Assembly: GCA_023334545.1 (NCBI GenBank) | Contig: JAADVB010000095.1 | Coordinates: forward strand, 1-62,077 | Direction of reading: 5' to 3' | Source of the DNA: Salisapilia sapeloensis CBS 127946 | Lineage: Eukaryota > Protista > Oomycota | DNA length: 62,077 nucleotides | Shown here: positions 1 through 62,077 of the stretch, one piece after another | Position numbering within the stretch: the first letter of the stretch is position 1 | Layout: each line of letters opens with the position of its first letter | Program-made: the position numbers and the translations under genes | Notes under the pieces: model-generated | What the model was told of the DNA's origin: nothing | Seen by the model: only the letters and a program-made list of their open reading frames with translations | The model's database searches: none

Positions 1-425
1 AGATCTTTTCGGCGGCAGTGTGAATAGCTCCCTTGAACGCACAGATGCGATGTGATGAACCCTTTTTGGATGCGTGCGAAGATCGAGCTAGTCGAGGGAT
101 GCGATGGCAATCTTGTCCGACGTTCGCTGGGATATTCTTTGACCTTCTGATAATGCTACGCGACAAGTATCTTGCTCTCTCTTTTATACATCTTTCATTT
201 GCCACAATCTCTTATACTAATATGTTGGGAGCTGCGATTGATGTTTAATTGATTGAAAGCTTTTGCTTTGTCGAGCGGAATCTTATATTGGAATGAAGCG
301 TATCCTGGTTTTCATGGTGATATGAAGTATCAAATGAAAAGCGTCTTCAAATATGCATATCAAATATAGTTGTTTATTTATTTGTGATCTTAAAATACAC
401 GATTTTCATAAAGCGCATCGAATGT

Positions 426-1268
426 TTAGTTCATGCGAATCTGCAGTGCTCGATGTTGGAGAGTGTCATAGATCGTCAATCGTTTGCTTGGATCTATCTG
501 AAGAAGTTGATCGAGCAAATCCACCAAGTCATCGTCCACCAAACTGAGCATGTTCCAAAGTTTAAGCAGTTTGCCCACTCCTCCATCCTTGATATAATTA
601 AATGACACGTCCTCTTCACTTGCCATGGGTGTGAGTTGAGACCCAGTTAACATGGCAAAAAGGATGACTCCTAGAGACCACATATCGGCCGCTCGAGGAT
701 CGTAGTATTTTTCGGCCACAACTTCCGGTGCCATCGTATACGACTTACCCACTCGTCCTTGGCACATTCGTTCAGCGTTCACACACAGACCAAAGTCAGC
801 AATCTTGCAAGTCTTTCCTTGGAGAAAAATATTTTCAAGAGACAAGTCTCGGTGTGCCAGTCGGTACGAGTGAAGGTATTGAACTCCACTGGCGATTTGT
901 CGAAACAGGAGTTTTGTCGTTGACGTAGGAAGTCTGTTATCTTGAACGGATTGCAGCGTAGACATCAAATCACCATTCTCGCAGTATTCCATCACTAGGA
1001 ACCAGTACTCATCTTGCTCGAACTCGTGGTAGAATTGCAGTACATTGGGATGGCGCTCGAGTTGCGTAAGTGCAGAAACGACTAATCTTTCGACCGATGG
1101 ATTATCCATTTGTGGAAACGTCTCCAACGCCGTTCTTGCTTCATGTAGTGATACTTGTTTGACAGCTACGAGTCGGTTCTGGTGCTTGGTGTCTTTGCAC
1201 AGCCACACATCGCCGTACAGTGCTGTCCCAAGAGACCGTTCGATAGTGTAGCGAGCTCGGTATGACAT
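426..1268 (-). CDS. Ser/Thr protein kinase, CAMK-like (oomycete-type HRDLSLEN subfamily), ~280 aa
   Basis: VAVK, HRDLSLEN, DFG, APE and DMWSLG motifs; first ATG at 1268 (ORF-track start is a TTG). Confidence 0.9.
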   Translation of the reverse strand: MSYRARYTIERSLGTALYGDVWLCKDTKHQNRLVAVKQVSLHEARTALETFPQMDNPSVERLVVSALTQLERHPNVLQFYHEFEQDEYWFLVMEYCENGDLMSTLQSVQDNRLPTSTTKLLFRQIASGVQYLHSYRLAHRDLSLENIFLQGKTCKIADFGLCVNAERMCQGRVGKSYTMAPEVVAEKYYDPRAADMWSLGVILFAMLTGSQLTPMASEEDVSFNYIKDGGVGKLLKLWNMLSLVDDDLVDLLDQLLQIDPSKRLTIYDTLQHRALQIRMN

Positions 1269-3269
1269 ATTTACTCTCACACAATGGAAACTTGTGTTGG
1301 TGTGTGGATCAGTTGGCGAATTGAGGAATGGGAGAAACAAAGCTTTCGACTTTTGGAAAGCTCAAGAGACTGTCATTTACTTCGCAATTTTAAAGAAAAG
1401 GTGGTAACCGCGTGAGTTCAGGGCAGAGAGTGAAATGTAGAAACGAATTCTCTTATGCTTGAAGTGTCCTTAAGCTTTGATGGTTTCATGCAGAAAACCG
1501 AATCGTGATGGAATAACTGCTTGTGATGGATTCATGGCTATACTATGGGCCCAGATAAGCTCTTCATACATGATGCACCCCTTCGGAGTTCTCCAACCGC
1601 CGACGACGTTACAGGCTTTGCTGCATATCAAGTCTAACCTCGTGTGATTGGATCACATAGGACTACCCTTCGACTTTCTGCATGTCGCTTTTATTGAGGT
1701 TTTCTCGCATTTACCTTCCTATGCACATGTCATATAAGTTTGATGAATATATTCTACCAAACAATGGCTGATGGTATCTTAATTATTTTTGCGCAAGCGC
1801 AATGAGGCGACAACGAGATCTTAGGCATTCTAGAATCGCCTTCGTCGCTTATTGTCGAGCTTCTTACGTTCAGCGAGTCATAACTGTGCCATTGAAAGCC
1901 TACGCCAAGAAGCGTTCTTGTTCGATGAGCGAAGAAAGTTGCGAGACTTTCTTAATTTGACTGTGTACACTTGACCGAGAGCACGAGGCAACAAGAGAAT
2001 GCTTGACAAGAAGCGGAAAGACGGAAAAATATTTTCTTCCAGGCAACATTAGTTTCAATTCGCTTCATAGGTCATTCTTCTTCCAGATTTTAGGTCCATA
2101 CCGGCGATTGCGCTCCGAAAAAGATCTTATGGAACAAAAGATCAGCCTATCTAAATGTGTAGACGAACTTTCGATTTTACGAAACCAGATAGCTTAGTTC
2201 GGTTTGTTGTCTCCTCTCTCTACAACATCCTGCAGGTGCTTATTTCTCGATAATTGATTCATCATGGCTTGCATTGATACTAGTTTACACGTGTCAACTT
2301 TAATTTTGCAGGCATAAAAAGCATACTAGACAATCATAAACTCATCTAGTAAAGTCTTCTTCATGCTCAAAGTAGTAAAAAATTGACTTCCATTGCACTT
2401 ATTCGCTTCGTCCATTCTTCCTATCCAGTGTAGCCGCATGCGTAGATGAGTACTACATGTATGTGCGTGTCGAGTTGATCATTCGACTCTATCGTACTAA
2501 ATGACTTTTATAGTTCCTGTGTTTTGTTCTATGTGTACTTTGGAATAGTGATTACTTCGAAGAGCTGAGCTCCTATTGATAGTTGGACACAAGGAATGGA
2601 AGCATACTACTGGCGAGCACCTCGTGTTTGTTGCTGGGAAAGTTCATTTTTATAATGTATGAGAGCTCCCAGGTTTGTTGATAGTGCAAATAAATAAATT
2701 TTTATTTGAACAAATATGCAGTCGCTCGTCAAGATGTGATAGAGATATATATATCGTCTTTGAATGCAGCTAGATGCACAATCTCGCACGACCTGGAAGT
2801 GGAAAGTAATCATGACCGTGATTATTTTGTTATCCTAATTCGATCGGCAGGCTTATGCAAAAGTGAATGCGTCATGCATATACACAAACAAGCTTGACAT
2901 CAAATGGCTAGTCACATGGTCGTACTACTACAGGCGCAGCTTGTCTACAAGCTTTCTTCGCCCACTATTCCGGTCAAGATTCACCTACTCAGATCTGGTA
3001 TGAACTTCAACATTCGATAAGAATTTCTTGATTCGATTCTACTAACAAGTGTACACATTTACATTCGCTTCTTATTTATCCACCTACGCATACCGGCTCT
3101 TCCGTATTGCCTTGACAGCTTCCTTTACAACGATATACAAACATACAGCCCTCTTTATATTCTCGTGAAATCAATAAAGCTCTCATACCTCCAAAACCAA
3201 CTGTCTGTTAAACAGTGTGCTCCAGGGTACTTGAATCGTAATCTGCGGTCGAAAGATCATCGAGATTTT

Positions 3270-3285
3270 TCATTCGGCAATTTTC
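3270..3285 (+). promoter_or_regulatory. Oomycete INR+FPR core promoter of SOD2
   Basis: TCATTCGGCAATTTTC, near match to YCATTYYNCAWTTTNY, ~35 nt upstream of the SOD ATG. Confidence 0.55.
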
Positions 3286-3320
3286 TTCCAAGCACACAAG
3301 AGTCAACTTACGAAGCGAAT

Positions 3321-4004
3321 ATGGTCATGAAAAGCATGTTGCAGCGCTCTATCGCTGCTACCACTCGTCGCCAGTCGACGCAAGCCTCCCGTTCCATCTC
3401 GACGGTCTCGCTACCGGACCTTCAATATGACTTCGGAGCCCTCGAACCGGCCATCTCGGGTCAGATCATGGAACTCCACCACCAAAAGCACCACAACACG
3501 TACGTGACGAACTACAACGCCGCGTTGGAACAGTACGCGGAAGCGGAGCACAAGGGTGACCACGCCAAGATGATTGCTTTACAGCCGGCGCTCCGTTTCA
3601 ACGGCGGTGGACACATTAACCACTCGATCTTCTGGACCAACTTGGCTCCTCCGAACCAAGGCGGCGGCGGAGAGCCAGATGGAGCGTTGAAGAAGGCCAT
3701 TGAGACCGAGTTTGGCAGCTTTGACAACTTTAAGACCCAGATGCAGAACAAGACTGCGGCGATCCAGGGCTCTGGATGGGGCTGGCTCGGATACGACAAG
3801 GAGAAGGACCGTGTTGGCATCGTCACGTGCCCGAACCAGGACCCGTGCGCCACGACGGGACTCGTTCCGTTGCTCGGTATTGACATTTGGGAGCACGCTT
3901 TCTACCTCCAGTACAAGAACGTCAAGGTCGACTACCTCAAGGCGATCTGGGACGTTGTCAACTGGGAGAACGTTGCCCAGCGTCTCGACGCTGCCAAGAA
4001 CTAA
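3321..4004 (+). CDS. SOD2: Mitochondrial Mn superoxide dismutase
   Basis: [31 protein letters not shown] metal-ligand motifs; Arg/Ser-rich presequence; start is ATG 3321, 3327 or 3336. Confidence 0.95.
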
Positions 4005-4243
4005 ATGTCCTCTGGAGTCACATCCAAGATCGATTTCTAACTTTGACAATATAAAGATCGGAATCGACCTATGAACTTACAATACCGAGTGTGAATACCT
4101 ATGTTTCCATGAAACCTGTATCCTCACTAGTAGACGAGTATCCCTCGTCTCGTATTATACACTTCATTATATACTTTGTTACGTATGCTAATAACGTAAG
4201 TATTTCCGGACGATGGAAAACGGTCACAAAACGATCAAATCCC

Positions 4244-5560
4244 ATGGAGACGCCGCAGCTCGATCGGTCCTTTCGTGGCCATAAAGCTGGTGTCCATGGC
4301 GTATCCTTCCATCCATCGAACCAACAGATAGCTACCGGTGGAGCTGACAATAGTGTTATCGTATGGAACTTTAAACCCCAGATGCGAGCTTATCGCTATT
4401 CCACCGGTCACACCGGTCCGGTGCTAGACGTCACTTTTTCCCCGCTCGGCGATCGCATCGCATCTGCCTCCCAAGATCGAACTGTCCGTATTTGGAACCC
4501 TACTGTCAAAGGAGAGAGCGTTCGTCTCCAAGCACATGCAGCAGGTGTCCGAAGTGTCCAGTACTCGTACTCTGGCAATGAGCTCTTGACCGGGTCCGAC
4601 GACCGGTCGATTAAATTGTGGATGCTACCATCCAGACGCTTCCTCTGTTCCTACACAGGTCATCGCAATTGGGTTCGTCGTGCCATATTCTCCCCAGACG
4701 CCCACCTCCTTGCCTCCTGTAGTGACGACAAGAGTGTCAAGCTATGGGATAAAGAGACCCGACGATGCATCCAGACGTTCTATGAGCATTCTGGTATCGT
4801 CAATGACATTAGCTTCCGTCCTGGAGACGGTAACTGGCTTGCTTCTGGTAGTTACGACCAGAGTATCAACGTTTGGGATCCACGCATCGGATCTCGACGC
4901 TTGATTCAGCATTATAAAAAAGCTCATGATGGTTCCGTTACTAGTGTTGCCTTCCACCCGTCCGGTCACTACATCAGCTCTACTTCTACGGATGGAAGCG
5001 TCAAGTTGTGGGACTTGAGGGAAGGACAGCTACTGTTCACACTACAAGGTCATGACGGCACAGTCCATCGCTCGTGCTTTTCACATGACAGTAAGATGGT
5101 GGCTTCTGTCGGCAGCGATGGAGTCGTCATGGCATGGGATGCTGACATTGACAAGTGTCTCTACGGCGTCTCATCGCCTCGCTCGCAACGACATAATAAA
5201 GCGGAAGTGGCGAATCAAAACGCTGCCGTCGGGCCACTACACCCTTCGAATCCACCTACAGACGAGCCATCATATCCTCAACCAACTTGCATGGGACGAC
5301 CGACGTCAGCACCGGCGAGAACTACTTACCCTCCTACTCATCCTACGAAACACGGAGACACACCATCTCTTGCTCCGAATGGAAATCAAAACGATAATAA
5401 CAATACGACGGATGCGATGCACCACATCATGGGTCAATTGGATATGATTACGAGTACACTTCGGTCCATGGAGGAGCGACTGTCAATAAATGAAGATCGT
5501 ATCTCGGAAGTCATGGCGGTGCAAAATCGGATATTACGGTCTCAAGCTAATCTAGAATAA
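4244..5560 (+). CDS. POC1: POC1 centriolar WD40 protein
   Basis: About 7 WD40 repeats, low-complexity linker, C-terminal Poc1 coiled coil (HIMGQLDMITSTLRSMEERL); start METPQLDRSF at 4244. Confidence 0.88.
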   Translation: METPQLDRSFRGHKAGVHGVSFHPSNQQIATGGADNSVIVWNFKPQMRAYRYSTGHTGPVLDVTFSPLGDRIASASQDRTVRIWNPTVKGESVRLQAHAAGVRSVQYSYSGNELLTGSDDRSIKLWMLPSRRFLCSYTGHRNWVRRAIFSPDAHLLASCSDDKSVKLWDKETRRCIQTFYEHSGIVNDISFRPGDGNWLASGSYDQSINVWDPRIGSRRLIQHYKKAHDGSVTSVAFHPSGHYISSTSTDGSVKLWDLREGQLLFTLQGHDGTVHRSCFSHDSKMVASVGSDGVVMAWDADIDKCLYGVSSPRSQRHNKAEVANQNAAVGPLHPSNPPTDEPSYPQPTCMGRPTSAPARTTYPPTHPTKHGDTPSLAPNGNQNDNNNTTDAMHHIMGQLDMITSTLRSMEERLSINEDRISEVMAVQNRILRSQANLE

Positions 5561-5615
5561 AAAGTCTACTTGATACATTTTAGCATTTATCGATCTGCTT
5601 TGAAACGTCGAAACG

Positions 5616-8600
5616 ATGGAATGGGAAGAGTTTTATGATGAAGAGTCTGGACTACCTTATTACTATAACACAAGGTATCTTCATGGCGTATGTGATTGGT
5701 ACCATATTGTTTATAATTGTCTAGGACTGGCGAGTCTTCATGGACTAGAGGCGAGGTATCGACAGAGGAATCTGCGTGGGAAGAGATCATGGATGAAGAG
5801 ACACAGCAGATCTTTTATTATAACCGAGCGACGGGTGAAAGTGCATGGGAACTTCCACATGAATATGAGGAGGAAAATGACCTATCTTATCTTGAGTTTG
5901 CTGCTGTGTTGTTGCAAGCAAATTATCGAGGTAAGAGGGAGCGAAAATGGATCAAGAAGCTAGTTCGAAAGAGGTATAGTACTGCAACAGATGAAGACAC
6001 GCAGGAGACTACGTACACGGATCTTATGACTTATGAGGCTTCCACGACACGTCCTCGTTTATTCGACATCTTGCAGATCGATGAGGCTGATATGGGTGAA
6101 GACAATCTTTCAGACGAGATAGATGCGAACGGTAGTGAAGCTACATCTGAAGAGGATGAAGATGACGAGGAAGACGAGGAGGATTTGGATGATGAAAGTG
6201 AAAGCCAATCGACTGTGAGTGGGACTAAGAAGCGAAAGCATCCTCGATCTAAGGCCCAACAGAGAGTAGATGAAGCGGAAGATGACACAAATGGAGCCAC
6301 TACTCTTGATATGAGCAACTTGCACGCTTGGAAGCTGTCTTCACGTATCTGGGATCTTTCTTCACTTGTATCCCTAGACTTATCCAAGAATGAACTGCAT
6401 CGCATTCCGTCCGGCATCCAAGATCTCGCACGTCTCCAACGGCTGGATGTAAGCTGGAACCATCTTACAAAGCTACCCACCTGCCTCCAGACAACCAAAT
6501 CTCTAACTTATATTGATGCAAGTCATAACTGTATGGCTACCTTTTCACCAAAGCTATGGAAGCTAGTCAAGCTAAAAACGTTAAAATTAAGTTACAATCA
6601 GTTCAAGCTATTACCATTTGTCGAAGGCGATCTCAAGTTGTTGCGCGAGACAGGTGAATGGCAGGTTGCTATCGGATTATTGCAAGAACTGGAAGTGCTA
6701 GATGTGTCTCACAATGACCTTACAGAATTCCCTTCTTCACTGGATAAATGCAGCAACCTAAGAGAACTCGATCTATCTGCTAACCAAATCCAAATCTTAC
6801 CTGACGAGATTGAAAACCTACAAAATTTGTGCAAGCTTTGCATGTCAGAAAATGAACTAGAAGAAATACCTCCTACGATCGGTCAAGTGGTCAAACTTGA
6901 AGCTATTGTAGTCAATAACAACAAACTTACTACGCTTCCCACAGAAATGTGTGAATTGACAGAGTTATCAGAGCTCGACATTCGCCACAATGACCTATAT
7001 CAATTGCCAGAAGAGATGTCTACTCTACAAAACTTGAAAACAATAGTCATGGATAAAAATGAGCACTTTGTTAAGCTTGGCATGATGTTCCAAGGATTGC
7101 CTAGCTTACGAGACTATACTGCCTCCTACTGCAGCATTGCTCGCTTCGAAACCAATGAACTGTTCATGTACTCACCTCTAGCAAAGCTAAAGCTTCACCA
7201 TAATGAGATACGAGAGTTTTGCATTTCAATGCAGTTCGCAGCAATGAAAGACACCTTGACAGAACTAGACTTGGAGGAAAACGAGCTATCACGATTTCCA
7301 ATTGAAGTAGCAACCTACTGCAGCAAATTAACTTCATTGAATATTGCTGGCAATCGAATTGAAATCATTCCTCGTCACATCAGTGAGCTGAAGCTACTGG
7401 AGGACCTCAATGTCAGCAGAAACGCGATTGCAGATCTTCCAGATACTATAGCCCATTTACAATCGCTTCGCATATTCGACTGCTCCGATAATGTTATTGA
7501 GCAATTGCCGCTGGGTATTGGTCTCTTACACAATCTAAAGGATATAAATATCTCTTTTAATCAGATAAAGATACTACCAGCATCTATGCTTGGTCTGAAG
7601 AATTTAAGGTCCTTTCGAGCAACTAATAATCTGATGAAAGTCGAGCCTTCATGCTTAAGATTAGCTTTGCATTGCTATTGCGATCTTTCCAACAATCCAT
7701 TTTCTGAAATTACCGATGCCGTATCTGAATGTAAGGAGAAGCTTGCTCAAGCAGATATATATGCAAATAAGGAACAATTTCGCTCGGCTGAAGAGCTTCT
7801 GACTATGTTGATCGAAGATGGATGTATAATTCGACTTCCATATCGTGCACAAGGATACTTCTTCCCCAAAATCTATTTTTTAAGAGGGCTATGTCATTTC
7901 ATGCAGGTAATCGATGTCACCTTTCTACAGTTAGGACAGAGCTGATGTATGATATGCACGTAGATGAAAGAAGCGAAAGAAATTATGATATCTGCAAGTC
8001 CATTGGTAGTGGAGGCACAGCATGAGATGCATGGTATAAACTTGTTGGCCTATAGAAACGAGCAGTCGCAACGCCAAAAGGAATCTAGTAATGGGAATCG
8101 GCGACTACAAGTGCATAGCAGAGTTCATAACTATGAGGTGAGGCAAGAGGATCTCGATAAGAGCATAGCGATGAATACTCAGTTACAATCACAAGCTAGA
8201 GAGCAGGCACCACTTCACGCCAATGGAGCAATTAAAGACTTTCAGCTTGCCATTCAGCACCATTCAGAGGATCTGACGACATGCCACTATTTGAAAGGAC
8301 TTGCACAAATGGAAGTAGCTCAGTATATGGATGCTGTCTTTAGCTTTACCAAGGCATTGCAATCGATGCATGCCACAAGTCTATCAGATCCACAATTCAT
8401 TGTCTCTCGGAATCATCAGCTTAAACTGCCACCTACTCTATCCATATCGGGAATTCCAATGCTTTTGCAGCGAGCAGAGGCATATCGTCGTTTAGGAAAG
8501 CTGTCCATTGCTCTGGAAGATCTTAGTCTTGCTCAGGAACAACCTCACTTTGCTGGTCTAGACAACCAATTCTTACAATTTATAGAAGATACCATAGCAA

Positions 8601-9256
8601 AGTATACGTCAGAGCAGCAGGCACTTCAGACGCAGTACTTTGTCGATACAAATACACTACATCGAGCATTTGATGCTGATCCCATTCACGGTATTCCCCG
8701 AAAGCCTCGTGTATATGACTTGTACGATATTACAAAACCCAAACATCCAGAGTATGCGTCACTGGCACCAGAGGACCAATTTGCAAAGCGCTCAGATAAT
8801 ATCTATCGCACGCTATGTTCGACTCAGCAAGCAACGAAAGATGAATTTAAGCAAAAGCGAATGCAGCACCACCAGATTGTTGCTAAAAGTCGAGCTTTTG
8901 CGAGTGAAGTACGATCCTGTATGCTTATGGAACAAGAAGAGAATCGGCAGCGTACAGTTGAAAGGGAACTTGCAAAACTGGCTGAAAAGAAGCGGCAAGA
9001 AACACTGCGTGAGGAGTATGAACAGGCTATGATGGCATATGAAGAGGAGTACACGACTTGGCTCATGGGAGAAGAAGCACGAATAGAAAATGCCCGACGC
9101 AGGAAAGTAGATGCTCAGAAAGAGAAAGAAGAACAGCAAGCCGTGCTTACAAAGCGACTCGCTCGACGAGGAGGCCGACGACAACAGGCGGCAGCAGCAG
9201 CCAGCGGCACCAGAAGGCAATCAAATCGTCGATCTGTAGACAAGAGTAAAAAATGA
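5616..9256 (+). CDS. Large WW-WW-IQ-LRR-TPR-coiled-coil protein; exons 5616-5674, 5725-7906, 7964-9256
   Basis: GT-AG introns 5675-5724 and 7907-7963 join three ORFs in frame; two WW motifs, IQ-like LQANYRGKRER, ~20 LRRs, TPR-like helices. Confidence 0.8.
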
Positions 9257-9489
9257 TATCTACTGATCTCATTGTTACCTACGTGATGTTTCGTGTCTAG
9301 TATAAGATAAAAGTTGTGCAGCATATCCTTCTAGGCGGTGACGATGCATCCATTGCCCAACAATGTTTAGTGCCAAGAGTTGTCCTGAGCTTTCGCGATA
9401 GCTGATTCGCATCGTCCCTGTAAGACTTTTCCTTCTTTTCGACGCTGGCGTAGGTCGTAGTTGTAGCACACCAGGTAGCCAGTTGACCT

Positions 9490-10743
9490 TCATATGGGCC
9501 ACTCCACTTGCACTGTCAACAATTTTTCCATCATGTAATGCTGAAAAGTAAAAATATCGACGCTGAGAATGTGTCGTATGGATGCATACGAACACATATC
9601 CAGCTTCTTCTGGTGGTGAGAGTGTAGTGGTAGAATTGGCAGCATCTTCTGATATAATGGCGCTACAAGCGATGATATCAAGTGCTTCCGTGCGGCTATT
9701 CTGATGACTTTGGCTACTACTGGTATTTGGCTCCGTGTGTAATCGACCATCGACTTGAAAGGATGAAAATGGTTTGCCAGCTAATGTCGTGAAGTCGAGC
9801 TATATGTATCGTATTGAAATTTTGGCGTAGGTGTGAGCTAGAGTATAGTCGAGTGTACCTTAATAATGCAGTCAGTTGTAGATCCTTGAAGCGGCAACGG
9901 TGCAATAGAGCGTGAAGTTTGCATAATCGGTTGGTACAATTCACCCAAGTGGATCGTCAGGATGAGCTTGGAAATGATATAGTAGTCTACATCTGCATTT
10001 GCACCACGAGGCACTTGTAGCTGAATGGCAACACTACCATCCTTGGATATTAAATCGTATCGAAGTAGGGCTCCATATGCGTCTAGTAACCGCTTGCGTG
10101 GAATAAGTACTCGTTCCAATTCATTCGTGTCTCTCCCGTAAGTAAATTGACGAAGAACCCGGCGGTCGGTAGAGTTGTCATCTTCCATTGTAATGGACAG
10201 AACAGAGTATACTTTCCTGCCTCGTTGGATAACGTTCATGAGCATTGGCTTATCATCCACATTTGAAGCGTCAAATTGAATAAGGACTCCATTTGGAGTC
10301 ACTTGCGGTATACATGATGACAATCGAAGTGAAGTAAAACCATTCGGTACCTATCATAAGCATGAGTATGTATAAATTGGACGATAAGATAGCACAAGTA
10401 CATTGCCAGCTTCCGTCCAGACAGATACTGTTCTTCCAGGCACACGTGGATCATTCGTTCGGGATCGAGATACCTGAACATTACTATGCTCTTGATACTT
10501 TGCCTGTACTTCCACTTGTATCCGCCTCTGGATCCATGTTCCAAGTGCCAATCTCATCGACTGTCTCTTATACGTTTGAATCATCGCAACAATACGCTCC
10601 TTACACCTCTCGTCCGCATCCACCAGGCTTTTCATATCTTCCCAACTCAACATCGCCACTAAAGAAATCAGAATATTCCTCTCATCGTATCTATCTTCTT
10701 CTATAAACGCCCAAAACCTTCTCCATCCTCCTCTAAATTCCAT
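9490..10743 (-). CDS. Uncharacterised 4-exon protein (possible scramblase/Tubby-C-like beta fold)
   Basis: Three short GT-AG introns join ORF-track fragments in frame, ending ...HYMMEKLLTVQVEWPI at 9490; fold call is weak. Confidence 0.5.
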
Positions 10744-10939
10744 TTCTTCGTTTTGTGTCCCAATTCGTTGTCATTCCGAAATACCTTTTACCTAAAACTT
10801 CAACTTATTCGATACAAACACTAAGACAGTATCATATAAATACATCTATTGGCGACTGGTGGCAACGCGTTCCCACCATGATGGGCATTCACGAAGTCGT
10901 CGCCGCATCCACAAGCCGCCCGACTTTCATTTATCGATC

Positions 10940-12103
10940 ATGTCTACTGCTGCTGCACGCCCTGTCGTTTCCGTGCTCTCCATTGACACGGAGGCATCTG
11001 CTCCTTCCGTCACGGCCCAGGTCGCCCTCCCGGCCGTGTTCACGGCTCCGATTCGTCCGGACGTTGTCAACTTCGTCCACACGAACATGGCCAAGAACAA
11101 CCGTCAGGCCTACGGTGTTTCCCGTCAGGCTGGCCACCAGCACTCTGCCGAGTCCTGGGGTACCGGTCGTGCCGTGTCCCGTATTCCCCGTATCCAGGGA
11201 AGCGGTACCGCCCGTGCCGGCCAGGGTGCTTTCGGTAACATGTGCCGTGGCGGACGTATGTTCGCCCCGACGCGTGTCTGGCGCCGCTGGCACCGCAAGA
11301 TCAACGTGAACCAGCGTCGTTTCGCCGTTGCGTCCGCGCTTGCTGCCTCTGCCCTCCCGGCCCTCGTCACCGCTCGCGGCCACCGCATCGAGCAGGTGTC
11401 TGAGATCCCGCTCGTCCTCGACGACTCCGTCGAGTCCGTCCAGAAGACGTCGGAAGCCGCCAAGATTCTTAAGTTGGTTGGCGCCCACGACGATGTCGAG
11501 AAGGCCAAGAGCTCCCGCAAGGTGACCACTGGCCGTGGCAAGTCGCGCAACCGTCGCTACACCATGCGTCGTGGACCTCTTGTGGTCTACAACAGCAAGT
11601 CTGGCATCGAGAAGGCCTTCCGTAACCTTCCGGGTGTTGAGCTTGTCCACGTTGACCGTCTCAACCTCCTCCAGCTCGCTCCTGGTGGACACTTGGGCCG
11701 TTTCGTCGTCTGGACCAAGTCTGCCTTCGAGAAGCTTGACGCTCTCTTCGGCACGTACTCGTCCAAGTCGGAGCTCAAGAACGGCTACACGCTCCCGCGT
11801 CACCAGATGACGAACGCCAACCTTGGCCGTATCATCAACTCTGACGAAGTCCAGAGCGTTGTTCGCCCGAAGGAGACCAAGAAGGTCCGTCGTTCGCACA
11901 AGAAGAACCCGCTCAAGAACTTGGGCGTCATGGTCAAGCTCAACCCGTACTCGCTTGTGGCGCGTCGTGCTGAGCTCCGTGCCCAGGCTCTTCGTAAGGA
12001 CAAGAAGACCCAGACGGTCAACAAGAAGCGTCAGACCACCAAGTCCTCGGCCGTCCGTCGTGAACAGAGCCGTGCTCTCTTCGCGAAGAACAGCGCTGAC
12101 TAA
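10940..12103 (+). CDS. RPL4: 60S ribosomal protein L4 (uL4)
   Basis: [41 protein letters not shown]; strong codon bias; start MSTAAARP. Confidence 0.98.
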
Positions 12104-12315
12104 GCGTCTAGCGAACGTCTGTACGTCGATAGTACATGCTGAAATGAAAGACATTGATCGATCCATCCACTGTTTTTCTTTTCTTTTTTCTAGGTATATT
12201 TAGTAGTTTGGATAAATGTATCGAAACGTACTTGATTGGATAGAACTGATTTTGGCGCGAAAAAGATAAATACACACCGTAACCGAAAAGATAAACACAT
12301 AAAGGAGCAGACGTG

Positions 12316-13296
12316 ATGGCGGCGGTGGATGCATTCGAAGCGCCTTGGGTCGAAAAGTACCGTCCAAAGCTACTGCATGAAGTAGCTGGGAACCAGGAGA
12401 CGATCTCTTCTCTTCGAGCCATGGCTCGTGATGGAAACATGACCAATCTTATCCTCGCTGGTCCGCCTGGAACGGGCAAAACCACGAGTATTCTATGCCT
12501 CGCGCGTGAATTGCTAGGAGATGCGATGAAACAAGCTGTGCTAGAGCTCAACGCTTCGGATGACCGAGGCATTGACACCGTCCGGTCAAAGATCAAGATG
12601 TTTGCCCAACAAAAGGTGACGCTGCCACCAGGTCGACACAAAATCGTCATTTTAGACGAAGCTGATAGCATGACTGCTGCTGCTCAACAAGCTCTACGTC
12701 GCACGATGGAAGTATTTTCGTCCACCACACGCTTTGCACTAGCTTGTAACAATTCGACAAAGGTCATTGAGCCGATCCAAAGTCGTTGTGCCATCCTTCG
12801 CTTCACTCGATTGCAAGATGAAATGGTGCTCGAACGGCTCTTGCACGTGTGTAAGGAAGAGAAAGTAAGTTATAGAGACGATGGCTTAGCAGCCTTAATC
12901 TTCACGGCCGAAGGAGATATGCGAAACGCTTTAAACAATCTCCAGGCGACTTGTAGTGGCTTTGACCTAGTGAATGACACGAACGTCTTTAAAGTGTGTG
13001 ATCAACCTCATCCGGCAGTTGTAAAAGGGATCCTCAAGCACTGCATTGACGGAGAGATCGACGGAGCTGAGCAGGAAGTGGCGAAATTGTGGAGAAGCGG
13101 ATACTCGTCGCTAGATGTCATAGGCACTATCTTCCGTGTATGCAAGAGCTATGACATGGACGAGAAGCTCAAGCTCAACTACGTTCGGTACATTGGCGAT
13201 ACACACATGTGTATCGCTGATGGTGTTGCTTCTCTCCTTCAGCTGCACGGTCTCGTCGCTCGACTGTGTAACGCCGCGGTGGAAGCGAAAGCTTAG
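12316..13296 (+). CDS. RFC2: Replication factor C subunit 2 (yeast Rfc4)
   Basis: [48 protein letters not shown]. Confidence 0.95.
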
Positions 13297-13335
13297 ATAA
13301 GAGATACAAAGATTCGTTCATTGAGGCTTGTCTAC

Positions 13336-14511
13336 CTAGAGTTTGTGCTTAGATATGCCAACCAAACAGGTTGATTTCGTTAGTTTCGATTTAGGTCCGC
13401 TGCTAGGCTTAAACGCCTTCCGTTCTTGCATGGATATAGGTAGATGTTGCATGGCTACTTTCACAGGGTTACGGCGAGCTGGGAGCATGGCCTTGTTCAC
13501 CACACGCTCATCGTACGGATCTGGTAGTTGCTCCGGGAAGTCGTTAAATGCTCTACATGGCTGTCGTTAGCTACTGTACTTGTGCTAGATGAAGACAAAC
13601 ATACCCTTCTGGGCCGTGCTTGACGACGTCATTAGGTTTCCAAGCCTTCCTCGTAGTAGCTCTTGCTTCCGCTCTTTCCTTTGGACTCATTAACTCGATT
13701 GGATCTACAGGTTTCACTCGGCATTCATCGTCCCATCCATACACTTTCGATGCAGGCGTATGCTCATGCGCGTCGAAACAGTCAACACCATGTGAAACGG
13801 ACTTGAATGGCTTCCGTTCACCTACCAAAGCACGATGCTTTGCAGCGTCCTGACGCTGACTAGCAGCCATGGAGCCATACTCGGCAGCTATAGCAGGTGT
13901 TGGCTCGCCGAGTAAGGTATTCGGATACCCGTACGTCCCCCGCTTCCCCGCATTAGTTAGTATATTCTTTTTCTGTAGATAAAGCATGAGTATAGGATCG
14001 CTGTAGGATGCAAAGAGTATTTTGACCTCAAAGACACGATCCTTCGGATTCGGCTTAGGTTGGTTATTCGCTTCCTCTGCTTTCTTCAATTCTTCATCGC
14101 TACGCTCGTACTTGTCAAACGATCCAAAGTAGTCGCCTGATCCAGTACTGTTCATGCAAAACGAAAACGTCATTCACCAAATGCCAGATTACCATCAAAG
14201 TAAGGTACATACTGCTTTGGAGTCGGATTCGAGTACGTGAAGCCGCTTGGCTTCACAAATTTCCTTGTATTTTCCAATCGACGTTTACCCTCCACTTTGT
14301 ACTGCTCCAGGTACTCGCCAGTCAAGGCCTCGTGTTTGCGCATGCCAGGGCCGAACGTAGCGGCAGACGCACCTTTCTTTGCTGGGCTCGTGAGGAATGG
14401 CTTTTGGGTCCCACCAAGTCCACGAGGTGGATCCTTCTTCGGTGCATATGGGTCTCCTATGGACGTATACGACGGATCACTGAATCCCCCATCCCGAGAC
14501 ATTTTCTCCAT
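13336..14511 (-). CDS. CFAP96: Cilia/flagella-associated protein 96-like (C4orf47/UPF0602), 4 exons
   Basis: SYTSIGDPY, GSGDYFG, KNILTNAGKRGTYGYPN, FKPSSGPKS motifs; introns 14148-14212, 13973-14026 and one near 13560-13602. Confidence 0.78.
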
Positions 14512-14666
14512 TTATTCGACGCTGGTGAGGAAGATGACGAATGCAATGCAACTGCTATTGTTGATGAAAATGCTTATGAATCTTAGCAGATAAAAAGCTA
14601 TATATATCCGCTTATCATTTGTCTCCACTCCCATACAGCGCCCATAGATGTTTTTCAATTAAGATC

Positions 14667-16148
14667 TTAGAATCCATTCGCTTGGATCAAGTCTTTAAAC
14701 CAAAGAGCACTCTTCTTCGGCACACGTTCCAGGTTGTTGTCAAAGTCGACCCAGTATAAGCCAAAGCGCGCTCGGAAACCATGAGACCATTCAAACTTAG
14801 GATATGCCTAGCATTAGTACTTGTCGTGTAGATATAAATAGAGTACTAATACATTGTCAAGTAGAGTCCAGGCGACGTATCCACGGACGTCAGCGCCTTC
14901 GTCCATTGCCTCCTTCATGTTACCAATGTAGTCTTGGAAGAAGTTGACTCGCTTGTCATCATTCTGAGCATCTTCTCTCGTTACATCGGCCACGGCTGTA
15001 CCGTTCTCTGTGACGTGGATGCCTCCTTTCGGGTTGTATTTCTTCTGGACGTATAACAGGAGTCTCTTGAAGCCCCACGGAACGGAACAATATCCCATTT
15101 CCGTCCTCGACCACGATGGGTCTTCCGTATCATGGACAGCCATATCGACTTGCCATCCTCCCTTCTCGGCATCATTCGGAGGACGCAAACCTTTCAAGTA
15201 ATCTTCCGAAGGCTCGGCGTAACTCGAGTTGTAGTGATTCAAGCCAAAGAAGTCATTACTACCTTTCAACAGTTCCTTCTCCTCTTTCGTGAAAGATGGT
15301 AAGCGGTCACCACATTGCTTTTTCATAACTTCAGGGTAATCACCAAAGTAGACAGGATCCATAAACCAACCAAGTTCAAACGCAAGACCACGTTCAGCTG
15401 CATCTTCGTTCTGTTTCTTCTTCTCCTCGTCGTCGGTGGCCTTTGGTTCGAAGAAACGAGAGTTACATGTGAGAGCGATTACACCTCCTTGCTTCTTCTG
15501 GTAATCTCGACGATACAAATTTACTGCCTTGGCGTGGGCGAGGAGGATGTTGTGCCCAGAGATGTACGGATCCAAGTGTTTGCGATAGACTCGCCCAGGA
15601 GCGTGTTCGCCGAAGCCATGTCCTAGGTATGTGATGCACCATGGCTCATTAAACGTAATCCAAGTCTTCACACGGTCTCCAAAACGTTCGAAACAGACGC
15701 GAGCATACTCGACGAAAGCACGTTGGGTGATTTCACCTCCAAGCCATCCATCATACTCGGTTTGGAGAGCTAATGGGAGATCCCAGTGGTAGAGCGTCAC
15801 GAGAGGTTGGATGCCATTAGCTAGAAGCTCATCGATCAGGTTGTTATAGAACTTGACGCCTTCTTCATTGACTTCGCCAATACCAGCAGGGATGATCCTA
15901 GCCCACGCAATAGAGAAGCGGTACGTCTTGAAACCCAAGTTTTTCATCAGCCGAACATCTTCCTTGTACCGATGATAGTGATCAACAGCTACGTCGCCCG
16001 TTTGGCCTTTGTAGCATTTGCCAGGTGTCCGTGCAAAAGCATCCCAGATCGTATCACCTCGTCCGCCTTCGTTGACACCACCTTCGATTTGATAGGATGC
16101 GGTTGCTACACCCCAGTAAAAATTATCGGGAAATTGGTACTGCACCAT
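14667..16148 (-). CDS. Glycoside hydrolase family 1 beta-glucosidase, copy A; intron 14796-14852
   Basis: ATASYQIEG, TFNEP (acid/base), VTENG (nucleophile); last exon FEWSHGFRARFGL; no signal peptide. Confidence 0.93.
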
Positions 16149-17073
16149 GTTGGAAGCCTTGTTGCTTCTTGGACGTTGAATTGATCAATGAGCTGGAGCT
16201 GGAGAATAGATCGGCTTGAAGATGGGGCCATCTGGACACGTTGAAGCTTTAGTCAAGTGACGTTATCCTTGCCTCATTTTGAGCCTTTCAATGCCGAAAT
16301 GGAAATTAGAGGCGAAGATAAATGTCGTGTGTAGAAGTAATCCAACCTCCATGTAATAATCATGAATTGAGCGGGATGAAATGAGTTAAATAGATATGGA
16401 ATGTAGAAGTTAATTCTCCAATGTGTGCTGACGTGGTTGAAGATTCACTTGCTGTGGACAGAAACGACTGAATAACAAGTATGCATAAGAGACGACTGGA
16501 AGGCAGTACAAGCATCATAGCTCCAGCGGATTCCATCAATCTCACCAAGCGCAAGTTCTTATAGCATCACTCCGTACATTTCCAAAAGTTGTTTTATTTC
16601 TTATACTATTGCAGTCGTCTTTGATGTTTAAGCCCTTTGTACGTGCTTCAACCGACATAGACCTGCTTTATGCAGCGCTTTAGAGATATACCTCTCAGAT
16701 TTCTATTCATATTCCAAGTGCTGTGACAGAGTTATTATGATTCTCATGCATATCATCGCGTACGATCTATGACTAGAACGAAACTATATCACGTCGAATA
16801 TAGTTTAATGCAAAGAAAAGCGAGAGCTTCTTGTTGAATAATAATAAGATTACCTGAAACAACACACGTTCTAATGCGCTATTGTATAGTAAGCTCTAAT
16901 TCTAATTACAATAATTATTTCTAAATAATAATCATATCTTTCATGTTTCCTAGCTGTTTATGGGAAGATAAAACTATCATAAGTCATTTTTAACGAAAAA
17001 TAAAACGATGCTTTTTAAATGCAAGTACTCATTCGAAACAACTTTGTCTGTGTAGGGGGTATCCACCAACTAC

Positions 17074-18618
17074 TTAGTTCTCAATCTGAAATCCATTGTT
17101 GCGCATGCACTCAGCATACCATTGTCCAGATTTCTTGATCACTCGCTCCATCGTCTCGTAGTTAACCCAGACGAGACCAAAGCGTTTGGCATACCCTTGC
17201 GACCACTCGTACTATTCATAGACTCGTTAGTATATCTGTAGCACATCCCTAGAAACCATAAATATGCACATTGTCAATGAAAGACCACGCGTAGTAACCT
17301 CTGACATCCGCTCCTTCATCCATTGCCTCTTTCATGGCTGCAATGTAGCTACGGTAGTAGTCCACCCTCGGGCCATCATTCAGCGCCTCTTCCTTCGTAT
17401 TAGACGGCCACGCCATGCCATTCTCCGTGATGTAAATGCCATTCACTGGGTTGTACCTCTTTTGGATCCACAACAGCATGTTCTTGAATCCCCATGGAAC
17501 GACTCCCCAACCAACATCCGACACTTTCCAAGTCGGATCATTCGAGACAGATACTGCAGAATCTGCATCCCAGCCCCCAGTGTTATCGTTCGGTGGATTT
17601 TTCCCGTCAATAAAGTCAGCGGTAGGTGTAGCTAGATGTGTACTATAGCTGTTTAGTCCGAAGAAGTCACTGCTTCCTTTCAACATTTGCTTTTGCTCCT
17701 CCGTGAACTCTGGTAGTCGATCTCCACAACGGTCACGCATCACTTTCGGGTAGTCACCTAGATAAACAGGATCTGCAAACCATCCCAAGTGGAAAATCAT
17801 CGCTCGTTCCGCAGCCTCTTCATTCTGCTGCTTCTCCGTCGGGTCGTCCGTAGGCTTTGGTGCGACAAAGTTCGAGCTATAGGTAATACCGATTCGGCCT
17901 CCTTGCTTTGACTGGTACTCACGTCGATATAAATCCACTGTTCGGGCATGCGCTAGTAGCACATTATGACCTACATGTAGAGTTAGCTAAAGTTTTAGAG
18001 GTAATTGTATCAGAAGTGCATACCGACGGCATATGGCTCAAAGTGCTTGTTATGCTTGCGACCAGGAGCGAGGAATCCTGCACCGTACCCAAATTGGGAG
18101 AAAATGAATGGCTCATTGATTGTAATCCATGTCTTCACACGGTCTCCAAATCGTTCGAAGCAAACACGAGAGAACTCGACAAAGGCGCTCTGGATGATCT
18201 CGCCTCCAAGCCATCCATCGTACTCGGTTTGGAGTGCAAGAGGGAGGTCCCAGTGGTAGAGCGTCACGAGAGGCTGAATGCCATTAGCTAGAAGCTCATC
18301 GATCAGGTTGTTATAGAACTTGACGCCCTCCTCGTTCACGGCGCCGACACCCGATGGAATGATCCGTGGCCATGCGATCGATAGTCGATAATGCTTCAGT
18401 CCCATTTGCTTCATGATTTGGACATCTTCCTTGTACCGGTGGTAATGGTCCACGGCCACAGCGCCCGTGTCACCGTTGACAGTTTTACCGGGCGTCCGAG
18501 AGAACGCGTCCCAAATCGAATCGCCTCGGCCACCTTCGTCGACGGCGCCTTCGATTTGATACGAGGCGGTTGAGGCACCCCAGCAGAAATTGTCGGGAAA
18601 TTTAACTTCGGTAGGCAT
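17074..18618 (-). CDS. Glycoside hydrolase family 1 beta-glucosidase, copy B; introns 17971-18023 and 17212-17269
   Basis: STASYQIEG, TINEP, ITENG; last exon YEWSQGYAKRFGL; tandem paralog of copy A. Confidence 0.93.
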
Positions 18619-18648
18619 ACTGACAGATGATCAAGTGGTAACCAAGAT

Positions 18649-18666
18649 GTAAATTGCAGAATGAGC
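18649..18666 (-). promoter_or_regulatory. Oomycete INR+FPR core promoter of GH1 copy B
   Basis: Minus strand GCTCATTCTGCAATTTAC, a consensus match, 31-48 nt upstream of the ATG. Confidence 0.75.
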
Positions 18667-19869
18667 TAAATCTCATAAACTGTCCTTACAAGATTACGCG
18701 AGCTTGTCAACCGTGGTTGAAGTTGAAGTGAAGATACCATTCAGAGCTGTTGACGTGACCATCTACTTGTGGATACTTTCTTGCGCAATGTATGGCATGT
18801 GCTGCGTGCGATTGTGATCTAGCAGGGTCTATAGAGAGCTGCAGATAAGAAATGAAAGAGAGATCACGCCTTTAGCACATCCTTTTTATGTTCATCAGTA
18901 TGATCATGACGAGCATGAGCAGACGCGTGGCAATACCCTATCATTATGATGGCCGTGATTTATTTCCTTAGTGCTTTAATGTCCGCAAACGGCAACATGC
19001 TCAACACTAATGGCGCAGTACACACACAGGTTTTTGGATATCAACGCTCGTATTGGCTGTATTCCCCATGTCATCTTTATCTACAAATGAACTTGTCAAG
19101 GCACTAGCACTTGTAGATCAGGCTAACTAAAAGGTGCTATTCATCATTTGTACATCTCATGTCAAGCGTGGCGTAAACGACGAGGCCAAATTCAAAGTAG
19201 CAGCGTGCAGTATCACGACAGCGAACCTCTTCCTTGGCAACAAACATATCAATTCGTCGTTATGACGGCATCTTTCATTGCTCTGGACGCGTGTCTGTCT
19301 GCTGTTCAGAGGCTATAATTCCGACGGTAATTGATGCCATTTTCCTTCATAGGTAAGGATTAAATTGTGTGCTCGTACAACTCGTACGTTTAGCAAAGGC
19401 AATTCCTTACTCACACCGCTTCTTACGATCCAGAATACTGCGAGTCATCAAAATCTGCCTCTGAAATAAATGATACCTTATATGAGGTTTTTAGGCACAG
19501 GCAAACAGCGCACAAAGTATAATAGCTGCGGATAAATCATGCATATTTGATGTCCTTATGTTTGTCCCGCTAGGTTGGGCAAGTAGGCTTCTACCACAAT
19601 AAAGATTGAATCACATTTGCAAACAAACATTTTAAATATTGGAGCAAATTACCACATTAAACTGCGCCCAAACTTTACATCAACTACAAAGAATTTATGC
19701 TGTCCTTGGCGGAAACTTTAAAGAGAGTACACTTTGTATGGGGTCTCGCAAAACCTTGGCTCGCATCAAGGAATAGTCCATTATTAGTTCGCTAGTAGAT
19801 GACTGTCATGAAGCTGCCCACGATACACCACATCATGTAGACTTTTGTACAACCTAGATAGCAAGCTCA

Positions 19870-21000
19870 CCGAAGGAGGATACACTGCGTACTGGAGAAG
19901 TTCCGTATCTATAGCAGTCGTTGCATTGGCTTGCTTGTTCAATATGCATCGATTGCTCTGGTGTACGGAGTACTTCCACGTACTATCTATCCATTTCTGA
20001 ACAACTATTTGCACTTAAATGGTTACCAAACACTCTCCGCGCGTGTACTTCTCATGCTCCCTTGGGCATTTCAAGTCTTCATTGACGTGGTACCTATTTG
20101 CTTTCGTATCTATTCATCTCGTTAACGCGCGTACATGATCATTCGCTCTACCATGTTATTCGTGCTGGTCTTCATCAGTCAAAAGAAGCCTTACTGCATT
20201 GATCCAATCTTGCGTTGTCAAGATATCTCCGACCTTCCAGTATCGGAGCTTGTCAATCGGATCAACTTTCAAGCCCCAGACTCTGGAGCCGAGTAAGTCA
20301 CTTTCATGATGCTTGCGAGTTGCGGATATCTCGTGTTGGATATTACTTCAGACGGCCTCGTGGCTGAGTTTGTTCAGCATGGACCAGGGTAAACTCGACG
20401 TGCCATCAAATCGACCATTTATCAGGCTCACAGTATCTTCATGATCATTGCAACGCCGTTAGTTGGCTTCGGTATGAACGGGAAAGACCATGGTGGATCA
20501 TTTGACTGGTGGTTGAAAATGAAAAAATTGATGGGCACCTGCACCTATATTGCGCTCTCGGTGATACCAGCTAATCTCTTCTTCATACATGAACCCAAGG
20601 CAGTAAGTCAAGTTCAAATAAAAGTGTATGTAAAGATTTTCTGGGTATCATTACAGAACGAAGCAATGCTACAAGTGATGTCATATCGCTTCTTCAGTGG
20701 GGTCATCGATGGCTTTACGGTAACTCCAGCAGATCTAGTATCAGCGCTATTGGGCCCATGCTCATCCATTAAATGAAAGGCTTTTCAGTGTAGCCGGATT
20801 ACTCGTCTTTAGCTGTGCTCTCCATCGGAATGTTTACCATCCTTTGGCGCGCAACGACAAAATTGCTATCGAACATATCACCAATACCCTTTCTAGTGAT
20901 TGCTGGGGAACAGGGATGCCCAGATAAAGCTACTCCTAAAGCGTTATTCAAACCTCCATGCTCGTGGTGTATCCACCGTTTCAAGATACATGTGGCATTA
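19870..21000 (+). pseudogene. Folate-biopterin transporter (FBT/BT1) pseudogene
   Basis: LLVQYASIALVYGVLPRTIYPFLNNYL, GMNGKDHGGSFDW, YRFFSG, YWAHAHPLNE motifs; in-frame TAA at 20123, 20294 and 20390, plus frameshifts. Confidence 0.8.
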
Positions 21001-21044
21001 TATGATAGAAACAGCATCCACAAACCATCAAATCGCTCATACAA

Positions 21045-21931
21045 ATGCTTCGCTACTTGGCTCGTACGGCGGCGCACCATGCGTCCGCATCGACGTCTGC
21101 TTTGAAGCAGCAAAAGTCTCCATCACAATCGGTTATGCTGCTCCTACGTCGCCCTAATGGAAGTCGTAACGTGTCCTCTTCTCGCATCCGTCGAGCGGAA
21201 GAAAAGGTATGTCGGAATGACCAATTATACAAGCAAAAGTCTTATTTTATGTATTAGCCCCACGAGAATGCACGTGCTCAAGAAGGTCAAAAGCAGCCAG
21301 ACGCACTCGTGCTTACGCCGTACGAGAAAGTCACTGCCACCGCTACCAGTGGCTTTTGGCTCGGTCTCATCGGTCTCGGTTGTGTCGGCATCTACTTTGT
21401 TGCTCGAGAACTCCTACCAAAGTACTTTATTACTCATACAAAGCACATCTCCTGCCCTTGTACTAACATGTTGTCTAGCCGTATGAGTCCAAATGGTCTT
21501 TTCAATGAAACCTTGGCGGTCGTGACGGATAACACAGACGTATGATGTACTTGTCTTCCATCTCGTCTTTCCAGTATCTAATCATAAACTACCACTAGGT
21601 CTCGACTCGCATCGGTCTTCCGATCCACGGATACGGTCGTGACCACGGCGGTCATCGTGAAGGTCGTCGTAACCGTATTGAAAGCGTTCAGCTAAAGGAC
21701 AAGAACGGCAAGCCTCGGTTGCGCATCAAGTACAACATCAAGGGTCCGAACGGCCATGGCTACGTGTTCTGTGAGACACATGAAGACATGAAGAAGGGCG
21801 AGTTCGTCTACTTGATCGTCCAACTGACCAAGTCCGGGGAACTCATCACGATTGAGGACAACCGTCGATTCCTCGAAGCCGAGTCGGATGAAGAGCGCGA
21901 TGCGCTACGACAACTGCTCGGGAAACAGTAA
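21045..21931 (+). CDS. TIM21: Mitochondrial inner-membrane translocase subunit Tim21; exons 21045-21206, 21258-21421, 21479-21539, 21599-21931
   Basis: Presequence, single TM (GFWLGLIGLGCVGIYFVARELL), RIGLPIHGYG...RLRIKYNIKGP; three introns keep the frame. Confidence 0.85.
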
Positions 21932-21995
21932 CTCCATATCAATCCAAAAAACATGCAGGAGTCAAAGAAAAAGAAAAAAAGAGTTAAAGAAATTG

Positions 21996-24479
21996 TTATA
22001 GCTCATCATGAGCCTCCTCCTCCTCCTCGGTCTGCTCCTCGGTCTCGGTCTCTGTCTTGTCCTCTTCACTGGTCTCTGTATCCTCCACCGAGACAGTCTC
22101 ATCCATATCAGCAGAAGAAGAACTAGCCTCCTCTTCCTTGACCACTGGCTTCGGCTTCTTCGCTAACGAACTCACAAGTCGTCGCACGTTACTTGCCTTC
22201 CTTTGAATATCTGCAGACGTGATAGTCGGTGGAAGATGCTTGGCCTGTTCCTTCTTCTCCTCTCCCTTTTCCTTCAAATACGTTTCCAACCCCTCTACAC
22301 GACTGAGGACATCCTGGCGCTCTTCATCTGTCACTTGCGGCTTGTCACTCACCCACTCTTTCATCATCTCTCGGACACTAAACGCATACTCTTCTGCGTC
22401 ATTTAGAGCTTGTGGGAAGTCCGTGAGTTCCTTTAGACGGAAGAGCATGGCATCTAGAGGTTCTTCCAATGTCTTTCGCTTCGAGTTATAAGACGAAGCA
22501 CCGTCATGTTCTCCATCTTCCAACCATTCCAACGCATCATCTAGCTGAGATTCAAGAGACGACAGCATGTCTGATGTCGACACTTGTGCTAGTTCATCCT
22601 TCTTAGATGATAGCGTGTCCATTGCATGGAAAATGTAGCTTTCAAGTGCGTTCTTCGCTTCTAATTCCGCTCGGCGCTTCGTATCGGCTGCATCAAGAGC
22701 GTCTAGACGAGCCTTGGCAGCGTCCTTGGCATACTTGGTCAAGGATAAAGCTGCTAGTTCCTCTGCACCTGGATGTGAATCATACAACGACGTGATGACC
22801 AAGTTCTTTTCAATCGTTTTCGTAGTTGGACTCTCGTCTTCACCCGAGCTGTCCACTTGGACATCGTACGACGCAACTGCTTTCGACACATGCACCAGCC
22901 CGTGCGAATCTAGTTCAAACGAAACAGTGACTTGAGGTGCTCCCTCCACCTCCTTCTCCTTCATTTCCGTCGCCACGTCCTGGATACCTTCGATCCGGAC
23001 GCCATTGATCAAAGGTTTCGAACCCTTCGGTAGAGTGTTCACGTCGTCATACTGCAAATGGCACGCCACGTCTTGCTCCAATTGGAACGTCACCATCTTG
23101 CGTCCACCCAGGGCACTTCCCTTGGGAAAAACACTCGACCGCTTCTTCCAGTCGTTCGCTTCGAACTTGGCACCAATAGCATAGCTGCTAATGTCCGTCA
23201 TGCCGACTTGTCGGACACGGAAGGCGTTGCTTAAATTCGCACCGTAGAAGGCTGCACCAAGCGCCATGGCTTCATCTCCGTTTAAGTGGACACCCAAGTC
23301 CTTGCCGTTGAACATGCGCTTGAGCTGGGACTGGACGCGTGGCATGCGCACGCCACCTCCCACGAGCTCAATGTCATCTATCTGATCTATACTCAATCCA
23401 CTCGCTTCTAACGCATCCGACACGGGTGTCAACGCTCGATCGAACAAGTCCGACGACATCTTTTCGAGCTGCGAACGCGTCACGTGGGTCATGAGGTCCT
23501 GGTCATTGGCGAGAGACTGGAGACTCACGGGAATGTCTTCATTCGCACTCAGCACGACCTTGGTCTTCTTTGCCTGCGCTCGAAGCTTGGCCATCGCCTT
23601 GGGGTTCTCCTTCACCTCGATGTTCGTATTACTTGTAAATTCATCTGCGAGGTGGTTTGCTAACCGGAGGTCGAATTGGGAACTGCCGAGCGTAGCGTCC
23701 CATGCCTTGCTCAAGACACGGAAGCTCGAGATAGTCTTATTCTTCTTAAATCCGTCCGGAACGACTTGGCTTTCAAAGCGAACGACTTGCACTTGAGTCG
23801 ACGTGGAGCCCATGTTGTAGATCAAGACGTTCTTTGGGGCGTCGAATGTCGAGTGGACTGCGTGCTGGAGACTAGCAGCCGTATTTTCATCGATTAACGA
23901 CAGGACGCGGATACCAGCGAGCTCTGCGGCGTCTAATAGAGCCTTTCGCTGCGCTTGGTCAAAGAACGACGGGACGGTGAGTACCCAGTCACGGACCTTG
24001 GCTTCGGCAAAGACCTCGGTGATGTGACGAGCGTGGGCAAACACCATGGCTACCACTTCCTCTGCACTGTACACGTCTTCGTCGGAATGCACGAGTGAAA
24101 CTGTGTTGCGAGTCGAGTTTGACTCAAATTTGTACGGCAGGTACTCTTCTGTCGTCAACGACGTGACCTGTGGGTGGTCTACGTGGTTGCCGAGGAGACG
24201 ACGCACTTGCGTGTAGGCCGAGTACGGTCGACGGACGCTGCTGGTGGCGGCATCTGCGCCGTAGAGACGCTCTTCACCGTCGAATGCCACCATGGTCTCT
24301 GTCTTTCGCTTCGAATGGACATTCGTGACGATCTCGAAGGGTGTACCAGGCTTGACGAGTGCAATTTTAAAGAATTCACCGCCAAAGTCGACACCCGCGA
24401 CGTTAGCATTGACGACGGCTACTGTTGCCGCTAGTATGGATAATAGAGCTAGGATAATACTTTTCGACTGTAGCTTCAT
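21996..24479 (-). CDS. HYOU1: ER Hsp70-like nucleotide exchange factor GRP170/Lhs1
   Basis: Signal peptide, GVDFGGEFFKIA, NGDEAMALGAA, C-terminal HDEL. Confidence 0.93.
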   Translation of the reverse strand: MKLQSKSIILALLSILAATVAVVNANVAGVDFGGEFFKIALVKPGTPFEIVTNVHSKRKTETMVAFDGEERLYGADAATSSVRRPYSAYTQVRRLLGNHVDHPQVTSLTTEEYLPYKFESNSTRNTVSLVHSDEDVYSAEEVVAMVFAHARHITEVFAEAKVRDWVLTVPSFFDQAQRKALLDAAELAGIRVLSLIDENTAASLQHAVHSTFDAPKNVLIYNMGSTSTQVQVVRFESQVVPDGFKKNKTISSFRVLSKAWDATLGSSQFDLRLANHLADEFTSNTNIEVKENPKAMAKLRAQAKKTKVVLSANEDIPVSLQSLANDQDLMTHVTRSQLEKMSSDLFDRALTPVSDALEASGLSIDQIDDIELVGGGVRMPRVQSQLKRMFNGKDLGVHLNGDEAMALGAAFYGANLSNAFRVRQVGMTDISSYAIGAKFEANDWKKRSSVFPKGSALGGRKMVTFQLEQDVACHLQYDDVNTLPKGSKPLINGVRIEGIQDVATEMKEKEVEGAPQVTVSFELDSHGLVHVSKAVASYDVQVDSSGEDESPTTKTIEKNLVITSLYDSHPGAEELAALSLTKYAKDAAKARLDALDAADTKRRAELEAKNALESYIFHAMDTLSSKKDELAQVSTSDMLSSLESQLDDALEWLEDGEHDGASSYNSKRKTLEEPLDAMLFRLKELTDFPQALNDAEEYAFSVREMMKEWVSDKPQVTDEERQDVLSRVEGLETYLKEKGEEKKEQAKHLPPTITSADIQRKASNVRRLVSSLAKKPKPVVKEEEASSSSADMDETVSVEDTETSEEDKTETETEEQTEEEEEAHDEL

Positions 24480-24871
24480 GATGCACAAGTTGCAACGAAA
24501 CGTATGAGCGATACGGCGTCAATACAGCACGAGGAAAAGTGAATTAGAGACTCGAAATCTATGCTTCTTGTCCACGTGTCTTGTTTTAGATACCCGAGGC
24601 ATCTTTTCATCCAATCCTATCACTTCCTATTGGATTATCTCCAATCGTAGCGTACTTGTAAACAGATTGTTTGGACGGTTGAAGTTGTTTGCACCAATAG
24701 TGGTATATTTAGCTTCGTCTACGTCGAATTGTTGAAGCGGTACTTGGATATAGAGTTTAGTACCCAGTTTAGCACATAGCGTAATTTATGTCCCAGTGAT
24801 GTGGTACGTGAAGGGTACTTTAATGGATCTTGGATGGTACTTTGACCTACTCAAAGGAACGCCGAGGCACG

Positions 24872-26264
24872 ATGAGTGATGTGGCGCAGATACTCGGCGT
24901 TGCGTCGTCCAAGGGTGGTGGCGAAGGCGGAGAAAATGGTTCTGGTACACCCAAGAGCGAATTGGATCAGCTAAAACCTTCAGGTCCTTCACCAGCGGGC
25001 AAGGCATCGTCGCAGTCGCAGAACAAACAGCGACGGATGACTGGAATGCAACGAGAGGTACTGGAGTTACTCCAGTCAAATCATCGGGCAAATCACGGTG
25101 TCCTTCCGAGCACAAGTAAGCTCAGTATGGTTCAAAAGTGGCGTGCTCAGAAAGATAAACCAGCGACGAAATGGTGTCTTTTGCTTTCTTTCGTACTCTT
25201 TTTCATCTCCTAAAGCATGATCTAGGACGCGAAAGCCATTCAAGAACCCTGCGAGAAAAGACCTTATCGGTGAACAAGGTACTGGGCTGATCTTGAGTCA
25301 CTGGGGTAAAGTCCAAGTGGAGCAACCAGAGTACGTTTTCGCTCGCTTCAACGTCCATTGCGACGTCGTGAGCTACACAGACGACCAGTACAAATCTGTT
25401 ATCGAGCCACATGAAGATCCACTCATGTCGGATTGGGATAAACCACAGACGGATCTCTTATTCTCCCTCTGTCAAAAGTTTGACTTACGATGGCCGATCG
25501 TACTCGATCGTTTCAGTGCTTCACACTCTCGTTCCATGGAAGAGTTAAAGTATCGATATTACACGATTGCGTCTATCCTTCAATCCAGTAACACATTCGC
25601 ATTTGACCTTGCGTATGAACGGCAGCGGAAGCAGCAACTAGATCTACAGTTCCATCGATCACCTGCAGAAGAACAGGAGATTACAGCACTAACGTCTAAA
25701 CTCAAGAGTTTGGAGAGTCAATTGAAGAAACAAGCAGCAAAGATCGATAGTAAGAAGAAGAAGGAGGTTGGAGATATCATTCTAGCGTCCTTCCAACCAC
25801 AGCAGACGCCAGGTGTAAGCCTCCGATCTGCTCGACTGGATGTTCCTGTCGCAAATGCCAAAAGCAGAAAGAAAGGAATCAGCGCTAAGATGGCTCAGAA
25901 GATGCAGAGCTTCTTGGATGAACTCGGTGTACCTCCTCGACCGATGCCGACGCTCCAAGTCGTGGATATGTTGGATAAAGTGAGACAGGATGCCGTCACG
26001 TTATTGAGCTTACGAAAGCAATTGGAAAAGAAGAGAAAACAAGCGATAGAGCTGAGAGAACAGTACAAGCGTGTGACTGGAAAGGAACCTCCGATGCAAT
26101 TGGAGAAAGTGGCACGACACGAAAAGGAAGGAGACAAAATCAAGGCGGCACCTAAAGCTGCTGCTCCGAGTGGCAAGACTGGAAAGCAAGCGGAAAAAGG
26201 ACGGTCGAATAAACGTCGTGGACCAAACTTGGAGATGCCATCGAAACGCAATCGAAAGAATTAA
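24872..26264 (+). CDS. DMAP1: DMAP1/Swc4 (NuA4/SWR1 SANT subunit); intron 25174-25225
   Basis: MSDVAQILG, W|TRKPFKNPARKD across the splice, SANT WDKPQTDLLFSLCQKFDLRW. Confidence 0.88.
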
Positions 26265-26388
26265 TGCCATACTCTTTCTCTTTTCCATTTCTTACCATGA
26301 CCAGTATCGGAACAAATAGGTGAACCTCATACATTTTGCAATACCCCCTTTTCTAGGATAAATAGAACTTTTCTTTCTTTTGAACGGC

Positions 26389-26456
26389 TTTGTTTTTTCT
26401 TTTTTCTTTTTTTCTTCTCTTTTTTCTCTTTTTTCTTTCACCGTTTTCTTTTTCTT
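26389..26456 (-). repeat. A-rich polypurine tract in the PABPN1 3' UTR
   Basis: 52 of 68 nt are A on the minus strand; starts 8 nt after the PABPN1 stop. Confidence 0.85.
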
Positions 26457-26464
26457 ATAAGCAA

Positions 26465-27130
26465 CTAGAAGTACGGGTGGAAGCCTCGTCCACGGCCACG
26501 ACCACCACGCATCGGTCCACGACCACGACCTCTTCCCATACGACCACCACGGCCACGACCGCGACCACCACGCATGTAGTTAAAGCCTCGGACGTTGTGA
26601 CGCTTAGGCGTGACTTTGATCTGACGACCGCGGAAGTTGGTGTCATTAAGCAGGACAGCGCTTTCGACGGCGTCTCGAGACGCGAATTCAATGTAAGCAT
26701 ATCCCTTTGGGTGGCCAGTAAACTTGTCGCAAAGGATCGTCACTCTGTTGATGGTTCCACAACTCTGGAACAGCGCCTGCAGCTCTTCCGGTGTGCTACC
26801 GTAGTCCACTTGACCGATATAAATCGACGTTTCATCCAATGACGCCTGAGATGCAGCTTGGTTGGCATTGGTGGTGCTGGAGGGGGCACTTCCAGCATTA
26901 GAAGCACTGCCGTCGCTGACCATGGAGATGTCGTCGTCGTTTTGCTGACTTCCCCCCATCTGCGTCTCGACTTCGGACTGCATTTCCGACAGCTTCGCGG
27001 CTTCTTCCTCCATTTCCTTCACACGGCGTTTCATGTCCTCGATCTCGGCATCCACACCACCGGCATTGGATGTCGTGGAAGACTCCTGTTCCTTATGCAC
27101 TTGCTCCATTTGCTCCTGCTCGTCCGCCAT
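26465..27130 (-). CDS. PABPN1: Nuclear poly(A)-binding protein
   Basis: Acidic coiled coil ([18 protein letters not shown]), RRM (SIYIGQVDY...KGYAYIEF), RGG tail. Confidence 0.94.
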
Positions 27131-27456
27131 TGTCTTCTGGTCTTTTGAATGATTTCGTTCGAATCATTGGCCCCAGAAGCAATAGTGAAAATAAGAGTCT
27201 CGACAAAATACGAAATGGTACAACATGTACGCGATTCAAGTAGGATCGAGGAGCTCCATTGCGCTACCACTCGTGCCTGTAGATAGTTACGGAACAAATC
27301 TACTACCACACAGCTTCTGATGTCTTGGTAATACCGAATACAATGCTCAAGTATCGAGTACATGTTCGATCTGTACAAAATGCTAAATGAAGAATAATAT
27401 CGTACTTGATCGAAGGAAGACGATAGAAACTTGGACAAGCGCATCATCTTTCAGCA

Positions 27457-27684
27457 ATGGCCAAGAAGCAAGGAGTGTACCTCCGTCCGCGCGTCAAGCG
27501 TCGCACGCCTCTGATTGATGTCGGTCTTGCTATCATTGCAGGGGGCATCTCTGGTGTCTACATTTTCAATGACTCTCTCCGACGCTGGCAGCAATCCGAG
27601 CTCGAGCTGGAAGCGAAAGCAAATGGTAGGCCCGTACCAAACCAGCCTACAGCAGCAGCTAGCGATCAGCAGTCGTCTGAATAG
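27457..27684 (+). CDS. 75-aa single-TM microprotein, PIGBOS1-like
   Basis: ATG in good context; basic N-terminus; TM LIDVGLAIIAGGISGVYIF; divergent from PABPN1. Confidence 0.6.
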   Translation: MAKKQGVYLRPRVKRRTPLIDVGLAIIAGGISGVYIFNDSLRRWQQSELELEAKANGRPVPNQPTAAASDQQSSE

Positions 27685-27745
27685 CCAAGCAAATAGAAAC
27701 TCTCTCTTGTTGTAAAGTTCAATTGTGGTCCCTATTGATATGCGT

Positions 27746-28338
27746 TTACTTGCTATTTCTACTAGATCGGATACCCCAGCGTCTTTGACACTGTGTCTTG
27801 ATTGCGGGGTAGATAAATAGTATGAACTCTTTCCAGCTTTCTCGTAGAGTGTTAATGCCGCGAGTGCGCAATGTGCAAACTACTGTATTCTCCTGACCGT
27901 ACCAACAGCAAGCGAGAATGCATGAACAATACACGTAGAGAGCATTGACTAATGCAATCTGATGACCTGCCACCATGCTCAACATGCAAAGCAGATGCAA
28001 ACGCTTTGTTTTGTAGAGTAAACAGAAAGGGAAAAGAGATGTCTTGTACTGGGAAACTATGCTTACTAGAATGTCCTGGAATCGACAAGAGTCGCCATCG
28101 CCAATATAGTGCCTGTAGACAATCACTACAGAGACTCGACAGCATTTCAATGCACGCCTACGTACTGGATATGTACTTGATCAAGTTTATGTTTAAAAGG
28201 TCTAATCGATAGCAAAGCATCGTTTAATGGTATGGAAGTAGCTCAATTAACAAAACTTAACCTTACATACCTCCATCGCAATTATCAAATAAATTGGTTC
28301 CAACATGAAGCAACAGTTTTGAGATATTGCAAAGAGCT
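27746..28338 (-). CDS. Candidate intron-rich small membrane-protein gene (5' end unresolved; may be decayed)
   Basis: Introns 28270-28202, 28161-28113 and 28066-28004 (GTATGT/GTAGGC/GTAAGC...AG) keep one frame open to 27746. Confidence 0.35.
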
Positions 28339-28860
28339 ATAAGTATATATCATGAGCACGTGGTCATTCTTCTTAACATTCACGCGCGTCATTTTTTCGT
28401 TAAACAAAGACTCACTGATCCCAACTTCAATGTGTTGAAAACCAGTCAAGACAGCCGTTCAATCAAGTACGAGTAACGCTTGGACAAACATTCCACGCTA
28501 AAACATTCTCGAAGCTTTTTCAGCATTCTTCAAGAGCAGTATGCATCACTCTAATAACCCGCTGGTATACTTCCAGCCATACCTTGTCGCTTTCGCACAC
28601 ACAGGGAGCTACACCCTCCATTTCCTTCGTTTGACACGGTTCCATTCTCCTTGAAGCTTCGATCTTTTTCGGCCAACCGAATGGTTCATATCGACGTTCC
28701 CGCACAAGTGCGTCTCTTTAAATTGCCTCCGCTCCACATGAAACGCAAGATCAACTCCATCAGAATTTTCTGGAACAGCCTGTGCTTCCGAAGTCCTACT
28801 TTTATATTCACAATCGAATTAGCAGCGCAAGAACCACTCGAATTTCGTTGACCTTTGACC

Positions 28861-30822
28861 ATGTTGCGCGCACTTGCCAAGTCGAATGCCGCTGCCAAGA
28901 CTGTGCAGACGGCCCAGCGTCGTGCTTTCTCCGCCGGCGCTTCCCAGGAAGTTATCGGTATCGATCTCGGTACTACCAACTCGTGCGTTGCCGTGATGGA
29001 AGGCAAGAACGCACGTGTCATTGAAAACTCCGAAGGTGCACGCACCACGCCGTCTGTTGTCGCCATGCAGGAGGATGGTGAGCGTCTCGTCGGTATGCCT
29101 GCCAAGCGTCAGGCTGTGACGAACCCGACGAACACCTTGTACGCCGTCAAGCGTCTCATTGGCCGAAAGATCGATGATCCGGAGACCAAGGAAGTGTCCA
29201 AGGTTGTCTCGTACAAGATTGTGCCGGGCACCAACGGCAAGGACGCGTGGGTGGAAGCGCAGGGTGAGAAGTACTCCCCTTCCCAGATTGGATCCATGGT
29301 TCTTGGTAAGATGAAGGAGACTGCTGAAGGTTTCCTCGGCAACGACGTCAAGCAGGCCGTTGTTACGGTGCCGGCGTACTTCAACGACTCCCAGCGTCAG
29401 GCCACGAAGGACGCTGGTAAGATCGCTGGTCTTGACGTTCAGCGTATTATCAACGAGCCGACTGCCGCTGCTCTTGCCTACGGTCTCGACAAGTCCGATG
29501 GCAAGGTGATTGCCGTCTTCGATCTTGGTGGAGGTACCTTCGATGTTTCCATCCTTGAGATCTCTGGTGGTGTCTTCGAAGTTAAGTCCACGAACGGTGA
29601 CACCCTTCTCGGTGGTGAAGACTTCGACGAGGAATTGCTCCGATACCTTGTTGGCGAGTTCAAGAAGGAGACGAGCATTGACCTCTCTGGTGACAACCTT
29701 GCTATGCAGCGTCTTCGTGAAGCCGCTGAGAAGGCCAAGCGTGAACTTGATGGTCTTGCCCAGACTGACATCTCGCTTCCTTTCATCACGGCCGACTCTT
29801 CTGGCCCGAAGCACTTGAACATGAAGATCACGCGTGCTACGTTTGAAAACCTCGTGTCGAACCTCGTCGAGCGCACGATGGGACCGTGCAAGAAGTGTAT
29901 CAAGGACGCTGGCATTGACAAGAAGGAGGTTGACGAAGTCATCCTCGTCGGTGGTATGTCTCGTATGCCGAAGGTTCAGAGCTCTGTGGAAGAGTTCTTC
30001 GGCCGCAAGCCTTCCAAGGGTGTGAACCCAGATGAGGTTGTTGCCGTTGGTGCCGCTATCCAAGGTGGTGTCCTCCGTGGTGATGTCAAGGACGTTCTGC
30101 TTTTGGATGTTACCCCGCTTTCGCTCGGTATTGAGACCCTTGGTGGCGTCTTCACCAAGCTCATCCCGCGTAACACGACGATCCCGACGAAGAAGGCCCA
30201 GGTGTTCTCCACTGCCGCTGACAACCAGACGCAGGTCGGCATCAAGGTTCTCCAGGGTGAACGTGAAATGGCTGCGGACAACAAGCTCCTCGGTAACTTC
30301 GACCTTGTCGGTATCCCGCCTGCCCCGCGTGGCATGCCTCAGATTGAAGTCGCCTTCGATATCGACGCGAATGGTATTGTGAACGTCGGTGCCAAGGACA
30401 AGGCCACTGGTAAGGAACAGAGCATTGTGATCAAGTCCTCTGGTGGTCTTTCGGAAGACGAGATCGAGCGCATGGTTCACGAGGCTGAAGCCAACGCCGA
30501 GGCTGACCAGCAGCGTAAGGAGCTCATCGAGAACAAGAACGAAGCCGACTCGGTTGCGTATGTGACGGAGAAGACGTTGTCTGAGCACGAGGGCAAGATC
30601 GACGCCGAGACCGCTGAGACTGTCAAGACTGCCGTCCAGAGACTGCGCACGGCCAGCGAAGGCGACAACTTGGAGGAGATTAAGAGCGCTTTGGAAGAAG
30701 TGCAGCAGCTGTCGATGAAGATCGGTGAAGCCGTGTACAAGTCCCAGCAGGAAGAAGGTGGTGAAGAGAAGAAGGAGGACGAGAATGTGCATGACGCCGA
30801 GTACAAGGACAAGAAGGATTAA
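28861..30822 (+). CDS. HSPA9: Mitochondrial Hsp70 (mortalin/Ssc1)
   Basis: Presequence, [29 protein letters not shown]; no EEVD or HDEL. Confidence 0.97.
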
Positions 30823-30905
30823 ACGGTCGATACAGAATTTTAGAGTAGCCATTCGGGTTATTTGGTAGTTTTACTATGAAAGAAAAGGTTGTTTTTCTTT
30901 GCCAT

Positions 30906-31349
30906 TTACTTGTCTTGCGACTTTGTATCCGTTGGTGTGTCCTGGTTCGACTGCTCCATGAGGTCACCAATGGACTTTTCTAGCTCGTCGATGCGACTCC
31001 CCATCTCGTCGATCCGACCGACGATCGAGTCGGACATTTGCTGAAATCGTGATTGCTGTCTCGAGTTAGTATTTGTGTATCGTAGGAGAAGGACTAGTAT
31101 ACCATTTGATCTAGTAGCGTTTGGACCTGACAATATAAATTAAGTACTCAGAGCTATGTAAGCATGTAAATAAGACATACGAAGACGGCGAGGTCTTCCG
31201 TGTCATTACCCGTGCCTGGCGACGCATTCGCACCGTCAGTTGCATTCGTGGTGGCATTCATCTTATTCTGCTCATTCGAAGACTAATAGACCATCATAAA
31301 GTCTCCTTTAGTCGCTACGCAAGAGTAAACGGAGCGATGCTCGTACCAT
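30906..31349 (-). CDS. HSBP1: Heat shock factor binding protein 1; exons 31349-31347, 31282-31181, 31126-31103, 31055-30906
   Basis: Spliced product DLAVF|VQTLLDQM|[33 protein letters not shown] is the HSBP1 signature. Confidence 0.9.
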
Positions 31350-31619
31350 TTTCTCGCTTGTTTTTGATCTTTGCGCCGTTTGGTGTCAGCTAAACCCTAG
31401 TACTCGTATAAACACTGGTCGAATGGAAAATTTGAATCATGTCACAAATATGGACAGTACAATAGGAAAATCCATATCGTCTGTCTTTCTGATACTATCG
31501 AAAAATTGCACACCTCGAAGACGTCATGGCGACTTGATGTTGAGGTGCTTTCACTTCCAAGATTTCCCACCGATAGCCAAGTCACTGTGGGACCGTCTTC
31601 ACTTGAACATATCATCGAA

Positions 31620-32903
31620 ATGTCAAGTGACAGCTACTGCGCCAAGTGCGGCCAAGCGTTCGGTTCAAGCACGTATTTAATCGTGAACGACCAAAAGTTT
31701 CATCACGCATGCTTTACGTGCGCTGCCTGTCATCAGCAGTTTGTGAGTCACAAGTTCCAGTGGAAAAATGGCGAGCCGTATCATCATGAATGTTTTAAAA
31801 CACTCTTCCATCCAAAGTATACATTCTTGCTATGATATAAATCAGCACCTAGCTGACCCATTTTTATGTTAGATGTGAAGTTTGCGGAGACTATATCCCA
31901 GTGGATCCAGAAACCAGTCGTATCAATTTCAAGGTATGATTTATAGTATCTTGTCGTCCACAGCACTTTATAACTTCTTGCATGCCTTGTAGGAAATTCC
32001 CTTTTGGCACACGCGGATGTGTCCAGAGCATGAATGCCGAGCGCGGTGCTCAAGTTGCCAACGCATCGAAGTAGCTATCTTTCTGACTCGTACAGTAGAT
32101 CCGATTGCCTCATCTGTATTTATAGCCAATGGGCGATGAGAATCAGTTTGAAGATCTGTCGGACGGACGGAAGCTCTGTCGAGACTGCGCAACAACCGTC
32201 GTGTGTGATACGTCTCAAGTCCAGCAGGTGAAGGAACAAGTGTGGCAATTCCTCCACTCCATCGGCATCAACCTTCCTGACTTGCCAGTCTACCTCGTCG
32301 AGTACGCGACTTTAAATGAGCATTACCACGACCGTCATGCCCAGACTGGAGAAGAGCAGTCACCTCATACCACACGAGGAATGTGTATGTTTGAAGTGAG
32401 AACTATTCGCCATTTGTCGTCCAACGGCCGCGATACTGTTCCTGAACATGTTTCCCTCGATAAAGTACGTTTTTTCTTGTCGGATACGATATGGTGTGCT
32501 CATCAGCTCGTAGAACCGATCTGTGCGAGCGATATTGATTCTTCATGGCATGCCTTTTGATCTCGCTGCCCACGTCTTGGCGCATGAAGCCATGCATGCA
32601 TACTTCAAGCTGACGGATCGCTTTCCGGACAAGCTACCGCTTGAAGTGGAAGAAGGGGTGTGCCAATTGATGAGTTTTTTGTACATCAAGTATAAACAAA
32701 TGCAAGAAGATGATGATCAGCCGAAGAAGACACACGAGGAAGCTTTTCGTGCAAAGCTACGCGATTTCTATATCCATCAATTGAATTCGGATGTGTCCCA
32801 AGTCTACGGACATGGCTTCCGTTGTGCCTTAGAATCGTACAATCGGAAGCAGTCGTTGCAGACTGTTGTGGACCATGTTTGCGATCATCAGCGCTTGCCC
32901 TAA
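31620..32903 (+). CDS. LIM + LIM-like + DA1-type zinc peptidase; introns 31817-31872, 31934-31992, 32071-32125, 32465-32513
   Basis: LIM CxxC...HxxCFxCxxC...HxxC; CPEH, CSSCQRIE, LCRDC; LAHEAMHAY and EEGVCQ. Confidence 0.85.
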
Positions 32904-33720
32904 TTCGAATTACGAAATTGGTTTTGTCTTTTAAGATTTGTGCGTTGACATAAACTATCGATCGGATGCCCTTCGACGACTAGGCACTTGTTATAAGATG
33001 ATGATATGCAATAAAAACCGATGTCATGATCTGGGAAGACTGAGCATTCAAGCCGGCGGGATATAGGCTGTAAGTTTTGATCTTTGTACGGCAAAAGTAC
33101 GATTCGGAAGCCAAGTCTACTCTTCGGTAACTTCGATCCGAGTGCCAATTACTGATTTTTCCGTGCTCGGATTTGGAACATCCGCTCCGTTGGTATCAAA
33201 TTTGGTCTCATTAAACCTTTTGACGGTCAGTGCTTATGCACGTTGATTGATAGGAAAGGTGTCATCAATGAGACACATATCACGCCCAAGTTACCACATA
33301 TCTAAGCAATAGAAATCACAAGATAACGTTTGGATTACCTCTCTGTATATATAATCTTGCTAAAAAGTATGGCAACTAGCATTTTCCAGCATATTGTACT
33401 CTGATACGTCGTAATTCGATCAGGACCAAGCCATCTCACCCGATCATCTGGCCTTTTGGTCTGCAATCAAGAATTATATTTTAAAGCAAACAGCTCACTC
33501 AAACTAATTTGTACGGTCGCATACTTCGACGAAATTCCAATAAACTACATATCTACTGGGCAGGTGGATCTGGTGCAATCGACTTACTCCCGTTCGTCAG
33601 CTCTTGCCTGCTCAACTCCCGTATACTTTGTAATCAGATATGTAGCTCTTAACAGACTATTTTACTCAAATCAATGGGGTCAACTTAGCCTCAACTCGGC
33701 AAACAAACCGACAAGCTAAA

Positions 33721-34873
33721 ATGGAATCGGCATTAGGACCGTGGAGGGAGGCGACAGCACCACTTGAGCGTGAGGTGGATGATGATGGTGCTGCCATGCT
33801 ACTTCTCTCTTCCTGCAAACCACCTTCGACTGCTCAAACGTTGTCGAAAACCTCTACACAGACCGCAGACCGGTCTTGCTATCAGCCAATGCGCTATGAC
33901 CACTTTGTTCAGCGCATGGATACCTTTAGCATCGCTACTTGGTTTGCCAAACCCATTAATATTGGTGTGCTAAATGCTGCTCGGCATGGATGGATAAATA
34001 CGGACATTGACCAGCTTTATTGTGCCTATTGCAAGTGCTTTTTGATGTGTACCATCGATGACGATTTATCTATCGAGGTATGCTTATATCTATCTATATA
34101 CCATTATTCTACCTCCATTCTTACAGTTGTCACAATAGGGAAGAAAGTCAGTTGCGAAACGCTATGAGGAAAAGCTAGAAACTGGCCATTTAGAGGACTG
34201 TCCATGGCGTCGGAGCCCATCACCACTTTCATTCATCCGACTGCCAATGGCAACAATGTCCCAGACACTGACAGCATTAAAAAAGTCATTATCAACACTA
34301 TATCAGTCGATATCGTTAAACTATACGACACAGCAAGCGCTTTCCAGTGTCGAATTATCATCATCTTGCTTCTCCCAGATCCAAGGTGAGCTACAGATAC
34401 AGACAGACGACATAGCGGCAACGCTATCACACCATGCCCAGGAGCTTTTAAAGAAAGATAGTGACCAGTTGTCGCTAAATGACGATTTTTCCATGAAACT
34501 CATGGTCCTGGCTGTCTGTGGATGGAAGAAAGATGCCAATACCCCATGCTTACTTACATGTGACTGGTGTCACCGACGATTGTATCTGAAGGCTTCAAAT
34601 AATCGCAGTCAAGCCGACAACGAACCGACACAAAAGAAGCAAAAGCAACAATCGGAAAAACTAGGTGCAATTACCAGTCACCGGTATTATTGTCCTATGA
34701 TCGTAGCGATCACGTCTACTGACGACAAAGACGCTGACGAGTTTTTCAAACTACCTGGATGGAAGAGGAATGCCCGGTCGCTGTCCACTAAAAATGCTGC
34801 GAAGAGTAGTGTTGGATCGAAAGCCCCAAAGGAAGCTTACGACACCGTCATGGCCATGCTAAACTTTTCATGA
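33721..34873 (+). CDS. ZC3HC1: zf-C3HC/Rsm1 protein (NIPA-like); intron 34078-34138
   Basis: RMDTF...WFAKP...AARHGW...CAYC...H..DCPW; second module LAVCGW...CDWC...HRYYCP. Confidence 0.8.
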
Positions 34874-35058
34874 ATACCATCGTCTTACAATTCTTCGTTT
34901 CACATGCACTTAAAACGTTTTAAGAATACTTCGAATACGTACGTAAGTCTACGGGTTAATAAGTAGAAGTAGCTATAAATAACCAAAAGACCAACGTGAG
35001 GCGATGTCCTACTGGTGTACAAATATTTCATCTTGTGCGTTGCCGACTGCCGACAGAT

Positions 35059-36642
35059 ATGACGGATGAGAAGGAGCAAACTATTAGAGAGAGTACATCT
35101 TCACCTATGAGAGCTGTGAAGGTAGGAAAATGTACCAAGGAACTACGAAAGCAGACTTCTATTCGTAAAAATCGTGCGCTGTTGTTTGGTCCAATAAGCG
35201 GGTCACCATTACCCTCAGCTACAGAACACGCTCCCAAAAGACTTGTGGATGCTGCGAAAGAAGCCATTTTGACAGTTGCCAGTATCGTGGCTGTATCTGT
35301 ACTTTGCATTCTGGTCACTTGGGGCACGAATTTCTGCATGAGTCTCGGGTACTATCCAAAGATGATGTCCATCGCTGATCAGTCTGAAAGTGAATTTCGA
35401 ATCTCTATGGTACTGACAGCTACTTTTGTTTTGGCTGTACTTAATGTCGTACTGAATGCTGCCTTTGTTACGGTCTTTCGATCTATGAAGTTTGATGAAA
35501 ACCTCCTACCTGCATTCCGATATTGCGTTAAGACAATCTTCGTCTTCAGTTGGAAGCAATACCTCATCTCTGTTACTGGAGTGGCTGTAGTAAATTGGCT
35601 TATTTGTCATTTACCAAAGGACTGGCCACGGTCCCAACTCAGTATCATTGCAGTACTACCTCTTTATCACATTTTCCTTCATCCAGCAACCCTGGTAACG
35701 CTACGTTTACTGAAGTACCAGACTATACTTGGGAAGCGTGAACGTCCGGTGCAGGACATATCGATGGGTGAAGAATCACGGAAGAAGAATTCACGTCTGA
35801 AAAGAATCGCGATTGTATTTTTGTATACATTGCCTTATTATGCTTGTATCTTGCTAGGAACGATGTACACGGTCGCGATGAGTGGTATACGAATTGACAC
35901 ACAGCAAAACTTGCTCCTATTTGTGATAGGAGCAGTTGGGATAAGACTATGTATTCAAGAACTGATCAAGCAAGTGATTACCAAATTGGGACTCAATAAT
36001 ATTAGCCTCATGTCCTGTGTGATCGGAGTTCAGATCGTTATGATCGATACTCAAGTTCGTATGTGGCTCGATCAATTTAGCAGTGCACAAGCAACTGTGC
36101 TGGGTACATCTCTTCTTGCTGTCGCTGAAACAGGAGTGAGATTGTTTAAATTATATCTAGTTCAGCCATCGATTCGATTCACGTCCGTCGCTCCAACACT
36201 CGTAACAACTGAACATGAGGAAATATCTTTACAAAGCGAGGTAATTGCGAACGAGAAACAGAGAAGAAAATTATTGTTTCATGCAGCCGAATTATATGCA
36301 GAAATGCTCAGCGAGTACATTGCAATTGGATGTGCTGCCAGTGTCGTGCTTTTCATGTGGGATCATCCAAAATTTGCCTTAGGTTTCGACCAGTTGTCAA
36401 GTTCAACCGGTTCTAGATCTGCCGTGGCAGCAGACAGCAGTGTAATACGACTAACTCAGTATGAATTGATACTCGTCCAAGTAGGTGTCGAGATACTCGT
36501 CGATATCGCTACTTCCACCATCGAAGCGTACAATGGCGTCAATTTCATTCGACTGTCAACACAGTGCTATCTCTTTTTCTTCCTCTACTCCATCTTCGGG
36601 ATCATGAACATATATATCGCTTGCCTGGTCTACTTTGTCTAG
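35059..36642 (+). CDS. Uncharacterised multi-pass membrane protein (~10 TM)
   Basis: Long intronless ORF with many hydrophobic helices; start MTDEKEQ. Confidence 0.75.
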   Translation: MTDEKEQTIRESTSSPMRAVKVGKCTKELRKQTSIRKNRALLFGPISGSPLPSATEHAPKRLVDAAKEAILTVASIVAVSVLCILVTWGTNFCMSLGYYPKMMSIADQSESEFRISMVLTATFVLAVLNVVLNAAFVTVFRSMKFDENLLPAFRYCVKTIFVFSWKQYLISVTGVAVVNWLICHLPKDWPRSQLSIIAVLPLYHIFLHPATLVTLRLLKYQTILGKRERPVQDISMGEESRKKNSRLKRIAIVFLYTLPYYACILLGTMYTVAMSGIRIDTQQNLLLFVIGAVGIRLCIQELIKQVITKLGLNNISLMSCVIGVQIVMIDTQVRMWLDQFSSAQATVLGTSLLAVAETGVRLFKLYLVQPSIRFTSVAPTLVTTEHEEISLQSEVIANEKQRRKLLFHAAELYAEMLSEYIAIGCAASVVLFMWDHPKFALGFDQLSSSTGSRSAVAADSSVIRLTQYELILVQVGVEILVDIATSTIEAYNGVNFIRLSTQCYLFFFLYSIFGIMNIYIACLVYFV

Positions 36643-36736
36643 ATGGCATACTGCCAAGTCGGTCATTGAAGTTGATAGATCGCTCGATTACGTGATCTGT
36701 AGTTAACTTTTTGTCCGGTCGACACGAAGGACAGAA

Positions 36737-37201
36737 ATGGATCCAGCCGAAAGCACATCTACTAAGGGCTCCATTTCGTTGGATCCACTCACATTACTTG
36801 ATGCAGAGTACGAACGAGTCGTAGCACAGTCCATTGCAGTTGAAAGCAGCAGTCAACAGCAGCCTGTAGACGATTCCAAGGCATGCACAGGCGATCACGA
36901 CGACTCGAGTGACGAGATGCATGACAGTACTGTAGCCCTTGGATACGCAATGCTCCCAGACTCTCCGTCTGGTAGCGAGTCCTCCAAATCATTTAAAAGT
37001 AACGACGATGAAGTACCTCAAGAACCGACTTTGCCTGAAAAGCAGGAAGAGGACAGTAGACCGATGGATGCCTGTACAAAAGAGAGCATTCAAAAAGCCG
37101 TGCAAGGTCTACACTTGAAACCACCTCCATGGGCAGCCAACACCACGATCTCAGATGACGAGCTACTATCGATGTTAGCATCTCCCTCTGAAAAAGAGTA
37201 A
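36737..37201 (+). CDS. MEA1: MEA1-like small acidic protein, 154 aa
   Basis: Acidic disordered body, GYxxL motif, C-terminal PMD..KESIQKAVQGLHLKPPPWA..ISDDEL resembles MEA1 (from memory). Confidence 0.6.
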   Translation: MDPAESTSTKGSISLDPLTLLDAEYERVVAQSIAVESSSQQQPVDDSKACTGDHDDSSDEMHDSTVALGYAMLPDSPSGSESSKSFKSNDDEVPQEPTLPEKQEEDSRPMDACTKESIQKAVQGLHLKPPPWAANTTISDDELLSMLASPSEKE

Positions 37202-37262
37202 AATATAAATGTGCAAGTTGGGATTGCATGTAGACTTGTATTTCTATCACGGTTTGGTTGCT

Positions 37263-38525
37263 CTAATTCTTGTTCACCATCTTCGTGGCAACCGCAGCGG
37301 CAATTGCGCCAACGGACAACAACGTCACGGAGCCGACTGCAGCACTAATCATTGCCTCTTTACGCTTCTGATCCTTCTTGAGTCGCTTAGGCTGGCACGT
37401 CTCGAGGTCAATGAGCGACGCGTCATCTTTCAATGGCGTCGCACCAGCACCAACACCAGTGACGATCATCTGCTTGACACCACCAACGATCGGTTCCGGC
37501 ATCCACTCTTCCTTGGCACCGGCGAACCACTTTTGCATTGTAGTGGACGGGAACGTTCGCTTTAAGAAGCCGAAGAACTCGTCCAGCCGATCTTGTTCGA
37601 CGAAGAGAACGGCGTTCGGACCGGCGTCAAACGTGTAAGCAGCAGCGAGGAATCCCTTCTTCTCATTGTACTTGTGCACTAGCGTGACAATGCGGAAGGA
37701 CGTGTCGTTCATGTACCGAATGGGCGGGTACGTATCAAGGCAGCAAGCATGCAGTTGGTTACTCTCTTCCATCGTAATGCGTCCGAACTTTTCAAAGTTC
37801 TTGTTCTTGATTGCATCTTCCATTTGCTTGGTCTTCTCAGGTACGATGTTCTTGGCACGATGACGAAGGAGTTCACTCGTGGCAGTGGACGTCTGCATCC
37901 CGACGGTACTTCCCGTATCCTTCGCACCTTCATGGACGACACATACGATCGCTCGTAGTTCCGGCCAGTGCTTTTGGTCCGCAACTTGGACAGCTACGCT
38001 GTCTTCGCCACCCTCTTCCACACCACTCTGCCACTTGACAAAGCCACCATGGAGACTGCGGCTAGCACTGCCGGAACCACGTCGCGCAGCAATGGACAAT
38101 AGCTGGAGCTTGTGCGCTTCACTCACTGGGTTCGATGGCACGTCCAAGAGCTTGGAGAGAGCAGCGACGAGACAAGCGTAGCCAGAGGCGGAGGACGCGA
38201 GGCCAGCGGCCGTTGGGAAGGAGTTCTCCGACACGATGTGGAGGTGGGCGTGCGAGAGCTTGGGGGAACGCTTGGCGAGCTCAAACAAGAGCGCTCGCAT
38301 GCGTTTCGGGATTGCAACTTCCTCGCCATTGAGCCACAGACGAGTGGACGTGATCCACGGTGCCGTCGCGACACTCGTCGTCGTACGCAGCTCGTTCATG
38401 TCAAGCGTGACGCTCAAAGAGTCATTGATCGGCGTGTTATGCTCGACATCTCGCTTGCCCCAATACTTGATCGTGGCAATGTTCGTGGGCGCTTGGCAGG
38501 TTGCTACTTGGACTCCGTTCTTCAT
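37263..38525 (-). CDS. MVD: Diphosphomevalonate decarboxylase with C-terminal TM extension
   Basis: APTNIATIKYWGKRD, NSFPTAAGLASSASG, ARRGSGSASRS, AYTFDAGPNA. Confidence 0.95.
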   Translation of the reverse strand: MKNGVQVATCQAPTNIATIKYWGKRDVEHNTPINDSLSVTLDMNELRTTTSVATAPWITSTRLWLNGEEVAIPKRMRALLFELAKRSPKLSHAHLHIVSENSFPTAAGLASSASGYACLVAALSKLLDVPSNPVSEAHKLQLLSIAARRGSGSASRSLHGGFVKWQSGVEEGGEDSVAVQVADQKHWPELRAIVCVVHEGAKDTGSTVGMQTSTATSELLRHRAKNIVPEKTKQMEDAIKNKNFEKFGRITMEESNQLHACCLDTYPPIRYMNDTSFRIVTLVHKYNEKKGFLAAAYTFDAGPNAVLFVEQDRLDEFFGFLKRTFPSTTMQKWFAGAKEEWMPEPIVGGVKQMIVTGVGAGATPLKDDASLIDLETCQPKRLKKDQKRKEAMISAAVGSVTLLSVGAIAAAVATKMVNKN

Positions 38526-38670
38526 CGTTGCAGGGAAGATCTATCTCTGAGACCACACGTACGCAGGGTATCTCCGTAGCTTTGTACCTCGCAATGTAGC
38601 GACCTGATATGATCACGCAATCAAGTCGGATCTAGCGAACAATTCGAAAAGTAGCTTCGAAGAAGCGAGT

Positions 38671-39695
38671 ATGAGCCAGCTCGGGTTGCCAGTCGTCTGT
38701 CCAGGACACTCTCGTCCGTTGGCAGAAGTCCAATATAGTGGGAGTACTCCGCACGGCACGTTTTTGATCTCCGCCTGTCATGACAAGATGCCGATGCTAC
38801 GACATGCAGAGTCGGGCAATTGGGTTGGTACGTTTGACGGTCATAAAGGAGCTGTGTGGAGTGCAGCGATTGATACAAGTGCTTCCATTGCTGTAACTGG
38901 AAGTGCCGACTTTTCGGTCAAAGTATGGGATGCTCTGACTGGTGAAGAGCTCATCACTTTCGAGCACAAGCATGTTGTCAAGAGTGTCGTCCTGACTGGT
39001 GATGGATCGAAAGTACTCACAGGAGGCCATGAGAAGCTACTACGCGTCTACGACATCTCGCCACTACGACACAGGATGTTGCAGCTAAAGGAACCGATCG
39101 TCGAGGTCGAGTGTGCTTCGCAGATCCGGAAGATCGTGATGCTGCAGGATGATGAATGGGCAGCCACTGGCGAAACGAATGGTGTTGTATCTATATGGAG
39201 TGTCGTGGATGGACGTCCGATTACTACGTTTCAAGTACCTGCGTCAGAGAGTGGAGGGATCATGGACATGGAAGCATCGAGGAATGGCAGTGTATTGACT
39301 GTCGCTGCCGGCAGACAAGTACTGGTCCTATTTAGATGTCCACAGACATGATACTAACGACGTACTGGTAGGTATTCTTCTATGATGTAAACCACGATTT
39401 TGTCTTGTTAAAGTCATTTGACATGCCCATGTCATTCGGCGAAGAAGGTGGGGTCTCGTTACACCCGACGCAGCCCAAGTTTCTAGCTGGTGGCTCCGAT
39501 ACGTGGGTGCGAGTGTTCGATTATTCGAGTGGAGAAGTCATCGAGTGTCATAAGGGCCACCATGGACCAGTACGTTGTCTACGGTATGCACCAGACGGAA
39601 AGACGTTTGCTTCTGGTTCGGAAGATGGTACGATCCGTATCTGGCCGAACGAAGTCAGAGGCACGCATGCTGTTCATTCGAGTGGAACACCTTGA
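38671..39695 (+). CDS. STRAP: STRAP/Unrip WD40 protein; intron 39319-39371
   Basis: [21 protein letters not shown]...[30 protein letters not shown]. Confidence 0.92.
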
Positions 39696-39762
39696 TAGAG
39701 AGTAAACAATATACGCACAAAGTGAAGATCCATTAGATTGTATAAATTCTTTCTTGACCGCT

Positions 39763-40152
39763 CTAACGATTCTTGAACCATTGCACCAGGTCCTTCAGCT
39801 CGACAAAGCCTATGTTGTCAGGATCCAATTCCATCGCTAGATCCTCTGTCTCATCTTTCGTCATATCCAAAGCCATTTCTTCTGTCAAAAACCTATGCAG
39901 TTCCTTCACTTCCATCCGTCCAGCTCCGTCGACATCATAGCTCTCGAACAGTTGCTTCAACCGGTTCACTTGTCGCTCCACGGCCTTTCGCTGGGACGTC
40001 ATCTCGACTTTTTCTTGAAAGTATTTATGGGAAAAGTGGAAAATGTCTATCGGCTGCTCTCGAATCGCAGCCTTCGTCCATTCTTTTAGTATCAACGGTA
40101 GCTCCGTTGGCACGGTGATTTGATCTGCTGAAAAAATACGATTGACATCCAT
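39763..40152 (-). CDS. RIIa/ropporin-like D/D domain plus EF-hands, 129 aa
   Basis: QITVPTELPLILKEWTKAAIREQP; EF loops DVDGAGRMEVKE and DPDNIGFVELKD. Confidence 0.8.
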   Translation of the reverse strand: MDVNRIFSADQITVPTELPLILKEWTKAAIREQPIDIFHFSHKYFQEKVEMTSQRKAVERQVNRLKQLFESYDVDGAGRMEVKELHRFLTEEMALDMTKDETEDLAMELDPDNIGFVELKDLVQWFKNR

Positions 40153-40248
40153 GTTGTGGACTGGTCCGAACGGGTGCGTCTGGATGGTCGTTTCGAAATG
40201 GAGAAAGATAGGTTGGGTAAAAGGTGTCTATGAAGATTTATTTATGGT

Positions 40249-40875
40249 CTACGTCGAGGATGCATGCTTGTTACAATAATAACCATGTTTCTGGTACGAC
40301 CGGCGGTTGCATCCTTCCTCTCGGCACCGGTTACCGCCGCCGTGGGCCCAACATCTGCCTCCCGGAGCCGCTACCTTGATACATTCCTCGACGTCACAAA
40401 TGTGACCACCTCCATGGGACCAACAGTATCCATAACGCTTTGCTTTCGAGGTGCATCCGTCTACTTTGCATCGTTTGCAGCCGCCATGATGAAAGCATCG
40501 GTTGTACAAACGAGCGCCGTGCGTGCAATTGGGGTACGTGCATCGAGAACCGCCCTATGTATTCATCTCGGGTCAGATGCATAATGACTGAAGACGTAGC
40601 TTAGGTGGACTTACCCCATGACGAACGCATCGATTGCGAGAAACTGCAGTTCGAGAGCAATTCGAAGATGTACAAGTGTTTCCTACACGAAGTCTCATCT
40701 TCCCACAATGATTTCCACTAGCTAGTAATTGCTTCACTCGCGTCTGGACGACTTTCTGCTCGTCCATGGACAGTTCGCTTTCATCTGTGTCCATATCGAT
40801 GTCCACTCCTTCCGTCTCGACTTCCGTATCATCGTCCGGGTTTAATATATAGGCAACCGTAGCTTTCTTCGACAT
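40249..40875 (-). CDS. C-x4-C...C-x2-HGG zinc-finger repeat protein (WRKY19-like ZnF); intron 40555-40614
   Basis: Five C..C...C..HGG-type repeats after splicing. Confidence 0.82.
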
Positions 40876-40891
40876 GCTGGTGCTGGTGCGA

Positions 40892-40908
40892 GGAAAATTG
40901 GAAGTGAA
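40892..40908 (-). promoter_or_regulatory. INR+FPR core promoter of the HGG zinc-finger gene
   Basis: Minus strand TTCACTTCCAATTTTCC just upstream of the ATG. Confidence 0.5.
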
Positions 40909-43028
40909 TCTTATACGAGGCGAAAATATCCATCCGCTTCCTTCCGTGACGATGTAGTGGTCATCGAGCTTTGGCGAATGTTATTGGCGTAACAGTCGGC
41001 CTGTAGAGTGCTCGTCCGTTTTATGACTAAGAGTTGACCGAGTCTTGTCCGTTCGTGGATCAAGTGTATGTTCATGCCGGTGCCACAGACAGAGAAGGGG
41101 AAGGTAGAGAGGATGATTTCAGTCGGATACGTTGAACAAGATAAAACAAACATAGGACGATTGATGCATCGTAGAAGACGTGTAAAGATTGGGAAGAGTT
41201 CTATTTGTCGTTCGATTCACGAGTCCTGGAATACCGGTCGTGGGAAAGAAAGTGCGTGGATTTCTTCTACGTCTAGTGGGGCTACTTGAAACGTCAGGTT
41301 GTCTGTGTGTATGAGATTCACAAAGGAAGTGTATCTTCAAATACTTGTGTCACATTGATCCAAAGTTCACGTTTGCAGACAGGTTCCCATGCTAGTTTTA
41401 AATGGAAACAAGAAAAATTTGTCAAGGTTGTCTTGTTACGCGTTTGCAGATTTATTTCGATGTGACAACTTGGAGGTTGCGAAATGTCACTGCTTCTCAT
41501 CGTAACTTTAATCATCGCCCTGTATTGCTAAGTACGTAAAAGGTTCTGACAAGATAGATACAAAGTTTGATATTTGATCGCGAAATTCGCAGTTAAATTA
41601 TGGAAATACGGACATGTTCGAGTCTCATTCAGTCTAGCTATAAAGACATATTTTCAAGACTGTCGCTTTGCTGCCTTCGAGCTTTATATCTTATGGCTGC
41701 CGCTTAAATACCCTATCTTTTACATACTGCGTAAGACGGAGTATCACAACGAAGCAAAGAGGATATTGACAAGGTAAATCGGCCACAACAAGCAAATTGT
41801 TTTCAGCAATTTACACCTCAAAGTACCCAGGATATCTTTGCAAATGATAGCTAAAGCGCTTCCTTACATTGAGTCAGGATTAAAAGCATGCGCTTGATAT
41901 ATTAAATGTATATCAAGCTCAACCTGGTTGATGATCGTGATAAGAGTTGGAGCATGTCCTCAATTCATGTTGTATTGCACGCTCAGCGAATACGTCGTCT
42001 ATATTCGTTAAGCAAACAATTCTTACTACAATACTTGTATTTCCATTGTCATGATTCAACTAGCGACAATATGCCTCTTTAGACGGAAAAAAGATGGAGC
42101 CCAGATCTGTTTATATTACTAGTGCGCGCCTTAACACTGACTTGAACCATCAGGATCAACATGAATTGGTCATTAGTTTTCGTTGCAAACGTTCGAGCCA
42201 TTCATACGTATTGTGCGGTTTCCTTCAAATTCAGGGGTTTTGATAAAAATCGTGATGCGATAAAGCCTTCGTAGACGGCAAGTCGACTGATTAAATCAAA
42301 AACGGTGCGAGAAATAATGCAAACGTAAAGAATCGCCAAGAAAGAGCGTGAATTCTCAATGAAAGCTCATAGATATAGCTCACAATTCACTTTACCTACC
42401 GCCATGCTTGACTGCAGTAAGTCATATTCTCAGTTTATATGATTTTGTACGTATGTTTCTACTTTATAGTTCCAAGTTTTTAGTAGAAACAAAATTATTC
42501 ATTATGATTTGGGCAGTCGTATCGGATACTTCATTTGCTATAATAAATGTATTGTACGCCGCTTTCAAAGTCACTCATGTGCTGTTTTTTTCATCCATAG
42601 CCCACGATTGTCCAGCCCTGACAAAGCTTATCCAAGTCATTATGAAACTATGTAAGCCAGATGATACCAGAACCTTAAGATCGATATGGGAACATAGGAG
42701 GGAGTAGACGCTGCTAATAGTATTCTCCATCTAGCCGTGATATTGATATAAGCTTAATTAAACAACTCGTACCCTAATCTAAACATTTATCGACTAGTAA
42801 AAGCTCCAAGTCATTCAGATCGGACGTTGCAAGGCAAAACAAGTTACCACAAAGACAGCTTATTTTGCCTGCTAAACAGCGTCACCAATAATAGTGACAC
42901 CATCTCATTCTTTCCTCACAACTCCAAAACCCAGAACAAATAAGACATAACTACACTCCAACTTCAATCCATAATTATCTCGAAGAAACTAGGTAGTGAT
43001 CGCCTACTTTATTACCGTTTCCTACCTA

Positions 43029-46000
43029 TTACTGTTCTCCTGTCAGTAACTTATACGCCTTGGTCACACTAACAAACGCCGCAACGACCTTTGCACCATT
43101 CGTCTCTTTCGTTTTATCCGGATGCAACCTCAATGCCAACTTTCGATATTGACTCTTCAACGTCATCGTAGATGCATCCTTCGGAGCACCCAAGACGCCA
43201 TACAAATCTCTCCGCTGCCACATCTCTTGAATGCGACTTGAATCCCACAGCTCAGGTCCATCGAGACACTGTCGCAATGCACTTCCTCGCATCATCTGCT
43301 GCTGCATCCTCATCCGTTGTCGAGCCTGTCGCAGAATCTCTTCCTGTTCATTCCTTCGATGCGGTGAGTCCTCGTAATTCGTTTCATTTACAAACGTAAA
43401 TGCACCAGCCTCACTATCAGCTGGAGTGGTAAAAGCAGTGCCGGTAGACGACTCTCGAGGACGTTGCGGAGGTCTCGGCACGAACTTTGGTCGACCAGGT
43501 TCCTTCTTGACTGTCACTGGTTCGTCCGTGAGGTCAATGACAATCGGAGTTTCTCCTTGTCCAGACATCTTTCTCTCCTCTTCTCTCGGCTGTGGAGTAG
43601 ACGGCTCTGTCTCTTGCTCTCTTGCTTGCTCTTGTGCAAGTATATGGTTCGCCTGACGCTGAATGTCAAGAGCTTGCGACTGCAGGCCTAGCAATACGTT
43701 TTTCTCTATATCCGAAGGACATTTTGAGATACCCAGCATGATCGCTCGACACAGATAGTTCACCGACTGCCGCACACGCTCTGCATCCACTGACTCTGTA
43801 CGTAGTTGCACCTGCAGGTCATCCAGCATGTCCGATACCCTGGCCCACTCTTCTTTAGTTCGTTCTGCCATGGCTTCATCCGTCATCTCTTCTTCCACCG
43901 GTGCAGGCGTCTCGTCCACGGGAGGTGCGAGTGCATGCAGATGCTCCCATTCCTTCAGTTTTACGTCGTTATCGTGCTCTCCACAGACATACGGCACACG
44001 TATGTCCGCATACACTGCCAACGCATCTTGGAGACACGTATAGGTCATGACATCGGAGGCAACGGAGCTCGTCCAGACTTTATCAGGTGTCTGGTCTAGC
44101 ATCTGAGCGAGTCGGTGAACTTCTACTCGAGAAGCACTCGCTAAGATGTCTCGAACGCTCTTGGATACCTGTTCAAGACATGTATAGAGCGAGCTATAGT
44201 GTTCTTTCACGGCAAACGTTTGTGTGACGTTCGTATCTAATGGACGTTGGATGACGTACTGGATGTCACTGAGTGCACCCGCTAGTTCATGCAACTGTGT
44301 ATGTAATTCAACAAGATAAGAAATAAGCAGCGGTGGAGGCGATATCATATCTCTTCGAACAGACGACGGTACGTCTGTTATGGATGTCCACACGAGCGCT
44401 TGTGTCACGATCTCTGGGTTGACATCCAATGTTCCTTGAACATGGTCCAAGGCAATGTTATCTACTGCTTTTACACCTTTTTCTCCTGACTTTCGAATCG
44501 GTTGGGTTAAGAGCGCGAGTAGGTTCGGATCATCCAGTGCTTCTTTCGGAAATAAACGGACATCCGGACGATCTTGATGGACGTTTGGAAGGATCGAGAC
44601 GGTGTGTCGGCCTAAGAAGAAGGCTGCGAGTGCAATGTGATGCACCTGTCCAATGTGTTGCATCAGATACGTCCATATCGGTTGCTTTGGAGACAGCAGG
44701 ATGTTCGGGTCGCGTGTAAAGTGCTGGGACAAGTAGGTGGCACTGTCCATGGCAACATGTCCTTTGGATACGATCAGATCCACTAGTGTCTGTTCATCTG
44801 ATGCAGACAATAGAGTAGGCAAGTCGTCCAATACAGTTTGCTGTGTATATCGATCTGGAGCTGGTTGCAGGTAAAAGAAATATCGCTCGTTCTCTACCAA
44901 ACGAACGATTGGATTCGTCGTACATGCTGAGATCTTATTCATCGACAGATCCTCTTCCTTTCGTACCGCGGATGTCGACACCCGTTTCTCACGTCGATCG
45001 TCCTTACAAAGCTCCTGTCGGAACGTACGTACAACTTCTGTAAGTTTTCTACAGATGTAGAATGGTTGACGTTGTTTTTCTAAAGGTAACAAGAAAGATT
45101 TGAGTTTCCTATGGACGGAAGAGGGTGTGCGCATGGAACGAGAGGAAGCTTCGTCTGCCAAGTGGATGTCACGACTCGCTGCTCGCTTCATCTTTGACGA
45201 AAGCGAGTTATTCGCGAGTGTCGCAGCCAAGAGGTAAGTCGTACGACTGGATACCTTTTGTGCATGCATTTGGGTACGTCCTTGTTGGCGCAATCTGGAT
45301 GCACGACGGCGGAGTTTTCGTATCTGATGGCAACGTTTCGCTCGTGCATGTTTCACTTTCTTTTGAAGTGTATGGTAGGATTGCAGTGATGTGCAAGCTT
45401 CTCTCATAGAAAGCCTCTCGGGCTTGGGTAGTTTTTCACCTTTGGCTGGTTTCTCTTTCTGATCCAATTTCTCGCTCTTGGGTTGTTTTTCACTCTTGGA
45501 TTTCTTTTTCTTACTAGATGTGGTACTTTCATTCATGTCACTAGAAGTCAGGTCGACTTTTTTCTCCTTCGACACGGGCTTTGGGGTTGGATTTGCGTCC
45601 TGGAAACGTGTGTGATTGCGATTTTCCCTCTCCATATCAAAAGATTCACCTCTGTAGTAATTGTCTTCCACTTTCTTCATCAGGTCTCTGCATAAACGAA
45701 TTGCATATCGCAACTAGGGACATATAGATGCGTCAGATGGGTGCCTAGGAGTTTATAGAAATACATCGTACTTGTGGTTCAGACGGGTAGGAAATGACGA
45801 ATCGCACGATATTGCCACTGATGATACTCCCGCTGAATTTGCTCTGATACGCTTCGGGCGAATATAACTCGATGTGACAGCCAGAAACCTCGCGTACAGT
45901 CTTGATGCGCTTGCCATGGATGCTAATGATGGACGAAATAACTTTCTTCACGTTTATACCCGTCGGTATGGCCAGAGTCTCTATTTTAAAAGACGCAGGG

Positions 46001-46209
46001 GACGCGTTTGATGGTCTCGAAGGTGCTTTCGAACTTTTCTCGACGTTCCGATCGGCACTCTTTTGTTTCTTCTTCTGTTTACCATTGGATGTTGTTCTCG
46101 GCGCTGGTGCCTTCCGCTTGTTTGTGCTTGTCCTATCACCTGTGTGAGATGGTGCTGGTGCTGGCGTGTCCCGCACGCCGAGCGATGCACCGACCGAGAT
46201 CACGCCCAT
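43029..46209 (-). CDS. ~1040-aa protein with N-terminal KH-like segment and C-terminal J domain; intron 45714-45771
   Basis: Intron joins two ORFs in frame (SEPQ|LRYAIR); J domain YGVLG...YRKLALRLHPDK. Confidence 0.78.
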
Positions 46210-47429
46210 GCTTTATCGTCTGGCCAGTGGTAGTATGCGTGAAAAATAGCAAAGTATTTATTTATACGCTGTTTGGGCGAATCCCTGGGTTCGATTCCGT
46301 CTGAGTACCAGGTCAAAGTGCTTGATACGACGTTAGTCGGTAAGCTTCTAGGATGAATGGATGGTGTAAGTTGAGAGTATTGCTCTATTTTCCTCTTTAG
46401 AGAATAAAAATGCGGTATCTATCATTTCGACCATCATGTCAGGTGTTATATAGAGGACGATGCTTCAGCCCAGATTTCTATGTGTAGATGGGTCGAGGCA
46501 ATCATGGTCATGTATATGGTGAAAATTGGGATGGTCCTGGAAAGTAGCTTTGGAGGATAAATAATAGCAAATGGTTGTGAATGGTATTAAGACAGACAGT
46601 GTAGCTTTTATTACGTCAACGATATATCTTCTGCCATGAGTCTGTCATGGAAATTTCGAGAGAGACAATCGACATCATGAATGTCCTCACTTCGTGCTTA
46701 GACACGGAGTATGTAGAAGGTTCATCGACCTTCCGCACAAGACGAAGCGGTACAGCTTCTTTGACAGTATGCACAAGAAGCGCTTTCACTCTTCGTGACT
46801 TGTGTCATCTTCTACACGGAAACGAACTGAGAGTATTTCTGACCCATAGCGCTGAATAAACGACTAAGGTATAAGCAAATTAATAAATATGCATTTAAAC
46901 TACAAAATTGCTTTATTCAACTAGTCTTGCAAGGCGTGATGATAGCATCTTCTCCAGCATTGCTACTCATTTCATCGTTATAATTGGTGCTGGCTTCGGT
47001 GCTGACACACCTAACCAATAGCACCTCAATGCTTTCGACAATCATAAGTTTCGAAACGAGCATGTTCATGTCTTACGGACTTTACTTTATTCCCGGACAG
47101 AACCACAAGTAGCTTCAACCATGAAAATGTCCAGCATAAGCCCATGGACTGAACCTAGTGATAGAAAGTCGGCTAATCTTGGACCTAAGAAGGAGTATTT
47201 GCGATAAAAGAGTATTCGCAGCTCTAAACGCCGAGTAGCTACTTCGTTGCGTTCATATCCTAGTGATGAATACAATATAATTGGAAGTGATTTATAATTT
47301 TACTCATTTAAAGTAATTAAAAAACAAACACATCGAAATATATATTTAAATTTTAAATTAGTTTGATCTTCGTTCGGCTATTTGTCCACTGATTGATACT
47401 CGATAACATCTCTTCTTTAACCGCATCTC

Positions 47430-49425
47430 TTAGATATTTCGCTTACACTCTTGATATTTGGAAAAGTCTGGGTTCTGTTTCTTAAGCCATTGAGTCACTC
47501 TAGCTTGGTGCGCCTCTTCACTCGCTTGGATTGTACTTATTCAATATCTTTTCAACCGATTGCGGTAGAGATAGATTATCGTATTCAAGTGTCCACTATA
47601 GGCTGCTACACCAATTGCATGCTCCGAGCACCCTTCCGTCCAATTTTCGTTGAGGAACTTGACGACATCGAGATCTCCTTGTCGGCTGGCAAATTCCATC
47701 GCCTCTTCATCGCATCCTTCTGATCAATATGCATACAACCATTCGACGACAGTCATAAACCCATTTTGCTCACTTTGTTCATCATTTCAGTCGAGCAGCA
47801 CTCGTCGCTGTTGTCGTGGAAATATTGGACAATGTCGAGATTACCGCTGCCTGCTACTGCATCCATAGCACGACCGACGAACCCTTCATTCCGATTCGCC
47901 AGCAGCCACTTGACCATTGGAAGATACCCACGACTGCTTGTGTTTTCCAACGCATTTTCGGGAAATTGATCCTTCCGATTTTCATGCAACCACTTGACGA
48001 CGTGCATATATCCATGAGCTGCTGCCTTGTCCATAGGAAACTCTGCATCATTGATATCTTTATTCTCCAGAAGCTTAGCCAATTTAAGATGCCCATAATT
48101 GACTGCTTTTTCTAGCACATTAGTACACGCCTTCCTTCCTCTTCTCCAAAAGGTAATAAACTGTTTCGATGTCAGCATCTCGTATCGCTTCACCTTTCAC
48201 TTTATCGCTATTCAGATTCAGAATACAGCATGTAGTCCTTTTAACATTTCTAGTAGATTGTAAGTTCTTGTGTCGTTGTGCAACATACCGACGAGGTATG
48301 CTACGACATGCGTTTGGTCACGTCTGGCTGCGATCATTAGCATCGCTCGCTTGCGTTGCTAGAATACTTGAAGATGATGCTCACGGATCACACGAACCAA
48401 ATCGAGATCATCGTCAAAAGCACAGCGGGTCAGTCCCCTACTGACATAATCTTCTAGTGATGGCGTTTCAGACAGTAAGCAGTGCAGTATATTCACACCC
48501 GAGTTGCATTCGTTTCTACTTAGCAATTTTGTAATTACTTCATCTTGCTTGTACGCTGGAGTTTTTACAAATAAGAATTGGACTACTTTCAAGCGATCGT
48601 TCGACGCCGCCGCCTCCATAGTCTCTCTATTTACTAGCTTCTCCTTTCGACGCGCTAATAACCACTTGATCGTTTCGAGTTGACCGTTCTGAGCGACCAG
48701 TTCGAGTATACGAGGCGACATGGTTACACCTTGTTTAATCTTTCGAATAGCTAACCGCTTAAGGATGAAAATGTGGCCGTCAGGAGCTTCTCCGTCCATT
48801 GTTTTGATCGTAAATCCTTCGTCTTGGTATTCTTCTAGCCATTCCAATACATGCAAATGACCCTTCGTTGCAGCTCCACTCATAACAGACGTCGTGCATC
48901 CTACTTCCCGATGCCGATGAAGCCACTGAGCTACCTCTAGATGTCCTCCAGCACAAGCATTGTCCACCGCCTGGTCTGTGGCACCACCGCCGTCGTTGCC
49001 TTCAAGCGAATGGAACCACTGGACTATTTTTAGATGACCTCCTTTAGCTTCACTGTCGATGCATCGGTAGGTAAAGGATGCAGAAAGCGATTGGAATACA
49101 TCCATTGGGCTGGAGTTAAATGCCCTTGGATGGCATCAGCATCCAGCGCTCGCAGTGGGTAGTACTATTCTGGAAGAAAATAATGGAAGCTAATGATATT
49201 GTTTAAATGATCACTTTGAGCAGCATTGGTGACTGTATCATCTCATTCTTTACGAGAAACAGAGCACTGGACGAGGATACACCATTGCTGGAGAAGATGG
49301 ATCGAGTCATATCTATTCGCTTTCAAAATGAGTATACTTGGAAAAGGATCGAGGAAGGCAGTGATAACTTTAGCTATTTCATCAGACATAGATGGAATTT
49401 GGAGCTGCTTTCTCTGGATCAACAC
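47430..49425 (-). pseudogene. Ankyrin-repeat protein pseudogene (oomycete AMD.AA..GHL..V.WLH type)
   Basis: Many GHL..V.WL...EGC repeats broken by in-frame stops (48359 and three near 48200-48225) and frameshifts. Confidence 0.8.
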
Positions 49426-51547
49426 ACTCGCGCAGGTGAAGAGAGGAAGGACCTTTATTTAGGATATAAAAGTGCTGCTCAGTTGTAAGCAGTTACAAGT
49501 TATTGTTTGTTCTACTCAAATTTTCCTATGGCGGTTCATTGAATCGCCAGACCACTAAAATGTATATTTTAGACTGCCAAAAATGAATTACCGAGAAATA
49601 GAATACGAAGAGGACGTTGTGGAGCGGTTCTCGGGACGGTAGCAGTAAGAAAATCTTATCGGATTTACGGTATATGTTGAAATAGGATGGGTGGAGGAAT
49701 GAATTGACTGCAGTTTAAAGACTGTTCGCGTTGGACAGTGTATTTCTTAGTTAGCTCTTATGCCCTCTTTACTATCCAAATCTACGTATCGTACTCCTTT
49801 CGGACCTTTCGGCTACCCTTCCAGCCTAATATCACATCCTCTCTTTCGAGACTTGTACAAAACTGCCCATTCTCCGATTCCCCATAGCGCGCGCAACCGA
49901 CAACCAGCAACCCGCGCTCAACGTGCAAGACCTCCGGGGAGGTCAGATCTTGCTCGAGGGCACTTCTTCGCCAGAGTGTGCCGGTCAACCGGACGGAGCT
50001 CGAAGTATGGCTGAAATGTCTTGCATATAACAAAACTGGCAAGGCAATCTGAAGGAGTCGACATACAAAGGCAGCTGACAATTGACATTTCGACGACCGA
50101 AATGAACAGAAGAAGATGCACGGAGGGAAGATATGCGAGCGCTAAGGCTGGACGATTGAAGATATGCATATAAAAAGGGGACGTTGACGGCATTGTGAGG
50201 GATTCATGTAGACGGAAAGCTATGCAGCACATGTGCTGCAGATATGCGTAGCCCTTTACATCGATATATTGCTGAGCAAATCTGGGAGATCAGTACGAAT
50301 GCCAGTGCTCTTTCGTTCTTGCTTAGAATAGCCGGTAACGACAATAAGCTATTGGTACAGTTTCTTGAAGTTGGGTTGAAGTGGGATACGTAGCAGTCGT
50401 CCAAGTTTCCATACTTTTCATGATAATTGAAAAGCAAGATATTCGACTGCATTACCTCTTTTGTAGAGTTTAATCAACTACTTCGAAATCGACAGCATAG
50501 AGTTTTAGCTAGTGTGAGCAACCAATTGATTCGGTTCTCACTATTGATTACAATCTGCACTAACAGAAGTGCTGCTAGCGTCAAAAGATGATGCAGCATT
50601 GCAACGAAGATGAAGACTTGACATCAACGGCTGAGTCATTGCAATAGTCATTAATCCTATAATTCAAGCGCACATTGTACTTGTATTGATTCGGCTATCC
50701 ATTTCATTTGAAAGTAAACCTGGTCTTCTCTGCTTCTTTTACAGTGTTGTCATATCTATGCACGAATTCGATTGCCGACATGGAGCTGTAACTCGTCAGC
50801 CCATTTTTGCACTCCAGCTTAATAGTCCTGTGCTGATGATCCTAAGGCATTCCGCTGGGATGTAAATTGAATCTTTGGGCCAAGTTGGATTACAGCTAGG
50901 TCAGGTGATGTATGCAAGAATAGGAACTTAGCTTAGAGATCTGCATCTTACCATACAACTTTGTATACCGGCTATTTGACTGTTAGTCCCACGAACAGTG
51001 ACGAGCTCTAGACAAACTGCATGTAACGAAGAAACAGTCTAGTAAGAAGAGCGCAAATGTGATAATTTGCGGATCTACACGAACATTTCCTCCTTAATTT
51101 CATCGGGTTTTCTTGTTAATTAATAACCTCGTAGACGATACGGATCGTAGAAATGCAAACCCATGCTTACATGAAAACAATGTTTGCCATCTTCTATTTT
51201 TTATAAAAAGATTCATCCAAGTACATTGACACGCCATTGCTCATACTACCAAAACATTAGGTGTCTAATGTACTCCCATACCAAGTCTTCATCCTCAAAT
51301 AAACCACACAGTCGTAGATCCATGCGATTACGATTTCACTCGATAGTATCCAGTTCACTTTCTTATCGATCCCACCCTTCCAGCTTAACACCAACCTCTA
51401 GCAAAATGACAATGATCCATACACCCCAGACAATCTGCATCTACACGATTATCCTCGCCATTTATCCACCAAACGATGCATCATTAAACAAGATTCAAGT
51501 AGCTGCAATTTCAAGGTCATGCCATTGTCTTTCGTCTACAGAATTTC

Positions 51548-53125
51548 TTAAAGATCAAGTAGCAAACGCTCCGGATCTTCCACCTTGTCAGCAATGCTCT
51601 TCAAGCACGTAACAGCCTCCCGTCCGTCAATCAAACGGTGGTCGTACGTCAGGGCCAAGTACATCATCGGTCTCGCGACAACCTCGCCGTTCACAACGAC
51701 CGGGCGCATCTTGGTGCCGTGCATGCCCAAGATACCGCTCTGCGGGACGTTGATGATCGGCGTACCCATGAGCGATCCAAAGACACCACCGTTCGAGATG
51801 GTAAAGTTGCCACCGCTCAGCTCCTCGAGCGTCAGTTTATTGTCACGAGCCTTGACAGCCATCTCGCCCATGGCCTTCTCAATGTCCGCAAAGCCCATGC
51901 TCTCCGTGTTCCTCAGCACAGGCGTGACAAGTCCCTTTGGCGTCGACACGGCGACGCTCATGTCGACAAAGTCACGGTAGACAATCTCCTGGTGCTCCTC
52001 GTCGATCATGGCGTTGACACCGGGCACTTCCAACAGCGCAGAGGAGCTCGCTTTGATGAAAGCAGACATGAAGCCCAGCTTGACGCCGTGCTTGTCCTCG
52101 AATGCGTCCTTGTACTTCTTACGCATAGCCATGAGGTTGGTCATGTCGACTTCCTGGAAGGTCGTGAGGCTCGCAGACGTGTTCTGAGACTCTTTCAGAC
52201 GCTCAGCTGTGCGTAGGCGCATGCGGCTCATCTTTTCCGTGTGCGACTGACGACTCGGGAACGCCAAGAGAGGCTCTGCGCCTTGCACAGGCGTCTCCTG
52301 CTTGGGTGGGGACGGAGCTGCCTTCTCCGGCTGCTTCGTTTCCTTCTTCTCTTCCTTCGCTGCAGCTGGCTTCTCGGGTGTCGAAGGCTTGGAAGGTGCC
52401 TCGCCTGGTTGCAGCGTGAAGAGCGGCTTTCCTACTTCCACCGTCTGATCCACCTCTGCGAGCATGGATACGACAGTACCAGAGGTCGGAGCACGCACGT
52501 CGACACTGACCTTGTCGGTCTCGATAACAACAACAACGTCGTCGGCGGCGACAGCATCCCCAGCACCCTTCATCCAACTGACGATCGTGCCTTCCGAGAT
52601 GGAATCGCCCATGGACGGAACCTCCACTGTCATCTCTTCTCCAGACGGAGCTGGAGAAGACGAGGCAGCTGCTGGCTCTGGCTGCGATGGGGCAGGAGAG
52701 GAGGCTGGCGCTTCACCCTTGGTGACACGGAAGAGCGGACTGCCAACCGTGACGTTGTCGTCGATGCCAGCGAGATGCTCGCCCATGACACCGGCGTAGG
52801 GAGAGCGGACGTCGACGCTGACCTTGTCGGTTTCTAACACGACGACAACGTCATCAGCAGCAACGGCATCACCAGGAGACTTTAGCCATTCGACGACCGT
52901 GCCTTCGGAGATGGAGTCACCCATGGACGGCACAGGGACGTCTTCCGTGTCATTGGAGCTGAAGAAACGAGCTTGCAAGGGTTTGACGAAAGCAGAGGTC
53001 TGTTTGAGCTGGATAGACGACTTGACTGGCGTTCGAACGGAACGGAAGGCAGTGGAGGAAGCCTTCGGTGCTGCACGAGACAGATTGCGTGCGATACGAG
53101 CTGCTACACGAGTCGAGCGTTGCAT
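51548..53125 (-). CDS. DLST: 2-oxoglutarate dehydrogenase E2 with two lipoyl domains
   Basis: Presequence, two ETDKVS lipoyl domains, [26 protein letters not shown]. Confidence 0.96.
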
Positions 53126-53769
53126 ATTGGATTTCAAGTGTGAAAGATGGGGTATATGGAGCCTAGAGAAAGATGTTGCAAGGTGCGAAGGAGACTAGAG
53201 CACCGTCGGAACGCAGGAAGGATGCGACGTAGTAGACTCGAGTCGATTTGGTTGTGTGCGGTCCAAAAGACGAGTATGTGGAGGTTGCACGAAGGTTTTC
53301 ACAAACAAAAGTGAAGGTACGATCTTGAAAGGATGCAGGAGGTGTAGCTACATGTGGCGTTTGCATGCACAGACAGGAGAAGAGGAAGAAGCCTGAGCAT
53401 TTATGCGTAGTTTACTGGTAAAAGTAGATAGTGTACAGCATTGAGTACTTACTTTCGACTAGAACAGCTTGTCGCTTATTGCGACGTGCATGGTTGTTTT
53501 TCGAGTGCGAGTCGAACTATTCAACGCCGAAGGTGGTTGCTGGCGTGCTTCCTGGAAAATATTTCAATCACAAGCTACGATGGCATGATAAATAGATCGC
53601 CGAATGACCTAAGTGTAGTAGTATGTATTGAAGAATGTCTACTCTTCGTTTCGTCTTTCATCCGACAGCGTAGACCTCTTGCCAGTTTACTTCTTACCTC
53701 GTTCCGACGCTGCGATCAAATTGGCGAAATATTATTTGATCGCCGAGAAACGCAAATTAATACTAGTTA

Positions 53770-54400
53770 AATGAGATTCATGCAAAGTATGCCCGGGGCT
53801 GTACATTGCCACGGCTTTCCCGTCAACTACTTCGAGTGCGCCAGCGTATTGTTGAAATATTTCATCATTATTAGCCTTTACGCAGACAACGTAATCTGCC
53901 ACATTTGGAAGTCTCGGTGTTCCTTCAATGAATTTCTTTGTAAGAAACGTAAAACAAAGAATCAACATTCCACGTGATCTCGCACTTCTTCAGACTCGAT
54001 ATGACCACTTCTAGTTATTGCAAATTAGCTTTTTTCGTTACATCGGAGTGCTTGTCACAAACATAGATTTTGCCATAGAGCTTTCCGTTTCCATATTGTC
54101 GTCTTCGAAGTCGGCTATTCTAGCATGCTTAGCATTTCCCCTTTGTTTGGCTATTGAAATAATGAGGTCTCTTTTGACATCTCCGTGCGGACTGTACCTT
54201 GAATCGTAGAACATCTTTATGGGCTCTTGAGCTTTTTAATCAAACTTTTTTTAGTCTGAGGACCTATAATAGATTTTGGTACCTTTGGCGAATCTATAGA
54301 GATTTTTATCGTTCTCATGATTTAAACCACAGCGGGCAGTGATGACTGTATACGTCCTAAACATAAAGAACCTGAAGCGATAGTTACTTATTTCTTACAA
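53770..54400 (-). pseudogene. Highly decayed trypsin-like (S1) paralog
   Basis: Collinear remnants VITARCGLNHE, KMFYDSRY...RDLIISI, CVKANNDEIFQQYAGALEVVDGKAVAMYS match the upstream copy; several stops. Confidence 0.55.
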
Positions 54401-54974
54401 CAATTCGTAGGGATCTAGACTAGAGGAGGATGCATTTTGCTTTGAAATGAGGCGTATTGATTTCGAGTTTCTTACGATATTTAAAGTACGTCCTAGCACG
54501 CGCTAATCGCGTGCCAGCTTACCGCTCCAGCCGTTCTGTTATGTGTTTACTATGTTCCTATATATCCGGTCAGTGGTAACCTTGCGATGGTGGCTTCTAC
54601 TACACGCCAATGTCTGAGGAGACGATGCTGGGCGGCAATTCCCAGTTCTGTTCGACCTGTGTCAGTGAAGAGTTATTCAATCATTCAGATATTGAGGCGA
54701 TTCTATATCAATGATTTGTTTCTTGCGCTTATGGATTTGAATTTGCTCTGACCATCGGTGGTGCGCTATCGAATCGTACAGCAATATAACCGAACGTGCT
54801 TTCACGATCGGATTTATATGTACGAGTTGATACTGTTCCACACGAAAAAGGAGTATATATTTATTTGACCATCGGCATCGACTAACACAGCTCCCTAAAC
54901 CCGAAAAGCGCATGTATTGATATAAATGAAAGCTTCTTGATGTTTGCGGAATAGGCTGTGATTTAACCGAAACG

Positions 54975-55998
54975 TCAACGTTCCTTCTTCTCTTCATTCG
55001 AATGGTCCTCCCTCTTCCTCTTATCACCTCTTTTTATATGAGTATTTAAACCCAAAATCTGAAGCCTAGTTTTATCTCGGATAAACTTTGCAATTGTAGA
55101 CATGCGAACACTGATACCTGGTAGTTGGTATGCAGGCAGAAAAGTTGAAAAGCTTAACATTGCCACTATTTTGTCGTTGACTATCAGGGGTGCTCCAGCA
55201 TCTCCTGATATTCCTTGATGAGTCCCCCCCTTGGTGCAAATGTTGCTGTCAGTCACTATGGGAATGATGAAGCTGGAAGACAGGTTGTCCACAAATGCGC
55301 CGCTCCAATCGTCCTTGCAATTTTCAAGGTCGGATACGATGACTTTTCCGGTGCGCAGGTAGTCCCTTCTACCAATCACGTAATCACCATAACCATAAAT
55401 GGTTGCCGTTTGGCCTTCAGCTAGCGTCTCTTCATCTTAAATGTCGATATGCGGAATATCGCCTGCACTCCTGGATCCAACTCGATAATTATGTAAGGTT
55501 ATTATTGCGAAGTCCATGTCAGCTTTTCCGACCACATCGAATTCCTTGTCGAAATATATTTTAGAGTTTTTGTTAATCCTTGCAGGATTCAACTGCTGTT
55601 GATAGTGAAGAGTATTATATAGTACTGTAATATCTTCACACTGCTGGTAGGGAGGCTCTTTATCCTCATGATCCAAAATACAGTGAGCAGCTGTGACCAC
55701 AGCATGGAGAGCGATGAAAAACCCTGAGCAATGAGTGTATTTTCCATTTGAGTGGCGACTTGTTATGGAAGCCATAAAGGGCACATCATCAATCGAAGCC
55801 ACCTTATCTCCATGAAAGACACGATTTTCGCTTGCTATCGTCGAATTCAAGCTTACACTTATGGAGCTAGGATCGTGCACTGTATCGACGACGCTGGAAA
55901 CATTAATTTTTGCACTAAAGGAAGCGTTTGCCACCTTGGTGGCAAACCAGCAGAATGAAGGGTACAGCGACCAAAAAGTTTTTGGCAGTAGCGGGCAT
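54975..55998 (-). pseudogene. Secreted trypsin-like (S1) homolog with catalytic Ser-to-Ala change (GIP-like), disrupted
   Basis: RVFHG, CSGFFI, VVTAAHC, DMDFAII, GQTATIYGYG, GDAGAP; one in-frame TAA (55437-55439) and a 1-nt frameshift near 55937. Confidence 0.8.
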
Positions 55999-57740
55999 TG
56001 CGATCGGAAATGTAGGGGTGGTTTCAAAGTCGCAAAAAGCCAAGTGAGAGCTTATTTATGACGGATTCTCATGTCTGACATCCCCGGTATTATCAATGTC
56101 ACTACGATGATTGTTCTGTTGATAATATACCAGAACCGCTGATTAAGCAAGTTCGAATGTCTATAGAGAATAGTTTAGTTACAAAGACCGTGCTTACTTA
56201 AAATTCTGATGATGACTATGTGGAACAAATTTAATATCAAGTAATATTTACAGCAGAAATTAAGTGCATGGTATGTATATACGTGGCTGTACATAATCGA
56301 ATAACTTTAAACCATTTTTGTTCTTCCTATATTCTCGTCACACTCATCGCATATTTTGCATACTGTTTCCGATTCGTATGACCGAAATCCAGTGTCAGTT
56401 ATAAGCAGCACATCATTAACATGCATTCGGCTGAATACCAGTCATTCCATTTTGATAGAAAAGTAAGGTGATACTACTTATGCTTACCACCATGACCTTC
56501 AGGAGCTCTGGTATTGTTCACATGCCTCTTGTGCCCAATGAACCAAAAAAGAATTTCAAATAAATACTATTTAAGACGAACAAGACGCTTCTTGATTAAC
56601 AATGCGTAATGCTAGTGATTTCACTTGTGTGTAGGTAAAAGATACAGATTATGGAAATGAATAGCTACCGACGGTTAGTGTCCACGCTTTCATGTTGGAT
56701 ACGTGGCTGAAGCCAACCTTACAACCATTTCAACGGATTCAAGTGTTAGGTTAAAGCAACCACGACGTTGTAATTCGGTTCTAGCTTCGAATTACGCTTG
56801 TTGCTAAATTAAACTTTAAGATGCATTTTTTCTAGCTGTGATCACTCTCTGTTTTCTTTCATCTGGGTTTCCACATCCTTATTTATATCCTCGTTGTCTC
56901 ATGCTTTATTGTCTGACGACCATTTACGGACAGTATTCTTAATGGCCACTATCTAAAACTATACAAGCATTTTCATGTCGTCAAATGTTAGAACTATGGC
57001 ATGTACAATGTCCAAACTTTCCTTATTTACCAGTCGTTAATAACTAGAGCTTGAATGGGTATTCAATTTGGAAGCTTTTTATTAAGTTATAAAGCAACAG
57101 ATGCGTCGTATAGTGTACGACGGCTAATTTTAATTGACTGAATCGACATTTGACGGGATTAGTGAGAACGAATGTGAGAGCAATGAAGCCACCACAGTGA
57201 ACAAAAGTTCACCATGACCTCCAACGAATATTGCTTCTGTATGACGGGAAGCAAGTAGCTTTTGTCAAGAACGACACCAAACTCCCGAAGCGGTATGAAC
57301 ACTCATTGATGATACCTTTCCATCTTGATTTACTAGATAAAGCAAATGAATAAATATCGATTGTTGTTTAATTCAAGAAAAGTTATTGTTTATTTCCCAA
57401 TGAACGACATAGACAAGGATTCTCCACTGCATTTTATGAAGATTTTCGAATACCAAAGTCTTTCAATGGCATTGTTTCAAGGTATAAACTAACAATTTTG
57501 CATCTACACGGCTGCCTTTACTTGCCAATCAATTTGAACTGAATTGCTATTACAAAAGAGATCCCAACATAAAATAAAACTTTTCAATGCTGTGCGATTT
57601 TATCATTACAAGAGCGTCGTTTCCAGATCTCTTGTATTAACTTTAAGTATATGTACTCATTGGTCTTTAACCTCTCTATAAGCCTCTATGACGCTTGTAT
57701 TCAAGTAACACGATCTCAAAACCATCGTAGCGAAGAAAGC

Positions 57741-60107
57741 ATGAAGGTCGACATCGATGGGCTCCAAGTGCTCTTCCCGTACGAGCGCATGTACTCAGAG
57801 CAGCTTCAGTACATGCGAGAGCTCAAGCGTGCTTTAGATGCCCAGGGCCACGGCATGTTAGAGATGCCGACGGGCACCGGTAAAACCGTCGCTTTACTCG
57901 CACTCGTACTAGCGTACAAGCATGCGCATCCAACGACCGGGAAGCTCGTCTATTGCACACGGACTGTGCCAGAGATGTCCAAGTGTGTGGAAGAAATTAA
58001 ACACGTCGTGGCGTATCGTCAAAAGCATCTAGGAAGCCAAGCAGATCTCACAGCCGTGTGCCTCAGTAGTCGTCGGAATATGTGCGTCCACCCGCGTGTG
58101 ATGGCCCACGCCGACGGTGAAGCCGTGGATTCTCAGTGTCGTAAAATGACTGCTTCTTGGGTCCGAGCACGAGCTCATAACGCTGAAAGTGACAATGCGA
58201 ACATCGAGTTATGTTCGTTTTACGAGAATTACGAAGGTCGCAAGAGCGATGAAAGCGTCATTCCACCTGGCATCTACTCTGTAGACGACTTGAAAGCTTA
58301 TGGGAGTCAAAAAGGCTGGTGTCCATACTTTTTAACGCGCTACGTCGTCAGTTTCGCCGATGTCATCGTGTACAATTACCAGTACATGCTCGATCCAAAA
58401 GTGAGTGCCAGTGTGTCGCGTAGTATTGAAAAAGAGAGTATTGTTGTCTTTGATGAAGCGCATAATATCGACAACGTGTGTATTGAAGCACTGAGTGTCG
58501 ACTTGGACCGTCGAGCGCTCGATCGAGCTTCACGCAACTTGTCTTCCTTGAGCACACACGTGAACAAGCTAAAACAAGCGGATAAAGCGCGTCTAGACGC
58601 CGAATACCAGCGTCTGGTGCAAGGTCTCCAGTCCAGTGGGACGCAAGTAGCTCCAGACTATGCGATTCGCGGCAGTGGGAACCGCATTGACACTTCGAAT
58701 GACATGATGACGAGTAACCCAGTGCTTCCGGATGACGTTTTGAACGAAGCGATTCCAGGAAACATTCGACGTGCAGAGCATTTCGTTGGGTTTATGCGTC
58801 GATTGCTGGAGTACCTTCGCACTCGACTACGCGCTCGAAGTGTCGAGAGTGAGACGCCCCAAGCGTTCTTACATCACTTGCGCCAGTCCATCTCGATGGA
58901 CACCAAGCCCATGAAGTTTTGCTTCACACGCCTTAACAGTCTCTTGCGAACGCTCGAAATCACGAATCTCGAAGAGTTTAACGCTTTGACCGACGTCGCG
59001 GACTTTGCTACGCTCGTCGCGACCTATGCCGATGGGTTCATGCTCATCATCGAACCTTACGACAGTGGTAGCGGCGCCCACGATCCGATTTTACAATTGT
59101 CATGCCTCGACGCTTCGTTAGCCATTCGCCCTGTCTTCTCTCGCTTCTCGAGCGTCATCATCACGTCCGGCACCTTGTCTCCCATCGACCTGTACCCTCG
59201 TTTACTCAACTTTAGTCCTGTCGTCCGTGAGTCGTTGCCCATGTCCGTCTACCGCAGTAGTATTTGCCCCATGGTGATCACGAGAGGGAGTGACCAGATG
59301 CCAGTGAGCACCAAGTTCGACCTTCGAGACGATCTATCGGTCGTTCGGAACTATGGATCGTTGCTACTAGAAATGGCTGGATGTGTTCCGGACGGCATGG
59401 TCTGCTTCTTCCCATCTTACCTGTACATGGAAAAGATCATTGAGCAGTGGGACGCTTTGGGTGTCCTCAAACGAGTGTTAGATCGCAAGCTCTTGTTCAT
59501 TGAAACGACAGACATTGTCGAAACGACCTTGGCATTAGATAATTATAAAAAAGCATGTGACTGTGGGCGTGGAGCTGTCTTCTTCTCCGTCGCGCGTGGC
59601 AAGGTGGCAGAAGGCATCGATTTTGATCGACATTATGGACGATGCGTGATCATGTTCGGTATTCCGTTCCAGTACACGCTATCAAATACGCTGCGAGCTC
59701 GACTAGAGTACCTTCGCTACACGCATCAGATTCGCGAGGGAGACTTCTTAACGTTTGATGCGTTGCGACAGGCAGCCCAATGTGCTGGTCGAGTGCTGCG
59801 GAGTAAGACGGACTATGGTCTCGTCCTCTTTGCCGACTCGAGATACAATCGTATGGATAAACGATCGAAGCTACCGCCATGGATCACACAGTTCCTGTCG
59901 GATTCCCATTTGAACTTGTCGGTCGATATGGCCGTGTACATGGCGAAACGGTATCTGACGACGATGGCGCAACCGATGGATGACAGTACAAACGTGAACT
60001 CGATCTTATTGGATGAAAGTGGTGTGTCCAAGTGGCTCGGACAGCATGCAAAGGCAGACGAAGACGTTGATATGGAGAAGGAGCAAGTCGTAAGCGCCAC
60101 GGCCTAA
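57741..60107 (+). CDS. ERCC2: TFIIH Fe-S helicase XPD/Rad3
   Basis: MKVDIDGLQVLFPY, EMPTGTGKT, LSSRRNMC, FDEAHNID, TSGTLSP, QCAGRVLR. Confidence 0.97.
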   Translation: MKVDIDGLQVLFPYERMYSEQLQYMRELKRALDAQGHGMLEMPTGTGKTVALLALVLAYKHAHPTTGKLVYCTRTVPEMSKCVEEIKHVVAYRQKHLGSQADLTAVCLSSRRNMCVHPRVMAHADGEAVDSQCRKMTASWVRARAHNAESDNANIELCSFYENYEGRKSDESVIPPGIYSVDDLKAYGSQKGWCPYFLTRYVVSFADVIVYNYQYMLDPKVSASVSRSIEKESIVVFDEAHNIDNVCIEALSVDLDRRALDRASRNLSSLSTHVNKLKQADKARLDAEYQRLVQGLQSSGTQVAPDYAIRGSGNRIDTSNDMMTSNPVLPDDVLNEAIPGNIRRAEHFVGFMRRLLEYLRTRLRARSVESETPQAFLHHLRQSISMDTKPMKFCFTRLNSLLRTLEITNLEEFNALTDVADFATLVATYADGFMLIIEPYDSGSGAHDPILQLSCLDASLAIRPVFSRFSSVIITSGTLSPIDLYPRLLNFSPVVRESLPMSVYRSSICPMVITRGSDQMPVSTKFDLRDDLSVVRNYGSLLLEMAGCVPDGMVCFFPSYLYMEKIIEQWDALGVLKRVLDRKLLFIETTDIVETTLALDNYKKACDCGRGAVFFSVARGKVAEGIDFDRHYGRCVIMFGIPFQYTLSNTLRARLEYLRYTHQIREGDFLTFDALRQAAQCAGRVLRSKTDYGLVLFADSRYNRMDKRSKLPPWITQFLSDSHLNLSVDMAVYMAKRYLTTMAQPMDDSTNVNSILLDESGVSKWLGQHAKADEDVDMEKEQVVSATA

Positions 60108-60333
60108 GCTTCAAGGTCGAGGCACGAGGTCGGAAGAGCGTATCAGATGAGGTAAAAAGATAGACACGCAGCATTTGATTGGTGGTTATTCGTTTTGTAT
60201 TTCTACTTGGGAGCGTTTTGATTGGCGGAAATGTAAATTTAAGTCACCTGTCATGGCAGCCAACCGTTCCCTTCCAAGGAGACTGGAGCTCGCCAGTTGC
60301 AAGAAAATCTCCTGGTGAACGAACTACTTCATC

Positions 60334-61345
60334 ATGGTAGGCTGTTTGAATGACTCCATCGCTTTGGGCATTGTGTATTAATGATGTGGATGGTCTATAG
60401 CCGGAAAAGAAGGATAGCAATGTCATGCGCGACATCAAGGTCGACAAGCTCGTGATCAACTGTTGTGTTGGTGAATCGGGTGATAAGCTCACTCGTGCCG
60501 CACGTGTGTTGGAGCAGCTCACGGGCCAGAAGCCTGTGTACTCGAAGGGTAAGCTTTTTTTACTTTCGTAAACAAAAGCAAAGAACCGCCCTAACGGGCT
60601 ACTTACCCGGGTCAATCGTCCATTTGCCATGCGACCCCCGTGGCAATGCGATTGGCCTTAACCACTGCCACCGATCCGGGTGCCGGGATCATCTTGTATG
60701 ATTGCGGTAGTCTACTCTTTTCCATTCGAAAGGATAGTCCGTCCCCGATCGCGTGTGATTCAAACGAGTACGATTGACATGTCTTCCGATTATGGAAGCA
60801 CTGTCATGGGGGTTTGAGCACTCTACTCTTTTTATTTCATATACATTCACGTGAGTTGATGTTAAAAAGAGAAGAATCAATTGCAGATGGAGGAGGGCAT
60901 ACATGCCATCCATACAAGTCTTTGTAGCATACTTGAAGACAGAGTGACTGACATTTTATGAACTATAGCTCGCTACACGGTCCGTTCGTTCAGCATCCGT
61001 CGTAACGAAAAGATCTCGTGCCACGTTACCGTCCGTGGTGAACTCGCTTCGGAGATCCTCGAGCGTGGCCTCAAGGTCAAGGAGTACGAGCTCAAGAAGA
61101 AGAACTTCTCGGACACTGGTAACTTCGGTTTCGGTATCCAGGAACACATCGACCTTGGTATGAAGTACGACCCTTCCACCGGTATCTACGGTATGGACTT
61201 CTACGTCGTCCTTACGCGCCCGGGTGCCCGTGTTGCCCGCCGCAAGGCCCGTCAGAACCGTATCGGTGCGTCCCACCGTCTCCACAAGACGGACGCCGTC
61301 AACTGGTTCCAGTCCAAGTTCGAGGGTATCGTCCTTGACAACTAA
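60334..61345 (+). CDS. RPL11: 60S ribosomal protein L11 (uL5); exons 60334-60336, 60401-60548, 60969-61345
   Basis: M|[49 protein letters not shown]|[16 protein letters not shown]...[12 protein letters not shown]...[12 protein letters not shown]. Confidence 0.97.
60583..60820 (+). ncRNA. Unassigned structured RNA element in RPL11 intron 2
   Basis: GC-richer island with several manually found hairpins inside an outlier 420-nt intron; fits no family I recognise. Confidence 0.55.
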
Positions 61346-62077
61346 GTTGGATCGCGTCTTGTGTAAACACTTATCGAATGCGCTCGTTGCGTTCGCATAG
61401 GCAGGAGATTTGATTCAAATACAGCAACGCCTGAGAAAAAAATGAAAACTTGTATGCTTATGGTGGAAGTATCGTTGTGTGGTAGGGCCAAGAGTCGGTG
61501 GAGTAGCAGGGTTATAGATAGCTTTTGTGTGATTATAGCTTGTAGGAGCAAGGATGATTTCACAAGACAGGTACATCGCTGCAGCATATCGCTGGATGTG
61601 TAAACAATCAGAGTGAACACATTTGATTACAAAGGAAAGCTTGAATACTGGTGAATTTTGCTCGGTTGGTCCTTGGTACTCAACGGAGAGAAAGCTCGTA
61701 ACTGCTATGTAGACAACGGTAACTTGGGCACTTGAAGTCTGTACAATTGTCTACCTTGTTGACGATCTTAATAAAGTTTTCTTTGCACCTTTCTCTACTA
61801 ATATTATTAATCTAGATGCACATAGTACTATGCGGACCTGGTAACGAAAGCATGTTCTGATGAATTGGATTCATCCGCTCATGAATACCACCAACAATTT
61901 AAACAAAACTAAGAATACGAATCCACCGACATATGCTCAGGCTTTCTCCAAAGAGACAGACGATTAATAGCGCTACCGTGACTGTTTCGTTTGGGGATGC
62001 AATCTACATACAATCGTTTTCGCCACTCGGGATGCAGCACAAATTTTAGAGATGATAACCTTATAATTACCAATGAG

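What the first reader, a model, noticed from the sequence alone, without database searches (positions are those of the whole stretch)
60549..60968. Outlier 420-nt RPL11 intron containing an unassigned structured RNA
Seen: other introns I resolved are 47-69 nt. This one has AT-rich flanks around a GC-richer core (60583-60820) with manually found stems: GCCC-TAAC-GGGC (60588-60599); a ~19-bp hairpin (60610-60657); GATCC/GGATC (60673-60690) inside ACTGC/GCGGT (60664-68/60704-08); 60712-60737; GATCG/CGATT (60747-60775); GACA.GT.CTTCC-loop-GGAAG.AC.TGTC (60776-60805). G5 at 60808-60812 can pair with CCCC at 60743-46 or with loop GACCCC at 60633-38 (pseudoknot). No C/D boxes, H/ACA layout, Sm site, or TPP/U3/U17/MRP motifs were recognised. 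Inference: an undescribed intron-hosted ncRNA or cis-regulatory RNA.
Basis: partly seen in the sequence, partly recalled or inferred. Interest (0 to 1): 0.85.

Follow-up and report, generated by a model that had tools for sequence, protein, structure and literature searches.

The report
Conserved structured RNA in RPL11 intron
The unusually long second intron of the ribosomal protein L11 (uL5) gene carries a folded RNA element that all sampled oomycetes share; it can cover the intron's own 5' splice site, so it most likely regulates splicing of this gene rather than being a free-standing small RNA.

Summary
Positions 60549-60968 are a real 420-nt GT..AG intron of RPL11/uL5, spliced in four RNA runs, and its 5' half is structured (fold z = -4.6; no Rfam, tRNA or repeat match).

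The new result is comparative. A long intron (262-972 nt) sits at the same codon in 12 distinct oomycete RPL11 genes, from Phytophthora, Plasmopara, Albugo, Pythium and Lagenidium to Saprolegnia, Achlya and Aphanomyces. All share the same sequence blocks and helices:
- **P1:** a small hairpin.
- **c2:** the strand CUUACCC, complementary to the 5' splice site GGGUAAG.
- **P3 and P4:** two hairpin domains with conserved bases and variable tips.

P4 has strong covariation: 95% of cells paired, 10 of 19 pairs with compensatory changes, and a score of 0.44 against 0.16 in shuffles.

I read it as a cis-regulatory splicing element, probably feedback by uL5 or its 5S RNP partners. This is a known kind of control for ribosomal protein genes; I found no description of it for uL5 or oomycetes. 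No snoRNA boxes are conserved. A 5S rRNA mimic is plausible but untested. Function and binding partner are inferred, not shown.

Two earlier notes of this scan read the same stretch (s1-312747, s1-312901).

The parts
60401..60548 (+). RPL11/uL5 exon 2 (ends ...VYSK + first base of the next codon)
   Evidence: Translation and tblastn of the spliced protein against orthologous loci. Splice joint in RNA contigs.
60549..60968 (+). Intron 2, 420 nt, GT..AG. If retained, a stop follows after 7 codons.
   Evidence: Joint 60547/8 -> 60968/9 in four RNA runs. Read-through stop computed.
60547..60553 (+). 5' splice-site strand GGGUAAG (5' strand of helix P0)
   Evidence: Forms 7 Watson-Crick pairs with 60602-60608, duplex -11.5 kcal/mol. 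Pair probability is 0.99 in the window's ensemble and the helix is in its minimum-energy fold.
60588..60599 (+). P1 mini-hairpin GCCC-UAAC-GGGC, with a branch-point-like loop
   Evidence: Present in all orthologs. The stem varies as GCCU/GGGC, GGCUC/GGGCC, and AGCUC/GGGCU with a GAAA loop in Lagenidium. Pair probability is 0.7-1.0 in 11 of 12 species and 0.12 in Albugo.
60602..60608 (+). c2 'anti-donor' CUUACCC (3' strand of P0), directly followed by P3
   Evidence: Unchanged in 8 of 9 Phytophthora/Pythium/Albugo/Lagenidium-type introns; GUUACCC in L002. In Saprolegniales the same position pairs with an upstream intron segment instead, with compensatory changes.
60609..60658 (+).
   Evidence: The two ends pair in the minimum-energy fold of all 12 species, although the tip is 27-305 nt long. 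Compensatory changes occur in the window, Albugo, Saprolegnia and Plasmopara. Cognate strands pair better than non-cognate ones, permutation p = 0.016.
60659..60667 (+). Single-stranded joiner between P3 and P4 (AAAU-rich in relatives)
   Evidence: Block alignment.
60668..60682 (+). P4 5' strand (block B; relatives have ACGRCCUUUCYGGGUG, the window has CCACCGAUCCGGGUG)
   Evidence: RNAalifold on a plain MAFFT alignment. Fixed-offset pair table. Covariance model and pair counts.
60683..60739 (+). Variable tip of P4 (two window-specific hairpins)
   Evidence: This segment is 2 to 68 nt long in relatives. Albugo has almost none; others have single hairpins with UUCG or GUGA loops.
60740..60757 (+). 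P4 3' strand (block C, contains the invariant CCCCGAYYGCG)
   Evidence: The 11-mer occurs exactly once in each of 15 RPL11 loci, always in this intron on the sense strand. Pairing with block B is shown.
60766..60771 (+). GAGUAC motif, shared with Phytophthora, Plasmopara, Pythium-like relatives
   Evidence: Block alignment. It is absent in Albugo and reads GACAC in Saprolegniales. Its role is unknown.
60776..60805 (+). Local hairpin downstream of the conserved core (window-specific sequence)
   Evidence: Minimum-energy folds. Two substitutions in the 96%-identical relative keep pairs as G-U.
60948..60968 (+). Likely branch point CUGAC (60948-60952) and 3' splice site AG (60967-60968)
   Evidence: Read directly from the sequence. 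Acceptor confirmed by the RNA joint.
60969..61345 (+). RPL11/uL5 exon 3 up to the stop codon
   Evidence: Translation gives a 175-aa uL5. The part encoded by exon 3 is 85-87% identical to oomycete uL5.

Best explanation
The 5' half of RPL11 intron 2 is a conserved cis-acting RNA that controls how efficiently the intron is removed.

Its parts are a small hairpin (P1), a strand (c2, CUUACCC) that pairs with the intron's own 5' splice site (helix P0), and two hairpin domains (P3, P4). P3 and P4 have invariant, irregular bases and freely varying tips.

When P0 forms, the splice site is hidden from U1 snRNA. The c2 strand matches this site with 7 Watson-Crick pairs. By my own base-pair count, assuming the canonical U1 5' end (recalled, not checked for oomycetes), U1 would make 6 plus one G-U.

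An unspliced transcript stops after a few codons and makes no uL5.

I infer that a protein binds the conserved internal loops at the base of P4/P3 and shifts the balance towards or away from P0. The most likely candidate is uL5 itself, or uL5 together with its 5S RNP partner uL18. That would give negative feedback on uL5 synthesis.

Shown: the intron, its splicing, the presence of unspliced transcripts, and the conservation and covariation of the helices.
Inferred: the effect on splicing, the binding protein and the direction of regulation.
For: - **Orthology.** A long intron (262-972 nt) interrupts the same codon in 12 distinct oomycete lineages.
- **Conserved blocks.** Blocks A, B and C are shared while the rest of the intron cannot be aligned. 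CCCCGAYYGCG occurs once per RPL11 locus.
- **P4.** RNAalifold predicted it on an unfitted alignment: 19 pairs, 10 with compensatory change. On the model-fitted alignment, 95% of cells pair and the covariation score is 0.444, against 0.163 in shuffles (0 of 500 reach it) and 0.03-0.09 for slid partners. Fixed-offset pairs show G-C <-> A-U swaps and conserved U.U, U.Y and Y.C mismatches.
- **P3.** It closes in the minimum-energy fold of all 12 species, with compensatory changes.
- **P0.** It is a 7-bp duplex of -11.5 kcal/mol in 7 of 9 peronosporomycete-type sequences (-10.9 and -8.8 in the other two). In Saprolegniales c2 pairs with an upstream segment, with two compensated pairs. P0 probability is 0.78-1.0 in 5 species.
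- **Sense-strand RNA.** G-U pairs occur in P3 and P4, and the fold z-score is stronger on the sense strand.
- **Unspliced transcripts.** An exon-intron-exon contig has 1.4% (X1) and at least 2.2% (X2) of the spliced depth. Retention gives a stop after 2-35 codons in every species.
- **Specificity.** The covariance model hits once per RPL11 locus (E 1e-12 to 1e-21) and nowhere else in 150 kb.
Against: - No experiment or expression contrast links the element to splicing efficiency. Contig depths are coarse, and intron 1 could not be compared.
- P0 has no covariation, because both strands are invariant where it exists. It is not formed with the splice site in Saprolegniales, so splice-site masking cannot be the function shared by all oomycetes.
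- P0 probability is low in the single-sequence folds of Albugo, L002 and Lagenidium.
- The binding protein is unknown. I found no uL5 autoregulation in the papers searched.
- Only 12 lineages were available, and the alignment used is fitted to the model.
- RNAalifold failed to recover P3 from sequence-only alignments.
- The 96%-identical relative shows about 4% divergence across the intron, similar to the upstream non-coding DNA. Recent constraint is therefore not demonstrated.
Confidence: 0.55

Rival explanations
1. The intron hosts a stable, independently acting non-coding RNA of a new class. It would be cut out of the spliced intron and work in trans.
For: The domain is conserved and covarying, with variable tips, as in many stable RNAs. 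Introns of ribosomal protein genes often host small RNAs. The whole intron is present in RNA contigs.
Against: - No C/D, H/ACA, Sm or other processing or protection signals are conserved.
- No Rfam family matches in the window or in 11 orthologous loci.
- The conserved part starts next to the 5' splice site and includes a strand complementary to it.
- The only RNA evidence is an exon-to-exon unspliced contig.
- The 3' border of the element is not conserved.
Confidence: 0.12
2. The element is a constitutive folding aid with no feedback. Its helices compact a long intron or present the splice sites so that it is spliced efficiently.
For: P3 and P4 behave as closing helices over insertions of very different length (27-305 nt and 2-68 nt). 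This is what a distance-shortening stem would do.
Against: - A folding aid does not need invariant 11-16 nt strings and conserved mismatches kept from Saprolegnia to Phytophthora.
- The element lies wholly in the 5' part of the intron and does not bridge to the branch point.
- P0 hides the donor site rather than exposing it.
- It does not explain why the long intron is kept at all in genomes with ~50-90 nt introns.
Confidence: 0.15
3. The region is a neutral long intron, a decayed mobile-element insertion, or a DNA-level element such as an enhancer or a gene on the other strand.
For: The 3' 150 nt are AT-rich and not conserved. Divergence from the close relative is like that of other non-coding DNA.
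Against: - There is one copy per genome locus, at the orthologous position, and no repeats in the window.
- Compensatory changes and G-U pairs point to selection on sense-strand RNA.
- Antisense ORFs called in one locus have no family match.
Confidence: 0.03

Closest known systems
Intronic autoregulatory structures of yeast ribosomal protein genes (RPL30, RPS14B, RPL22B, RPS9). Named from my own knowledge; the review PMC8047918 covers the class.
   Same: A structured RNA in the gene's own pre-mRNA, at or near the 5' splice site. Failure to splice gives a non-productive transcript. The structure is conserved among related species.
   Different: - It is a different protein (uL5) and a different lineage (stramenopiles).
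- The sequence and architecture are unrelated: P1, an anti-donor strand and two expandable hairpin domains.
- Binding by the gene's own protein is not shown here.
- A term search of the 2020 review for uL5/RPL11 returned no passage on autoregulation.
Plant 5S rRNA mimic (P5SM) in TFIIIA pre-mRNA, bound by ribosomal protein L5/uL18 (PMC3378873; PMC12218528)
   Same: - A conserved structured RNA inside a pre-mRNA of the 5S RNP pathway that steers splicing towards or away from a stop-containing product.
- Short strings here resemble 5S rRNA: CCGGGUG, YCCCCGAUC (like the loop C region) and GAGUAC (like loop E).
- The gene product is a 5S rRNA-binding protein.
   Different: - P5SM lies in a cassette exon of TFIIIA; this element lies in an intron of RPL11.
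- P5SM's likeness to 5S rRNA is documented (L2/P2 and P3c/L3 regions). Here the Rfam 5S model gives no hit in 12 introns.
- The order of the 5S-like strings fits only a circularly permuted 5S.
- No oomycete 5S sequence could be obtained for comparison.
U1 snRNA 5' end
   Same: UACUUACCC at 60600-60608 resembles the U1 5' end ACUUACCU (recalled from memory). It pairs with the same splice-site nucleotides.
   Different: It acts in cis inside the intron. There is no U1 body, no Sm site and no Rfam U1 hit. It matches this particular donor (G at -2) better than U1 would.
Intron-encoded box C/D and H/ACA snoRNAs
   Same: A long intron of a ribosomal protein gene holding a structured RNA.
   Different: No conserved boxes and no Rfam snoRNA match in the intron. 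The UGAUGU ... CUGA pair in the 3' part of the window's intron is not conserved, and the CUGA is the likely branch point.

Membership tests
Box C/D or H/ACA snoRNA | Conserved C (RUGAUGA) and D (CUGA) boxes with a terminal stem, or two hairpins with an H box and an ACA 3 nt from the end | tested here: not met
   None of the blocks conserved across 12 species contains such boxes. Rfam gave no snoRNA hit in the intron.
5S rRNA / 5S rRNA mimic (P5SM-like) | Detectable match of sequence and structure to the 5S rRNA model | tested here: not met
   No RF00001 hit even at E <= 10 in the window intron or in 11 orthologous loci.
5S rRNA / 5S rRNA mimic (P5SM-like) | Local copies of 5S protein-binding motifs (helix III/loop C, loop E) in a comparable structural setting | tested here: inconclusive
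   YCCCCGAUC, CCGGGUG and GAGUAC are conserved. The P4 core (CC.GA / UC.GG followed by two pyrimidine-pyrimidine mismatches) resembles helix III as I recall it. The comparison rests on remembered 5S sequences, because no oomycete 5S could be fetched.
5S rRNA / 5S rRNA mimic (P5SM-like) | Specific binding by a 5S rRNA-binding protein (uL18 or uL5) | not testable with these tools
   Needs binding assays.
Autoregulatory intronic element of a ribosomal protein gene | Lies in the gene's own pre-mRNA, close to a splice site | tested here: met
   The core at 60588-60757 starts 40 nt from the donor. The c2 strand pairs with the donor.
Autoregulatory intronic element of a ribosomal protein gene | Structure conserved with covariation among orthologs | tested here: met
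Autoregulatory intronic element of a ribosomal protein gene | A non-productive (unspliced or alternatively spliced) transcript exists | tested here: met
   An exon-intron-exon contig has 1.4-2.2% of the spliced depth in X1 and X2, and is also seen in X6. An early stop follows in all species. Regulation of its level was not tested.
Autoregulatory intronic element of a ribosomal protein gene | Bound by the encoded protein, with dosage-dependent change in splicing | not testable with these tools
   Needs experiments.
U1 snRNA | Full U1 fold with Sm site; match to the Rfam U1 model | tested here: not met
   No hit. Only the 9-nt 5'-end-like string is present.
Transposable element / MITE | Dispersed copies, terminal repeats | tested here: not met
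   No repeat family includes the region. The motif and the model are single-copy in the window and in each locus.

The most novel reading that the evidence does not exclude
The element is a circularly permuted mimic of 5S rRNA built around the splice site. In this reading:
- The 5' splice-site strand and c2 stand in for helix V.
- P3 stands in for a capped helix I.
- The joiner stands in for loop A.
- P4 stands in for the helix II/III-loop C arm.

Free uL5, alone or with uL18, would assemble on its own pre-mRNA as it does on 5S rRNA and lock the donor site away. This would be the first 5S-RNP-sensing splice switch in a ribosomal protein gene, and an ancient trait of all oomycetes.
Probability: 0.2. 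Interest if true: 0.85.

Novelty: new member of a known kind. Interest (0 to 1): 0.62.

Why it matters
- **Reach of a known mechanism.** Feedback control of ribosomal protein genes through structured pre-mRNA is known mainly from yeast, worms and vertebrates. This would extend it to stramenopiles and to uL5, a partner of 5S rRNA for which my searches found no such control.
- **A tractable case.** It offers a deeply conserved eukaryotic cis-regulatory RNA with clear covariation. Such cases are few outside riboswitches.
- **Gene annotation.** Oomycete RPL11 gene models in public databases range from 121 to 253 residues. The long intron is the likely cause, and knowing the element would allow these models to be corrected.
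- **Practical angle.** The element sits in an essential gene of important crop and fish pathogens and was found only in oomycete loci. Lineages outside the oomycetes could not be checked. It could serve as a diagnostic marker or as a handle for studying ribosome homeostasis in these organisms.

Tried and rejected
- **Rfam.** Gathering and permissive thresholds on the window, the intron and 11 orthologous loci gave only chance-level hits.
- **tRNA and repeats.** The tRNA scan and the repeat search found nothing in the region.
- **Metagenome scan.** Scanning for YTAACGGGCNNSTTACCCGRGYC gave two bacterial contigs (L008, L009). They have no RPL11 and none of the other blocks, so they are chance matches.
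- **RNAalifold on the 5' half.** Plain alignments of the 5' half and of P3 alone misalign the strands around the variable tips and recover no P3. P3 therefore rests on per-species folds and on cognate versus non-cognate duplex energies.
- **Helix P2 dropped.** I first drew P2 (ACCC with GGGU of block B). Block B pairs more consistently with block C. The Pythium insidiosum change GGGUG->GGGCG is compensated in block C (CAU->CAG), not in c2. P2 probability is near zero in most ensembles and 0.35 in L002.
- **Partner for the block C 3' flank.** The search gave only inconsistent 4-6 bp matches.
- **snoRNA in the 3' part.** UGAUGU near 60859 and CUGA at 60949 are not conserved, have no terminal stem, and the CUGA is the probable branch point.
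- **Second donor.** GUGAGU at 60853 has no RNA joint.
- **LSU rRNA helix 84 mimic.** I could compare only with sequences recalled from memory, saw no likeness, and did not pursue it.
- **Oomycete 5S rRNA.** Attempts to obtain one failed.
- **Literature.** Searches for a prior description found none.

Full report
**1. The gene and the intron**

The window's 3' end carries an RPL11/uL5 gene.
- The ATG is at 60334-60336, followed at once by a 64-nt intron.
- Exon 2 is 60401-60548.
- The intron in question is 60549-60968.
- Exon 3 is 60969-61345.

The spliced product is a 175-aa uL5. The part encoded by exon 3 is 85-87% identical to Pythium, Phytophthora and unnamed relatives, and about 80% identical to Saprolegnia and Aphanomyces. 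The organism is therefore an oomycete or a very close relative, and its own protein is not in the database.

RNA contigs from four runs contain the joint that skips exactly these 420 nt with GT..AG ends. Two runs are from the same organism. Two are from samples holding a 96%-identical relative.

In the same runs one contig runs from exon 2 through the whole intron into exon 3. Its depth is 336 against 24,663 in X1, and 548 against about 25,000 in X2, so unspliced transcripts are about 1.4-2.2% of spliced ones. These are assembler depths and only rough.

**2. Is the observation more than chance?**

- The sense strand folds to -133.2 kcal/mol against -107.8 +/- 5.6 for shuffles (z = -4.57). The antisense strand gives z = -2.41.
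- Rfam has nothing at gathering thresholds in the whole window. At E <= 10 on the intron it gives only chance-level bacterial and miRNA hits.
- There is no tRNA and no repeat family touching the region.

**3. Relatives**

I looked up oomycete uL5 proteins and fetched their genes. Every one has a long intron at the same place, after ...VYSK and the first base of the next codon.

| Source | Locus | Intron length (nt) |
|---|---|---|
| Window | - | 420 |
| Phytophthora cactorum | L007 | 347 |
| Plasmopara halstedii | L015 | 345 |
| Albugo candida | L012 | 276 |
| Pythium oligandrum | L004 | 551 |
| Pythium insidiosum | L011 | 815 |
| Lagenidium giganteum | L013 | 672 |
| Unnamed Logan assembly | L001 | 972 |
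| Unnamed Logan assembly | L002 | 435 |
| Saprolegnia (two species) | L005, L006 | 390 |
| Achlya | L014 | 354 |
| Aphanomyces | L010 | 262 |

(Lengths.)

Most of each intron cannot be aligned with the others. Three blocks recur in the same order:
- **Block A:** GCCY-UAAC-GGGC, then UACUUACCC, then GGGCCACC.
- **Block B:** GGUGUGCUU, an A/U-rich joiner, then ACGRCCUUUCYGGGUG.
- **Block C:** UUCAUCCCCGAUYGCG(YNCGU).

The branch that includes Phytophthora and Pythium also has UGAGUAC after block C. The 11-mer CCCCGAYYGCG occurs exactly once in each of 15 RPL11 loci, always in this intron on the sense strand, and once in the 62-kb window.

**4. Helices**

*P4.* Block B pairs with block C, and the sequence between them (2-68 nt) forms the tip.
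- RNAalifold found this helix by itself on a plain MAFFT alignment: 19 pairs, 10 with compensatory changes.
- Pairs defined only by fixed offsets from the two invariant anchors show the same picture:
  - One position switches between G-C (5 species) and A-U (7 species).
  - Three more positions have 3-4 pair types each.
  - Three mismatches (Y.C, U.U, U.Y) are conserved.
  - In the window the two U.U/U.Y mismatches have become A-U and G-C.
- In Pythium insidiosum, GGGUG->GGGCG in block B is matched by CAU->CAG in block C.
- A covariance model built from the alignment finds one hit per RPL11 locus (E 1e-12 to 1e-21) and nothing else in 150 kb.
- On the model alignment 95% of cells pair. The covariation score is 0.444 against 0.163 +/- 0.024 for shuffles (0 of 500 reach it) and 0.03-0.09 for partners slid by 1-3 columns. 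That alignment is fitted to the model; the unfitted one search agrees with it.

*P3.* The 3' half of block A pairs with the 5' half of block B.
- In every one of the 12 species, the stretch from the end of c2 to the end of GGUGUGCUU folds so that its two ends pair (7-11 terminal pairs). The interior ranges from 27 to 305 nt.
- The strands differ in a compensated way:

| Species | 5' strand | 3' strand |
|---|---|---|
| Most species | GGGCCACC | GGUG(U)GCUU |
| Window | GGGUCAAUCG | CGAUUGGCCU |
| Albugo | AGACCAC | GUGGUCU |
| Saprolegnia | CCACG | CGUG(U)G |
| Plasmopara | CACU | AGUG |
| Phytophthora | CACC | GGUG |

- Cognate strands pair better than non-cognate ones (mean -11.6 against -10.2 kcal/mol, permutation p = 0.016).
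- Sequence-only alignments could not line these strands up, so RNAalifold missed P3. That is a weakness.

It is kept everywhere. Stem variants include G-C <-> A-U at the outer pair, and Lagenidium has a GAAA loop.

**5. The splice-site link**

The strand between P1 and P3, CUUACCC (60602-60608), is complementary to GGGUAAG, the last two exon bases plus the first five intron bases.
- The 7-bp duplex is worth -11.5 kcal/mol. It exists in all nine sequences of the Phytophthora/Pythium/Albugo/Lagenidium type, at -8.8 in L002 and -10.9 in L004.
- When exon end, P1, P3 and P4 are folded together, the window's minimum-energy structure is exactly P0 + P1 + P3 + P4. The P0 probability is 0.99. It is 0.78-1.0 in four other species, 0.48 in one and low in three.
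- In Saprolegnia, Achlya and Aphanomyces the donor differs (GUAUGU, GUAAGA, GUAUGA) and the corresponding strand does not match it. Instead it pairs with an upstream intron segment, again enclosing P1:
  - GGGGGACC/GGUCCCC in Saprolegnia and Achlya.
  - GAGAAC/GUUCUC in Aphanomyces, with two compensated pairs.
- A helix that encloses P1 is therefore general. Use of the donor itself as one strand is specific to one large branch.
- Retention of the intron gives a stop after 2-35 codons in all species.

**6. Interpretation**

The facts fit a cis-regulatory element that modulates removal of this intron. In most oomycetes it would do so by competing with U1 for the donor site.

The invariant, irregular bases of P3 and P4 look like a protein-binding platform. 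The gene encodes an RNA-binding ribosomal protein, and many such genes are controlled by their own product through pre-mRNA structure. Feedback by uL5 (perhaps with uL18) is therefore the most economical guess. None of this is shown.

I give about 0.9 to "conserved structured cis element", about 0.65 to "it modulates RPL11 splicing" and about 0.4 to "the sensor is uL5 or the 5S RNP proteins". The combined statement gets 0.55.

**7. The 5S rRNA idea**

I see three short conserved strings that recall eukaryotic 5S rRNA as I remember it: CCGGGUG, YCCCCGAUC and GAGUAC. The P4 core also resembles helix III: CC.GA opposite UC.GG, followed by two pyrimidine-pyrimidine mismatches.

The overall topology would match a circularly permuted 5S: a helix enclosing an arm, abutting a capped helix, then a joiner, then a long irregular arm.

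Against this, the Rfam 5S model finds nothing, the similarity rests on remembered sequences, and I could not obtain any oomycete 5S rRNA. I keep it as the novel case at about 0.2.

**8. Comparison with known systems**

- The closest class is the intronic autoregulatory structures of ribosomal protein genes (review PMC8047918). A term search of that review for uL5/RPL11 returned no passage on autoregulation.
- The closest relative within the 5S pathway is the plant 5S rRNA mimic in TFIIIA, which is bound by L5/uL18 (PMC3378873; PMC12218528).
- Searches for a description of this oomycete element found none.
- I therefore class it as a new member of a known kind.

**9. Limits**

- Only 12 lineages could be fetched.
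- No outgroup (Hyphochytrium, ochrophytes) could be examined.
- RNA evidence is from assembled contigs without local depth, so a processed intron fragment cannot be excluded.
- The substitutions seen in the 96% relative are compatible with the structure. Four keep pairs as G-U or G-C, three open terminal pairs, and only one falls in the conserved blocks. They are too few to test it.

Noticed in passing
Protein clusters (oomycete uL5 entries): Public gene models for oomycete RPL11 vary from 121 to 253 residues for a protein of about 175. Examples are 121, 163, 203, 213, 230 and 253 aa. Gene callers also split the gene into two ORFs in Logan and JGI contigs. The long structured intron is the likely cause of these mis-annotations.
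   Followed up: partly
window 60337-60400, and the same place in all loci: A short intron directly after the ATG start codon (ATG|GT...) is also shared by the oomycete RPL11 genes looked at: 64 nt in the window and roughly 75-90 nt in Pythium oligandrum and Saprolegnia.
   Followed up: partly
window 60853-60952: The non-conserved, AT-rich 3' part of the intron holds GUGAGU (a donor-like string, 60853-60858), UGAUGU (60859-60864) and CUGA (60949-60952). There is no RNA joint from the donor-like string. There is no terminal stem or conservation for a C/D snoRNA reading. CUGAC is the probable branch point.
   Followed up: partly
L005 about 3035-3060; L014 (Saprolegnia and Achlya introns, 3' of block C): Saprolegniales carry a second 5S-like string downstream of the core, GGCCCGAUCUGGGCGG. 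It is absent from the other lineages.
   Followed up: no
L012 (Albugo candida) versus window 37263-37390: In Albugo candida, RPL11 lies next to a B12D-family gene and mevalonate diphosphate decarboxylase. This is loose synteny that might help place the organism.
   Followed up: no
L008 516-538 and 14195-14217; L009 3378-3400: The 23-nt block-A pattern matched two bacterial metagenome contigs by chance. L008 carries the match in inverted copies at both contig ends, which looks like an assembly palindrome.
   Followed up: partly
Runs X6 and X7 on window 61004-61221: The runs that hold the 96%-identical relative also contain several other RPL11 exon-3 contigs at 80-90% identity. These samples are therefore mixtures of several eukaryotes.
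   Followed up: no

Follow-up and report, generated by a model that had tools for sequence, protein, structure and literature searches.

We describe a structured RNA domain of about 235 nt (60537-60772) in the second intron of the RPL11/uL5 gene, in which the end of the preceding exon and the productive splice donor are predicted to be paired with intronic strands. We give about an even chance to the reading that this domain is a cis-acting mask of the donor and probably a feedback element sensed by a protein. The domain is present in the same RPL11 intron in 9/9 distinct oomycete species or isolates.

The RPL11 gene and its long second intron

A three-exon RPL11/uL5 gene occupies the 3' end of the window (the whole stretch of 62,077 nt that was analysed; all coordinates refer to its forward, (+), strand). 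Exon 1 ends with the ATG (60334-60336) and is followed by intron 1 (60337-60400, 64 nt), exon 2 (60401-60548), intron 2 (60549-60968, 420 nt, GT..AG, phase 1 after Lys50) and exon 3 (60969-61345). Exon 2 was assigned from its translation and from the junction 60336^60401, which was observed with a GT..AG joint in the RNA contigs of run X7, and the junction 60548^60969, likewise a GT..AG joint, was present in 4/4 RNA runs. The part of uL5 encoded by exon 3, used as the query, is 85-87% identical to uL5 of Pythium, Phytophthora and Peronospora. The likely true branch region of intron 2 extends from CUGAC at 60948 to the acceptor AG at 60967-60968 (60948-60968); CUGAC or CUAAC is found at the matching 3' position in Phytophthora cactorum and in locus L008.

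The comparison covered orthologous loci from 11 oomycete sources (Pythium oligandrum, P. insidiosum, Phytophthora cactorum, Peronospora destructor, three Logan assemblies, two Saprolegnia, Achlya and Aphanomyces astaci), comprising nine distinct species or isolates and the incomplete Peronospora destructor locus L010. In all of these loci an intron interrupts the gene at the same codon position, and every one of these introns is long (293-972 nt). In the window it much exceeds intron 1 in length and folds more stably than shuffled sequences (z = -4.6). The RNA domain explains why intron 2 is consistently several-fold longer than typical oomycete introns.

Pairing of the splice donor

According to the original prediction, the segment CTTACCC (60602-60608) is the exact reverse complement of the productive donor GG|GTAAG (60547-60553). 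This proved correct, and all the other motifs listed there were also found in their places when the sequence was checked. The two segments form helix P1, with the donor GG|GUAAG as the 5' strand and the "anti-donor" CUUACCC as the 3' strand, in the RNAalifold consensus of six sequences, in the minimum free energy (MFE) structure and by pair probability. Two hairpins lie between the strands: P1a (60554-60577; CUUUU...AAAAG), whose length varies between species, and P2 (60588-60599; GCCC-UAAC-GGGC). The branch-site-like CUAAC (60591-60595) is located in the loop of P2, and AG is missing between 60582 and 60709, both as originally predicted.

For the six Peronosporales-type sequences RNAalifold yields a three-way junction of P1, P1a and P2, with compensatory changes at four pairs of P1a, and the insertions into P1a in Pythium insidiosum and P. 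oligandrum fold into hairpins of their own. The stem of P2 has 3-5 bp and its pairing is kept through C-G to U-G changes, while the UAAC is invariant in nine loci.

The presence of the anti-donor exceeds the chance expectation, as only 24 of 2000 shuffled versions of the upstream sequence contained a 7-nt stretch with Watson-Crick complementarity to the 12 nt that follow the hairpin. The anti-donor is kept in 5/6 Peronosporales-type loci, with 6/7 bp remaining in L008. In ensemble folds of these six sequences, which spanned exon position -20 to 15 nt beyond block B5 (see below), six pairs of P1 had probabilities of 0.8-1.0 in the window; the P1 probability was at least 0.88 in four of the six sequences, 0.44 in P. 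oligandrum and 0.25 in L008.

The position of the 3' strand is also constant, as it begins 2-3 nt past P2 in 9/9 loci (3 nt in L008). This strand is 6-7 nt long and has a perfect upstream complement in every lineage. Three sequence versions of the helix were observed: GGGUAAG/CUUACCC in the Peronosporales-type loci, GGGGACC/GGUCCCC in Saprolegnia and Achlya, and GAGAAC/GUUCUC in Aphanomyces. Thus, the helix that contains the anti-donor shows covariation.

The anti-donor taken with the two preceding bases, UACUUACC (60600-60607), is identical to what we take to be the conserved 5' end of U1 snRNA. We also considered a riboswitch-like alternative, in which the anti-donor would pair with block B3 (UACCC:GGGUG), and rejected it, the pair probability being approximately zero in 6/6 Peronosporales-type folds. 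The Saprolegnia version of the rejected pairing would be GGUCCCCGG:CCGGG(U)GACC.

Helices P0, P3, P5 and P4

The 5' strand of helix P0 is the exon end UGUACUCG (60537-60544; positions -12 to -5 relative to the donor) and its 3' strand is block B5, CGAGUACG (60765-60772), so that exonic GUACUC(G) pairs with intronic GAGUAC. The latter is invariant in seven Peronosporales-type loci. In the window P0 has a pair probability of 1.0, and 5/6 Peronosporales-type loci reach 0.9-1.0, despite lengths ranging from 201 to 516 nt, and the MFE structure of the window includes P0 together with P1, P1a, P2 and P3. The complementarity of the P0 strands taken alone was not significant against shuffles when G-U pairs were allowed. 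Covariation is not possible for the exonic side of P0, which is coding sequence, or for the donor side of P1, which is a splice signal; hence these pairings are supported by conservation and thermodynamics only, which for P0 means the positional conservation of GAGUAC and the ensemble probabilities.

Helix P3 (60609-60658) is formed by GGGUCAAUCG (60609-60618) and CGAUUGGCCU (60649-60658), which enclose a distal hairpin. Its duplex in the window has a free energy of -16.8 kcal/mol, which was equalled by 0/300 shuffles. Elsewhere the helix reads GGCCAC(C/G):(G/C)GUG(U)GCU, with the bulged U in the same place, and is situated 9-13 nt upstream of block B3 in all lineages. Thus, when the window strands are compared with the GGCCAC-type strands of other species, P3 is seen to covary.

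In the nine-sequence RNAalifold consensus and in both covariance models (R1 and R2, described below), block B3, ACCGAUCCGGGUG (60670-60682), pairs with block B4, CGUCCCCGAUCGCGU (60740-60754), forming the irregular and highly conserved helix P5. No other 12-mer of the intron is as conserved as UCCCCGAUYGCG, which is part of block B4. The GGG:CCC part of the helix is invariant, whereas the closing pair is A-U in five and G-C in four of the nine sequences. In P. insidiosum a unique U>C change in B3 is paired with a U>G change in B4, and in the window a UU>GA change in B3 converts the usual U-U / U-Y internal loop to the Watson-Crick pairs G-C and A-U. P5 is capped by the variable stem-loop P4 (60683-60739), which is branched in the window and has compensatory changes in its pairs.

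In the folding model P0, P1, P3 and P5 meet in a closed four-way junction, both in the window and in the other Peronosporales-type sequences, and this predicted junction buries the exon positions -12 to -5 and the donor positions -2 to +5.

Several features of these segments vary between the loci. In L001 (619-1590) and L004 (3233-4047), with introns of 972 and 815 nt, the P3 arm has grown to approximately 250-300 nt, while the flanking P3 strands are unchanged; in its behaviour the expanded arm resembles an expansion segment. Block B5 reads GUGAGUAC, a perfect donor consensus, in L001 (1088-1097) and L008 (2748-2753), and U/CGAGUAC in the other loci. Judged by its letters, B5 is both donor-like and complementary to the exon.

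The window intron also contains an exact 11-nt direct repeat, TCTACTCTTTT (60711-60721 and 60822-60832), which includes a UACUC resembling the exon strand of P0. The possibility that such exon mimics (UCUACUCUUUU, two copies in the window) serve as decoys for B5 was rejected, as UACUC is found at the matching position in no other species.

Conservation of the domain across oomycetes

When the introns were compared by blastn and MAFFT, we observed several conserved blocks amid otherwise unalignable sequence: B2, GCCYUAAC(G/C)GGC, with the segment directly after it; GGCCAC(C/G); GGUGUGCU; B3, CUUUCYGGGUG; and B4, UCCCCGAUYGCG. Blocks B2, B3 and B4 are common to Saprolegniales and Peronosporales, and B5 (GAGUAC) is a block in the Peronosporales-type species. 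Among the oomycete DNA examined, the block motifs are exclusive to RPL11 intron 2.

The relationship between the two lineages was also seen with covariance models. Model R2 was built from the P3'-P5-P4 segments of six Peronosporales-type sequences only, whereas model R1 was built from nine sequences. R2 produced exactly one match per Saprolegniales locus, always inside the RPL11 intron (Achlya, E = 3.8e-7; Aphanomyces, E = 1e-5; the two Saprolegnia, E = 1e-4 and 6e-4, the latter more precisely 5.7e-4). It also recovered the incomplete Peronospora copy, and gave no other match in the 62-kb window or in two outgroup loci. R1 behaved alike.

As for the outgroups, the brown alga Pylaiella littoralis (L124:1620-2480) has an RPL11 intron of approximately 830 nt at the same codon position and in the same phase, with the ends ...TCCAAGG|GTGAGT ... 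TTAAG|CACGCTAC. This intron contains none of the oomycete blocks, hence the intron position seems to be older than the RNA domain. In Chrysophaeum there is no intron at that position. A metagenome search with the pattern TAACGGGCYNNTTACCCG produced 112 loci, none of them adjoining RPL11 and all being chance matches.

Wiring of the domain in Saprolegniales

In Saprolegnia, Achlya and Aphanomyces the 5' strand of P1 is located 5 nt upstream of P2, so that the helix is wholly intronic and the donor lies outside it; its predicted pair probability is approximately 1.0. The closing helices differ from genus to genus. In Achlya the exonic UACUCG pairs with CGAGUG just upstream of P1 (0.9), in Aphanomyces there is a long-range AGGUACCU:AGGUACCU helix (0.9-1.0), and Saprolegnia has neither the Achlya-type nor the Aphanomyces-type helix. 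A conserved structure that contains the donor, consisting of P0 and P1, is present in the six Peronosporales-type sequences and absent in Saprolegniales.

Given the intronic P1 of Saprolegniales and the lineage-specific closing helices, we may conclude that the core is ancestral and that direct masking of the donor is clear only in the Peronosporales-type species, among which the window belongs. Such masking is thus not found everywhere and could be secondary in the Peronosporales.

Splicing and retention of intron 2

The RNA evidence comprises contigs and unitigs of four RNA runs, a kind of data from which rare isoforms can drop out. In run X1 a unitig (60519-60997) contains the unspliced intron 2 with both exon borders, at a depth of 548 versus 25,000 for the spliced path. 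In run X5, which represents a related strain, an unspliced contig (60519-60831) crosses the 5' exon-intron boundary at a depth of 12.4 versus about 1,076 or more, and no contig of this run contains intron 1. Hence unspliced intron 2 constitutes roughly 1-2% of the steady-state RNA, approximately 98-99% being spliced in the sampled conditions. Apart from RNA that keeps all of intron 2, no non-productive form was seen in the contigs of the four runs.

If intron 2 is retained, the first in-frame stop is the TAA at 60569-60571. The original prediction had pointed to this stop as part of the switch; its existence is true yet uninformative, since almost any retained intron yields an early stop.

Many runs of 2025 (X5-X19) contain a close relative of the window organism. 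Over 312 nt (60519-60831) its intron has ten substitutions and one deletion, exon 3 differs at four sites, and there are zero changes within 60585-60611. We attempted to use these variants as a test of covariation, and discarded it because the 11 changes were mixed and uninformative.

Comparison with known RNA families and 5S rRNA

Rfam searches of the window, the intron and seven orthologous loci, at the gathering and at permissive thresholds, produced only chance matches (RNAI, Vax2os1 and Fibro-purF). The Rfam 5S rRNA model gave no match at E up to 10 in stretches of 226 to 1,101 nt of these introns, and scans for known aptamers, including the TPP type, were negative, although a novel aptamer is conceivable. 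Several strings of the conserved blocks presumably resemble 5S rRNA and U1 snRNA. An origin of the blocks from either RNA is no more than a lead: the strings do not follow in collinear order, and there is no covariance-model support.

The string CCCGAUYGCG of block B4 in particular bears what we take to be a likeness to helix III/loop C of 5S rRNA. In the intron it is the 3' strand of helix P5 and not a hairpin loop, and the rest of the 5S likeness is specific to the window. The P5SM-type three-helix architecture, 5S-like and with equivalents of loop C and loop E, was not found in the intron, where there is a four-way junction and a different order of blocks. In bacteria, uL5 contacts loop C of 5S rRNA at positions 42-43 (PMC7812874). 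Mimicry of 5S rRNA by the intron 2 domain is unproven.

Proposed mechanism and its alternatives

Helices P0 and P1 include exon bases that are absent from the excised intron; hence the domain must function in the pre-mRNA rather than after excision. U1 snRNA has to compete with any helix that covers a 5' splice site. In its folded state the domain would make the exon end and the donor inaccessible to U1 snRNP, and the masked donor would lead to retention of the whole intron 2 and so to an unproductive RNA with the stop at 60569. The invariant helix P5 and the junction could be the docking site of a protein whose binding keeps the fold stable. To judge from yeast RPL30, RPS14B, RPL22B and RPL7B, this protein would most likely be surplus uL5 or an assembly intermediate of the 5S RNP, which would provide negative feedback. 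Conserved structures in introns of ribosomal protein (RP) genes do bind the encoded protein in the cases of RPL30, RPS14B, RPL22B, RPL7B, RPL18B and RPS22B (PMC8047918, PMC4838235, PMC12311795, PMC13232506). Under the sampled conditions the brake would be mostly off. The dominance of the spliced form in 4/4 RNA runs counts against this reading, as does the result that the Rfam models showed no likeness to 5S rRNA, since mimicry of rRNA is the usual hallmark.

A fuller version of this mechanism is held more tentatively, at somewhat below an even chance. It takes the domain as an RNA sensor of both major oomycete lineages, in which free uL5 or an unassembled 5S-RNP intermediate would dock on P5 and the junction and lock the presumed cis copy of the U1 5' end onto the RPL11 donor. 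The wiring would have been rebuilt between the lineages, P1 including the donor in Peronosporales but not in Saprolegniales.

The conservation of the core (P1/P2, P3, P5/P4) in Saprolegniales without the donor would also be expected if the core bound a factor for a purpose other than uL5 feedback, for instance a general signal of growth or stress, a chaperone function in splicing or a kinetic slowing of it, with the donor pairing of Peronosporales being incidental or modulatory. The efficient splicing in all runs agrees with this explanation, as does the fact that rRNA mimicry was not detected. We nevertheless consider it unlikely, if far from negligible, since among the oomycete DNA examined the element is confined to the RPL11 intron, in 6-7 species the donor and the exon end have their complements preserved as CUUACCC and GAGUAC, and the characterised conserved RP-intron structures of such a kind are all autoregulatory (PMC8047918, PMC12311795, PMC13232506).

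Another function to be weighed is that of a constitutive "zipper" by which a long intron is spliced more readily. With 220 nt looped out by P0 the effective intron is shorter, and splicing is efficient. However, P0 closes at +224, leaving 176 nt to the branch region (CUGAC at +400), so that the donor and the branch point are not brought together, and no helix placing the donor beside the branch point was found in the intron. Moreover, a donor buried in P1 should hinder the binding of U1, as is established for 5' splice-site hairpins, and a zipper is therefore rather improbable.

A long, well-folded and conserved intron of an RP gene is the usual home of a snoRNA, and ACA and UGAUGA-like strings are visible by eye; hence intron 2 could host an independent stable non-coding RNA, snoRNA-like or other, processed after splicing. 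This is contradicted by the use of exon bases in P0 and P1, by the searches, in which no Rfam family was found in the window and seven orthologous loci and no C/D or H/ACA box among the conserved blocks, and by the coverage of the intron, which is a single flat unitig continuous with both exons, with no separate abundant RNA. Such a host role thus appears quite improbable.

The original prediction of structure-controlled splicing in an RP gene is plausible, and it is supported in the part that places the donor in a conserved helix within an RP intron, as seen for P0 and P1. The part that invoked an alternative donor and an isoform targeted by nonsense-mediated decay (NMD) is unsupported.

The donor-like site at 60851

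The GTGAGT at 60851-60856, which had been proposed as a regulated second donor, is indeed present. It is situated outside the conserved element, and would give a 118-nt intron, a normal size for oomycetes, to the AG at 60967-60968, with CTGAC at 60948 as a possible branch site. In contrast to the anti-donor, whose conservation was likewise expected and is observed, this site has no positional conservation: a GTGAGT-like donor is absent from the matching region in Ph. cactorum, P. insidiosum, L008 and L001, that is, the counterpart is missing in 4/5 other Peronosporales-type introns. The chance expectation is 0.3 GTRAGY per 420 nt at the composition of the window, and GTGAGT at 60851 is a chance motif.

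The predicted junction 60850^60969 was absent from the contigs of the four RNA data sets, and no joint of any kind at 60850 was found in any of the runs, though the retained intron was assembled at a depth of 548 and the exon unitigs reached 25,000. Given these losses, a regulated switch from the donor at 60549 to 60851 (or a cassette exon ending at 60850) producing an NMD-targeted isoform is very improbable.

Relation to known splicing-control elements

The closest likeness is to yeast RPL30 and RPS14B, where, as here, the pre-mRNA of an RP gene folds the exon end and the 5' splice site into a structure. In yeast, binding of the own protein blocks spliceosome assembly; in the present case the unspliced RNA is unproductive owing to the stop at 60569. 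There is no sequence or structural homology between the yeast elements and the oomycete domain. Those are a kink-turn or a simple stem-loop, whereas here we observe a four-way junction of approximately 235 nt with what we presume to be a cis copy of the U1 5' end, and uL5 is a candidate binder only.

Conserved intronic structures also occur in yeast RPL7B, RPL22B, RPL18B and RPS22B, where they govern splicing (PMC12311795, PMC4838235, PMC13232506). In RPL7B the protein-bound structure competes with a zipper stem that enhances splicing, while in RPL11 the structure pairs directly with the donor.

The 5' splice-site hairpins of tau exon 10, SMN2 (TSL2) and engineered yeast genes are similar in that U1 snRNA faces competition from an intramolecular helix covering positions -2 to +5. 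They are local stem-loops, whereas here the helix is an arm of a large conserved junction and its partner strand is situated 54 nt downstream. The plant P5SM element of TFIIIA pre-mRNA offers an analogy, since there too a 5S-RNP protein is linked to the control of splicing by a structured pre-mRNA element; P5SM, however, can be recognised as a mimic of 5S rRNA and acts on a cassette exon, and in RPL11 we found neither a match to the 5S model nor a cassette exon. Splicing coupled to NMD, as in C. elegans rpl-12 and the human RPS13/RPL3 type, involves a conserved alternative site; no such site was seen among the Peronosporales-type introns compared, and no alternative junction in the contigs of the four runs.

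Only for yeast and a few animal genes is it understood in detail how ribosomal proteins act back on their own pre-mRNA, and for uL5, a component of the 5S RNP, there is no reported example. In the reviews and screens consulted we found no description of autoregulation of RPL11/uL5 by splicing (PMC8047918), and RPL11 is absent from the text of PMC7732827. If the proposed mechanism is true, it would be the first autoregulation of uL5 at the level of splicing and a new structural class of RP feedback element outside fungi and animals.

This large element has been preserved on both sides of the Saprolegniales-Peronosporales split, and its helices are clear and mutable. Its hosts include major crop and fish pathogens as well as transformable laboratory species. 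It thus provides a directly testable case for how the supply of 5S RNP might be balanced, and an example of one conserved RNA core with a different wiring to the splice site in each lineage.

Ends of the RPL11 transcript

In RNA contigs with the adapter directly attached, the RPL11 mRNA starts at approximately 60316, leaving an 18-nt leader, and is polyadenylated at approximately 61421-61429. One contig of run X7, of low depth (15.7) and with short flanks, connects 60500 with 61070, the joint having CA..GC ends; most likely it represents RPL11 of another organism or a chimera, and not a splice. In run X1 a contig extends beyond 61500 at a depth of approximately 4,000, so that either the 3' end is longer in that organism or a downstream transcript overlaps the gene.
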